Assembly: GCA_907165135.1 (NCBI GenBank)
Contig: OU015568.1
Coordinates: 14,260,001 to 14,324,000, forward strand
Source: Oikopleura dioica
Taxonomy: Eukaryota; Animalia; Chordata
DNA: 64,000 nt
Direction: 5' to 3'
Position numbers and translations under genes: made by a program. This document shows positions 1-64,000 of the stretch, in pieces. Below the pieces are notes generated by a model, which saw only the letters and a list, made by a program, of their open reading frames with translations, searched no databases and had not been told where the DNA came from. Positions within the stretch are counted from its first letter, which is position 1. Each line of letters opens with the position of its first letter.

Positions 1-980
1 AATCAGTTTTAACGGCGGCTTCTTTTCACAAGGCATCGTCCGATTTACCTGAATCATTTATAAAGACCCCGGCTGAGAGTCCTATTTCTTACTGTAAAAC
101 GGACGAAAGCTGACTGTAGCCCGGTATAATTTTTTTCAATAAATACTGCCGTCGCAATGTGCTTTTCTTCATTGGGGAAGACCGTCAGTTCTTTTTTCTT
201 GACCCTAGCACCGGACTTGTTGAGAAGAATTTGTACTCGTGGTGAGCTCGAATAAAGCTCCGTGACTTGAAGGGGACATTCTTCTGGGTTGTAGAGCGAG
301 AGTTTATAGCTTTGTCGCTCTCCAAGGGGAATTTTCGTGTTCAAAAAAGTTGGCAAACGGTACGGATTTGAAGTTGCTACGCCAAAAAGCTAAAAAAATA
401 GGTAAGATATGAGAGAAGCGAGATAGACTTACAGGGTAGGGTAGGGTTAATTTTGAAGTTCCAGTGTTGATAAAAAGTGTTTGCTCGACGTTTCCGATCT
501 TTCTCGGGAGGAAAATGACCTCAAAAGTCACTGCTTCATGGGGTTGAAGTTTTCGCTGCTTAGGGGGAACTATTGAAAAGTATTTGTTGGGTGAGTCTAT
601 CGAGCTGATGTCCACAACTTCGTCGTCGTGCATGTTGATGATGCGGACTTCTTTTTTGACTTCCAAGCCCAAGTGAGTGTTTCCAAAGTCCAGGAAGGGT
701 GGATCAAAGCGAACCCACATCCCTATTATCCCAATATTTTCTGGTCGCAAAATCTACCTACCTTTGTAAGGAACTTTCTCGCTTTGTTTGATGTAGGGCA
801 TATTTTTAGGAATAGGAATGGCTCCTTGCTCCATAAACTGATTATTCGACACATAATGGCCAATGTTGGGGGAGATGATTCGTTGTTCGTGTGGGGGGTT
901 GTCAAAAGCAACGTAACGCTGCTCTGGAGGGGGAGTGTTGGGGGTGAGGGGAAACTTGGAGTAGTGAACTTGTACTTCAT
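1..980 (-). CDS. TMEM131: Transmembrane protein 131, 5' part only (gene runs off the window start)
   Basis: Exons encode WVRFDPPFLDFG...FEVIFLPRKIGNVEQTLFINT and NPYRLPTFLNTKIP...YNPEECPLQVTELYSS, matching the TMEM131 N-terminal Ig-like region (IRFEPPMLDF, VGNVENTLFINT, NPYRL). Confidence 0.85.
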
Positions 981-1672
981 CGTAGTTTTGTCCTAAAGAA
1001 TCTGTTTGAATGTTTCTTTTCTGATTATTATATAAATTGTATTTATATATTTACATATAGCCTATTTGCCTATATTGTGGCCGTTTGCTAACGACAAAAG
1101 AAGTAATATCGATATCATTGCTGTATTTGCCATTTCTCATTGTTTTTCTAAACAAAATCGTTAAAAAATATTCAATTTCTTTAAATTTTAAATATAATTA
1201 TTATCAAAGGTATTTTGGTTTAAACAGAATGAGATTTGTTTGTTTCGCACTTATTTAAAAAAGCTATATATTGAGGGATTGTTATCGATAAAGAATCAAA
1301 AAGCGGAATAATATCAGTCATTTCGGGAGCTGGGGAAGCGAGCTCGAGGGATTTTATTTGTCATTGAAACTTAAAAGAACGATATCATCAGTTTTATAAA
1401 CAAAATTAGTTTTGGGAAGAAGCTTGGCATTGTTAATATAAATAAATAAAAACAGCATGAGCTACATCAACAGTGGTGTAACAGTAGTAAACAAAAATGA
1501 AAGAAACATAAGCGCAAGAAATAGATATAACAGACTCGGCAAATTTTACAGGCGCTATTGCTAGACCTTAAACTTTGAACAGAAGTGAGTCAGTAATTAC
1601 ATTTGAAATCAAGAAACATAAGCATAAACATAGTCTAAAATCGAGGTACATAGATATTGGATAGTAGTGGAA

Positions 1673-2456
1673 CTAGTTGTTGATAAAAAGTAAGGGGAAC
1701 ATGCCAATTAGACAGCCGATGATGATCCCCATTGCTTGACCGGTCGCTTTTGAAAGGCGCGCCTAAAATTATTCATTCGACTCCAGTTTGATTGCTTTCT
1801 CTGTTACGTACTCTAGTGTGGTTCAGTTGAGCTTGGGAAAGGTCCGGAACAGGAAGGCCCATTCGCAACGCTAGAACTTCCACATAGCCGGCGAGACCGA
1901 TTCCGCAGACGTCGGAAATTGTGTTTCCAAGGGCGGCGCAGGCCATCACTGACAGATGCATCGTAGCTCCAATTTGCGTTTCAATCAAGTCACCAGCCAG
2001 GATCATCAATAAATTATCGAAGAATCCAAAGCCGATGAATGGAACGAGATTGTGGAAGAAGACAATGCGACATCCTTTCTGAAATTTTCTTCGTTAACCT
2101 TTTTCTCATTTTTCTCTGCGTAAAAAATGTCTGTCTTGTTTATATGTTTTTGTAACTCACCCATGGTGGGACCTCTTTACGATTTTGAGGCTCAAGCAGA
2201 ATTTTAAACTCGCTGTTACGCCTCTTGTCACGTAGTAATTTTTCCATTTTTTGGCGTTGTTCCAAGGGCAGCGCGCCAACGATAAGCTTCAAGTCTTCAT
2301 CTGTGTAATTCTGAAAAATATCATTCACTAATTCATGAATTTAAAGATAAAAAGTACCTGTTTTATTTCGATTGTATCATGCTTGGATCTTCTGAAAATA
2401 GACCTCTGGCTGGCAAATCTAATCGGAATCGAGCAGGACAGCCGTTGCCGTATCAT
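1673..2456 (-). CDS. TMEM65: Transmembrane protein 65 (mitochondrial inner membrane)
   Basis: HNLVPFIGFGFLDNLLMILAGDLIE...AALGNTISDVCGIGLAGYVE...GCLIGMFPLLF is the TMEM65 signature. ATG at 2456 starts an Arg-rich presequence; stop TAG at 1673. Confidence 0.92.
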
Positions 2457-2694
2457 TCTAGGGCCGAAGGCGGTTTTAGTCAAATGAACGTTCAAAAATC
2501 GAAATCCTTCGTTTTCTCGGGAGGCAGTAAGTCTGGATCTATCGGACGTGTGCTCTGCTGTAGCGTCTTTATCCTGTTTTGTCTTGGATGAGCTTTGAAA
2601 AAATGGGCTAATTCCACGTGCTATTTTGGGCTCCAAAACAAACCACAATATGGCTTTAGCACCTCGATAAGCTTCTATCACATAATATACTTTG

Positions 2695-4720
2695 TCATTG
2701 AATAGATTTTTCCCTTTTTAAAACTCATTCCTTTCTTTTTGATACTCTTTCGAGGTTGGGTTCTTCCTTTTTTCCTCAAATTCAGAGTCTTCTTTTTTCA
2801 CTGATATTTTCGCGGCTTCGTAAAGTTTTGACTTGTTTATCAATTTTCTTATCGACTTCTTGAGATTGACCAGCTCTTCACTGTCAGTTTCTCGTTTTTC
2901 TCTAAAGGGGATGTATTTTTAAGGCCTATTCTTGCTCTGATTGATGAATTTTATTGATCGCGTCGGCGAATCGTCTCGTTCGAACGAAATCACTTTACGA
3001 GCATTATTTTTGTTTTGGAGCTAATAAAACGTAACAACATCCCTTTTCCTATTTCTCAGCTCTAATCGCGGGCTAATAAAGTGTACAGATTCGAATCGTG
3101 GCTTTGATGAGGGCACTTGTCCCAATTCGGGCTCGAGCTTCTTCATCATTGTGTCCCAGTTGTCGAGTTGGTCCATTAAAATTTCATATTTTCTGTTTGA
3201 ATCCGGAATATCGGCTTTTGTCAGGACCAGGTTGAACGGTTTTGATGGTATGTGCTAAATGAATTCATCAATATTTGTACAGTCGTTGCACAGGCCTCGT
3301 CGCTACCTCGTTGTAAAGCTCAAGTTCGGAAATGAGCTGCACAATCGTTTCAAACGCGCTTCGAAAAGGCCCTCCCGAATCCAATTGGAAGCCGTTGATA
3401 TCAACCACCATCAAGTGACAGGCATTTCTCTCGATCATATGCAAAAACTGATGACCATAGCCGCGGCCGATATGAGCTCCATCGATTAGTCCGGGCAAAT
3501 CAGCAAGTTCGATCCGTCTCCCATCCTCAAACTTGAAAAAAGGAAAGATAATTCAACCTGATAATTTGAAATCTGAAAAATTACCTTTATAACGCCTATA
3601 TTAGGCCTAATTGTAGTAAAGGGCGCTGCTGAAATCTGCGGATTCGCTTTCGAAAGCGCTTTTAGAAGCGTGCTTTTGCCCGCGTTGGGAAAGCCGATGA
3701 AGCCGACGTCTGCGATTCGCTTCAGCTCGATAAAAGCTTTGAAACACTCGCCTCGCTGTCCAGTAATCCACGACTTTGCCCTCTCTTTTTCAGCTTCGGA
3801 ATTCCATTTTCTATCTTGCCAGCGCTTTCCAGTTAGGCCTTTTCCACCAACCCCTCCTTTTGCGATAATAACTGGATTTTCATCACCAGAAAAAGGTTCT
3901 CATTTATGTCCCCAATTCAATCAAACAATATAAAATGCTAGAACCTTGTCATAGAGAAATCACTTCACCAGTATCCACATTTCTGAAAACGTTCTCTTAT
4001 TTCGCTAATCGATTAATTGGCTCAGAAGATTAAATGGATCACGCGAAGGGATTAAAATGAGCACCTGATCTCTGTGTCGATTGGAACAGTAATCGTCAAG
4101 TTCTGCGCATGTTTTCCAAAGCGAATGTTTCCTGGACAAGCGGATCCATTCGCTGCTCTGACGATTGGCACTTCTGGAGTCACCTCAAGCTCGTCTACTC
4201 TGTATTCCGATTCCGACAGCTCGACGAAAGCGTCGTCTGTAGTTCGCTCAAGACTTCTTTGATTTTTGATCAGATCGTTGAACATTTTCATAGTCATCTC
4301 TTTGTAAGGCTGAATAATTATATCGCCCCCGAGGCCTCCAACACCACCTAAAACAACAATTTATTAAGTTTCGCGAAGTTTCAAACTAAAATTCTCGTCA
4401 TTTCAAATAGACATTTATTTTGACTTGAAAATCCGACTTGTTGAATCATCACCTTTGCCACCCACAGCTCCTCGCCCGCCATGTCCAGCCTGGAAGATAA
4501 GAGGCACGCGATCAACAAATGACATGGAACGACGCCTTCCCAATATTTCAATATTCTCGTCGTAGATGTCAGATTCCAGAAGCTTTTCGCTCTCCTTTTG
4601 TTCCTTCCATTTCGGCTTAGACACAGTTAGATGTGGGCTTCTTCTTCTTCTTTGACCGCTCAAGTGATTAGTGTGGCTTAGGCAGCGCCAAATTCGACAG
4701 CTAAGGCCCGATTTCAACAT
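2695..4720 (-). CDS. GTPBP10: Obg-family mitochondrial GTPase GTPBP10
   Basis: FVDRVPLIFQAGHGGRG; LKRIADVGFIGFPNAGKSTLL; DLPGLIDGAH; VVDINGFQL...AFETIVQLISELELY is GTPBP10-specific. The 3' exon structure is approximate. Confidence 0.9.
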
Positions 4721-4762
4721 TCTAGTGATTCAGAAGTCGTCAGTTGTGGAAATAAGCTAGAT

Positions 4763-5829
4763 TCATTTTTGAAGACATTTTTGTAGCGCAACTCTAGTGG
4801 CATCTTTTGCCGCGAGTTGTGGCGATTCTCCAACAGAATACGCCAGAAATTTCTTCTCATCATCGAAAACGGCCACGACGTAAGTAGGAAGAGCGGAGTT
4901 CTCGCCAATTACTTTCACCAGTCGAGGCTCAATAAATCCTACAACTCAACTTATTCTCTGCAAAATTTTCGCAAACATTACCGATATGTTTTTCATAATA
5001 AGTTTCTGGTGGTTCCCATGCTTCGGGAATAAGAGTTACTAAGTTGTGGCTCGTTAAATATGGCGGGAGAAGGAGATTTTCGATGACGGATTCGTTCTTG
5101 AGGTTCGATAGGAATGAGCCTTGATGCGGGTTCGATAAATTAACGCAATGAGATTTGACCGAGCGTTTCCATTATTATCTCAAGAATCAAACAATTTTAA
5201 TTATCAAAACATGTGTTTTATCATCAGAAATCAGAGAATAATTAATAATACTTATGTAAACCCCTTCCGAAATACTCTGGCTCATAATTAGGAACAAGAT
5301 TATGAAAGCCAACAGATCTAGCCGCATTATCTAAAGCTTCCAAGCTCGCCAAGCCCTGGCATATCTTCGCTGATGCATCGTTTATGCAGACCTTCTTAAA
5401 CGTCAAAGTGGATAATTGAAGCAATTTTGTAAAATACAAACCTGATCGACTATCTTTTTAAGCACGGCAATTATATATTCCTGATTAAAATCAGCATTCA
5501 CAAGCTGGCTGAATTCGTACTGGTCCATTTCACATTGAATTCGATGGCAAAATGCAGTAATCTCTTGCTCAAGGTCCCAGTCGTTGTACTCCCATCTCTT
5601 CAGCTCATCCTTTTCAAGCAGCGTCTTTCTCAACTGATATTCTGCATGTGCTTTATTCGTACGTTGTCTTTTCCAGCCCCATTTTCTATTCAATGCTAGA
5701 TCAATCAAAATTAACTGTGACTTACGGATGATCCTCGATTCTCACAGTATTACTCATTTTGCTCTCATCATTTTTGTAGTAAAGATTGGGCCTGTATCTC
5801 CTCGTTGATCTGGCCAAGTTCGCGAGCAT
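4763..5829 (-). CDS. MRPL44: Mitochondrial ribosomal protein mL44
   Basis: WDLEQEITAFCHRIQ (human WDYHAEIQAFGHRLQ) and a C-terminal dsRBD-like segment EPRLVKVIGENSALPTYVVAVF...GESPQLAAKDATRVAL. Confidence 0.82.
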
Positions 5830-5877
5830 CACTCTCAAAACTTTTCTAAACAAATTTGCATTAAAACCACGCTGCAC

Positions 5878-7974
5878 TTAATCTTTTCCGGTAAACAGGC
5901 CCGAGTCATGAATACTATGTTTGAACAGTTTCTCGATACCAGTGATTTCAAAGTCAGAATCCAAATGCTCGAACGCGAACGGGTCAGGATCCGACTTTTT
6001 CGTCTTCTTGGCTGCTCGTTCCGCAAGCATTTTCTTTCGCAATTCATAGTCGATCTTTGGGCAGGTTTTTTTTTTCTTTTATACTATAGGATGATAAGAC
6101 TGAATATAAAAACGACGTAAAACGAAGGTAAAAATGAACGAAACCGCGTCTTTGTGGGTTGCCAGGACTCAATTTCCTTGACTGGAAAAGTTTCGCCCAC
6201 ATGCGATCGTTGGGCTTGAAGGACAATTTCATCGCCGTCTCGAGCTTTGCTTAAGCCGAGTGGAACTGGCTTTCCATTCACACAGAGGACCACACTCGTC
6301 GTCTCCAGTGCCTTCCCGGATACTCCAACTTTGCCTGAAAGCACAAAAGTGAAGAAGTTTCATATCTATGATGACGACTTTCCACAAGTGAAAGCTGGAA
6401 TTTCTTATGTAAAGGGCGTTATTGACTCTTACGTAAAGAATTCTTCACATACCGATTATTCTCGGAGCCTGAAGTGCTGGAGGAAGCTGGTTAACATTTT
6501 TCGCTATGACGATGTAATTGAAAGACTCCACTACCATCGTCCTTTGATTCCCATCGTCCTGTCCCTTTGTAAATGCCCAGTGAGGCCTTTCATATCTCAC
6601 TGGGAATGAGCAACGGGGGAAGAAATCTAATTCTGGCTTTTCAAGCCGCCTAGAGTTTGCCATCGGACCTTCTGCTTTTCGGAACAACCCACAGGGAGCA
6701 TTATGACCACATGGTGCAACGACAAAGGAGTTTTTCATGTTGTCGATCAAATGCGATCGCGCTTCTTGAACAATTTCGTGTCCAGCGATACTCCCAGATT
6801 CGATAATTACCAGCACTCCGCCTTCGTAATGCACCTTATTCCACATCTTATCGATAGCAGACACTCTTGATTTTCTATCAGGAAGGTCCCCAAGCGTTTG
6901 TGCACACATGACTGATAAAATGATAAGAACGCCATGTCATGAAAGAGTGACGTACCTATATTGTACTGTTCTTTTGAGCCAGCAATTCCATCTGGAAGGC
7001 TCTTTTTGAAGCGAATTCCGGGCGTATCCCGATCCGGATGGCCTCCTGTGACCACATATCTAGCCATTCGTAATTGATCAAGTGATTTATCTACGCCCGT
7101 ATATTCCTCCAGCGAGTCTTTGAAGAGCTCATTTGCTGCCCAAAGAGACGGGCCTGCGCCACAACCGAAATCAAGCATAGTCCTAGGTACCATCCCGCAA
7201 TTCTTCAATTCATTCAAGATCTTATACGTGGCTGCGTACGACTTCATCATGCCAGTCTTCGCCCAGACTTTTGAAATAACAATGTCGTATATAATTGCTT
7301 TGTGAGTTTCCTCTAGCTCTCGCATTTCGTTGAAGACCTTTTACTATGCTCGGCAAGAGCATTTACTTTACTTGATTCTGATATTTCTTCTAGTTGCTCT
7401 GCTGGGCCAACAACCGCTTTTAACGATGAGTCTTGAAGAATACTATCAATATTTTTCCTCCTCTATTAAAAAATAATTAGCTGTCTATCTTCATTGTATT
7501 CGAGCAGACCTTTGGTCCAATTTGAGTCGCAAGGAAAGCCTCATTATATTTTTTCTCCGCTTGATCCTCGTTCAGCGGTGCTCTAGCAATACGCCTATGT
7601 TTCCAGTATTGCTCAAACTTTCTAGCTGCGGAGCGGAAATTTTCTTTCTGCATTTTGTTCATAAATTGGAAACCGACAAGATCATTCATCATCGCGTCAA
7701 CTTTAAGAGGGAGGGCTATGTAGTCATTTTTATTCGCAGGTCTGTTGATGCCAGACCATTTATAAGGCGACCAATTCTCAGGCATATCAACAAGCTTATA
7801 TCTTGGCGATCTATCGTCATATCTACTCGTCTCGCAAAGAAGAGGCTCTGGTTTCCAACCGAATTTCTCAAAGTCCTCATGTTTTTCCTTCCAGCCACTT
7901 TTTTCCTTAGCTCCAGCTTTTTCAGCTACTCGACGCACATAATTTCTCAAGGGCTTCCATTTACGAGACAACAT
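5878..7974 (-). CDS. METTL17: Mitochondrial small-subunit assembly factor, Rsm22/METTL17 methyltransferase-like
   Basis: PRTMLDFGCGAGPSLWAA motif I; VLVIIESGSIAGHEIVQEARSHL; VVAPCGHNAPC...CSF cysteine cluster. Confidence 0.87.
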
Positions 7975-8230
7975 TGCTGATCACCGTAAATTATTTAAAA
8001 AATGCTTTTTATAAAAAGAAAATTTATTTGAATTTTTTTTGTATAGCTTGAAGATTGGAGAAAAAGAGTACTTGAAAATTTAGAATGCTTCGAATTATAC
8101 ACACAAGAAGATGCAGTAGTAGAGGTAGCCCTGAAGGGAAGATAAGAGAAATAAGATAGAGAGGGAGTATATTTTGAAAATGTAAGAACTCAAAGGCTGC
8201 TTTTGCAAGCCCAGTGAAGGCATCGCGCAT

Positions 8231-8512
8231 TTAATCATCGTCGTCATCGTCATCATCGTCGGGCACGAAGAGCTCGTATTCTTCAAGGAATTTCGCACCG
8301 CGAGCGCTAGAATCAAAGGCTTGATACAAGTAGAAAAACAATCAGTATTACCTAATGAAGGCTCCAGTTGAAATACCACAAATGAAAACTGCAGCGAATT
8401 TAGGAACAGCCCATTTCGTCACGTGAGGGATTTCGAGATAGGCGCCGGCAGAATCTGTAACTAGAGCTCTGCGCATGGCGTGCCTCGGACAGGCAAGCAC
8501 CTGCCGCAACAT
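8231..8512 (-). CDS. SMDT1: EMRE, essential MCU regulator
   Basis: Two exons give MLRQV...ALVTDSAGAYLEIP...TM...ISARGAKFLEEYELFVPDDDDDDDDD*, which has the EMRE acidic tail (human LLEEHDIFVPEDDDDDD). Confidence 0.92.
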
Positions 8513-8568
8513 TCTATAATTGAAAATCTTACTAGCTGAATAATTACATTCGAGTTTTTTTTCAAAGC

Positions 8569-10022
8569 TCAAGTGGCAGTAACTGTTTCGACATTGACTT
8601 TTTTCGCATCATTGGAGTCGGAATTCGGCTCCATGATCTTTCTCTTCTGTTTCTTGCGCCCGCCACGAGCTTTTTTGAAGCCTTCCTCTCTCATTTGAAG
8701 ATATTTTTCATAATCTAAGCACACCCGTTTATTGCTCCTCAAACAAAAGGGCGACTTACTATCTGACTTTTCCAACTGTTTCTTGAGCACCTTCCAGTGA
8801 TCTTCTTTCCACGAGCTTTCGACGACATCTTGTAAAACAAGCTCTAGCTCTTTATCTTTCGCGAAGTAAAGTTGCAAAGACTTTTCTTTTTCAATAAGCC
8901 AATAGGCGCCGAGTCTACAAAAATAGATCCGCTTAAAAAGGGTTGAAAGAGTAGACTGACCCAGTAGAGTTGGCAGCTGACGAGATTGGGACCGAGCCAC
9001 CTTCGAGCTTCCACGTATGGTACTCTGCTAAGTCCCTTTTGGCGACCTTGGATTTTAAATAAGGCAAGAAGTCATAAATCAACACCTACCGTTCTGATAC
9101 ACGAGTCCTTGTTGTCTTCAAAACTGACAGTTGCGTATTGAAGATGATCCTGCGAAGCTACTAACGAATGACAAACTGTTTCTTCCTCATGTTCTTTGAC
9201 ATTGTCGGCTTTCCCGTTTTTCCAACTGCGAATAGTTCCGTCCCCGCCTGCAGAAAATAGAGCATTGCTTTCTTCGTCGACTTGGATTTTGGAAACGTAC
9301 TCAGTGTGGCCGAGAAGATAGTGGTCGATTATGAAGGGGTGTTTTCTACTGGAGACTTTGATCTTCTCGTCTTATAAAAATAACAATTTTAAATCTTTAT
9401 TCTATATTTGAATTGTCGATTACCTTGTTCAGCTGTATAAATAAATTTGTCGCTCACAAATGTGTCCATGATCAGCGAGATGTGTCCCAAAATAGGTTTC
9501 ATCGTCTTCACATCCGTTCTTTCTTTAATTTCTTCATCGCTCATGTCTACCAAATATACATCTCCCGATTTATCCGCAATGTAGCTAATTATCATTAATT
9601 TACATCGCTAAAATAGCTTGATTCTACCATTTCTGATCGACAACGCATAATTTCGAAGGTCGCCTTGGAACATCGAAACGCTGAATAAGTTCCATTTTCA
9701 GAGGATCAACAATCGACACGGTTTTGTCATGCGAGACGAGGAAGGTTTCTTTATCTTCGATGACATCATTGACGAGACCTTCAAAGTCCTTCGAGATCGT
9801 TATTGCTTTTCTAAAAATGATGCTCTTTGGAAGAGTGTCTTTATGCAACTTTTATGATACTGTATCATTGATACGGAAAATATTTTATGTAAGAAGTCTG
9901 CTTTTGATAAAAGCCCTTTGAGGATGTCTGTACACTTACTGTTGAACATCAATTTTGACCACCTTTGAGCCCGACCAAACCACAACATTTCCATCTTTCA
10001 GCACCACAAGCCCTGGCGCCAT
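8569..10022 (-). CDS. WDR4: tRNA m7G46 methyltransferase non-catalytic subunit WDR4/Trm82
   Basis: IADKSGDVYL...LGHISLIMD...DEKIKVS...LLGHTEYVSKI matches WDR4 (ADKSGDVY, LGHLSML, DEKIRVS, LGHTEFVS). Confidence 0.87.
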
Positions 10023-10667
10023 TTTTCCTCTGAACTCTGATTCCTGCGTTAGAGTTGCTGATTGATTGCTTTAGAAATTGAATTTTATTTCTTGAAATCT
10101 TATTATTCTAATATTCCACACACGGCCAAGAAGAATGAAATCAGGCACTAGGTAATAATAAAAACTGTTACTGCGACATGTAATTTCGTCCTCGTCTAAT
10201 TCTGGTACTGTTGGTTGATAATTGGTAGATTTCACCCGTTGGATTAATATTTATATAAAATGGAAACGAAGGTTTGATTCAGTAAGAATGTATTTATGAA
10301 CAGATAGATGTGGAATACGTGTTGTTTGCGTGAGATATTGCACATTTTTTTTTAATATTAGAGAATATTACTTTTTAATAACTTAAAAAACACTCCGTAA
10401 GAGGCAGTTTTGGGCCATTTTTTCTACTACCGTCCAAGTTGAATATGAATATTTAAATATAGCCTTTCTCATTGATAAAGTATCGGAAGTATTATTTACT
10501 AAAATTGAATTCGAAAATATAAGTTGAACTAAGATGGTTGTTTTTTCGTAGATCCGATAGAAAATCGTGAAGAAAGAGTTGACGGTCCGAAGTAAAACGG
10601 AGTTGGAGTCAATTGTAGAACAGAAAAGATGAAGGGCTAGGTTGGAAATAGTCTGGAAGCGGGTTCA

Positions 10668-13600
10668 TCACGTTTTCTTTTGACTGTCGTTGATCTTGTC
10701 GCCCAGCGAAATTGCCATTCCCTGAGATTTTGCTCGAATACGTATGTGACCTGAAATTCAAATTGTAAAAAGCGCAGAAAAAGGAATGCATACCTAAGAC
10801 AAATCCATTTTTGCCAATCTCAATCGACAAGTTTGCGAGCGCCGACTCTCCGAACATCGATTTCGCGTAAAGATTCGCAGCTAAGAATTCACAATTGCCG
10901 CTCATCGTTTGCTCCGGAGTCAGGCACTTCATATTAGTAGCCTAAAAAGAGAGAATGAGCTTCCATGCTTGAATGAAATCGGATTTACCCCGACGAGGTG
11001 AAGAAGATATTCTCGGAGATCGGCGATGTTTGTATGGACAGTGACTTTGTTTTCCCATTCGAAAGCGGACCACATTTCGCGGAATTCCTGAAATAAGTTA
11101 ACAAAAATGTTTTTCGATCGGTTCTCAAACCTGGTCGGTGCACTGTGCGGGCTGAATGTAATCCATGATGTCGATCTTGATGTCATTAAGGACAACGCAG
11201 TTTCTATCTGACTGAGAGCCTGTGATATCGTACACAATGTTACCGAAGATGATCGCGTTCTCAGTCGATGTAACCTGAAAAGTCGCTATTGCGGGAATCG
11301 ACCGATTGAGTTACCTTGACCGAGGCCTTGATGTTAGCAAAGTCATGTGGTGCGAGCGTAAGTGGCGTGGGCTTTTCAACGAGTTTGAGATCACCAAGAG
11401 TAGCCAATTCCAATGTGACGGACTAATAGAACAGTTACGCAACGATAAAACAACCTGTAGCGAACCTGTAATGTATCTGGGGTCTGATTCACAACGAGAA
11501 CATCAAGAACGATATCGTATTGATTAACATGGACATATGCCTCGGCATAAACGGGATCAGAGAAACCAGTGAGCTGTAACACCTAAAAGGATATGATGAA
11601 ATATTTTTACTCAATTGTTGTGAATTAATCTTGTTAATCTTTGTTCCAATCATTTTATGGGCCCAATGTACCGTAACGATCTTACAGAATTAGTTCATAA
11701 GCCTAGTCTGGAAGATTGACTAAAAATTTCATCATCGATTTTCGAACCTTGTTGAGTTTAGACGAGAGTGGATTCTGCTTCTCCTGATTGCTTGGTCCGC
11801 CAGAGACAGCAGCCATCAGCGAGCTTTGAAGCTCGTCTTCTAGCTGATCGGATCCATCTCGAACCATGAGCTGGGCAAAACTGATAGGCTCATCTGGCTG
11901 ATTGATCTTTGTAATTTTCTTCTCTTTCTTGTTACTGTGCTTTTTGTACTGCTCTTTGGAGGCGAGAAGTGATGAAAGAGCGTTTCGAGACTCGAATGCG
12001 AAAATTTGAGTTGTTTGTGGAGTTGGATTTGATAAGACCTAAAAGTCGTATGATAAGTTCTTGTTCTTAGATTTGTTGAAGAAGTACCTTGATGCATGCA
12101 ACGATTCTGCCAGCATCATCTTCTGGGATAGGTTTCTTTGCGTAGCCGCTTCGTCCAAGATGGAGAACAGATGTCATGATGAGCATACACTCGGCGAGGA
12201 ACGCATTTCGCTTTCGGTCGTTATCCGTGAGCTAGAGAAGAATCAAAATGTGATCAGGAGGCTGGAAGGTACCTGAGTGAATCGAAGGCCGAGTTTAGTA
12301 AGAGTGGTAGCCAACACAGATCCAGTAGCGAACTCTCCTTCCAAAAGGAAATTTCTAAGTGGTGGAGCGGTTGATTCTTCCTTGTTCTTGTCAGAAACCA
12401 AGGCTGATTGAGTGATGTAAGTGCCGTCAGCGGTGACTCGTGGGCCGGAGCTCTTCTTAGGTGCTGGATCAGCAGTCTGTTCGCCCTCGGCCTGCTCTTC
12501 TTCCTCGCCAGCTGCCTTCTTGATCTCGGCGGCGACGATGGGCACGTCACCGATAGATTTCCGGAGCTCGATCATGAAGTCGAGGATAGAGTCGTGCTGA
12601 AAAGTGATTCATTTAAGCCTGGCAAAGCTGTAAGACAGAATAGTTACATCTTAAGCGTCTATGCGCCAAATCATAACAAGAAAAGAAACCATCCCAGAGA
12701 AATCGGAGCCCTGACTTACCTCGTCACAGTATTCACCAAGGATCCACAAAATCGATCGGATTATCTTCAAGTTTCTGATGCTAGGGAACACTTCCAAAAG
12801 CTTCTGAATGATGAGTGGCTTGAGCGTACTGTATCTTTGAATAGCCTCTCGGACAAAATTTGTGACGTCACCCGCGGCGAGCTCGTTTGAATCTGACAAG
12901 AAGTCCATGAGAACGGGGATGACTTGTGAAGCGATGTCGGGGAATCGAACGGAGATGTTGTGAAGCGTTTGTACCAGCAATTGTCTGTATTTGTCATTAT
13001 CGTCGGTTCCTTGTGCCGACGCGCTCTTTTGAACTTCCTTTTCCAAAAATTTTACTAAATCGACGACGTTTCGGGATGAGACAAGGTCGAGCGTGAGATT
13101 GAGTGTCTTTTCTCGGACATCAAGATCAGGAGAGCTCAATGCACGGAGGATATCCATCACCATATCTTGAAGGACTCGTTCGTGCTGTTCCTGAAATTGA
13201 TTTTTTAGCAACACTGAAAATGGTTTCTTAGGCTGACCTTGAGCTCTGTCAGTCTGTCTAAGACGATGATTTTGACGTTGTTATCGGACTCTTTGATAAT
13301 GAGCTCGACGTAGCACGCGGCAGCTGCCTTGATCGCTGTCGGGGCGGAGGACATAGTCGTCAGTGTCCAGGCGGCTTCGTATCTGACAGCGTTTGATGAA
13401 GACTGGAGCAAATTGTAGACACATCTAATGAAGCGGCCTCGCTGCGACGCTTCCGAGCGGCAAACTTTATAAACGAGCTCGACGATGACTAACTGTAGAA
13501 TATCGTTGAAGGAGTGGACTTGGTCGATGCATGTTTCTAGGTAAGCAAGGGCCCGGTTTCGATCGCACTGTATCAACATCATGAAGGCATTTCGCTTACA

Positions 13601-14290
13601 AGAGGCGTCTTTTTCTTGGGCCAAATACTCAGAGATCAGCTCCGGCGCGTCAGAAATCAAATGAGGGAAGTTGTCATAAATGGTCTTAATTGCTAAGACG
13701 GCGTTTCGGCGAACATACGAGTGTCTAAAAGAATAGTTTTACAATTAATTAAATAATTCGTTCTCGGAAAAGCTTTCCCTGACTCTTACCTGTGCTCTAA
13801 ACAGCTTCTAATCGGCTCCATGAGTGGCTCAAGAAGCTCTGGCTGCTTTAACTTGCAAAGGAATCGGAGGGTTGAACCTCTGATGAATTCGTTCGGGTGT
13901 TGAAGATCTCGTCTGTACGCATCGCATACGAGAATCATTTCATGCCTCAGTTTGCCCTCTTCGTCGACCTTGGGCGCGATTTCCCAGTAAATCAGTAACA
14001 GTTTCTTTATATGATGGTCTTGCGAGGGGAGGAGATATTTGATAACATGGATCGCCATCGTCGGGGAGAATTTATCGCCATTGAGGGTTTGGATAATTAG
14101 CTTTTTCAGCGCCGCAGCTTTAGTTTTGTCGTTTCCCTTCACATCTTCGATCTCAGCCTTGAAGATTTTTAAGTTAATAGCGATTATCAAAGGAAAAAAT
14201 AAAAAGTACCTTGAGCTGGGATTCTGTGGCAAGCTCTGCTTCGCTACTTGGGTTTATTAGCGTGTAGCAAACGCTGTCCGCAGATGCCAT
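10668..14290 (-). CDS. COPB1: Coatomer subunit beta
   Basis: [13 protein letters not shown]; [27 protein letters not shown]; [23 protein letters not shown]; [14 protein letters not shown]; [20 protein letters not shown]. Confidence 0.97.
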
Positions 14291-14363
14291 TCTTAATTAA
14301 GAAAGCCTTAAGAAACATCAAAAAGATTAAGCTATTATTTCAAAGATACAGAAGTCATGACGA

Positions 14364-17241
14364 TTAGAGCGAGAAAGCCTCATCCTTTTCCTTGATATTC
14401 CTCGAAATATAACTTAAAATTTTCGCTTGCTCGGTACTGAGCGCCTTCATAAATTCTCCATTTTTCACACAGTGGTGTTGTACAAACACGTAGAATGCGT
14501 TTCGGAACTCTTTCAGGTCAGAAGATAGCTGCAACTTCCCACATATTTCCAAGACATCTATTTTATAAATTTAAAATCTTTTCAAAAACCTACATTACCT
14601 TGGGCCGAACAAATGGTCGACATCTCTTTCATCACCGATTTAAAAAACGCCCCAGGTGCTTCTTCGCCAAGTTGGGTAAAGTCAAACTTCTTTAACATCG
14701 TAATTGGGATACATCTCATATGGAAAGCATGCGCCAGAAATTTACCAAGGTTTGAGCTTTGTCGTTCCGTCAGCGTTTCCAGTACACTGAATTTATCCCA
14801 ATATGCGCATTGAGTCGGCATAAGAAATGAGCGATCAAGCTGAAGAAGCTTTTCTGAAAAGAATAAATAAGATGGCTTCAATTTAGATACATCAGAATAA
14901 TAATTAGCATCTAGACAGATTATGTCGTTACGCAAGAAAAATTAATAATTGATGATTTCTTTCAATAAAGTTTTACTGAGATTTGGCCGTATTCATACCT
15001 AAAGTAAGGACGTAAAAAGTGTTCCACTTTTTGAGTCTCATGACAATTTCCAAAATGACAAAAAGGACGTCTTGTCTTTGAGAACCCTTTAATCGCATTT
15101 CCACAATTTTCGAAGCTGCGTCCATAAAATCCATACAAGTATTGAGAAGATAGAAAACGCTGCGTTTATTGTCGGTATTCAATCGTAATTTACGCGCCGC
15201 TGCTTTGAGCTTCTCGCTTACTTCAACTACCTTCTTTACTTCTTTCTTTGTTGAATTGTCTCTAAAATAAAACAATTACTTTTGGAAGACATTTCAATTT
15301 AGAATAAAGTTCTGATCACAGACATAGAATCATTTTATGCTCCCATTATTGACTTACCGTATAACCGTTACTGAGGCACCGACTCGCCACCATCTTCCTC
15401 TCTTTGGAATATCAATAATATCTGACAATCCAACAGCGGAAAATGGCTCGATCTGGACCTGACCGACAACTGCTCTTATCCTTTTCTTGCAATTCTGATC
15501 ACGCTCGCTTTCAATAAAACCAGGGTGAGCTTTCATCGCATTCAAATTGTTGTTCTTGACGTTGAGGAGCATTTCCAACATAAATTTTGCCCTAGATCCT
15601 CCAACAGATTCGATTTCGTCCGATTTCTCGTTCACTTTTGAATGCACATCGATGATGATAGACTTCAGCTCCGCTGGAGCTTCTTTTCGAATAGTAAACG
15701 CGCACTGCAACAGAATCAGTTGAATGAACTCGATGTCGTCTGGCGAAAATCGCTTCGTAAATTGTTTGAAAATCTCAAGAACCAACTTCACATTGAACAA
15801 CTTCAATCTCGTCAAAGTACAAGTCAGAGCCAGTAAATTCTTCATCTTAAACATGTCAATCGAGTTTTCTTCGTTTAGCTCAAAGAATTTGTTGATCAAG
15901 TCTTCAACGAAAAATCCGGTTATTTCTTCAGAAACAAGGTAGTGAATTGACATCAAAAATGAGGAGTAGTCTTCGACCAGTAAGTGGGGAGTTTGGCTTG
16001 ATTGAATGACTTGATTGAAAATTGTGGATGTGATTATTGAAGAAACTTCTTTTCTTGGATTGTTTCTGAAGATCGACTGGAACTCTTGTACAATCGCATA
16101 GAGATTCGAGGACGAGAGTTTATTCAAATGCCCTCGAACAAGCCTTTCTAGAGCATTATTCTGAGCCCGAAGAGCTGGAGGAATGTACTTTTTCACTTCT
16201 GGCTTCGACGCTTGTTCTGGAGTGACTTCTTTAGAGGTTTCTTTCTCATCTTTTTTCGAAGGAGGCATGTCTTCAGAATCAGATTCCTCGCCGTAAATTG
16301 CTTGGAATATTTCAGTATTCTCTTCATCGGTTTCTCCATCAGAATCGCTTGGTTCATCGCCGAAGCCCTCCAGTTCATCTTCTCCATCGTCTTCGTCACT
16401 TTCGGGTTCCGAATCGCCCTCCATAAGCTGACTTTCCTTAGCGGTCCCGCTATCTAAATCTTCTTCAACTTCTTCTTCGTCAGAGTTTTCCTATGAGAAA
16501 CTCAGTGGTCAAGTTATTTCATTAGTTCTTACCTCGAAAGCATCATCGTCGAACTCATCAAATGATTCATCCCCTGAAAAATCCTCTTCCTCAAAACTTT
16601 CGTCTAAATTTGTATTTGCTCCTGCTGATTCCTCTTCAGCTTTCTTTGCCGATTCGAGATCATCTTCGACGACTTCATCGCCAAAGATCTTCAACGAGTC
16701 CCTTATTTCATCCGACGTAGTCAGCTCCTTCTTCTTTTTCTAAATTTTGGGTAAAATTTGAAAATCGCAGCTACTCGCGAAAGTACCTTTTTGATTCCGA
16801 GCTTTCTCTCCATATTTCTAATGATAGCATCGTCCTCGTCAATGCCGGCTTGTAAGTCCTCAATCGTCATTTCTCGACTTTTGACCATTTTCTTTCGATG
16901 TTTCTTTTTCTCTCTTTTCACAATCTTCATTTCTTTTTCTATCGTCGTTAATTCTCTCTTCGGCATTTCTATTTCTTCTGGCTCAGAGGGAATAATCTTT
17001 TGGGGAATTTGTTTCTTTTGTTTTTGAGCTTCATCTTCAAGTATTTTAGAGTTTTTGTTCTTTTGGAAATTCGCTCTTCGTTGTTTTTTGGATTTTCTTT
17101 CTTCTTTTCTAGCGATTTTCCGGGCTTTTCCGGACACCTAATTTAATGGTTGGATTTTATGATTTCTTAGGGAATTTTAGCCGATGTTATTTGATGGATT
17201 ACCTGCTGTGAAGTCTGGTCACCCCTCCGTTTCCGAGTCAT
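14364..17241 (-). CDS. NOM1: Nucleolar MIF4G domain protein NOM1
   Basis: Basic then acidic N-terminus; YIPPALR...VRGHLNKLS (MIF4G start); RGRWWRVGAS; ARKLRLNTD...KWNTFY (MA3 domain). Confidence 0.9.
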
Positions 17242-17469
17242 TTCGCCAGGCCGAACTCAACTCTCTCAAAAGTTCAAATGTAAGGTCAAAAATTCAACGA
17301 CGATGATGGTATCCAACTGGTCGAAGTCGGAGATGACCCCGGCATCGTTCGGTTAGAGTCGGTGTTAGAACTACGAAATCTTGGTGTCATTGCGCGGCAG
17401 TGTGCGCCGATTGGGCGCGTTTGCGCAGCCCAAACTGGCTTCGAGCGATCATTTGTTGTCCAAGCGCGG

Positions 17470-17477
17470 TGACGTCA
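17470..17477. promoter_or_regulatory. CRE palindrome TGACGTCA in the GC-rich region upstream of NOM1
   Basis: Perfect motif about 230 bp upstream of the first gene of the run. A similar one lies at 48760-48767 upstream of CENP-C. The motif also occurs inside coding DNA, so support is weak. Confidence 0.35.
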
Positions 17478-17863
17478 AAACGGCCACCGTCACCAAACTT
17501 ATCCTTATGGTTTCTTAGCTTATTCTTTCACACTTGATATTTTCCGTCTTGGAAACATATTTTTTGAAATCAAGGAAGAGAACCAATTATACAACTTATT
17601 AAAATAAGCAAATAACGTCATATAGTAGTCCCTCAATTATGAAAAGAAAGAGACAACAACTGATTTTGAAATAAGTTATTTTTTTTAATGAAATAGATTT
17701 TGAAGCAAACGGTATCTAGATAAATAATAGCAACAGAAGAAAGACTGGTTGTCGAAATAAATAAGCATTAGAAAAAGCCTGAGATCAATCTGAAAGTGGT
17801 TAACAGGATAAGACGGTAGTTAATTGTTGAGTAGACTCAACGGAAGAGAAGAAAACTATATTT

Positions 17864-20782
17864 TTAAAAGTCTATTTTGCGGCGAGAAGTAGATGGAGCG
17901 CCGGAATCGTTGAAATTGCTTGGAGAGCATGGTCGCTTGTTTCGTCGAGCGTCTGGGGTCATCGTGAAGTCTAAAATTGTTACGTTAAATTTACAAATAT
18001 ATCGAGAATTATCTTCGAGTATATGAACCCTGTTGAACTTGAATAATAACCGGAAGTAAGATTCTACACATTAAAATATGCGCGCATATGAAACCATTTC
18101 TCGTGCTATCTTTTCCAGTCAAAGCTGTTTCTTTCGGTTTCAAGCTGACACATGCGAGCTTCCGATCTATTCATACAGGGAGCTATCGTTTAGTCAATAG
18201 TAATAAATTTCGGTCAATATATATAATCCCATGTCTGCCAAAAATATTTCACTGACCATTCAACTAAATCTTCATGACTATTTGATGCATCGGTACCAAA
18301 CGAGAACTAGACGACATCATGACTTACCTTCACTGATGTGATCTTGCTTGATTTTCTCTTCTTTCATTAGACGAGTGAAGATCATCTTCGCTTCGTTCAG
18401 ATACGTCTCAGTTTCAACAAAAAAGCTGAAGAGGGGTTAGAAAAAGATCGGATCCAATTGTTTCACCTGATGCAGTACTCTGACGAAATGTTCATCGTTC
18501 GGAAAAAGCTTTGACCCTTTCCCTCGCTATAGTCGCTGATGCCGTCCTCGTAAATAGGCAAGTACTCAAGGGGATCCTTGTCTTTCATTCCCATGTTAAA
18601 GGTCGGACTGAAGTTTGAGTGAACAATTATTTTTCAAGCAAAACTTACCCTCGGCTAACATGGAAGTGGCCAGGCTGAACTTGCACTTCGGGATGCTCTT
18701 TGATTGCTTCAAGGTTCTGGATCTCCTTGCACATTTTGTTAACCAACGATTCACGCTCGAAGAAGAAGTTTGTTGCCTTGTCTTTCGTCTCAAACTTTGC
18801 TCTTCCGACGCATTGCCAAATTCGCTGCTCGTCGAGATCTTCCATGATCTCCTTGGCGCGCCCAAGTTTGCGAATCACATTATTTCTCTCCTGGAGCTCG
18901 CCTGTTTTAGGATGAGAACTTTGGCTAGAGGTCAATATTAGTAAAGAGCTTTTTACGATATTGTGAAGATTTTAATAAAGATATCTAAGTAATCTTGCGA
19001 AGACGAAGGTGCGCTTATAAAGTTTGTCATTTTATCGGGCAAATCATTCAACTCAAATACATTCAAAAATTGCGAATTGACGTCAAATTGTGTAATACTC
19101 TTTTTACACAATACTTACATTGCCTCGATTCTCTCGTCAGGACTCGATATAGCCGATCTTACGTAAAGCTCCGTAAATTTACAGTAGGCAGTCATATCAA
19201 AGATCGATTCGCACATTGTGTACCAGCGCTTATCAGATCCTTTCTGGCGAAGAGTGTCTTTGACCAAGTCCAAGGCAAGGGCGAGTTGCTGTTCTGCGGC
19301 AAGGGCTTTCTTATGCTGATAGATTTCTCGATGATTTTTGTCCCGTTGGAGGAGAATGTTCCAGCAATCGTCGGCGATTTTCTTGTGGTAACAAAGGAGA
19401 GTTCGGCCGAGATTAGTCTTGCAGTGGTTGATTCTAATGTTGGCGAAGATACGCTCGTACTCAACGTCGAAGTCGTTTCCTTTGCAGATAAGAGTATCCC
19501 GCTTCAGATAGTCCATGCGATCCGTATCAATGCCCCCCTTTTTGTTTGAAACTATCTCGTACAAGAAAGCATGCGATTCAGGACGTCCTTTCATCGGCCA
19601 GGGTGCGTTATCCTTCAGTCCCTTCAAAGGCGTCGGATCAATTAACTCGATCAAGAACTCCAGATCGATGGGTTGCATTCCATACTCTGCCCATTTAGCT
19701 TTCACATCTTCGTTCGTTTCAAAGATGTGTTTCACAATTGCCTTTAATTTCGGTCAATTTGAGCACCTTTTTATTTTGGGTATCCATGCATAACGAATTA
19801 TCTTCAGAAGTTAGTTAAAAATGACCGTTTCCTTGGAAGCATCTTCGTGTGACCAACTGGTTATGATAGAGGAAGGGTCGTAAGGGTGTTGAAGACCGTG
19901 GACTTTTTCGACTTTTCCAGTTTGTGGATTGACTCTTTCGATATCGCGCATGTTCTTCGGGATCATCTCCCCATCCCAAAAATGGCTCCATGGACCGTGA
20001 CCGATATCATGCAGCAATGCAGCGAGCTTATTGAGATTAATAATGTTCTCATAAGATTATTGACTATAATTAACTCGCATATGAGAAGCTATGCGCATTG
20101 TCTTTTTTTGGTAACTGTGTGCGTCAATCTTTGAGCTTTCGAAATCTCGTTCCTGAACGATTAAAAGATCTTTTTCTCGATCAATGTTAGCGTCCTTGAT
20201 CGCATCGGGGTTATTTGCTACAATTTTCTCTAGCATCTTGCGCGTTAGATGATAAGTTCCAAGGGAGTGGATGTATCTATTGCCAGTTGCACAGGGGTAG
20301 ACATAATCTACCGTGCCGAGTTGACTAATGTACTTCATTCTCGCGAATTCTGGGGTCTTGCGAAGAGCGTCGGCCAAGGGATGAAGCTCGATTGTTCCGT
20401 GAACGGAATCCTTGATGGTTGTGGATTTTTGTGACAGGGAGACGTTCAGTTGATTTCGGAGAATAGCTTTCTCGCCAATTTGGAGATGTTTACCGAAAGG
20501 AGACTTCGGATCATCGAGTTCTCGGATAACTTCTTCGCGCGTGTAATCTAAATAACACTTAAATGAATACACATCATAATGAGATTAAAATGGGTACTTG
20601 ATATGATGCTTCTGTTATGAAATGATAAAGAAAATTGATAATTAACTGATACTTACTGTTACTTTTTAGCAGCTCTTTAGTTTTATCACGCAACGAGGTT
20701 GTATCGAGTTTATTCAGCCATGATGTACAATCGTCATTATGATTGAGATCAAGGGGAGCTACATCTTGCTTGTATCTCTTAC
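17864..20782 (-). CDS. SAMHD1: SAMHD1 dNTP triphosphohydrolase, body of the gene (codon 11 to stop), cut off from its start by the retrotransposon
   Basis: SAM-like segment (CTSWLNKL...LLKSNKASYQCYLDYTREEV...QIGEKAIL); IKDSVHGTIELHP; NRYIHSLG; VQLAALLHDIGHGPWSH; WSHEDAS; FLYEIVSNKKGGIDTDRMDYLKRD; HREIYQHK; FNMGMKDKDP; C-terminal TP and RRKIDF*. Hand-spliced exons: 20657-20782 (plus 27279-27306), 20598-20611, 20153-20557, 19832-20026, 19119-19741, 18649-18924, 18467-18607, 18328-18425, 17864-17970. These total 2013 nt, or 670 aa plus stop. Confidence 0.93.
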
Positions 20783-21038
20783 TATTGGGATCTTAGATTC
20801 GTTAGACTCCCTCGTCCCCTAAGGTCACTTGCTTATCTAGATCGAGCTTTGCTCGGTCGCCGCCGTGTATTTCTCTTCATTCGGTAATTCACGCAGTTCG
20901 TGAATTAACCTCTATTTTACTCCAGCTCGAAATACAGACGTCAAAGATACTTTACTCGTTTTCTTCACTCGTCCAGATATAGAGAGCAGGCAAACTACGC
21001 TAGAAGTGGGAGATTCAGCAGAAGCTAGGATCCCTTCA
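20783..21038 (+). repeat. 5' LTR (256 bp, TATTGGGATC...GATCCCTTCA)
   Basis: Identical by eye to 27019-27274; followed after 1 nt by the PBS. Confidence 0.97.
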
Positions 21039-21039
21039 G

Positions 21040-21050
21040 TGGTATCAGAG
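21040..21050 (+). promoter_or_regulatory. Primer-binding site TGGTATCAGAG
   Basis: Starts with TGG, 1 nt after the 5' LTR; matches the tRNA-iMet-type PBS consensus. Confidence 0.85.
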
Positions 21051-21555
21051 TAGTCCCGTTGGAGAAAAGATAAATTTTTCCGCCATCGACAACCGAAGTT
21101 TCGCAACTTGGACGCTGATTGGCCGTCAGCGGAGTCGAGGGGAACCGAATCACCAACCGCCACCGCGCCGCCGGAGAAACTCCACTCAGAGAATTTTCCG
21201 CGCCGCACCACACCAACACCACCCCGAGCGAGCGCCACCACACGAGCGCCACCACGACCCACGCGCCGAAAGTCGCGCCCACGCAACCACGCACGCACGC
21301 CGGGGAAAACCTAAAATACTGAGAAAAACATAATTCTTTCGCCACTTTTCACCAAAAATCGAGAGAAGTTTACGAAGAATCGACCCTTGGACCAGACCTT
21401 GAAATTTCGACAATCGCTGGACAGAGAAATCGTCGGGCGTTTGCGCAAAAAGGCACCTCAGCTCATCATATTGCGACTTTTAGTCGCAGTATTTTCTGAG
21501 GGCCTGAAAGGTAATCCAAGGCCCATAAACCCTTACTGCCGATATATTTCGAGCT

Positions 21556-24500
21556 ATGGCGGCGAACAAATCACTGCTAGAAACCGTCACCGAAATAAGA
21601 AGCATAAACGATCGAGTAAACTACCTCGAAGAACAAGTGCGAAATGACGAATCACTAAAGCCAAGCCTAGAGCCCTTGATCACAGAAAGCAGAGTAAAAT
21701 TAGAACAGCTCAGTACAACGCTTCTTACCTGCGAGCTCGATCAAGGAAAAGACTCTACGAATGCGACAATGAGAGAAGAAGCATGGGTGGCCACTACCTG
21801 GTCTCGTCACGTCCAAGACTTGCCGAAGCTGGACGCCGCATGCAACACATCTTTCAACACCTTCTTGGGCAGAGCCGACATTTATCACCGCGCCTACGTC
21901 CGCGACAGACCTTCACGTGAACAGCCTTTCATCGCAGCAGTGTACAGCCACTTCGACTTGAACATCGAACGCTCACTTGGAACCGAATTTCTGAATTGTC
22001 AAGACTGGAAATCGGCCAAGGCGCTGCTAGAGAAATCATTCGCCGCGAAGAGTCACTACTTACTGAAGCTAAGCGAAGTTTTCGACGTCGAATACGACCA
22101 TTCGAAGCCGTTTGCACACTACACCGCCAACGTCTTGCAAAAGATGAACGAGGCGAAGCAAGCGACTTTGAACTCTTACCGACAAGAGAAGTCAGCCGAC
22201 GCCGGGGTCGATGAAATATTTGACATATTCTCGACGATGATGCTGTACTTGAATCTTAGGAAAGAAGAACCAGACGTTTTCAACGCAATCCTTCCAAGCC
22301 TATCAAAAGTTTACGATATCAACGAACTCTGCCGTCTCGCCCAATCCACAAGACAGAATCGAGTTGACAGCGCGACCGTCTCCCAGCACTTCAACAGAAA
22401 TAAGAACAAAAAGAAGAAGAATGCTAAGCGCGCCAGCAACGATTCTAAGGATGGGAAAGACGATAAACAACCAGAATCCAAGAAGATAAATACGACTAAG
22501 AACGTTGAAGATTTCCAACCATTCGACGTTCACTTTTACACAGTGAAGAAGAAGCGACCAGGAAAGGCTTATTTCGCTTCGGCTACCATCATTACGGGCT
22601 CTAAAAGTTTTGACGTATCGATGGAAGTCGACAGCGGAGCCGAGTCCTCCTGTCTGTCCGCTGCTTACGTTCCCGACGAATTTCTCCAGATGCTGAAGCC
22701 CTGTCCCTTCAAGGTCACCGGTTTCAGCCCAAATATTCCCGCCGAGCAGCCGATGGGTATCCTTCCCTGCCGCTTATCATTCAATGGTGGCCCTGCATTC
22801 TCCCTGAATCTCACCATTATGCCAGGCAGTAAATACCCAAGTCTACTGGGCCGCGATATACTAGAGAATGCGATGACGGACAGCTTCACAGTCGACAATA
22901 AGAATCGTACTCTCTCATTTTGCTACAACGAAGCCTTCACACAAACTGAGACTCAAGTGGTGAAGCTGGACGGAGTGAAGCGGACCAAAATCAAGAAATA
23001 CTTGACTACTAGATCAGCGGTCAAGGATAGCGATCGATCCCGCACTCAACCGCCACCAAAAGTCCCAAAGCTGGACGCACCTAACAAGAACGCAGCCAGG
23101 TGCCCCATTCAGCTAGCGAAGCAAAAACTCGGAATTACCCTACCAGCAAACGCCGACCCGGGGCAAAAGAAGGTGGTCGCCGAGCTGTGTTTGGAATTCG
23201 ACGACAGATTCGGCTGCGACGGTCAAAAAATGGGTGAATTCCCGTTCGAGATCGAAATCCCGACTGATGGTACGAGTCGAAACATCAGTCAACACCCGAT
23301 TCCGCAAGCTTTTCATGGTCAGGTCAGCGATCACATCTCCGAACTGCTCGAAACGAAAATAATAGAAGAGATCAAAGACCAGAAAGGGTTTAACAGCCCG
23401 GTATTGCCTATTCCTAAGAAATCTGGGGAAATGCGCTTCTGCATCAACTACAAAAACAGCCTGAACAAATGCCTCTCCGACAAATCCGACCCTTACCATC
23501 TCCCAAGCATGGAGGATACGATTGCGAACATTGGACCGGGCAATAAGTTTTTCGCCACAGTTGATCTACGAAGTGGATATTGGCAGTGCCCTGTAAAGAA
23601 AAGCGACAGGTACAAGACTTCCTTCCAGTGGGGTGGGAAATCTTACGCCTTCTGCAGACTACCATTCGGTTATCGATGCTCGGGGAATATATTCTCGCGC
23701 GTCGTAAACACAATTCTCGACTCAAGCCCCACCAGGAAAAAGATGCTTTCTTATATCGATGACATAGTGTGTTTTGGGAAGACTTTCAGCTGCTATTACA
23801 ACACTCTCCGAAACCTATTCATCGCGCTCCGCAAGTTTAACGCTAAACTCAAGGGCGAAAAGTGCTCTTTCCTACAATCCGAAGCTCACTTTTTGGGCCG
23901 AATCATCAACGAAGATGGAATCAAACCGGACCCTGCGCAAGTCTCCGCTCTTCGTCAGATGAAACCCCCACGCTCCCAAAAGGAGTTAGCTTCATTAATC
24001 GGGTCATTGAATTGGATCCGAGGTTTTCTAGAAACGAAAATGGGCGAAGCTATTTCATCCGGTTGCTTCTCGAGCAGAATGAAGCCCATAAACGATGTTC
24101 GAAATTCGGCGAACGAAACAAATTGTTTCAAGTGGACCAAAGAAGCGGATTTGGCGCTCAAGGAAATTCAACGACGACTCTCCGAGACTCCAGTCATAAG
24201 TTTTCCTAACTTTGACGAGTCTTTTCATCTCTACACAGACGCGAGCCTGTACGCAGCGGGTGGCGTCCTGCTACAAGAGTATGGCGGGAGAGTGCACCTA
24301 GTAAGCGCGATTTCCCACACCTTCAACAAAGCTGAAAGAAAATGGAACACTTCAGAAAAGGAAATGTTTAGCATTGTCTGGTGCTGCGAGCGACTGGAAA
24401 AGCTCCTGAAAGGTAGATTCTTTCAGATTCACACAGACCACCGATCTTTGATCTTCCTACACAAAAAGAAGTTCAAGAATTCTAAAATAAGCCGATGGCA

Positions 24501-24870
24501 AAGCCGATTGGAAGAATTCGATTTTCACATTGTCTACATCAAGGGATCAGAAAATCAATTCGCCGACTTTATGAGCCGCAGACCTGGCGAGGACGACAAA
24601 TCACTTGGATACGACTCTGAGTTTCCCGTTGGTCGCGAGTACGAAATCGACAAGAATTCACCAGTACGTGTCTTCGTCCCTTTCTGGAACGAAAATCAGT
24701 TTCCGGAGAAAATCACTTTATCAGAGGTGAAGATACATAAGGTAAACGTCAAGGCTATCGCGGCGCCAATGGAGATTCCGTTGGTGTCAGCGAATTATAA
24801 TAACATTCTGGACTATCAAAGGGAGGACTCTGCTCTGAGTGCAATCATCACTTTTCTGGAATCTGGTTAG
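21556..24870 (+). CDS. Gag-protease-RT-RNase H polyprotein, ends at TAG
   Basis: Protease VDSGAESS; RT VDLRSGYWQ, LPFG, YIDD; RNase H YTDAS, EKEM, HTDHRSL, ADFMSR. No CCHC knuckle seen in Gag. Confidence 0.95.
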   Translation: MAANKSLLETVTEIRSINDRVNYLEEQVRNDESLKPSLEPLITESRVKLEQLSTTLLTCELDQGKDSTNATMREEAWVATTWSRHVQDLPKLDAACNTSFNTFLGRADIYHRAYVRDRPSREQPFIAAVYSHFDLNIERSLGTEFLNCQDWKSAKALLEKSFAAKSHYLLKLSEVFDVEYDHSKPFAHYTANVLQKMNEAKQATLNSYRQEKSADAGVDEIFDIFSTMMLYLNLRKEEPDVFNAILPSLSKVYDINELCRLAQSTRQNRVDSATVSQHFNRNKNKKKKNAKRASNDSKDGKDDKQPESKKINTTKNVEDFQPFDVHFYTVKKKRPGKAYFASATIITGSKSFDVSMEVDSGAESSCLSAAYVPDEFLQMLKPCPFKVTGFSPNIPAEQPMGILPCRLSFNGGPAFSLNLTIMPGSKYPSLLGRDILENAMTDSFTVDNKNRTLSFCYNEAFTQTETQVVKLDGVKRTKIKKYLTTRSAVKDSDRSRTQPPPKVPKLDAPNKNAARCPIQLAKQKLGITLPANADPGQKKVVAELCLEFDDRFGCDGQKMGEFPFEIEIPTDGTSRNISQHPIPQAFHGQVSDHISELLETKIIEEIKDQKGFNSPVLPIPKKSGEMRFCINYKNSLNKCLSDKSDPYHLPSMEDTIANIGPGNKFFATVDLRSGYWQCPVKKSDRYKTSFQWGGKSYAFCRLPFGYRCSGNIFSRVVNTILDSSPTRKKMLSYIDDIVCFGKTFSCYYNTLRNLFIALRKFNAKLKGEKCSFLQSEAHFLGRIINEDGIKPDPAQVSALRQMKPPRSQKELASLIGSLNWIRGFLETKMGEAISSGCFSSRMKPINDVRNSANETNCFKWTKEADLALKEIQRRLSETPVISFPNFDESFHLYTDASLYAAGGVLLQEYGGRVHLVSAISHTFNKAERKWNTSEKEMFSIVWCCERLEKLLKGRFFQIHTDHRSLIFLHKKKFKNSKISRWQSRLEEFDFHIVYIKGSENQFADFMSRRPGEDDKSLGYDSEFPVGREYEIDKNSPVRVFVPFWNENQFPEKITLSEVKIHKVNVKAIAAPMEIPLVSANYNNILDYQREDSALSAIITFLESG

Positions 24871-26709
24871 GAGCCACTGGACATAAAATCGCTGGTGAAG
24901 GACTCCGACCACCGACAATCGTCTCTACTCAAGATGGAAAAAGCTCTGTTCCTGGATAACACTACCGGGTGCTTGATGTGTCAATTCAAATCTGGCGCGC
25001 GGGCGGTGGTACCGGAAGCGGTAAAAAGTCACTTTCTCTTTCTAGCTCACGACTTGTCCGGTCATCTGGGCGAGCCGCGGACTTTAGAGCGATTAGAGGA
25101 CGTTTGGTGGCCTTCATTTCAAGACGATGTTTCTAACTACGTCCACAGCTGCGTCCCTTGCCTACGCAGAAAAGGATCTGCTGGAACTCGTACCAAACCG
25201 CCACTTGGAACCCTTCGTCGTGGAAAAACAGCTGGCGAATCGATTCAGATCGATTTCGCTTGTATGCCTCCCGCTGGCGGATTCAAGTATTATTTGGTGG
25301 TGGCGGACACTTTCTCTCGCTACACTTGGTGCATTCCGACGCGGTCCGACACTGCTATCTGCGCTGCAAAAGCGCTCATCTACAAGGTCTTCCTTCCCAT
25401 GGATTTCTTGCCGAAACATCTACACAGTGACAGAGGTACCCACTTCTGCGCAAGCGTGATTGACGAAATGTGTAAGCTTAACCAGATAAAACATACAATA
25501 AGTACCGCATTTCACCCTCAATCAAACGCTTTCGCAGAAAGAGCGAATCGGACTATCAAAAACAGTCTATTCTGCATGGTCAACTCATCTTCCGGTCGAA
25601 AAACTTGGGCCGACTGCGTTCCCCACGTGATGCGCGCGCTCAATAGTGTGAAAAACAAAAGCACGAAAATTTCACCGCGAGAAGTTTGGTTTGGCCGAAA
25701 AAGTACTTTCACCCACTCTACTGGCGCAGAAATGACAGCGGAAACACCTCAGGTGTTTGGTCTCAATGTGGGAGCTTTAGCGAAATCGGCGGAAGCCATT
25801 GTGAAAACTGCGATGGAAGCTGCTGACCGAGCCATGGAGCACAGGCTGAAAAACGAGCCTAAGCCGAGACCAATCCCCGCTGGCGCTGTCGTGTACATTA
25901 AGCGAGAAAACCTGACCGACGCTAAAAGCAAGAAGGAACGCTGGGTAGGTCCCCTGAAAGCCGTTTCGAGCAACGACTGGGTCGTCATGGTCGAAGATAA
26001 AAAAGGACAACGTGATTTCATCCATCGAGAACACGTGGTTCACGCCGCAGAACGAAATCACGACTTACGCTGGATTGATTACTACGAGGCCGAGTACGTA
26101 TTCCCACATTTAACCGAAATCGTTAAGTCGAAAGTCCCACAAAAATCGCCTGTTCCTACTTCCAAACCGATGGAAAAGTCCGGGTCGAAGTCGCATGGGG
26201 GGAGGAAATCTTCTCAGGTCGCGTCGACTCCGATGGTTGCTATGGAAAAACCGCCAAGATCATCTCTATCACCTATTTTGGAAAGTAGACGCCGATTGGA
26301 CATGGAAAATCTGGGAGATACAACCGCTACATCTATTTTGGACTCGTCGGTAGCTCCAGCCGAGCCGTCAGATCGCTGGTACTCTGGTGGTACTCTTTAT
26401 GAAACTGCCGAGGACATGTCAGCTGATGCTACAGTGATTTCGGAGGTTGCTGCGCCCGACAATAGCCATATGTCAGTCGATAAACATAATTCAACAGTAG
26501 TTGAGGGCTCAGCAACTGAAAACAGCAAGAAAAGAACCCGTCCAAAGTCTTCACCAGATCGTCAATACTCAGCCGGCGCCGATCCGAATGCGACTTTAAC
26601 CGAAGTTGGAGCAGCTCATCTCCCGAAACATACAAAACGAGCACACCGTGAAACGAGGCCCGTCGAACCTCTAAACATCGGCACAAACTCGGGTCAGTCA
26701 TACGACTAA
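24871..26709 (+). CDS. Integrase, same frame as the upstream ORF, directly after the TAG
   Basis: HHCC (AHDLSGH...CVPC); D,D(35)E (QIDF, SDRGTHF, AERANRT); GPY/F-like WVGPL; long Ser/Thr-rich tail with no chromodomain. Confidence 0.93.
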   Translation, partial: EPLDIKSLVKDSDHRQSSLLKMEKALFLDNTTGCLMCQFKSGARAVVPEAVKSHFLFLAHDLSGHLGEPRTLERLEDVWWPSFQDDVSNYVHSCVPCLRRKGSAGTRTKPPLGTLRRGKTAGESIQIDFACMPPAGGFKYYLVVADTFSRYTWCIPTRSDTAICAAKALIYKVFLPMDFLPKHLHSDRGTHFCASVIDEMCKLNQIKHTISTAFHPQSNAFAERANRTIKNSLFCMVNSSSGRKTWADCVPHVMRALNSVKNKSTKISPREVWFGRKSTFTHSTGAEMTAETPQVFGLNVGALAKSAEAIVKTAMEAADRAMEHRLKNEPKPRPIPAGAVVYIKRENLTDAKSKKERWVGPLKAVSSNDWVVMVEDKKGQRDFIHREHVVHAAERNHDLRWIDYYEAEYVFPHLTEIVKSKVPQKSPVPTSKPMEKSGSKSHGGRKSSQVASTPMVAMEKPPRSSLSPILESRRRLDMENLGDTTATSILDSSVAPAEPSDRWYSGGTLYETAEDMSADATVISEVAAPDNSHMSVDKHNSTVVEGSATENSKKRTRPKSSPDRQYSAGADPNATLTEVGAAHLPKHTKRAHRETRPVEPLNIGTNSGQSYD

Positions 26710-27012
26710 GCGCAAGTACTGCCCCACTCAGGTCCCCTATTCATCGACCGGGGCCTGAAAAGGTACGGAAATTATCACAGTTTACCGTCGCCGACGTATT
26801 TTGAGTTCTTCTACATGTGCAGCTACTCCTTCATGTCATCACCGCTCGGACATCACGAAAACTTCGCATCTGATTCAAGCTTTTTCCCAAAAAAGGGTTT
26901 TTTAACGCGAATCAGACTGCCTCGACGTTTCGAACCTGCCATGTTACTCATCTTACGCTTATACTCCTGCAAAAATCACACACTTTGGCCTTAGAGGACG
27001 TTTCAGTCTCAT

Positions 27013-27018
27013 GGGGGG
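27013..27018 (+). promoter_or_regulatory. Polypurine tract (G6) abutting the 3' LTR
   Basis: ATGGGGGG immediately precedes TATTGGG. Confidence 0.75.
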
Positions 27019-27274
27019 TATTGGGATCTTAGATTCGTTAGACTCCCTCGTCCCCTAAGGTCACTTGCTTATCTAGATCGAGCTTTGCTCGGTCGCCGCC
27101 GTGTATTTCTCTTCATTCGGTAATTCACGCAGTTCGTGAATTAACCTCTATTTTACTCCAGCTCGAAATACAGACGTCAAAGATACTTTACTCGTTTTCT
27201 TCACTCGTCCAGATATAGAGAGCAGGCAAACTACGCTAGAAGTGGGAGATTCAGCAGAAGCTAGGATCCCTTCA
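27019..27274 (+). repeat. 3' LTR (256 bp)
   Basis: Identical by eye to the 5' LTR; followed by the TSD TTAC. Confidence 0.97.
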
Positions 27275-27306
27275 TTACTCTCTGCAATATCTCCGGTTAG
27301 TTTCAT
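27275..27306 (-). CDS. SAMHD1: 5' fragment of SAMHD1 (ATG and first ten codons, MKLTGDIAES), left on the far side of the insertion
   Basis: First ATG after the pyrimidine tract/TTTTAG acceptor near 27420. It joins the 20782 flank in frame once one TTAC copy is removed. Confidence 0.8.
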
Positions 27307-27399
27307 TTCGTCACTGCTGTAATCGCTTTTTGGCAAGTCGAGCTTTTATAACGGTCGGAAAATGGACTTGTGACCAAAAATATTTTCAACGGTACAACT

Positions 27400-27480
27400 G
27401 AAACTAAAAGATTTTTATCTAAAACGAAAGGGATAGGGAAAATAGGTAACGGTAGCTAAGGTTATGCTTTGTTTACTGAG
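27400..27480 (-). promoter_or_regulatory. Candidate spliced-leader trans-splice acceptor upstream of SAMHD1
   Basis: Long pyrimidine tract ending TTTTAG (then TTTTAG and TTTCAG) between the Ser-rich gene stop and the SAMHD1 ATG, with no intervening ATG. Confidence 0.5.
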
Positions 27481-27513
27481 TCTCTTTACTATAATTCCGC
27501 ATTCATCAATAAT

Positions 27514-30500
27514 TTATAGCCTATAAATTATAGGCTTTAAAAGAAAAAGAAGTTTATCTGACCCTTCCTTGGAACGTTTTTGCTCTGGTATGGAATCTCC
27601 TTGATCTGAATCAGAGGAGGAGCTGGAGCCGTTGTTGCCGGAGGAGAATTGCCGTTTTTCTGCAGTTAAATTACGCTGCGAGACGGAAGTTAGCTTATCA
27701 ATTTCGCTGAGTAAGCTAGAAGTAGGGCTGTCTGAACGACTTGGTATGGGCTCTGTCGCTATCAGCTCGTGGTCATGTGAGGTAGAAACGGCATCTGGTG
27801 GAATAGAGGTAGTTGTGTTTGAGGTAATGCGTGCAGGAGAGTCTTTTTGCGGGTTGAAGAAGGTTATTTGTGTTTTGGAGTTCAAAAATTGAACTTGATA
27901 GAAACTGAGGTTTGAAAACAAAAAAAAAACAAGATGTTACCCGCTCCTGAGAAAGCCACCTGCCCTTCCGACTTGTTACAATCTGAAATTGTGGACTTAG
28001 AGTTCACTGCCAGTTCAGTTTGAGGAAGCTTGGAATGTCTTGAGGAAATTGCACTCTCTTGAACAGATTTGGAATCGTCTTGGGCGTTTAGTTGAACTTG
28101 AGAAGTTGTTGGGCTCTTTGAAGAAAAAGTGGATTTGGAGGTAGTTTTATGCGGTACAGAAGATGATTCACCGTTGGACATTTTAGAAATCTTGGAGAAA
28201 CTTGTTTGCAATTGTGAGTTTTTACTGTCAGAAAGGGAAAGTGACGACGCTCTTGAGTTAGCTGGATTTCCTTTTAATCGGCTTGACGAGCGAGTGGAAA
28301 TTTTCGATTGGATCGAAGCAGCCTTTGAAGCCGCCGATGATGCTTTTGAAGAGCGCGATGATGATCTTGTTCTTTTAATAAGTTTTCGACAAGTTCGATA
28401 AGAAAATATATGAAAATAAGACATTTGTTAACGTTTTAAAAACTTTCCTTGGTCGCTCATTCTTTGAAGTTGATGAGTTTTTATCATCGAATTGATGCGT
28501 AGAAGACTTTTCTTCTCGTACAGATGACTTTTGTGATAAAGCGCTTTTCGATGACGATCGACTTCTTGCTGAAATTCTGCTTTTTCCGACTTCATTAGAT
28601 GACTTTTCAGGCACCATCGAACACCGCGTTGAAATTCTGCTCAAACTTCCTTCTAGTTTATTCAAATCAATAGCAGATTCTTTCGAAACATCTTCCCGTA
28701 ACGATACGTTTTCTGAGATCGTCGAAATCTCGCTGGTCTTATTCGTCAATCGACACATAGAATTAGTAGTTTTGTCGGATTTTGATGAGCTTCTGGTTGA
28801 AATTCTACTCGTAGTTTCTTGTATCTTATTGGGCTCAATTCCTGTATCTAAGGCATCATTTATTGATGCAGCTGAGCTTGAATTGCCATTTATTTCCTTG
28901 ATCTCAGAACGCTGCTCTTGCAGAGAATGAGAAGATTTCGCGGCAGATTCTTCTCCGGAGGAACGAGATTGATGGGAGGTTTTAGAGGACCTACTTCTCG
29001 TCGAGACTTTGCTCAAATTGTCGTTTCTTACATTGATCTCAAAATTCTCTTGTCTCAAAGAATGAGAAGATTTTACGACGGATTCTTCACGTAACGAAGA
29101 TTCATGCTGATTTGAAGACGCATTTGAAGCTTTGGTAGATCGACTTCTGGTTGACACTCTGCTTGGGGTCCTATTGAGCTCAGAATGTGGGCCATTATCG
29201 TTGCAGGGACCTTGTTCAATGTTCACATCATTTCCCTCTCGCAAATTTTGTTTCGCATCGTCGAGAACATGACGGACAAAAGAATTAGCGATGGAGCTGG
29301 TAGTTCTAGCTTGAGGATTTTCTTCGCTAGATCTTTGGGACCGAGTTGATGAGCGACGAGACTTGATCGATTCTTTCGATACTTTCGAGCTTCGTCTTCG
29401 TGTAGAAATTCTACTGACTGTTGATGATGATTTCTTGACGGAAGTTGACGACTCAGCGCTTGAGATGTCTGAATGTTCTTCTTTTGGAATACCGGTTTCT
29501 TCTTCATGAGCATCTTCCATCAATTCTCTCATAATTTTTTTCATAAAAGCGTCATAAATATCTTCTGATATGGACTTCGTCGTAGAGCCTTGAGATTTGA
29601 CCGAGTTATGAGACATTTCTGATACTTTGCTTTTATGAGAGATTCTACTGGATGTCGCCAATGGATCTTTGATCGAAATTTCACTGGTTTGTGAGATTTT
29701 GCTGGGAGTAGAATGTGGGTTGTCCGATTCTTTCATGTCATTTTCGATGAATTTTAATGATGAAGAATCATCATCATTATTAATAATCGCACTTTCCGAG
29801 ACAATTGACGTCGTGCTCGCTTTATGCTGCGAAGACAATCGCTCCTCAGATTTAGTAGGGCGGCTTCCAAGGGAAATTTTGCTCTGAATATGTGAAGAGT
29901 TCATATTCTTGATTTCAGATTGTTCTTCCAGAAGATTCGTGGAGGCTTTGCTATGAGACGGAGAAGGTCTAACAGTTTCCAGAGCGGTCGGTGCTGTTTG
30001 AATGTCAGAAGAATTTGCTGTATCTACCTCCATGATCATATCTTCGGTAGAATCATCGATTTGCTCATTTTCCGCTGACTCGTCAAGTAAAGCTTTGTCG
30101 GATTGATGTTCGCTCTTCCTAGACGTCGGGACGGAAACATTACTTTGCGCATTCGAAAGACGAGAAGGTTTTTTTGAATTGTTTCCGTTAGAAGCAGCGC
30201 TGACATTAGAGGCAGTAGCCAGAAGCTCTTTTGATTTAATGAAAGAGTGAAGCTTTCCTCGAGTAATGCGTCGCTGCCCTGTCGATGATGTTTTCTGAAT
30301 TAGTTTTCCTTCTTCGCTGTCAGAAAAAGCTTCCCCATCAGTGTCTGTCATGAGATGTTCCTCAGATTTTGCGCTCGACGGAATCCGATTATCTTGGACT
30401 TCCTGAACGCTATTGCTCGCAGACGCCGGTGTAGATTTCCTCTCATTTTCATTGGACTTGTGAAGGTCAGGATCGCTAGCTTGGTCCGATTTCATGCTAG

Positions 30501-33500
30501 ATTTGGAAGAATTCGGCTGCTGGAGCTCGAGCAAGACATCGATAGCTGATTCCGGGATAGTTTTTCGTCTTTCCACTTGAGTAGAATCCTGACGGAAAGT
30601 CTGGGAGATTCTTGAATCTTGACTTTTTAGAAGCGAATTTTGTGAATTCAACGAGTTGGCCGGAGTTGAAGGCAAATCCTTCTGCTGTTGAATTAGCTTC
30701 AAAACTTCGATTGCAGACTCAGGGACTGTCTTTCTCCTTGTTCGCAATGCTTCAGGATCGATGACGGACATCTGAGATTCGCCTCCTTGAGAGCTTCTTT
30801 CGGAATTCATGCTTGATTTTGAGTTGACAGGGGCAGAGGGGAGATCTTCGGGCTTTTGAATTAGCCTGAGAACATCAATAGCAGATTCTGGCACCGACTT
30901 TCGAGGCGCATCAAAGCGAGTTACTGCGTTTGAGATAATAAAGTTTCTCCTAAGATTATAAATTGCGAAAGCGCTAGTTAGTTGGAGTATCTAATTTTCT
31001 TTCGTCTTGCATGCTTCAGTTGAGACATTATCCTCCTACCAAGTGATATGCTGCATATGCTTGAATAAGTTTTATTGATATTAAGAATTTGGTATGAAGA
31101 TTCTTATGGGCCCCTAATCATGGTCTGATAAATAGACAATCATTTAAAAATATTTATAACTTTATGATATAATTTGAAAACGAAATCTACATATACTGGA
31201 AAGTATTTTTGATAGACTATTTTCATTGATCTAAGAGAACGCTTTTGTAGATATGTATAATATAGATATTAATTTGTATCTCGTCCTGAGTCCGGATTCA
31301 TACTCGATCTGGAAGGCTTAGGCGTTGGTGGAACCTTGAAATCCTCCTCTCTTGATGATGCTTCCATCCCAGAGGCCTTTGAAGAAGAACCACCAGTTTG
31401 AAGCAACGGCGATGACTCCGTTTTTTGATCTAGTATCTCTTCTTTAGATAATTTTTCCGAGACTGCAACTTCAGAGAGCTTTTCTTTTGATAATTTCAGC
31501 AGGTCACGAATTACGGAATTAACAATCGAGTTAGAACTTCTGGGCTGATTATCAGTAGTCTCAACTTCACTAGCTTTTGAGAGAAGCTCGGTTAGTTGTT
31601 CTGCGGAAGATCGTTGCGTAGAACTGGTTTGACTTTTGACACTTTCGCCTTTGACTGACATTTCTTGTTGCGAAATGAATGACTGCAGTTTGCCTCTAGT
31701 TATTCTTCTTTTGCTGCTCGGTGTTTCTTTTAGATCTTCGCGTTCTTTTGCCTCTTCAGTTTCCGAAAAAGAAATATCGTTTGCTTCGTCGCCACTCTGA
31801 ATTTCGTCCAAGAGCTGGCTTACAAGCTTCTTTGGAACACTTTCTTCTTCAGAAGAGGTCTGATTTTCTTCACGAAGCTGACTTTGTCGAGAGGATCTTG
31901 TAGAAGCGTTATCGGGAGGAGTATCTGCGGGGCTCTTATTTTCCGCCACGGATTGAGTCCTAGAGGATGCCTTTTCTTCGAGATATGTCTGAGACGCTAC
32001 GATTGATGTCGCTTCTATTTGATTTTGAGTTGAGGAATTTTCAAGCGAATTGGAAACTTTCGAATTGATCGATTTTCTTCTTGATGCTTTTGACGAGTGA
32101 GTGATAGAAGCAATGGATTCGGCTTTCGACAGGCGTCTTGAGGATGTTGATTTCTGGTCGTCTTCTTGAACGATTTTAGAGCTGTGAGAGGAGACGCTTT
32201 TGTCTTCGAGGAAAGTCTTGTCGTGAGGTGGAATGCTGCTTGATTTCTTACTCAAAGATCTTACTGAGATCTGATCATCTTTGGAATGATTTGAAGTTTC
32301 TTCGTCAATCGCGTCGCGTGATGAGAAATTCGTCGAGGAAGCCAATTGCTGGATAATATCAGATCTTGATGTCTTCTTGCTTGCTTGACTCAACACCCGA
32401 CGAAGCTCTTCTGTGGATGTCTTTGCGATTATCTCCTGGAAACTGAGCTTTGACGAAGCTGCTTTTTCTATTGACGAGTTCTTCAGTGATTCCGGTCTCG
32501 ATGTTAACGGCTCCATGTTTACCAGTGATCTAGTGACGTCTGGAATAGGAGACGAGGACCCGGATGCTTCATTATTGCTAGCGTTGACAGGCGGCGAGTC
32601 AGTCGCTTCAATTTCTTCGTCGTTACTTGAATTACCGTAAAAGTCCTTTTCGCCTGTTGAAGAATTCTTCTTTGCTGGCTCATCAAATCTTCCTGGTGCA
32701 GGCATCGACGAAACTGCGCTCGATCTGGAATCGAATTTCTTCAGCGAGGGCACAGAGCGCTTTTCACCAGTTATCTGTAAGTGACGTTCTTGTTGCTCGC
32801 TTTCAGTTGCTTCAGTCATTTCTTTAGAGGAGAAAACTGTTTTTACGATCATTTGATCGCCTGAAGAATCTTCCTCCAAGCTTGCTTTTGAAATATTCTC
32901 TGACTGTAAAGAGTCTTTATTGTGCTTTATTGGAGAAGTCGAATTTAAAATTTAATTATTTTATTAGCACAGATGTGATTGTTAAATTTGGAAAAAAACA
33001 GGCAGTTTCACACAATTTAAATTCTTTTAGCTTTAAAAACTAGTAATAAAAAGACCCATTTCCTTATTAGATTCTTTTGTTGCTTCTTGAACCGAAGTTC
33101 TGGTCTGGATTGATGTTGTTCCAGTCTGTTGGATTTCCCGTTCGATTGTTGCTTCTTCAGTCAAGTTGTTCTGGATAATTTTATCCTCATTTAAACCCGG
33201 CGCAGATGCTTTTGAAGTTTCGCCCAAGTGTTCAACGCTTTCCGCCAATTTCCTCAACTCCTCTTTAGAGACTTTGGACAGATCAACCTGCTCCTTTATT
33301 TGGTTGACTGCCTCTCGTTCCTGTTCTGGAGCTGAGACTTCTGACTCTCTTTTTGGAAGCGTGGAAGTAGACGGACCTTCGCCAAGAATGAGGGAAATGA
33401 CCTTCGACGCCTTTCGCATATTATTTCGGTCTTCGTTGGGACAACTTTTGCGACGATTATCGTCTTCTTCCTGATTGCGAATCGCTTTGTGGGCAAAGTG

Positions 33501-34129
33501 GGTGCTCATTTCTTGTACACTTGATCGAGATTGTCGATGGATAAGATTTAATTACAGTTATAAATTTATTTAATGGTGAAATTAGGGTCCTTAAATTTCT
33601 TAAAATAGGAGATTATACCGAACAAATTGAGCTTATTTAGGGATTAAAGCCGAAGTATTCCAGGGCTTCTGAATTTTATGAATTTGATCGAATGAGAAAG
33701 ATAATTAGAAGAATGTCTTGTGCGAGGCCTATTCGTTGACAACCTTTTCCTTTGGCCATATCGTGATTGCAAGTTTTCGGGATTTTCTTGGACAGATCGT
33801 TCAAGCCAGTCCGATACGAGACGATTTGGATTTTGAGTTTCTTCTAACAGCTCGGCGCTCGAAATGGGCTGGCCTAAATCGTCTCCTCCTAAAAAACGCA
33901 ATCTTGATGATTTCCATGTTAGGATTTCCACAGGCCGGTAGCGCATAAATTAGCAAATTTAGCAGCCTCGAAAACTGTATTTACAATTCAATTATTTTAA
34001 TTGCGCACCTTCTTGTGTAGCCGTATTGCTTTGGGACTGAGTAGGAGCAGCTTCCGCCGTCCCTGATGCTTCTTGCGAATCTTCATTGGTGTTCTTTGAT
34101 CTTCGACTTCGACGCCTGTTAAAACGCAT
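27514..34129 (-). CDS. Very large Ser/Glu/Lys-rich low-complexity protein (one gene, or two split near 31000-31270); no recognised family
   Basis: Long open exons 27882-30950, 31269-32879, 33033-33509, 33720-33890, and an ATG exon MRFNRRRSRRSKN at 34129. Repeated short motifs are present. Exon joins are only partly resolved. Confidence 0.7.
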
Positions 34130-34751
34130 CGACTTTGCTTGTCAATTCAGAATTGACAACAATTTCGACAATCCAACAGTTTTTCTAAAGAAAGAAGTTC
34201 GAAATCTGCGAAAAATTCAAAATAGAACTAAACGCCATACTTCTGTAAATTTTACAATAAATAATTTCTTTAGAAATTTTCATAAGTGATGGCTGTTTCC
34301 TTCGAAATTAGTGTAAAAGAGTTAGATCATGATCCTCTTATCAAAAAAGTCAATAAAAACTTGTCAGACTCGGAGCGGAGTAGATTCTCACTCACCTTCT
34401 GATTGGATGAGAATAAATGGCTTTCTTCCTAAATGAGGTGATAAATGGATTTTCGGTTTTTTTAACTACTGATAAAAGCTTTAATTGATACTGTAAATAT
34501 CAGCTGTTCTAGAAAAGAGAAACGATTGATTTCATAATTATGTTATGTAATAAAGTAGAAATTGGAAGAATTGAGTTGAAAATTTTATTGAATTTTTCGA
34601 AATAACATTGCAAAGACACAGTAGCTTGACACATTGATTTAGGACTCAAGAAGGCGGGAAAAAAGAAAGCAGAAAATATAGTTGTGCACAGAAAAGCAAA
34701 ATCCTAGGCACCATAGAAGCATTGAAAACATAAAGGAACAGTTTTATCGAA

Positions 34752-34970
34752 TTATTGGCGCTGTCTAAGTAAGTTCATGAGATCTCGACCACTTAGCCCA
34801 GTCTTGGGAACAGAAGGTATGCTCCTGCGATCTCGTTTCTGTCGCAGTTTTTGATGTCTTAAGAATCGAGCTGGACGGTGGAATTTATCGTCTTTACGGT
34901 GTACAAGCCATCGAGGAGGTTGAGCAGCAGTGAAGACGGTAGTGAGGAAAAGAATGATTTTGAAGTTCAT
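34752..34970 (-). CDS. Small secreted protein, candidate peptide precursor (72 aa)
   Basis: MNFKIILFLTTVFTAA signal-like sequence, then QPPRWLVHRK...RQKRDRR/SIPSVPKTGLSGRDLMNLLRQRQ*; single exon. Confidence 0.6.
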   Translation of the reverse strand: MNFKIILFLTTVFTAAQPPRWLVHRKDDKFHRPARFLRHQKLRQKRDRRSIPSVPKTGLSGRDLMNLLRQRQ

Positions 34971-35982
34971 TTCCTGTTTATTGATGCTTGCAAGAGTATG
35001 TTTGTTGTGTTTACGATCGAGCAAGGACGATATAAACCTTTATATCATCGGAAGGGTGGCTCGAGCGCCTCTGGAAGCGATGGGCGACATCTACTCCCGT
35101 CACAAGGAGAGCTCCGCATTCATTATTTTGTACTTACGTGACGTTTCAATATGTCTATATATTATATGTCACAATATCAGTTGATTATAAATATTTAATT
35201 ACTTGATGGAACATCAATTTTCAAAAATGTTACATGAATATATAATCATGTTTCTACATGCTAGCGGTGTTGTAGAATGAAGTATTTCTTTGATGCTCGT
35301 CAAGGGTATTCTTTTTGCAAAGAATGATGTCTTCTAGGCAAACAGCAAGTAACACAAAGGTTTCATACTTTGAGTTCTCGGTAGCCATCAAAGACGAGGA
35401 TGTATTGTTGAATATAGATTGTCGATTTTTGCACTAGAAAGTGTTCAAGTACTCTTATTCCCGAATGATTTTGTATCAATTATTGTTGAGGTCATTTTTG
35501 GCTCTTTTTGAAACTTCCACCATAGAAGCGTGAGTCTAAAAGTGACTCGAAGATAAATAGATTTACTCAAAACAATTATTTAGCCGCGTCGATCAAGACT
35601 GTATCGAATAACCATTTAAAGAGTTCCACATGACCACGGTGGTTTTCTTTTCAAGAGTATTAAATTGGAAACTTTTCTCCGACTATATTTAGTTTTGTGG
35701 AAAATCAGCGGGAAGATCTCATGATCTTTTAATCGACGTCAGAAGGTTTAGATAATTGGATTCATTAGAGAGACCAGATACAATAATTTCAACGACTATT
35801 TAGTCTACCGTAGTGTCTGCCCGACATTTTTTGATGAGTGTTTATTCTTTCGAAAAAGTTATATTTGACAGTGTTTCTTCTAAATGGAATTCTTCTGCGG
35901 TTTTATTGAGGGTTGATTGGTCTGCAATTATTCGCCAGGAGAGCCGCGTCCACCTTAATTATCTTCTTTAGATCTTTTTTAA

Positions 35983-37853
35983 TCAGAAGTTGTTTACCGA
36001 TCTCCAGTCCGCTTCAGTTCCTTTTTCATAAAGCATTTCTTCCAGCTCGCCCATCATCTCTTCTGTCGGGCAGCCGGCAGTGATGTCAACTTCTATCCAT
36101 TCTTCGATGAGTTCGTTGGTTCTGCCACTAACCGCCCAATCGGCTGGATTGTAGTGGAAATACTTGCTCCAGTTAGAGTCCAATTTCATCGCCTCATCGA
36201 CGATCCACCGCTCTACCATTACCTTTGAACAGGGTGCGAAGTTAAATTTATCCCTTTCGAGAGTTGAAATGATATCCTCATCGGACTCAAACTCGCACCG
36301 AACCTTGAAAGTGCAGTCGGGCATTTTGTTTGACCACTGAAGATCGGCAAGGCATGTTGCGGAAGTTGGACCGTCGATTTTGTATCCTTCGGGACATGAA
36401 AACTCACATGTCGATCCAACAAATAAACCGCTGAATATAATTAATTGAGCAAAATTATTGAAGATAGATTCGATCTTACCTCGTGCAGACTTTTTTCGTG
36501 GCAGCATGAACCAAATCCGGACATTCAGGCATCGGTCTACAAATTCCCATGGAACGGTTGTAATTTTGTTTCTCTTTACCTTGGTGATTTTATGCGTCTT
36601 GTTGTAGGAATCAAGGTTGGTTTCGCTGTTTGCTCCGGAAAGATAACGATTCTTCTTGTAGGTGATGGCGCTCTTCTCTGGAACTGCGTTGTTGTTCGCC
36701 TTGTTGTGGTTGTTGGTCGTCGCGTTGTTGTTGTCGTTTTTATCGTTGTTGTTGTCTTTCTCGTCGTGGTAACTTTTTTCGTTGTTGTTATGATTTTAGC
36801 TGGCGTGGCTTCTTGAATTCTCGTTGGTGATGTAATAATTCTTCGCTCTGGAGTCTTAGTCGTCGTAATTGGCATAATAACTAATCTATTCGGGGTAGCA
36901 CTCGTGATCTCCTCAGGAGACTCTTCACTGACAGCTTCTACTTTTTCAATACATTTCGGGTATTGACCAGACCATCTCTGACTACCAAGGCACTGGAGGG
37001 AGCTGAAGCCTTCTAAAAAGTATCCATCATTGCACTCGAACTGACAGGTATCCTCGAATTTGTTGCCAGTGCAAGTCGCTGTTCCGTTTTCAAGTTTGAC
37101 CAATGCAGGGCAGGTAACTCGAATACACTTCGGAATTTCAGATTCCCAGAAAGCGACGTTTGCTTTGACATCACGCAAGCACTGGACCCTCGATTGACCT
37201 TCCATTCGATATCCAAGTGGAGGACAGTCAAAGTCGCAGACAACGCTTCCTGATGCAGGATCAGAGCAGGATCCCGACAGTGCTCCATCTTTAATATTTG
37301 GCAGTGGACAAGTCGCTTCACAAAACGGTTCTTCGTTTGTATCCGAGACCCAATTTTCACCGTCACATTTCATCTCAGCGGCCCCACGAAGAAGTCGATT
37401 TTCGTCCGCGCAAGTGAATCTGCATGTGCTGCCGTTGTAGTCAAAATTATCGCAGACTGTTTGGAGACCTTCAGGAAGATTAGGAACGCCGCAACTGCTC
37501 TGCAAATCTTTCGCGCAGAAAATATCTTCGGTGTTACAGTTGTCTTCTTCACAGCAACATCGGCAAACGGAATTCGTTGTAGAGCTGGGGTCGCATTGAG
37601 TTCGTGGGCCAGACTTCATCCAGTTGTTCTTCTCGTTGTTCTCGCATGCTTGTCGCTGTTTGCATCCTTTCTTCACCCAGTAGACGCCGTGGTGATTTCT
37701 AGCTTCGTTCTGGCAACTGTATTCTTGACCGTTGTCGGGGCACTCTACAAGTGGGCAGTTCTCATGCGTCGTCTCTTCTCCTCCGAGAAGCGTACAAGTA
37801 TGGCACTGTAACCCACTCACACCGGCGCCGAGAAAAATTGGAAGGAGTTTCAT
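35983..37853 (-). CDS. Secreted mosaic protein: Ly6/three-finger-like domain, about 4 CCP/sushi, Thr-rich mucin stalk, further CCP, unknown C-terminal domain
   Basis: MKLLPIFLGAGVSG signal; LQCHTC...CRCCCEEDNCN; CCP patterns (CQFECNDGYFLEG...C...WSG..PKC); TTKKVTTTRKTTTTIKTTTTTRRP. Confidence 0.8.
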
Positions 37854-38279
37854 ATTCGAATATGAGAAGGGAAATGAAAAACACTTCCTTTTATGCAGGA
37901 GAAAGAGTAACGATGTCACAGATAATAAACTCGAGGAGGAAGGGCGCTGTCTACTAATTGTTTGATAGAAGCAGCATTTATGGCCTGCAAAAGGTGTTGT
38001 TAAAAGTGCCGCCCGTCAGAAGGAAGTCTAAAATGGAAACTGCTTCCCAGGCGCTCAAGAATTTTATTGCCTTCATCCCTTGAAAACAAACATTTACTGA
38101 TTTTAAAAGTCAAGTTTATGAAAATCTGCTCAGTTGTGAGCTCATTGCCATGGGAACGGTGATGGAACGCACCAATCTCCAAATTGAGTGAAAAACTATT
38201 TCAATAAAGAAAGTCTCTAGAACGTGCTCATTTTGTTGATGAAAGAGTTAAACGTGGAAATGATCAGTTAGAGTATGAA

Positions 38280-41200
38280 ATGAACGAAGAAAATGGGCAG
38301 TCGTCGAATCCCTCGCGGAATATGAGCGCAACCACACTCACAGCAGCGCGATTCTCGCAGAGGGTAATCAAAGATGCGCACAGTATCGCCCAGGACTCCC
38401 AGAACTTGACTTTCGATGCAAAGGTAAAGAACGTTTGTTAACTTTTCTGCTTAGAATTTTATCTAGCCAAGCATCGAAACGGCGCTAAAATTGCTGACGG
38501 CTCCACAAACCTGCCAAATGTACGGCCGTCAGCTCTCCTATCTAGATCGCCTCGCCTCTCGAACCCGCACATGTGGGGGAGTCCTCCTTTCTGAAATTTC
38601 CTCGTTCACGAAATTACTCACAGTGTTAGAAGACAAATTATCAGAAGTACCAGACTACAAAGTCGCAATCAAACAGTTAATCTCCGTAATCACAGGCGCC
38701 CTGCTCAAGCAGAGAACTTCTGATGAAACAAATTTTGCAAATGACACTGTTCAATTATTAGAAAAGGTAAGAAAACAGTTTTTTATAAATATTTATCAAT
38801 TGTTAAGGTCGTCATGCTTTTGAGAATCGGCGATTTTGAGCTTCGGCATGGAATCATAAGAATGATTGAAGCATTCTGGTCAGCAGAACAAGTCGATAGC
38901 GATGTAAGAAAAGTTCGAAGCGGACATCTGAAGGACAATATTCACGAGATCAGACCTTGCACCAAAGATTATCAACAGTCGATTGTCGAAAGATCAAATA
39001 TTATTGTAACTATTATCCAGGTAAAAAGACAGGTCTCATCCATTCAATAGCGATGTTTAAGGCCATGGCTCTATACAGTAGCGATCACAAACTCCGGCTC
39101 TTTACTCTTACTGTATTGGAAAAATTGACGATGACTAGTTCACTGAATTGTGAGAAATTCGTCAAAGCAAAGGGCCCAGAGTATGTGGTACTGTTGATGG
39201 CTGATGCTAACAAGCAACTGCTTCACATGCTGATCGATCTTATCTGGAACTCGCTTGAAAACGGTCCTAAAGATCAAGTTGTTCTTCAGCTCAAAGGTAG
39301 GTCCGATGTTTTCACACGTTTTTATTATTTTGCAGGAATGACATCGTTAACATCAATGTCCGCCGCGTTCCGGAAGCTTTTACGATCGCCCCTTTCCGAA
39401 TCTGACAAGCAAATGCGCAACGATCTTTTGACAATTTTCATGCAACTTGCGCGGGAATGCCCCGCTGCAGCCTTCATCGAAACCAAGTTTCTCGCTGACC
39501 TGATCAAATTTGGCTGCTCCCAAAGCTCAAGACACTTGACGAATGCATCAGCCGATTTCGAATTTATACAAATGCTTCTGACATGCGTTACAATATTAAC
39601 AGAGGACTCGGGCTCGTTGAGAGCAATTAGCGAGACAAATTTTATGGAATTTCTGCTACTACCCGTTCAAAAACTTGATGAAACAGTAAGTCAGCCCTCC
39701 TTAATCATTAGCTAAATTATTATTCAGTATCCAACAAGAACAGTTTATCAATGGTCTATCGCTCAGAAAGAAGAGCTCCAGCTACTATCATTATCATTGT
39801 TGGCAACGATAGCGCCAAAACTAGCAAAGAAATTTTATGATCTAACTGGACCCCATCTTCTGATGTCCTTCCTCTTTTGGTCCTTCCAGACTGACTTCAG
39901 TGGACACGGAAATGGAATTCTCGCTACTGGAGGTCGTGGATCGGCTCGTGCTCAATGTCGACTTGCTCTAAGAGTCATTCGAGCACTTTGCTCTGAAACA
40001 GACGGTCTCGATGGAATCAAAGATCATTTGATCACGAGTTTCTTGCAGGAAGGCGTAATGGAGCTTCTATTATTGACTCTTGCGAATGTCAACAATATCA
40101 CTGAAAACAAAGTCAATGATTTTGTTTACATAGAAGGTATGGAATGAGGAGAAACTTTGATTTTATATTCAGTTTTAGATGATCAAATTGATCTGGAAAT
40201 GCAAGAAGACATGCTCGTCATTATCTCATTGATTTGCGAATCTGATCCAGCTCACAAAGAAGCCTGCGTGGAAACAAAACTCGTGCAGATCATTATTCAT
40301 TACCTCAGAGATTTACCTGGTAAAGTCGTTTCTGGACTCCGATGCGATCAGCTGCTTCTTGGAGTTTTGGACTGTCTTTTCAACAGCATTCTCGGAAACG
40401 AAGGTGCAGAAGATAAATTCTTAGCACTTGAAGGCGCTTTCTTACTCGCCGATCTGTTGCAGAAAACGCCCTCTGAAATGCATCCAATCGTTTTGAGCAG
40501 TCTTGTCGAGCTGACTGAGAATCCAAAGTCTATCAGGCACTTGCTGACTTGGAGAGGAACTGACCCTAATAATGCTAATCAATTCATCAGGTAGAACAAG
40601 ACTCTCATTGGTTTTATTAAGCTTGATTTAGTTTGCCACAGCTTCTTATCCAACTTTGGCGAGACGAAGAAAAACGAATCGGAGTTCTAAGAGGCCCTCT
40701 TGGCGAGCTTGTGGATAAAGAATTCCCTCTCGTAAGTGATAGTTGATTCTGATGAATTTTAAAATCAATTGAAGGCTGGAGAAAGCCAAAGAAATGCGAT
40801 CATCAACCAGACAGAAATCATTCCCGGTCTCGAGAGCGCTGCCCTTGGAGAGATGTCCGAAAACACGAGGACGAGAATTTACTGTCTTTTGAGTCGCATC
40901 GGTTTCGGCGATCTTCCTGGTGTTCAAGCTCAATCTGGCGACTTTGTCACCTTGGCTGTCATCGAAAAGTATTTTAATTTGAAAATCGGAGAAGTCTGGG
41001 ATGAAGTCTTCAATGAATTGGAAAATGAAAATGTAAGTTCCTACGTAGCAAGTTACTATTTAGGCATTCATTGATTTCAGCCTCACAGTTTCGGATGACT
41101 CTTTACATATATTCATATATTTTTCAGACCAAATTAATCGAGGCTGATGCTGAAGCAGCAGAGACGATCAAAACATCAAAACGCGAACGCGCGAAAGTTA

Positions 41201-41632
41201 TTATCAATCTCCAGGAGGACCTGAAGTAATTCATCCATTTTCATACTGAATATTCATTCTTTTTCTCCAGGGTCGCGAAGACGCAGCACGAGAATCACGA
41301 GGAGCGACAGTTGTTCAACAAGATTCGCGAAAAGTATCGACAAAACGGAAAGATGGTCGAGAAATGGGAGGATTATGTGGACAGAACTTCCAAGTATGCG
41401 ACGCTTCAGGCAGCCAAGCACAACATGGTCAACCAGATTGAACAGTCGAGAACTCGACAGGTGCTTTTGGCAGTATTTCATTGTTTCATTCTTCTTCTAG
41501 GACTCTGACGCTACTCACCATAAGTTGAACCTCGATTTGACGACAACCACATTCCAAGGTCGACATATTTTCGTTGAATCCACGCCATCAGAACTCGCTC
41601 GAAACTCTGAAGCAAGATATGAGACCAACTGA
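38280..41632 (+). CDS. CFAP69: Cilia- and flagella-associated protein 69
   Basis: DKQMRNDLL; FSGHGNGILATGGRGSARAQCRLALRVIRAL; MSENTRTRIY...DFVTLAVIEKYFNLKIGEVWDEV; WEDYVDRTS. Confidence 0.92.
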
Positions 41633-41889
41633 GCATTACGTACTGTAAATAAGCTCATTTTTATAAATAAAGTATATTTTTACAAAAAAATGTGTTTCGT
41701 TGTTGATTGCAGCTTGAAACCCTTGGTCAAAGGTGTAGAAACTGGATGTGTGAAATATTAACACGTTTCAAAATTGGGACTTGAAACTCACAAAATTCTC
41801 AATTGATAATTGTTAATTCTCACAAAATGTTTCTCCGTAAAGTTTTTGGACGATCGATTCAAAAGAGAAATGGTAGGATATTTTTTCTC

Positions 41890-42923
41890 CGCAATGAAGA
41901 TTTTAATGAGCTGGTCGTGGGCCAATTTTAACCTAGTTGCCAAGGCCGAGTCTACTTTTGGAGGATTTATGCCAGAAAAGTTTTCGGGGCAAACACATAA
42001 ATAGGTTACCAAAAAAGATAAGTTTGATTCAGAGTTTCTGGCTGAATTGACCGCTCAAGGGTATCGAGCCAACCCCAATATAACTTTCCGGCTAACCTTT
42101 TTTCGATTTTACTGCGAGTCAAGAGAGATTTTCCCAGAGAAAATGTCCAACGGACGTAATCTTATTTTCAATTTTATACGAAAAAATCCTCTTCCAGTCA
42201 CATCGATAGGTATCTGAAACTTTCAAATTGAAAGCACTGAAATAATTCCCAAAATTCTGGGTCAAAATACAATGTATTCATATTTTTAGTTCATCTTGGA
42301 GCTTATGATGCCTTTCGAATGATTATTGATCACACAAAGCCGTCAGTGGAACTGAAAAAACTGCTCGAAGGAATCGATATGAACAAAAATGGTATCATCG
42401 AAGCTTACGAAGTAGCCACAAATCTCGATGGATTCTCCGAAGAGCTAGAAAATCTTGTCTTAGCGATGCTCGGTAATATTGAACTCATTAATTGAGAGCT
42501 TATTTTCTTGTAGCAAAAGTGGAAATATCCATGAACAACATGACCTTTCCCGACTTTCTAATTCTTCTTTGCCAGAGAAGATTTGATGATTGGGATGGAG
42601 TGGCGATAAATCCCATTCGAGAGCTATTTATTGACTACGATAAAAACTCAAATGAAACGATTGAGAATTCAGGTAATTCTTATTACCTTGATCTCTTTTA
42701 TTTGATCGATTAAGAACTGCTGTATTGGCTTCAAAACCACGGTAAAATGATCACTGAGGATCAAGCACGAAGAATGCTTAGGTAAGATCAAATGAGCTTA
42801 ATTATTTTCATTCTTCTGTTCAGTCAAATAGACTCCAATCGTGATGGAATTGTTACTTACCACGACTTCGTCGCCTTATTAGCTGCTAGAGTTCTTACTT
42901 TGATAATGAATAAACAACTATGA
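41890..42923 (+). CDS. Calmodulin-like EF-hand protein; 5' end uncertain
   Basis: EF loops DMNKNGIIEAYE, DKNSNETIENSE and DSNRDGIVTYHD across short introns; stop TGA at 42921-42923. Confidence 0.65.
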
Positions 42924-43063
42924 TACTTTGGAAAAGTCCATAAAGCGGAAACGCAAAGAGCGATCGCTAATGAAGGGAAAATTTTTATTATTTTTTTCAA
43001 CGCAAGTAAATGCAGGTATCAAAGAGATATCGGACTCATTCGCATCATCAATAAATCTGCAGA

Positions 43064-45206
43064 ATGGCGACAGATCTGTTGCGAATCTTAATGCTTCAAG
43101 TGGACTTTTCTCTGACGGAAAAGTTGAAAATGATTTGCAAAAACAAAAATTGGATTCTGAAAGGTAGAGAGTACGATTTTCAGTTTATTCTTTCGTTTTC
43201 TATAGAAAGCGCAAGAGACCACCAAATATTGTATTTATGCTCGGCGACGACCATGGTCAAGGTGATTTGCCATGGACAAATGACTACTTGAGTGATAAAC
43301 TTCCCAATCTGATGAAAATGCGACGGAGAAGTACACTTGTAGAAAATCATTACACTGCTGCTAAATGCTCCCCGTCACGAGGTCAAATAATGACAGGAAG
43401 GAACCACGAGAAGACAGGATTCAATTATATCGCCGAACACTGTTTGGATAAGTTTCTTCCGCCAAATATGCCCTTCATGTCTGAGTATTTCAAGCAGATC
43501 GGGTATAAGACTCATCATGTCGGCAAATGGCATCTCGGCTTTGGACATTGGACGCAGACTCCAACTGCCAAAGGCTTCGACACTTCTTACCATACTCTTG
43601 GAGGCTATGCAGACTATTGGAATTTTCAGTCTACCTCGCCACCTAATTGCAAAAATGCACAGGGCTTGTTTGCTGGTTACGACATGTACAACGCGACCAC
43701 TGCTGATGGTCGAAGTCATGTTTATAATCGAGCCGACGTTAAGAACACTGACGAGTACTTGACTTATCATATGACAGACGTTGCAAAGGATATCATCTTG
43801 AATTCAAGTAAGAAGTCAGAACAAAGCAATATAACATTTGATTTTAAGATGAACCTTTTCTCCTTTACAATGCGTTCCATGCTCCTCATTTTCCTCTCCA
43901 CGCTCCGAAAGAACTTCGAGTTCAGTTCCTTGATGATCTTGCTCCTGAGTCTGCTATACCTAGATCGTTGACAAACCGAGGAGAAACCAGGTCTGTTTAT
44001 GCTCCGAAATTCGGACGACATCTAAAGACAAATTTAGGGATTCAATAATTGTGAAGCTAGATAGTGTTGCGCATCTAGGACCGTTTGTGTCTACGAGAGA
44101 ACATATTCTCGGCGATTCTCTACGAAATTACGGAAATTTCAAATTCAACGTTGACGATGCAGAAGAGCGAGATTATGTACTCCGTGTCGCTCGAGCAATG
44201 TATTTCTCAAATGTTAAAGCTCTCGACATTGCGATCGGTGAAATATTCGAAGCTCTTGAAAATGCAGGAAAACTCGACAATACGATCGTTATCTACGCTG
44301 GTGATAATGGAGCAGCAGTAGAGAATTTTCAGAGCTCTGGTGATCTGCGGGGATATAAAGGAGGCGCCTTTGAAGGTGGTGTCAGGACATTTGCCCTAAT
44401 ATCTGGACCTGGAATTAACCCGGGTGCAACGTATAAAGGCATTTTCCAAAGTACAGATTGGCTCCCGACTCTTTTAGCGGCTACTGATCAGTACAAACTT
44501 CCGCTTGAGGGTAAGATATTAACAAAACGAAAAGAATAAAATGTCACGAACTCAGCACTTGATGGAGTCAATCAATTTGAAGCAATCACTTCTCTTGAAC
44601 AGCCTGGGCCAAGGCAGGAAGCACATTTATTCTACTCCCGAACAGGTTAGTACACGGATCCGTTAGGTTAATCATTTATGCAGACAAACGAAAACTGAAA
44701 AACCGAACACAAGTGGGTCCGCTCTTCGCGATGCGCTGGAAAAACTTCAAGATAATTGGTGGCATGCCGAAGATGGAGTTATCGAAAGGGAAACAAATGG
44801 ATAACGAGCAGCCATTTATGTGGTATTCTTTTCCAGAGAAGTCAATTCTACAAGACCAGATTGAGCTTGGTTCAAATAATGACTGGAAGTCAGCCGATCC
44901 TTGGAACGAAAATCAACAAGTAACGAACACAACACTCATTTTCATTGTTGATTTCAGTGGTGGCTCTTCAACTTGGAAAACGACCCAAATGAACGCAAAA
45001 ACCTCTTGCGAACATGTAAATCTTCATGCTACGAAGACTACGCAGTTTTCCATCAACTGAGGAAAAAGATTCAAGCTCATAAATCAACGATGAGGGATCT
45101 TGCACCGAAGCCGGTTCCAGAAGGTGCTCCTAAATGCTCCCCACTTGGAAGCCGGAATTGGAAGGATTGCTGGTGGGTTCCGGGTTATCTTGATATCACT
45201 GAATAG
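43064..45206 (+). CDS. Arylsulfatase, ARSB/ARSI/ARSJ-like
   Basis: PNIVFMLGDDHG; formylglycine motif CSPSRGQIMTGR; THHVGKWHLG; GDNG; LRGYKGGAFEGGVR; DWLPTL. Confidence 0.9.
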
Positions 45207-45446
45207 ATTTCTTTGCCTGCTAACTGCTTCGTTTGAACTGCATTAAAGAATATGTTTTGTGATACGATGGAGTGTATTCGTGATAAGTGAGGCAGTACAG
45301 TAGGAACTTAGGAATGTGAAAGTTTAAACAGGTGGACAATTGTAAATTGTTCGTGAAATTTAAAAAACACTGCCAGTTTATTGCCTTCTCAGGACTTCGT
45401 TCTAGAGCGGTTGCCTTAAATATGGTTTGAGCATTTGGCTAGATAT

Positions 45447-48400
45447 TTATCTTTTACCAAGGCTAGCCTTGGTGCTGTTGAGAGTAGAGTCGCGACCAGA
45501 AGTATCAAAGAGCGCTCTTTCCCATGCCACTTCCACTGGCTTTCTGGAGCTATTCTAAAATAAGAAGTCAGCAAAAGCGAAAAATATATAAAATAGTACC
45601 TTCATAGTGTATTCCTTTGTTTTCGGAGGAATGATGAAGCGGCTTCCTGCTGAGGAGACTTTCTCCTCATCTTTTATCGTGACAATGATGTCTCCAAAGA
45701 CAACCTTGTAGACGACGTTTTCGATCTCGGAGGTAGAGCCGCTCACTAAAAGATACATTATTAATAATTAAATTGAGGTTAATAAAAATAAAAATAAGTA
45801 CTTGATGTGACTGTTAACTTACGGAAGCTGGAGGTCGAAAAGAATAGAGTTCCAGTAGAATAGTGTCGGCTTTTGAAGGTTGTCTTCGAGTAGAAGTGAC
45901 CAACCAAAGGTCCGAGGTTAGTGAAAGCAAGTGGAGAGGATTCACCAGGTTCGCATCCAACTCGCCATTTGGCTCTCACCTCAGAAGATACAAAGGTAGA
46001 GACATCTTCAATTTCGCCATCACTGCCTTCAATGGTTGCAGTCGGGTCGGTGATTGTTCCGATCGTCCAGCCAAGTTTTTCTTCCGCGTAGATATCATCG
46101 ATAGGCTCGCTGATGGGAGCTTTGCCAAACCTCTTGAGTCGCTCGAATCTAGTCATCGTCGATGGGCATTTCTTGTCCTTCTGAGTCTTTGGCATTTTCT
46201 TGTGCAGCTCGGCCTCGGAGATGAATCCGAACTCGCCTCGATTGATTTGTTCTTCGGTAAGCATCGGCCGGATATCCGTCAAGTCGTTGGTCTTTTTCAC
46301 CGCGCCACGCTCGAAACGAATGCGTTTTGACCGTCGGATAGCATTAGGTGGCGGAGTTCTGATCGGTATCACGTAATCGAGGAGAATTTCGCCCACTGGC
46401 GAGTCACTTCGTTGCGCTCGAATCTCGTCTCGTGCGATGACACTCTTTCGCTTCTCCTTTTTGGACTTTTTCTTGCTTCCTTTTTCTCGTCCTACGTGCT
46501 CGTTCGGGTCTGGCTCGAATGTTCTGACCTCGTCGGGAGCAATAGAGAAGCGCGCAGACTTCCGTCGACCTTGCTTGGTCTTCTCGACAGGAGGCGGCTG
46601 GTCGTCATCTTTTACTTCCTCATCTATACTCTCGTTGTTCTCAACAGGAGGTGGATCGAAAACAGGAACTTCATCGTCGCCAACAGAAGCTTCCAAAATG
46701 CCTGGATCGAGTTCAGAGTGCGAGAAATTAGGTCGTTCAGGAGTAGCGACCGCTGTGTTCTCGTTCTGCTCTGAAGCCTCTATGACAGGAGATTTTTGTC
46801 TCTCATTCGATGAAGGTTCGCCGGCCGTTTTCGTTGAAGCAGCTTTTTTCTTCCGGCGAGATTCTAACGCAGACGTGTCCTCTTCTTCGTTCTCGGCTAA
46901 GTGGACGGAATCAACCTCCGTCTCTTTGGCAACTTTCTTCGGTCGACCTCGCTTCTTCTTTTCTGATTTACTCACGACAGCCTCGCTCTCTGGCTCGACG
47001 ACTTTCTTCGGTCGACCTCGCTTTTTCTTTTCTGATTTACTCTCCACAGCCTCGCTCTCTATTTTCTCGGTTTCGGCTTCCGGCGCATCCTTTCTCTTTT
47101 CAGTCTCGTGTTTTCGTGGACGGCCTCTTTTCTTCTTCTGTCCGATTGTGACTGTCTCATTAGCATCTTCAATCATATCCTCGAGCTGCACGGATTTCTC
47201 AGCCTTCTTACTGCCACTTTCAATCGTGACAGTTTCATTCACAGCATCAGGCAGATCTTTAGACTTCGGCTTTGCAATTCGAGCGGGCGGCCCTCGCTGT
47301 TGAACGGGAGTTGATTGATGGGTCGGATCGAATGCACTGATGTCGGAGAAGTTGATAGTCGCAGAAGCAGCAGCAGAGGTTCCTTCGTCGGTAATTTCGC
47401 CCTCGGGAATTTTAGGAATAGTGAATGTTCGATTGGAGGGCTCCGTCACCGAAGAGGGAGCTTGCTGGTCCACAACGAATGTTGTTGAGCCTCTAACACT
47501 TCCCGTCGGAGCTTCGGCAGCTGCTTCCTCCTGGGCTACGACATCGGTGATCGTACGAGTGGATGTTTCCCCATCAGCATGTTTCTTTGCCGCTGTCGAA
47601 ATTTCTGGAGTCGCTTCTCCCTCGGATTCGGCCACCTCTTCCTCTGACTCAGATACTTCATCTTCAGCTGCTGCAGCTCGCTCTCTCTGGAGCTTTCGAA
47701 AAGCTTCCTTCGCCTCCGCTTCTCGTCGAGCGCGATCCTCCGCTTTTCGCTGTCGTTTGGCTTCTTTTCGCGCTTCTCGCTCTTTTTTACGTTCTTCTTT
47801 GGCAGCGAGCAGCTCAGAAATTTTGCGCTGGTTTTCCTTCTGCTCCTCCATATTCTTTTTGTACTTTTCAGCGAGCGCTTCTATCTGAGCGAGTTCCGCC
47901 CCATTCTTTGCCGATTGAATTTTCTTCGCTTCTTCAGTTCTATCCGGCGTTTGACCATTCCGTTGAACTGGAGTGAGCGGTTTCTCAGCAGATCGTCTCT
48001 TCGCTGGAGGACTTTTGGTTTCCTCGTTGTTACGAAGAGTCGACTGGTCGTCTGTCAACTCCCAGTTCGAGTTTCCAGTCGCCATCGAATTCGACTTCCG
48101 CTTGAGCGCAACGTTGTCGACGATTTGCTATTTAGAGATAACAACTTTTCAAAATGATAAAAATCACCCGCGAAAGTATTAAAATTCAGTTGCTATCTCT
48201 TTCCTGGATCGGCTGCGGAGCTGGCGCCGTTGACGCGATGGTGCTGGTCGTCAGGTCGCTCCAACGACTGTCTCCAGTTTGATCCATCGTCGACGCCTCG
48301 TTCTGGTCATGTTCTGAAGAAAAATGAGATCATTAACGGCATTACAAGGCTTGTACTTACGGTCAAAAAGTCCACCAGGACCACGGCGGTTGAGGCGGTC

Positions 48401-48451
48401 AATTCGGACTTGCTGGACTGTTCGACGCGTCTTTTTCTTTTGTTTCGCCAT
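45447..48451 (-). CDS. CENPC: Centromere protein C (CENP-C/Mif2)
   Basis: C-terminal cupin VYKVVFGDIIVTIKDEEKVSSAGSRFIIPPKTKEYTMKN aligns to human FYVNFGDLLCTL...GDSFYVPSGNYYNIKN; partial CENP-C motif NAIRRSKRIR; three AT-hooks. Confidence 0.82.
46915..47135 (-). repeat. 69 bp (23 aa) tandem repeat plus a third copy, encoding AT-hooks KKKRGRP(R/K)K
   Basis: SEAVESKSEKKKRGRPKKVVEPE followed by SEAVVSKSEKKKRGRPKKVAKE; near-identical DNA copies. Confidence 0.9.
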
Positions 48452-48689
48452 CCCGATTTCAGTTATCTAAATCAGGAGTAATTAATTAAAATTAATAGAA
48501 GATAATGTCAGATTAAAAATTTGAAACGCTGATGAGTATTCTAGAGAAGATTCAGAAGAAGTTTGAATAAGAAAGTACTTTTTCAAACTCAATAGGGGCA
48601 ACTCTCTTTAAAAAATAAAATTGATGTCTCTCGTGTTTCTGAAACTCTGCTTTTGACCGTGACGAATCACAACTGAGCGTTTCTGCGAA

Positions 48690-50538
48690 ATCTAGAGAAT
48701 ATGGCACCGGTGGGCCAATGGCGCGCCAGGGCGACCACAAGATGCCGTCGAAAATCTTGTGACGTCATCCTTGATTTCAGTTGCGATTGCGCGGTTTCTA
48801 GGGAAATTCTGCTCCTTTTTCGAAGTCTTAGAACTTTATTGACAAGTTTATTAAATAAACTTTCGAATGGGCGCTCATCTCGGAGCTGAAGAAAATCATG
48901 GATGAAAAATTTCGGAGGTAGAAGCGGATTGTTTCAATAGAAATAGTCTTTTGTAGCGAATAGGTCTGGTTCCTTCTTTCTTATTCCGGGTTTTCAATTT
49001 GTCGATCTATCCTTTTTATCCAGAAAACAAAAACCGGTTCCTAAGCCAGGAAAGCAACTTTGTAATACTTTGAATGACGACTTTTCTTCTGACAAGGGGA
49101 CCGAAAGCAGCAAAGAGGATAAAGTTTTTGTCTTCCAAACAACATTGACGCTTTGAATATTCGAGCGATACAGTAGCTTCACTTCGCCAGAAGTAATCAT
49201 CGAAAATAAAGCTCGATATCTTGCTAAAGTGTCGCCATCGAAACCAGCTGGTACAGTTACTAAAATTTAAATCAAGAAAAGAACGACTGAAAAGTACAAA
49301 CCTTGATTATTTGAGTTACTGCAGTACATAAAGTGTTTGATCTGTGGAATGCCTGCATCGGTAGTAACGTAGTTTTCAGCTGATTCTAGCACACAATGTA
49401 TTAGTTTCTTCGAAGCAAGTTTTTTCGCGATGTTGTCTTTGACTTTCCGAAGCTCGTGAAAAGTATCAGGAGAGCGGTTGTTTGAGATCAGGACAAGGCA
49501 CATTCGATCGTCTGATCTGACATCGAGTTAGTCGGAATACATGTCAAAAAGTACTCACTCGGGTATGTAAGAAATATGAGCTTGGAGAGAATAAGATTCT
49601 TCAAGTCTTGGAAGACAAATTGGAAGCCAAACTTCAGAATCTTTCAGACTCTGCTGGTTTTTGAGAAGATTTAGCAAAAGAAGAATGTCGATAGGATGAA
49701 ATTTCGGAATGTTTTTGTCCTAAAAAATTGAATCGTTTCTTCGTCAATCCTTTCTCCTACCTGGCACATGCATAAAACACGCGAGTCCAGGCAGAGAAGG
49801 CTGAAAACAAGGCCAGGTTCGTCGCCAGGGTCGCGGCAAGACGATAAAATGGAACCGATTTGATCGCGTTTTGATGCTTGAAGAGGAATGAGTTGAATTG
49901 ACTGTAAGAAAAACGCTGGATCGCTGAAAACAAATTTCGCTTCTAATGATTGTGCCCTGGACTTACGTTTCTATTGAGTCGCAAATTGAGTGAAGAAATC
50001 TCTCTGACCCGGAAATATATCGACGAAGATCGAAGGTCGAGTTCATTTCGTATCGTCTTTTTATTTCACCGCCGGATATCAAGCTCAAAATTTGATCCCT
50101 AACAATTTGCAGCTCAAAGTTCATCTGTTTCCCCGTTCCAAATCCGATTGCCACTAAAATGCTTAAAATGGTTCAAAGTACAAAAGGATACCTAAAATAA
50201 GTGGCTCGACATGATAGTAGACCATCTTTCGACCCCCTCCGAGTTCGATCTCGTGAAGTTCATCGTCATTTTCTTCGACAATCGAGAAGAGCGTGTAAAG
50301 AATTCCCATCAACGCCGAGGTCACTTCCTCGTCGCCATGTCGTGCCCAAACTGGTTTGCCGGCTTTGGTAAAGACCAGAACGTGTTTTAGACTGAAATAT
50401 TTTTTTACAATGACTGCCAAACAATCATTTGTACCTTGGGTCAAATTTGTCAAAGAGATGCAGTTCTTTTTTATTTTCACTTTTTTCAAATATCTCGGCG
50501 ACATCATTCTCGTCCAGTTCTGGCTCATTTTCCGACAT
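48690..50538 (-). CDS. MON1: Vacuolar fusion protein MON1 (Rab7 GEF subunit); 3' end approximate
   Basis: KHVLVFTKAGKPVWARHGDEE...LMGIL; QILSLIS...FDLRRYISGSERF. Confidence 0.87.
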
Positions 50539-50635
50539 TTCTAAATTAAATATTCCTTTATTAAAGTAAGTGGAGGAATGTGTGTGTTAAATGACAATGA
50601 AGTGAGGGCAGTGGATTTATAAATTTCGAAAGTTC

Positions 50636-52721
50636 TCAATTCGCCTTCTTCCTTGTGTATTTTCGCTTTTTCGTTGGGCTCTTCGAGAGCGGCGTCAAAT
50701 TGAGCTTCTGAGTCGCTGATTTATTTTGAGAAGTCCTCGCTCTTTCTCGCGCTTGCGCGACCATCTCGTCTGGTTTGTATTCTTTCAGATCTTCCAGACG
50801 GAGTTTTTGAAGAAAGCGCTGAATGTCTCTTGCACATTCGACTGGATCGGTTGACGATTCGGTCATGATCTGTTTGTTTTCATATGCTTTCATGAAGTTT
50901 GCGGCAGCTGAAGACAAATTTATGTACTCCAAAAGTTTTTGCTAATGATTAAACCTCGGTCATAAAGGAAGTCTTTGAACGCCTTGATACGATCCGGTAA
51001 TTCATTGAGTCCTTTGAGTGTTGTTTCTCCTTCCAATTCATCTATTTTTCCTTCAGGGAGATACATAAACGAGTTTTCTCGATAAATTAAATATCTTTTC
51101 TGATAATTTCATTCGAATATCTCTTCCTTGAATAATATTCGTCATCGCAATCTCATGAAGGAATTCTAACGGTTCATTTTCTGCCAAATTCTTCTCAATA
51201 ATCGGCAGCATCGCCTGCCGTTCTTCCGCAAAGATCGCCGCGTCCATTTCATCGAAGCCAAAAAATTTGCTCGACCTTTCTTTCTTCATGATTGGATTTT
51301 TATACTTGACAATGTCGGTATTGATCGCATATTCTTTCGCGTCTTTCGCGGTTAAGAATTCGCGAAGCTTCATTTTTGGTATCCCCGCTTCTTGGAGCAC
51401 TCTCAATCGCAGTAGAGGCATCTCTGGAGCTAATTTGCGTGACTTTTGTCGTTTTAAATCGCACTCTTGCTTCATGTCTTTCACTTGAGCGAGGATAATG
51501 CTCGCGATTTGCTGCTTTAGCTGCTTCACATCTTCTACTTCGAAATCGACATAGTCGGACTAAAAATTTTATCCATTTGGAAAGAGAAATGAATTTTTTA
51601 CGAGGACAAAGTCGCGGAAAATGAAGATTCTTGACGTGTCCAGCGGGATTTTATCATGTCGCCAAAAGAGCTCGTTCTTTTTTCGTCGAATCGTCAACAT
51701 TCCAATACGCCTTTGCTCGAGTTCACCGTTAGTGAGCGAAGTGACAACCGTTGCTCCTGGCTGGTCAATGAGTGTTCGCTTGTCTGCTCGCCAGTCGTAC
51801 TTTTGATCGTGTTCGTGGCCCCAGAGAACGTAGTCGATGAAGTCGGGAATCTCATCATCTTGGTAATAGTCTGTCTTCGAAGATCTGAAGTAACGCATTA
51901 GTTTCTGAGCGACTTAATCATTTGGAACCTCGGCACACGATTTTGATGAACAACGAGAATATTGAAATAATCTTCGTGATCTTCAGGAACCTCAAAAACC
52001 ACGTTCCCAAGATCGACGATTGACCTGAAGCGCATATCTGTGATCCAGCCCCAACCATAAATTGCAATCTTAGTCTGTCCTTTCTGGAGTAGAACTGGAT
52101 AAATTCTCAGTATTCCATCGGAAAGCTTCGTTCTCCGTCCGAATTGACTACAATCCTTTGTTTTAATTCAATTACTTTCTCAAATTTTTACCTCAAAAGA
52201 CCAAGCTCGGCAAAATACTCGAGCACGGTGCTATCTAACTCTCCTGTCGGATTATCATGATTGCCATGGATCGTCATGATCGGCTTAGCAACTGGGAAAT
52301 ACCCGTTTTCCCATCGAGGCAGCGTATCTGGAACTTCTTCGCCTTCGACACAAAAGTTCTTTACTGGATCAGAGAGAAGTCTGAATTTATGATCAACCTC
52401 TCCAGGAACGTACTTCATAAATAATTGTATCGCTCTCTCCAAGACAGAGGCCCTAGAATCAGTCTTAATAATGATCCGCTTTACACGAACTAACGAAGGG
52501 TTGTTCTTTTCGAAAATATCGCCTCCCATAAGGAGAAAATCCGGCTGAGAATTCCCGTAAATTTGAAATATTTCTTCCATCGTATTGAAGGAATCATCGT
52601 GCTGATCTTTGCACGTATGCTTGTAACCCAAGTGAGTATCTGTCGCAATAAGGATCTTGAATGTGTGCTCGTCTTCTATTATATCCTCTGATCTGGATTT
52701 TTCCAGTTTTTTATTTTTCAT
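50636..52721 (-). CDS. MRE11: Double-strand break repair nuclease MRE11
   Basis: FKILIATDTHLG; GGDIF; IHGNHDNPTG; VVHQNR; VLWGHEH; QPGATV. Confidence 0.95.
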
Positions 52722-52951
52722 CGCACTCTAAAAATTTTATTTTAAGGACATCTGTATTTTTAGGTCACCAGAAGTTTGGTCTCAGGAACAAGGAAAAGGA
52801 TCGGAAAGAAGGCCGATTGCTAATTCTTCCTAGCGAAAGAGGCCTTCTTTCTTTGCCGAACAGAACAAAGTCAGATTTTTTGAGATAGTTACATTTTTCA
52901 GTCATTTTTTTGTTGAAGGTTAGAATAATTAATTGTTCTTTTTTCGAAGAT

Positions 52952-53522
52952 TTAGGCTGATGCTTCTGCAGCGGCTTTCTTCTTGTTTGCGATATCGCGG
53001 ACAGCGGCTTTAATAGCATCCTCGGCCAAAACTGAGCAGTGGAGCTTGACTGGAGGAAGAGAAAGCTCCTGAATTCTTGATCAGAAATGGAAGATAGGGG
53101 GATCTCTTACGGTGGCAATATCTGTGTTCTTAATCTTCTGAGCTTCAGTAGTATGCTTGCCGATCATCATCTCAGTAGCGAGTGAAGAAGAAGCGATGGC
53201 AGATCCGCAGCCAAAGGTCTTGAACTTCGCGTCGATGATCTTTCCGTCATCATCGACCTAAAACCATGATAGAGAATGCTTTGTTGATTCCTTTACCTCG
53301 ATCATGAGTTTCATGACATCACCGCAAGCTGGAGCTCCAACCATGCCAGTTCCGACGTTAACCTTGTTCTTGTCGAGCGAGCCGATGTTTCGAGGATTGT
53401 TGAAATGATCGTGAACCTAAAAAATCTCATTCCAGCAACGTTTCATGAAAAACTCTTACTTTAGCGTGGTAAGCGCGAGCAGCAGTGACGGCTCGAGCTG
53501 ACTTTGATGCGGTTCTCAACAT
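52952..53522 (-). CDS. ISCU: Iron-sulfur cluster scaffold ISCU
   Basis: [14 protein letters not shown]...[11 protein letters not shown]...[18 protein letters not shown]...[21 protein letters not shown]; 4 exons. Confidence 0.97.
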
Positions 53523-53689
53523 TTTGTTCTGAAGAGAAAATCTTGATGAGAAACGTCAATCTTGATCTTGAACGAAAGGAGTGTCAATTTTACTTGTGAA
53601 GAGTAGAGAGTTACTGTTAATGTTATTTTACAGACAAGATGAAGAGCTTGTGACGTGTTTTCTTTTTGAAATTTCGGCAGTTTTGTATT

Positions 53690-54370
53690 TCATTTTCCTT
53701 TGCCAAAATCTTCGACTTTCGTATTCTGATAGAACGTCGTTGTCAGTTCGGTGATTGCTTCTTGATGATTGTCAGGAACTTTTCCAACTGGTCTGGCAGG
53801 GGCACCACCGAAAATAGCAAAAGGGGGGACAACAGTGTCAGGGGCCAGGACCGCGTCGGGGAGAATCACTGCGCATTCTTTGATGACTGCTCGTTTTCCG
53901 ATCACTGCGTTTTTGCCAATATTCACTAAGAGGACTGTTTATCCAAGAAACAACGCTTTTAGTACCGAAACTGCCGATTTGCGCCGCAGAAACAACCACA
54001 TTTTCTTCGATCAAGCAGTGTTCTCCAATCGTTAGCGGCACAAAAGCGACTCCCTTGTTGAAATGCTTCAAACTCGGTCGTAAGATCGTTCCGTCGCGGA
54101 TCTACTAAAAGGTTGAAAGAGGAAAAGTGATGTTTTCAGCTTGCCATTGAATATTTTCCAACACGAACATGCGCCAAATCTCCACGAATAACACAAGTTG
54201 GCCCAACGAACACTTTTCCAGATAAAACGATATTTTGAGAGCCAAATAAGCCAGCCATTTTGCTCACTACGAATTTGATCAATGATTTCCCTTCGAAAAA
54301 AAATACCTCTATTTCTAGTCGTCGTTTCCAAAAAGTGCTTTCTGTCGCAGTTCTCCACCCTTATCTCCAT
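53690..54370 (-). CDS. DCTN5: Dynactin subunit 5 (p25)
   Basis: [10 protein letters not shown]...[11 protein letters not shown]...[13 protein letters not shown]...AAQIGS...[12 protein letters not shown]. Confidence 0.93.
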
Positions 54371-54725
54371 TCTGTCTTTCTATTTTTTATCTCTTATTCT
54401 TTTGAAAAAATATCTTTTTTTAGTTATTTTTTCTCGATTCTTCTGGCACTTTCGCGGGAGGAGAAATTGGCCTCGGCCAATCAACGCGCTTTTATCCCTT
54501 GGCTTTCATTTTTCCTCTGAAATTTTCGATTTTTCGCCCCTCTCTCGCGGACAGATTACATTTTACAAGAAATTCATAAAGTCGTATAAGAGAAGAAAAC
54601 TTCTAGAATAGGTAAGAGAGAACCAATATTGATTACGTCATCCGTGCGTGAGTTCTCCTTCAGGGAGATCGATTTCATTACAGTTAACATTAATTCTAGT
54701 GTAGAAAATATCAACTCATTCGGCG

Positions 54726-56602
54726 ATGCCAAAAGACTCAGATGCCTGGCTGCAAAGCCTAGACGAATTCAAGGCCTTGCAAAATTACGAGAAGCAAAAG
54801 AAGCAAGGAAAGAACGCCTTCGAAAAAGCAGAAAGAACCGTCCGCGGTGACTGGAAGCCCCGACAAAAAGGCCGTGGTGATTGGATTTGTCCTCGGCATG
54901 AGTGTGGAAACATCAACTTTGGCTACAGAGACGAATGCAACTTGTGCTCGGAGCCGCGGCCCAAGTCGAATTTCTTCAATATCAAAGGTCGATTCGTCCG
55001 TCCCAGCGATACCGGCGGCGAAATCGGCGAAGAAGCCTCGACCAAGTCAGGCGGGTTGTTTTCAGCGGACGATTGGATCTGCCGCTGTGGAAATATCAAC
55101 TGGGCGAAGAGAAATGCCTGTCACGAGTGTGGACGATCTCGTGTCGAGCTTGCGCCGCGACTGGGATCAAGAATGGCGGATTCTGAAGGAAAAGCGATCA
55201 AGAATGAAATGCTCTTCCGCGCGGGCGACACGGACATCAACCGACTTGCGCCAGAAGAATTCGCCAGAGTTGGACTTGGAAAATTCGCAAAGACGGATCC
55301 GAATATGATCTATGGTGGCGGCTCCATGGCCGGTTCGGATAGATTGATGCTGCCAGATGCTTCTGAAACGAAAAAGTTTAATATGATGATGTCCAAGTCA
55401 CGCGGCTCGAGAGGCGACATGAAAATGCCTGGCTTCCACGGACTCCGATACCCGGGTTGGGAAGAGGAAGAAGAAGACTTTGGCGAAGAGGCGAAAAAAG
55501 AGATCGAAGAAGAAGATGAAATTCTCGACAAATCTGAAATGGATGAAAACAAAAAGATGCGTGATGCTCTTTCTCGGGCGCAGAAAGAAGAGGAACTCAA
55601 AGAATTGAAATACAAGGCGGAGAGAAAAGCTGCGGCGATGGGGATTCTCTGGTACGAGTGCTGGGAAAACCCGATGGTCGAACAACGCGAATTCGATAGG
55701 GACGACCTAGAGAAATCAAACGAAAACTACATGGGCAGGTATGTTTCTCCTACCTCCTTTATTTCTTCAACTATTTTTTGATGAAGAGCTCTTCCGGAAC
55801 GAGCGGTTCGGAACTACGACGGTGAATCATCGGACGACGAAGAAGAAGAAGAGCAAAAGAAGCCCTGGGACTTCAAAATCCCTCTCGCCAAACACCAAAT
55901 CGATGAACGACCAGAAGAAGTCCAAGAGCACGAATTCTTCAATCTTCTCGACGAGAAAGAAAGAAAGCGACTTCTCGGTAAGCCGATCATCCTTTTTTAC
56001 CTGTTCTTCACATTTTCCATAGAAAAGAAACTTGAGAAGAATATGAAAAAGATTCAAAAGCAATTGGCGAAAGAAAAAGCCCGAAACGAAGAAAAGAAGA
56101 AAGAAATGGAGCAAAAAAAAATTAAAAAAGAAGAAAAGAAAGGTAATGATCCACACTGTGAATTTCACAGTTTCCTTCGAGTTATAAATACATTTTGCAG
56201 CCGAGCGAGATAGATTAATCGCTCTGGGAGTACTTGATCCAAACAGCGAGGTCAAAACTGAACCCGCAGATGACTCAGCAGCTGCTTCAACCGCTCCAAC
56301 TGACGATTCTGAAGATGTCAAGCCGAAGATCAAAAAGAGCCCGAATCCGACGATGAAGATGTCGACGGTGTTGATATGGGTAAAATGATCATTAAGAGCG
56401 GTCGTTTTCATGACTTTGATTTTCAGAGGACACGCAAAAGCTGACGTCAATGAGGCACCAGTTTATTCCCGGCGGACTAAAAGAACCTGAGCAGCGTGAA
56501 CAGGTCAAAATCGGGCTGAACTTCGGCGGGAGCAAAGTTGTCAAGCGCAACACGGTTAAAAAAGCGTTCACGATCAAGCAGAAGAGAAAAATGTTCGGCT
56601 GA
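54726..56602 (+). CDS. ZRANB2: ZRANB2-like protein with two RanBP2 zinc fingers and an acidic/Lys-rich C-terminus
   Basis: [15 protein letters not shown]...CNLC; linker [21 protein letters not shown] (human GGTEIGKTLAEKSRGLFSANDW); second finger [10 protein letters not shown]...CHEC. Confidence 0.75.
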
Positions 56603-56806
56603 GCCCTTTTCTTTCTTTTCACTTCCTTTATATTTTCTTCATACTTAAAACTATCGGTCAGCTTCGTGACCAAGATCATTTCAACTCTTGTTCCAGTCTA
56701 TTCTTTACGGATATTCCAGTCGTTGTCAACTTATAACTTGGTTTTTACAAGTTCCACAATTATCGAGAAAATCCTTCAAAATTATAAAATTTCCAATAGT
56801 TTCAGC

Positions 56807-58211
56807 ATGGCAAAGTGGGGCGAAGGAGATCCCAGATGGATCGTCGAGGAGCGAGCTGATTCACACAATGTCAACAACTGGCATTGGAAAGAAGTCGGTA
56901 CGTTTTTTCTTGATGTTTCTCACGAGTTAAAATCTGGTCTAGATGCGAACAAGTGGTCCGAGAAGAAAATCAAGGAGCTGCTTGAAGGCATGGTTGTTGA
57001 AGACGGACCCTACCAGGAACTGGTTCAACTAAAATCCCATCAAAATGGGGAGGAGAATATTTTGGATGATCCAGGAAAAAGTTTGAAATTCAAAAAGATC
57101 TCAAAGTCAACGGCGAATCCATGGCCAGCAATCGCAAGAACAAGCTCATCGCATACTGGGACTACACTTTGGAGATAAAATTCAAGCTGAAACACAAAGG
57201 CAACGAAGTCGAATGTAAGTGATTTCAATTTTTGTGACGCGTATCTCTGAATACGTTATTTAGCAAAGGGGACGATAAAATGTCCTAACTTTAGCCAAGA
57301 AAACGACCCGGACGAGTGGGATCTCTCCTCTACCAAGTATGACAAAGATGAGCACTACGATGCGGAAGGGTTGAAGTTTATCAAGGCAAAGGGACACTCG
57401 TTAATAAGAGACAAATTGGAGGTGATGATTTACCTGTTATGAAGCAAAAATAAGCATCCTTTCAGATATACGGAAAACTTCTTCGGGACGACTTTGCTAA
57501 GAGCGTCTGCCAAGTCGCATCCAACAACGGCCCGGAAAAGAAAGCTAACGCTCAGCAAATCACTACGAATATGAAAAAGGTCGAGATCAACAAGCCTGTC
57601 GAAGCGAAGAAGACAACGACGACAACAACGTCTGGCTCACAAATAAAAACAAAGAAGCTTGTACTGAAGGAGACGTTTATGTGCGCGGTCCCTGAAGTTT
57701 ATAATGTAAGTATCTTTTTCATGTTTTGTATCCAATAAAGGATGATTTCAGGTCTTCATCGATAAACAAAGAGTCAGTGCTTGGACCCGTGGTGCTATGC
57801 AGTCGTATAATGTAAGTTTCTGTCAAGAAAGCTTGCAATAACCGCCGTTCAGCCGGATAAAAATGGCGAGTTCGTTCTCTTCGGCGGCATCGTCACTGGA
57901 ACTTTCGTCGAGCTCGAGCAGGACAAGAAAATCGTGATGAAGTGGAGACTCCGACACTGGCCCGCCGCGCACTTCTCAACTGCCTCGATGGTGTTCGAGC
58001 AAACTGATAAAGGTGCTAAAATGACGCTCGAGCAATCTGGTGTTCCCGAAAGTGATATTGAAAGAACGAAACAGGAACAGTTCAAAATTCAAGCAAAAAA
58101 ACCAATCGTTTTTTCTTGTCTGGACAAGTTTTGAACTCAAAAAAGGGATGGAGAGAATTCTATTGGAATCCGATCAAATTTACATTCGGCTTTGGAATCA
58201 GCGTTTCTTAA
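56807..58211 (+). CDS. AHSA1: Hsp90 ATPase activator AHA1
   Basis: MAKWGEGDPRWIVEERADSHNVNNWHWKE; C-terminal GEFVLFGGIVTG...WRLRHWP...QGWREFYW. Confidence 0.96.
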
Positions 58212-58610
58212 CATCTGTTCATAAAGAAATATTTTTATTCTCAAAATTGAGAACCAAATTAACTGTTAGGATTTACGCCATTTTTATCGTTGAAATACAG
58301 TGTTCCCCCAAAACATTTTTCACCGTATTTCCGCGCTCGTAGAAAATGAGCTACCACTTCTGATCAAGCCACTCCACCCAGTACAATCGAAGTCACCATT
58401 CCATCTTCAGATGAAAATCTCAATTTCATCAATTACTGTTCATTAAAAAGTGACAGATCGTTTCGTAGGACTCCTGTTTGTGCTCTTCTTCAAAAAGACT
58501 GTCTTTTAGAAGATAAAATTAGGTTATCCCCTTTTTCTGACTTGTGCCAAAGGTACTACCTCAAGTTTATCCTCCTTCGTGTTTGTTTTTCAGGCGCCTT
58601 TGGTAAAAAT

Positions 58611-59796
58611 GACGGCGATGATTCTAGTACAAATCCGACTTTAGTACAAATCCGACAATAGTACAAGTCCGACTTTAGTACAAATATTTTTTGTACTATT
58701 GTCGGATTTGTACTAAAGTCGGATTTGTACTATTGTCGGCTTTTGCGAAACAGTCTCTAGAATGTTTATTTATCACCGGGACTTGTGCTAAATTCGTCAC
58801 TTTTTAAAATTTGTACTAAATGCAACGTTTTCAAAAATTTGTACTAAAGTCGTCACTTTTTGTCAAAAGATTTTTATAAAATGGAAACACATTTTGCATG
58901 AAGACTTTGCTCGACCCCCTCCCAGATGATAATTCAAAAAAGATGACTAAAAGGAAAGTTCTAGCCAAACGGATACCGCTTTTCTTTCTCTCCGTCAATC
59001 AAGGGCAAAGTTTAGTCCGTTTCGGGAATTTTCGCGGTAAAAACCAAGAAATATGGCAAATATCCCAACGATATGAATAGTCTCCATTTGCCCAAGATTT
59101 TCTTATGCCCAACTTGGGTTACCGGCGATTAACTTGCCATCAACTTGCCTGAACAATTCCTTTGGCAAAACAAGGCAAGGCAAGTACTTGCATTGCCAAA
59201 CTTGCCATTTTACTTGTCATTGGATCCATCAATTTATGTTAATTCACATCGCCGGTAACCCAAGTTGGGCATAAGAAAATCTTGGGCAAATGGAGACCAT
59301 TCATATCGTTGGGATATTTGCCATATTACTTGTTTTTTTACCGCGAAAATTCCCGAAACGGACTAAACTTTGCCCTTGATTGGCGGAGAGAAAGAAAAGC
59401 GGTATGTCACATACCGTATGTGCTTGGCTAGAACGTTTCATATAAGTCATCTTTTTTTTTTGAATGACCATCTGGGAGGGGGGTCGAGCAAAGTCTTCAT
59501 GCAAAATGTGTTTCCATTTTTTATAAATCTTTTGACAAAAAGTGACGACTTTAGTACAAATTTTTGAAAAACGTCGCATTTAGTACAAATTTTAAAAAAG
59601 TGACGAATTTAGTACAAGTCCCGCTGATCAATAAACATTCTAGAGACTGTTTCGCAAAAAAAAGGCCGACAATAGTACAAATCCGACTTTAGTACAAATC
59701 CGACAATAGTACAAAAAAAATATTTGTACTAAAGTCGGACTTGTACTATTGTCGGATTTGTACTAAAGTCGGATTTGTACTAAAATCGCCCCCGTC
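58611..59796. mobile_element. Non-autonomous foldback (Mutator/FB-like) element, 1186 bp, with about 520-550 bp inverted arms
   Basis: 9 bp TSD GGTAAAAAT (58602-58610 and 59797-59805); GACGG...CCGTC termini; arms 58611-59129 and 59248-59796; 17 bp subterminal repeats TAGTACAAATCCGAC(TT/AA); no coding capacity. Confidence 0.93.
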
Positions 59797-61094
59797 GGTA
59801 AAAATAAATGCCTTTGACTGATTGCACATAAAGTAACATCTAATTTGTACCTTTCTTTTTTTTTTGTTATCTTTCGGACTTATGGAGACGTGTGATGAAT
59901 AAAATCAAGCAATCCTAGTCTTAGAGTTTTCAAGTTCTTGCAGGTCGTATTTGGAAGGAAAAGGGCATGAAAATAACATAAGGGCATCCAGTCAAACAAG
60001 CTCTTGCAAGTTGCAAGTTTTGAAGCTCCAAAATGATTTGTTTTCATGTTAATCTTTGTGATTCTTCGATGGTAACTAGTAAAACTATCATACTATGATT
60101 CCTTTGGGGACAGTTTGGTAGACATATTGTCATCAATTTGATGAATTCGCTTTAAAATCCGGCTCAGCACAAGAAAAACACGTCCAGTCCAAGTTTTCAC
60201 GTCTTGCGAGCGAGTGCCGTAGTAAAACGCGCCGCCTACGCATTTTCTCTTTCTACTCAGGACGCGCGCTGATTAGCCGTGCGCTCAGCACAACCGCTGA
60301 TTCGCCACGCCACGGGAAGCTATCTAAATAGTCGCCGCCGGAGAGAATTGTATTTTTCTAGATCACGTCACCTCTTTTCCAAAGAAAGAATATGTAAATG
60401 GTTTCATGCAGGAAACGGGTCAAGAGCACTTCTGCAATTCTAGAATCGTAAAAATATTTTATGAAAGTCATTTGAATATGGAATATGGGAATCGCGCGTC
60501 CGCTAATTATCCTTTTAACTTAGGTTACTCATTCAGAGCTGTATTTATTCAGTTTTTTCTTCTAAAATTATCTTTTTCAGTGCATTTTATGGAATGGGAT
60601 ATTTTAATTTGATGAAAAATACCTGACACTGGAATATGAAAAAATAATATGCTGTGAATTATTGTATGTTGGTTTCGTGTTAAAAATATATTTCCACTCG
60701 AAAAGTTCAGGAAAAATACACTAGAAGAGTCTTCTAGCATTGAGCTCAGCGTAGTCATCAGAACATGAAGTGGAAAAGAGAGATCTTCCGGAAGAGGAAG
60801 ATTCTTCGCTACTCGTTCTTTCGAGAAGATTTTCAACTGGAGAGCACGCCCTTGAGTTTTTCGGCGGCGGGGGAGATCCTAGAAGAGAAGTTACTATTTA
60901 TAGAATTGTAACTGTATAAGTGCCCTTACCTAGTGCGAACAGGTACTGGGTCAGGTTGGCTGTTACTCCCAGACTCTCCCCAGTGCTTACACAGTTCAGT
61001 TTCTTCGAGAAGCAATAGTCCCGCACAGACTTAACTGTTATCACCTTCTTTTTAGTCGGAGTCCTAATCTACGTCAGTCAAATTAACAAAGTGT

Positions 61095-61266
61095 GGGCTC
61101 GGCAACCTGTGTGGAAAACCTGAGTCAGGATCCGAAAGATTTCCAATAAAATTCATCGGAAAGAAAGTTATGCGAATTACAGCTTCATTTAAATAAGCCA
61201 CTACGCGGCTATACATTAGAAATCTTTCAGAACCTGACTCAAGTTTTCTTCACAACTGCTGAATTC
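61095..61266. mobile_element. MITE-like short inverted-repeat element, copy 1 (upstream of the receptor gene)
   Basis: Left end GGGCTCGGCAACCTGTGTGGAAAACCTGAGTCAGGATC; degenerate inverted right end containing TGACTCA at 61235-61241. Confidence 0.6.
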
Positions 61267-61510
61267 AGAGTTACTGTAAGTCCCTTCGGAAAAAACGCCC
61301 TCAAAATCAAACATACTTGTGACTCTTCTCCATCTGTCTCTTTTTCTAAATTTTCTTGGGAAAAAGCTCGAATTTTTCCTTCCAGCGCTGATAAAAAGGG
61401 GTCACTACCGGTTCTTTTTACGCTTCAGTGATTTTACGTAACGCCTTCTGACCAACCACGCGGTTTCCCCTTCTTATCCCATTCTAGCGCCACTTTTCTA
61501 GCGCTTTAAA

Positions 61511-64000
61511 ATGGGACAGATCGAGTCTTGAATCAGCTGTTGACCTCGATTGATAAGATTTTTGCTTCTTCTCCTGTTGGATAAGACGATTTCCAAGAAC
61601 GCGTCGAATAGTACCTGCAACTGTCAAAAAGCGCGCTACGATATCAAAGGTGATCTTCTTGAGGATCACGCAGACACGCACACTTGTATCGTCAACACAA
61701 ACAACGATGACATCGTCAGAAACGATTACACTTGCCAGGTGAACTCGACCGAGGTCCGCTCTGGCGAACAACCAACTTGCTGCCAGAAGAAAGTCAAACA
61801 CTTGGAAGATGGATTCGAGTAATTTATATAAAAAGGGTCGCTGTTTCTCTTTGACTTTCTGCAATGGTCACCTTCTTCATTCTAAGGCCACGTGATTGGC
61901 TTGGCTGTCTGTGTAGAAAACCGGAGTTAGGATCTGAAAAAAACTGAAATGAAAGCTGTTGCGTACGAAGCAGCTAAATAACCTTTCAAATCTAATTTGA
62001 AAACCTGACTCAGATTTTCTGAATAGATTGCCAAGCTCGGCACGTTGCACTAAGATGAAAAAATGGCCATCGCAGAAAGTCTTGGACGAAAAATGGGCCC
62101 CTAGTAACTAAGTTTACTATTATAAATAAACGTTTCTTATATTTGGAATCAATTCAGAGTTCTTCTTCAATGCCTTCCGTACAAGAGCATCAATTCGATG
62201 TTGGGTTCCGTCAGTCTCTGCCAAGACAAAAAAGGCAGCGAGGAACATATGATCGAGGAGCAATCGTGCTGCTGCTCCTTCTGTCCCGAAAACTCAGAAT
62301 TTGCTTGTTCAATTTGCCCCGCTGGAGGCTTCAACACTACGATCGCATTGCCCAATTCTGCTGACAGATCCTCAACGATCTCCTTTCTCAAAATCTCAAT
62401 TATTTGCTTGGTGTTAGCTCTCTTAGCTAGTGTATGTTCTTATAAAAAGAAAAAATTATGTTTCAAAAGGTAATTATTAATGGAAAATTTCAAAAGAAGC
62501 TACTTTTGATTTTCAGGTCCGATGGGCCCGATAATGATGAAATGGAGCTAGCCGAAACTGGCAATCTCATTCTACAAGGTGGCAACACCGAGTCTACTAT
62601 GGTCAACCCAAATCCTGACGGGTCGAGTTCTGGTCAAGGTGAAGCAGAACTCGTCGTGTCAACCATCTCCCGCGAAATTCGTCTTGGCTCTCTCGTAGGA
62701 AAAGGTAAGAGCGAGAAAATTTAAAAGGAAAACTGATCAATTGCTTCGAAAAGCGAAGTCCTTTTGGCCCCCTTTTGTAGAATTTGTCAAGTTTCCTGAA
62801 TACTTTGAAAGGAAAATGCTCCGAAATAAATTTGTAGGTCGGTACGGGATCGTGTACAAAGGAACTTGGTCTGGAAAAGATGTTGCTGCGAAGATCTTCG
62901 ACTCGCGCGATGCGGAGAGTTGGAAGCGCGAGACGGAGATTTATTCAACGACGCTTATCAATCATGCTAACATCCTGCACTACATTGCTCAGGACAACAA
63001 GGACGCTGGAATCGCGCTCGAACTCTGGTTAATCACGGACTATCACGAGCGCGGCTCCCTTTTCGACTATTTAAAGGTAGAATTGCTTTAGCGCTAGAAT
63101 CAAGCCGCAACGTTGAATTCTAGGGAAATACCGTTTCCATCGCTGACGCTTTGCTGCTTGCACACACCGCCTGCGCCGGAATCGAGCACCTTCACAAGGA
63201 AATCAACGGTACGCAGGGAAAGCCCCAGATCGCGCACCGCGACATCAAATCCAAAAACATCCTGGTCAAGAGCGACGGGGAATGCGCCGTCGCTGATTTT
63301 GGCCTCGCCGTCGTCTTCGACTCGCAGAAGCAACTCATCGATCTCCCGAGTAAGTGGCCTTAATTGCCGTCAAATTGACTCTTCCCTGGTCCTTTTCTCT
63401 GAACGGGGCTCGGCAACCTGTCTCAAGAATTAAAAAGTTTAGGAAAGTTTAAGGACTAAGAGGGTTAAAAAAGGAATGGACTCCGACCATAGGTATCGGC
63501 TTCGCAAAATACCATTTCAATCTATACGGCTTCCTTGAAAAAATAAACTAATTTAATAAAACTCCTCTCAGATCCTGACTCAGGTTTTCTACTCAGGGTG
63601 CCGAGCCCAGCCACTACACCAGCCCTCCCCCATCCTCATAATAATATTTTAGAGGGCACATCAGAGAAGTTCCTGGTGGGCACAAAGCGCTACATGCCGC
63701 CAGAGTTGCTCTCTAACAATTTCCGGGACGAGGACTTCATGAGTTTCCGCCGCGCCGATATATATTCGCTTTCGCTCGTGCTTTGGGAGATCGCCTCGCG
63801 CACGCAGCTCTACGAGGGGCACATCCCGGCTGCTTACAAGCTGCCTTACGAAGACGACGTTTCAGCCGAACCCACGCTGCAAGCTATGGAGCTCATCGTC
63901 TGCCAGCAAAAGATGAGACCTGCCTTCCCCTCTACCGATGGTACCGCATTACAACTTTATTCTTGATTGCTAAATCTTCGCTTCAGAGATTGCTGCTTCT
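61511..64000 (+). CDS. TGF-beta family type I receptor kinase, ALK4/5/7-type; start approximate, 3' end beyond the window
   Basis: Signal peptide, Cys-rich ectodomain, TM (ISIICLVLALLASVC), degenerate GS box, GKGRYG, L45 loop QDNKDAGI, HRDIKSKN, DFG, VGTKRYMPPE, ADIYS. Confidence 0.92.
61897..62038. mobile_element. MITE-like element, copy 2 (intron)
   Basis: Degenerate left end GGCTTGGCTGTCTGTGTAGAAAACCGGAGTTAGGATC; right end AAAACCTGACTCAGATTTTCTGAATAGATTGCCAAGCTC. Confidence 0.55.
63406..63608. mobile_element. MITE-like element, copy 3 (intron)
   Basis: Terminal inverted repeat GGGCTCGGCAACCTG...CAGGGTGCCGAGCCC (14/15). The right end is the reverse complement of the copy 1 left end, including an exact 18-mer. 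Confidence 0.65.

Follow-up and report, generated by a model that had tools for sequence, protein, structure and literature searches.

A recent Ty3/gypsy retrotransposon insertion in coding exon 1 of a SAMHD1-like gene of Oikopleura dioica

The element, its insertion site and the host gene

The window analyzed here is a 64,000-nucleotide stretch of contig OU015568.1 of Oikopleura dioica, a planktonic tunicate. It was found that a 6,492-nt element on the plus strand (20783-27274) lies inside coding exon 1 of a SAMHD1-like gene on the minus strand, antisense to its host. The two LTRs are identical and 256 nt each (20783-21038 and 27019-27274), with TA...CA ends. The first-pass annotation had placed an LTR element between TTAC duplications, which is borne out by the identical LTRs, the exact ends and the 4-nt duplication at 20779-20782 and 27275-27278; when lengths of 3-8 were compared, only 4 matched. 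On the gene strand, the second copy reads GTAA and, together with LTR bases, forms a GTAATG donor whose phase is that of intron 1. The insertion is genuine and very recent.

A primer-binding-site-like sequence (21040-21050) lies one base past the 5′ LTR, and a polypurine-tract-like run (27011-27018) abuts the 3′ LTR. The gag-protease-RT-RNase H frame (21556-24870, plus strand) encodes 1,104 amino acids, with a DSG motif at residue 359 and YIDD at 733. It is followed in the same frame by the integrase (24871-26709), which has an H2C2 zinc finger and an rve core. The order of the Pfam domains in pol (RVT_1, RT_RNaseH, Integrase_H2C2, and rve) is that of Ty3/gypsy elements, as are the direct LTRs, the duplication within the 4-6 bp range, and the primer-binding site and polypurine tract, the last two being candidates by position. 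No env ORF of the kind expected for Tor3/Tor4 was found; the 3′ LTR follows 309 nt after the stop codon of the integrase frame. Judged from its sequence, the element is an env-less Ty3/gypsy LTR retrotransposon. An exact look-up of its reading frames gave no match, and neither did a search for the priming tRNA of the primer-binding site in the tables of the PMC13524379 supplements. An in-frame stop codon at 24868-24870, between RNase H and integrase, had been overlooked in the first-pass annotation; pol is not intact as it would be in an autonomous copy.

Compared with the published description of the Tor elements of O. dioica (PMC4402516), the element shares the Ty3/gypsy domain order, near-identical LTRs, a 4-bp target-site duplication and an empty allele alongside, and some Tor members likewise lack env. 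The copy differs in the stop ahead of the integrase and in its TA...CA ends.

The host gene was modeled with eight exons on the minus strand. The 5′ part of exon 1 (27279-27306) holds the start codon (27306), comprising the first 9 codons and 1 nt, while the 3′ part (20657-20782, 42 codons) starts a predicted five-helix SAM-like domain. Exon 2 (20153-20547) carries the end of this domain, an altered AL1 motif and the R164/H167 equivalents. Exon 3 (19832-20026) carries the H-D motif and has a GA-AG intron on either side; exon 4 (19119-19741) covers D311/Y315/D319 and the R366-H376 region. Exons 5 (18649-18924), 6 (18467-18607) and 7 (18328-18425) lead to exon 8 (17864-17970), with a T-P motif that we take to resemble human T592, basic C-terminal clusters and the stop codon. 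The introns are 41-357 nt long, and four of the five modeled GT donors are GTAAGT. A 670-aa SAM plus HD protein had been announced; the HD part stands, while the length becomes 662 aa in a model that depends on the two non-canonical GA-AG introns, and the SAM part is suggested at a score below the cut-off.

With the element in place, the host frame reads 10 host residues and 42 LTR-encoded residues and stops in the 3′ LTR after 52 residues (27150-27148, minus strand), as translation across the junction confirms. When the element is taken out in silico, the open frame is regained up to the intron donor at 20656. Both points agree with the earlier reading. The NLS-like motif noted there at the cut fares less well, since KRYK sits in a stretch of about 10 residues missing from the orthologues. 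Likewise, the statement that no in-frame ATG precedes the HD domain on the downstream side needs amending: the first in-frame methionine downstream, M122 (ATG at 20338), lies in the HD N-lobe, ahead of all metal ligands.

Is the insertion site truly coding? No ATG other than that at 27306 occurs between the gene and the putative acceptors (27419-27398). The 3′ part of exon 1 is identical to P0182 at 21 of 38 residues (E 6e-15), and its codon log-odds are +7.3 in the reading frame versus -47.7 and -22.3 in the others. The orthologues begin with MK/MR-x-G at the same place, behind the same upstream gene, and the syntenic loci L002 and L003 share the position of intron 1, their exon 3 being continuous with exon 2. 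An intronic or UTR location was thus rejected on the protein conservation behind the site, the codon log-odds, and the start and intron 1 shared with the orthologues. The public ab initio model P0154 joins the gene to the low-complexity gene upstream. This fusion was also rejected, because P0154 omits the H-D exon and because, in L001-L003, the upstream gene ends some 90-100 nt ahead of the ATG.

A SAMHD1-family protein with a replaced AL1 triad

The HD domain has the equivalents of H167, H206, D207, D311, and R164 and belongs to the SAMHD1 family. In total, 21 of the 28 mapped positions equal human SAMHD1, among them every metal ligand and catalytic residue that was checked. The O. dioica protein CBY11194.1 (P0192) is 72% identical to the host protein (468/646 columns), and the predicted model of this orthologue matches human SAMHD1 with a Foldseek E of 3e-27 and a TM of 0.83 by target. 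No second named O. dioica protein was found among 20 hits looked up, 150 of the 1,120 hits being listed. P0192 and the syntenic L001-L003 have the same upstream gene and an altered AL1; unlike the present gene, they carry no element at this position, lack intron 2 and are shorter by about 10 residues at the N-terminus.

The likeness to human SAMHD1 (PDB 7ujn, 4tnq, and others) comprises the HD fold over about 540 columns of the orthologue model, the catalytic residues, a helical N-terminal domain at the SAM position and the C-terminal T-P motif. In contrast, identity is only about 25%, K116, N119, F165, and R372 differ, the N-terminal NLS is not conserved, and the SAM score stays under the threshold. 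For the SAM domain, Pfam SAM_2 reached 11.7 bits (E 0.3) in P0192 against a cut-off of 20.5, and no Pfam SAM domain was found in P0187, P0189, or P0001. Five helices are predicted for the N-terminal SAM-like region, which had no match in Foldseek or the Atlas.

The AL1 triad, D137-Q142-R145 in human SAMHD1, is K/A/K here, N/C/K in P0192, and M/G/R in P0001, while it is D/Q/R in 83 of the 114 homologues covering it. The replacement of this allosteric, guanine-sensing triad extends to all Oikopleura-type proteins, which form a clade on a branch of 1.59 in a quick tree (48 of 56 candidate rows, those aligning over 280 residues or fewer being removed; the distant HD proteins L004 and L005 were left out). 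C. elegans ZK177.8 and the SAMHD1 of the fungus Rhizophagus irregularis are also non-vertebrate SAMHD1-family dNTPases, but they keep the DxxxxQxxR motif. Oikopleura presents a SAMHD1 lineage that has replaced GTP-sensing residues retained in organisms as far apart as fungi and humans. It is known that D137A abolishes the anti-L1 activity of human SAMHD1 (PMC5872582). On the other hand, the R. irregularis enzyme, acting as a monomer, still hydrolyzes dNTPs when its AL1 is mutated (PMC12042053), and so the altered triad is no proof of lost restriction. For the host protein, the prediction is an active HD dNTPase that is no longer GTP-switched in the human manner; its role is probably dNTP housekeeping and not that of a dedicated brake on the LTR family.

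Empty and filled alleles and the depth of the family

The first-pass annotation had proposed looking for an empty allele in other O. dioica reads. The empty form (joint 20778 to 27275, with 6,496 nt skipped) is present in all four DNA runs compared (X1-X4). Its contigs are unbroken in X1, X2, and X4, with 49, 255, and 255 letters, respectively, on the short side. The left junction of the insertion was seen in run X3 as a 56-nt contig (20754-20809) with zero differences, whose 29 flank and 27 LTR letters fall slightly short of the 31/31 bridging rule for junction contigs; X3 may be the source data. In X3, the depth is 7.8 at the junction, 9.5 for the empty allele, and 13 in the flank, and the flank contig ends at position 20783, exactly where the two alleles diverge. 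Among the contig pieces listed from the DNA runs, none showed the right junction. The filled allele coexists with an intact empty allele in X3. X1 and X2 are not proven insertion-free, because contigs can lose rare variants.

The ratio of element to flank contig depth is 28x in X1, 55x in X2, and 1.1x in X4, which comes from another study, and LTR-bin depth is 59x in X3 and 59-83x in X5; contig depth cannot be read directly as copy number, as it could be raised by free cDNA, the pooling of animals, sex-linked copies, or biased amplification. The main element contigs of X1 and X2 differ from this copy at 0-1 positions over 389-656 nt. The family seems to have been amplified tens of times over in one group of samples. 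The flank depth of 28-55x in two runs contrasts with the few insertions per animal reported for three elements tested by Henriet et al. (2015, PMC4402516). Rare hemizygous Tor insertions, each in <5% of animals and with homozygotes not found, are already described in that study.

Fate of the filled allele and the feedback question

The insertion probably inactivates the allele, since translation of transcripts from the filled allele would terminate within the LTR, 52 codons from the start. Over 20380-20830, the RNA runs X8 and X13 gave 0 records. The probable null allele of the first-pass annotation holds as far as this frame is concerned, but it had overlooked an in-phase splice donor at the junction that could skip the element. 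If the GTAATG donor (27278) were joined to the exon-2 acceptor (20548), the element and 42 codons would be removed in frame, and the product, open for a predicted 620 aa, would keep the full HD domain and lose most of the SAM-like domain, being a hypomorph and not a null. AATAAA is absent from the element on the gene strand, which also favors such readthrough. However, the intron would span 6.7 kb versus the 41-357 nt of the gene's own introns and would contain 13 acceptor-like sites and 9 GTAAG donors. Furthermore, GTAAGT is the rule among the modeled GT donors, and the empty allele, which offers the better GTAAGA at the same spot, evidently does not use it as its main donor, given that the sequence following it is conserved at the protein level. 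A leaky allele is rather unlikely. A non-heritable insertion, whether somatic, mosaic, present in just a fraction of a pooled sample, or a chimera that arose in the library or the assembly, is very unlikely. Although the left junction alone was seen, in one run and below the bridging rule, while the empty contig of X3 is unbroken through the right side and X5, from the same sample, has no coverage of 20748-20779, integration, unlike chimera formation, leaves just such a precise 4-nt duplication and exact LTR ends. In addition, junction depth is near that of the empty allele, and the flank contig breaks off precisely where the two alleles branch.

It had been speculated that the element disabled a factor restraining its own family, a host-transposon feedback. 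According to this idea, the gene limits Tor reverse transcription via low dNTPs, and the loss of one copy raises dNTPs in the germline or embryo so that the family spreads faster. The match of the catalytic and metal positions and of the orthologue model to human SAMHD1, the restriction of the LTR elements IAP and MusD by human SAMHD1 T592A, and the apparent amplification of the family in samples of the same study as the allele speak for it. Nevertheless, the feedback is unsupported and must be considered highly improbable. X1 and X2 combine high family depth with unbroken empty contigs, so that the apparent burst seems not to need the filled allele; the intact allele is mixed with the filled one, and the AL1 triad is lost. 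The integrase of this copy sits behind a stop, and any benefit would be common to all family members, with no special gain for this copy. Restriction through dNTPs is best documented in non-dividing cells, whereas Oikopleura embryos and gonads proliferate fast. A more elaborate version, in which a live burst of an env-less Tor-like family (about 30-55x versus about 1 elsewhere) is fed because one copy halves the dose of a GTP-independent, always-on SAMHD1 and germline dNTPs rise, is an equally long shot. No paper tying SAMHD1 to Oikopleura retroelements was found in a literature search. A demonstrated feedback would rank among the rare natural examples in which a transposon knocks out a non-piRNA defense against itself, a retroelement caught in the act of removing its own brake in a chordate with a 6-day generation.

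I consider it likely that a new env-less Ty3/gypsy copy, landing antisense in coding exon 1 beside an intact allele, inactivates its allele as a chance casualty of an apparently multiplying family. The insertion is likely an ordinary insertional mutation in an eye-catching gene and not the switch that released the family. With tens of fresh, unpurged copies per genome, some would fall in exons, and the intact allele would supply the enzyme. The chance of hitting at least one of an assumed 40 defense-type genes is 4-8% per genome, while that of hitting this exact 2-kb coding sequence is only 0.1-0.2%; with tens of new copies per genome, it is not unlikely that some defense-type gene is hit. Selection would likely remove the filled allele, as reported for Tor insertions generally. 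The possible 30-55-fold growth of one LTR family, in a species known for rare transposons, and the altered GTP site are better leads than the insertion allele itself.

Most likely, the filled allele is a natural variant of an ordinary kind, though a useful one. Provided that the line still lives, crosses of carriers may yield animals null for a SAMHD1-family gene in a fast-breeding chordate. Such animals would directly test whether SAMHD1 of an invertebrate holds endogenous LTR elements in check or is simply an essential gene, the latter being suggested by the maternal sterility that follows knockdown of the worm gene.

Structure of the insertion and its effect on the host frame

It was found that a Ty3/gypsy LTR retrotransposon (20783-27274, + strand) lies antisense in the SAMHD1-like gene, flanked on each side by TTAC, a 4-nt duplication, as the first-pass annotation had described. 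Both LTRs are 256 nt long and do not differ from each other when compared within the window. Downstream of the 5′ LTR, at a distance of 1 base, is a PBS-like sequence; the 3′ LTR is directly preceded by a purine run. Gag, protease, RT and RNase H form one frame of 1,104 amino acids. The integrase follows in the same frame after a stop codon (24868-24870, + strand), leaving only 309 nt up to the 3′ LTR; thus, the element has no env. This stop codon, which coexists with identical LTRs, may have arisen recently by mutation, may be an error of assembly, or may serve as a site of read-through.

Is the insertion site exonic? Judging by homology, it is; two RNA runs, X8 and X13, yielded no records there. 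The 42 codons behind the site share 55% identity with a related protein, P0182 (E 6e-15). In three syntenic loci of other lineages without the element (of five loci fetched), the same upstream gene is followed by a stop and then by the same type of start, and in two of them (L002 and L003) intron 1 has the same position as in the host gene. The site would be neither intronic nor in a UTR, the case that the first-pass annotation had set against its own reading.

The predicted disruption of the frame was reproduced exactly: from the ATG at 27306 (- strand), 10 host residues are read before the frame enters the LTR, where it meets a stop at 27150-27148. Residue 122, in the N-lobe of the HD domain, is the next Met in frame. 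On the strand of the gene the duplication reads GTAA, and these bases, together with the LTR, create a GTAATG donor in the phase of intron 1. If this donor were spliced to the exon-2 acceptor, with which it is in phase, an open 620-aa product including the whole HD domain could be made, and the allele would be leaky; however, the intron would be 6.7 kb long and 13 acceptor-like sites would compete. Given this possible bypass of the element, the allele is likely, but not certainly, null.

The upstream gene and the host gene are arranged head to tail, 207 nt apart (27514-27306), and acceptor-like sites occur between them at 27419-27398. The two genes likely share an operon whose transcripts are trans-spliced. 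Next on the same strand (17137-13786) come MIF4G and adaptin-N (coatomer-beta-like) genes, and thus the insertion may have polar effects.

Empty and occupied alleles in DNA reads

A search for the empty allele in other reads, proposed in the first pass, was successful: the form that is 6,496 nt shorter was found near flank depth in all four DNA runs across the region (at most four samples from two studies). In run X3, possibly the source data, a 56-nt contig, slightly short of the bridging rule, matches the left junction without difference at a depth of 7.8; the empty allele has a depth of 9.5 in this run and the flank one of 13. Run X5 has no coverage of the site. No right junction was seen among the contig pieces listed from the DNA runs. 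On this picture the allele is very young and either heterozygous or mixed. Similarly, Tor elements are reported to be hemizygous, in <5% of animals and with no homozygotes (Henriet et al. 2015, PMC4402516).

The empty-allele contig of X3 differs from the window by 1 base at 27293 (codon 5) and thus represents another haplotype than the insertion carrier. Runs X1-X3 also have an alternative intron-4 haplotype (18985-19101), in which 115 nt are swapped for 150 others.

The host protein and its GTP-sensing site

Downstream of the element, the exons show similarity to human SAMHD1 (E 3e-13 and 3e-23). Of the 670-aa SAM plus HD protein claimed earlier, the HD family membership stands by homology, while the empty-allele model gives 662 aa and seven introns, two with GA-AG borders (20152-20027 and 19831-19742, - strand). 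The first of these is absent in L002 and L003 and was thus gained or lost in a lineage-specific way. The putative SAM domain is suggested by five predicted helices and a Pfam SAM_2 match below threshold; fold searches gave no match to this region. The NLS-like motif said to be cut falls in about 10 residues absent from the orthologues.

The protein shares 72% identity with its O. dioica orthologue CBY11194.1 (P0192), 54% with P0001, a full-length relative, and 27% with a SAMHD1-like protein from a frog. Over its long ungapped stretches, a public O. dioica gene model is ~99-100% identical to the window frames, which establishes the species. The AlphaFold model of P0192 (mean pLDDT 83.9) matches SAMHD1 structures (E 3e-27, TM 0.83 by target). 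In a quick tree, the Oikopleura-type proteins form a long branch, and their one-to-one orthology with vertebrate SAMHD1 is putative. Paralogues may exist in O. dioica (150 of 1,120 matches were listed). A public ab initio model (P0154; 1,648 aa; 32819-17867), labelled pseudo-autosomal, joins exon 2 to the low-complexity gene upstream, passing over the element and losing the H-D motif exon. Thus, the lesion is invisible in public annotation.

Residues identical to human SAMHD1 occupy 21 of 28 mapped positions, including R164, H167, H206, D207 and D311. The seven differing positions are allosteric sites. Among them is the guanine-sensing triad D137/Q142/R145 (described in PMC10485159 and PMC12042053). 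It is kept in 83 of the 114 homologues covering it (131 aligned). It is replaced by K/A/K in the host protein (residues 115-123, window 20375-20352), N/C/K in P0192 and M/G/R in P0001. Unlike human SAMHD1, all Oikopleura-type proteins seen have lost this AL1 triad (N/V/K also occurs), while the catalytic residues are common to both; the sequences predict that regulation differs. In human cells, anti-L1 activity is lost with D137A, whereas IAP and MusD, two LTR elements, are restricted by T592A (PMC5872582). A fungal SAMHD1 with mutated AL1 is active as a monomer (PMC12042053); by this analogy, the enzyme of Oikopleura may be a dNTPase without regulation, not a dead one.

Apparent expansion of the element family

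The depth of element contigs relative to the flank is 28x in X1, 55x in X2 and 1.1x in X4 (another study), and LTR bins reach 59x in X3 and 59-83x in X5 (same sample) with two LTRs per element; contig depth is not copy number, and contributions from free cDNA, from the pooling of animals or from copies linked to sex are possible. The main element contigs of X1 and X2 show 0-1 differences from the window copy across 389-656 nt. A recent transposition burst in one line is possible.

It had been proposed that the element disabled a factor that could restrain its own family. The burst is seemingly independent of the insertion allele, because the family is deep in X1 and X2 yet their contigs cross the site unbroken and empty, although rare variants may drop from contigs and this falls short of proof. 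Such host-transposon feedback is not supported and appears very improbable. For a genome of 64 Mb (PMC8008620) carrying 28-55 copies, the chance of a hit on the host coding sequence is 0.1-0.2%, and on any of an assumed 40 defence-type genes 4-8% per genome, before allowing for the many windows scanned. I consider a chance, probably loss-of-function, heterozygous hit by an apparently expanding family to be the rather probable explanation.

Polymorphic Tor-type insertions are a known class, and this one happened to strike a gene whose human relative is famous. No report of the allele or the burst was found in the literature listings searched; a search for Oikopleura with SAMHD1 returned only an autoimmunity review, and PMC11067885 and PMC13524379 served as background. 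The value lies mainly in a possible burst, in the alteration of the GTP site and in the use of the allele as a natural knockout.

One X4 element contig (22700-24314) has 48 differences in 1,615 nt, versus 0-3 in the other listed X4 contigs, and is possibly recombinant. X4 contains more distant relatives of the element as well.
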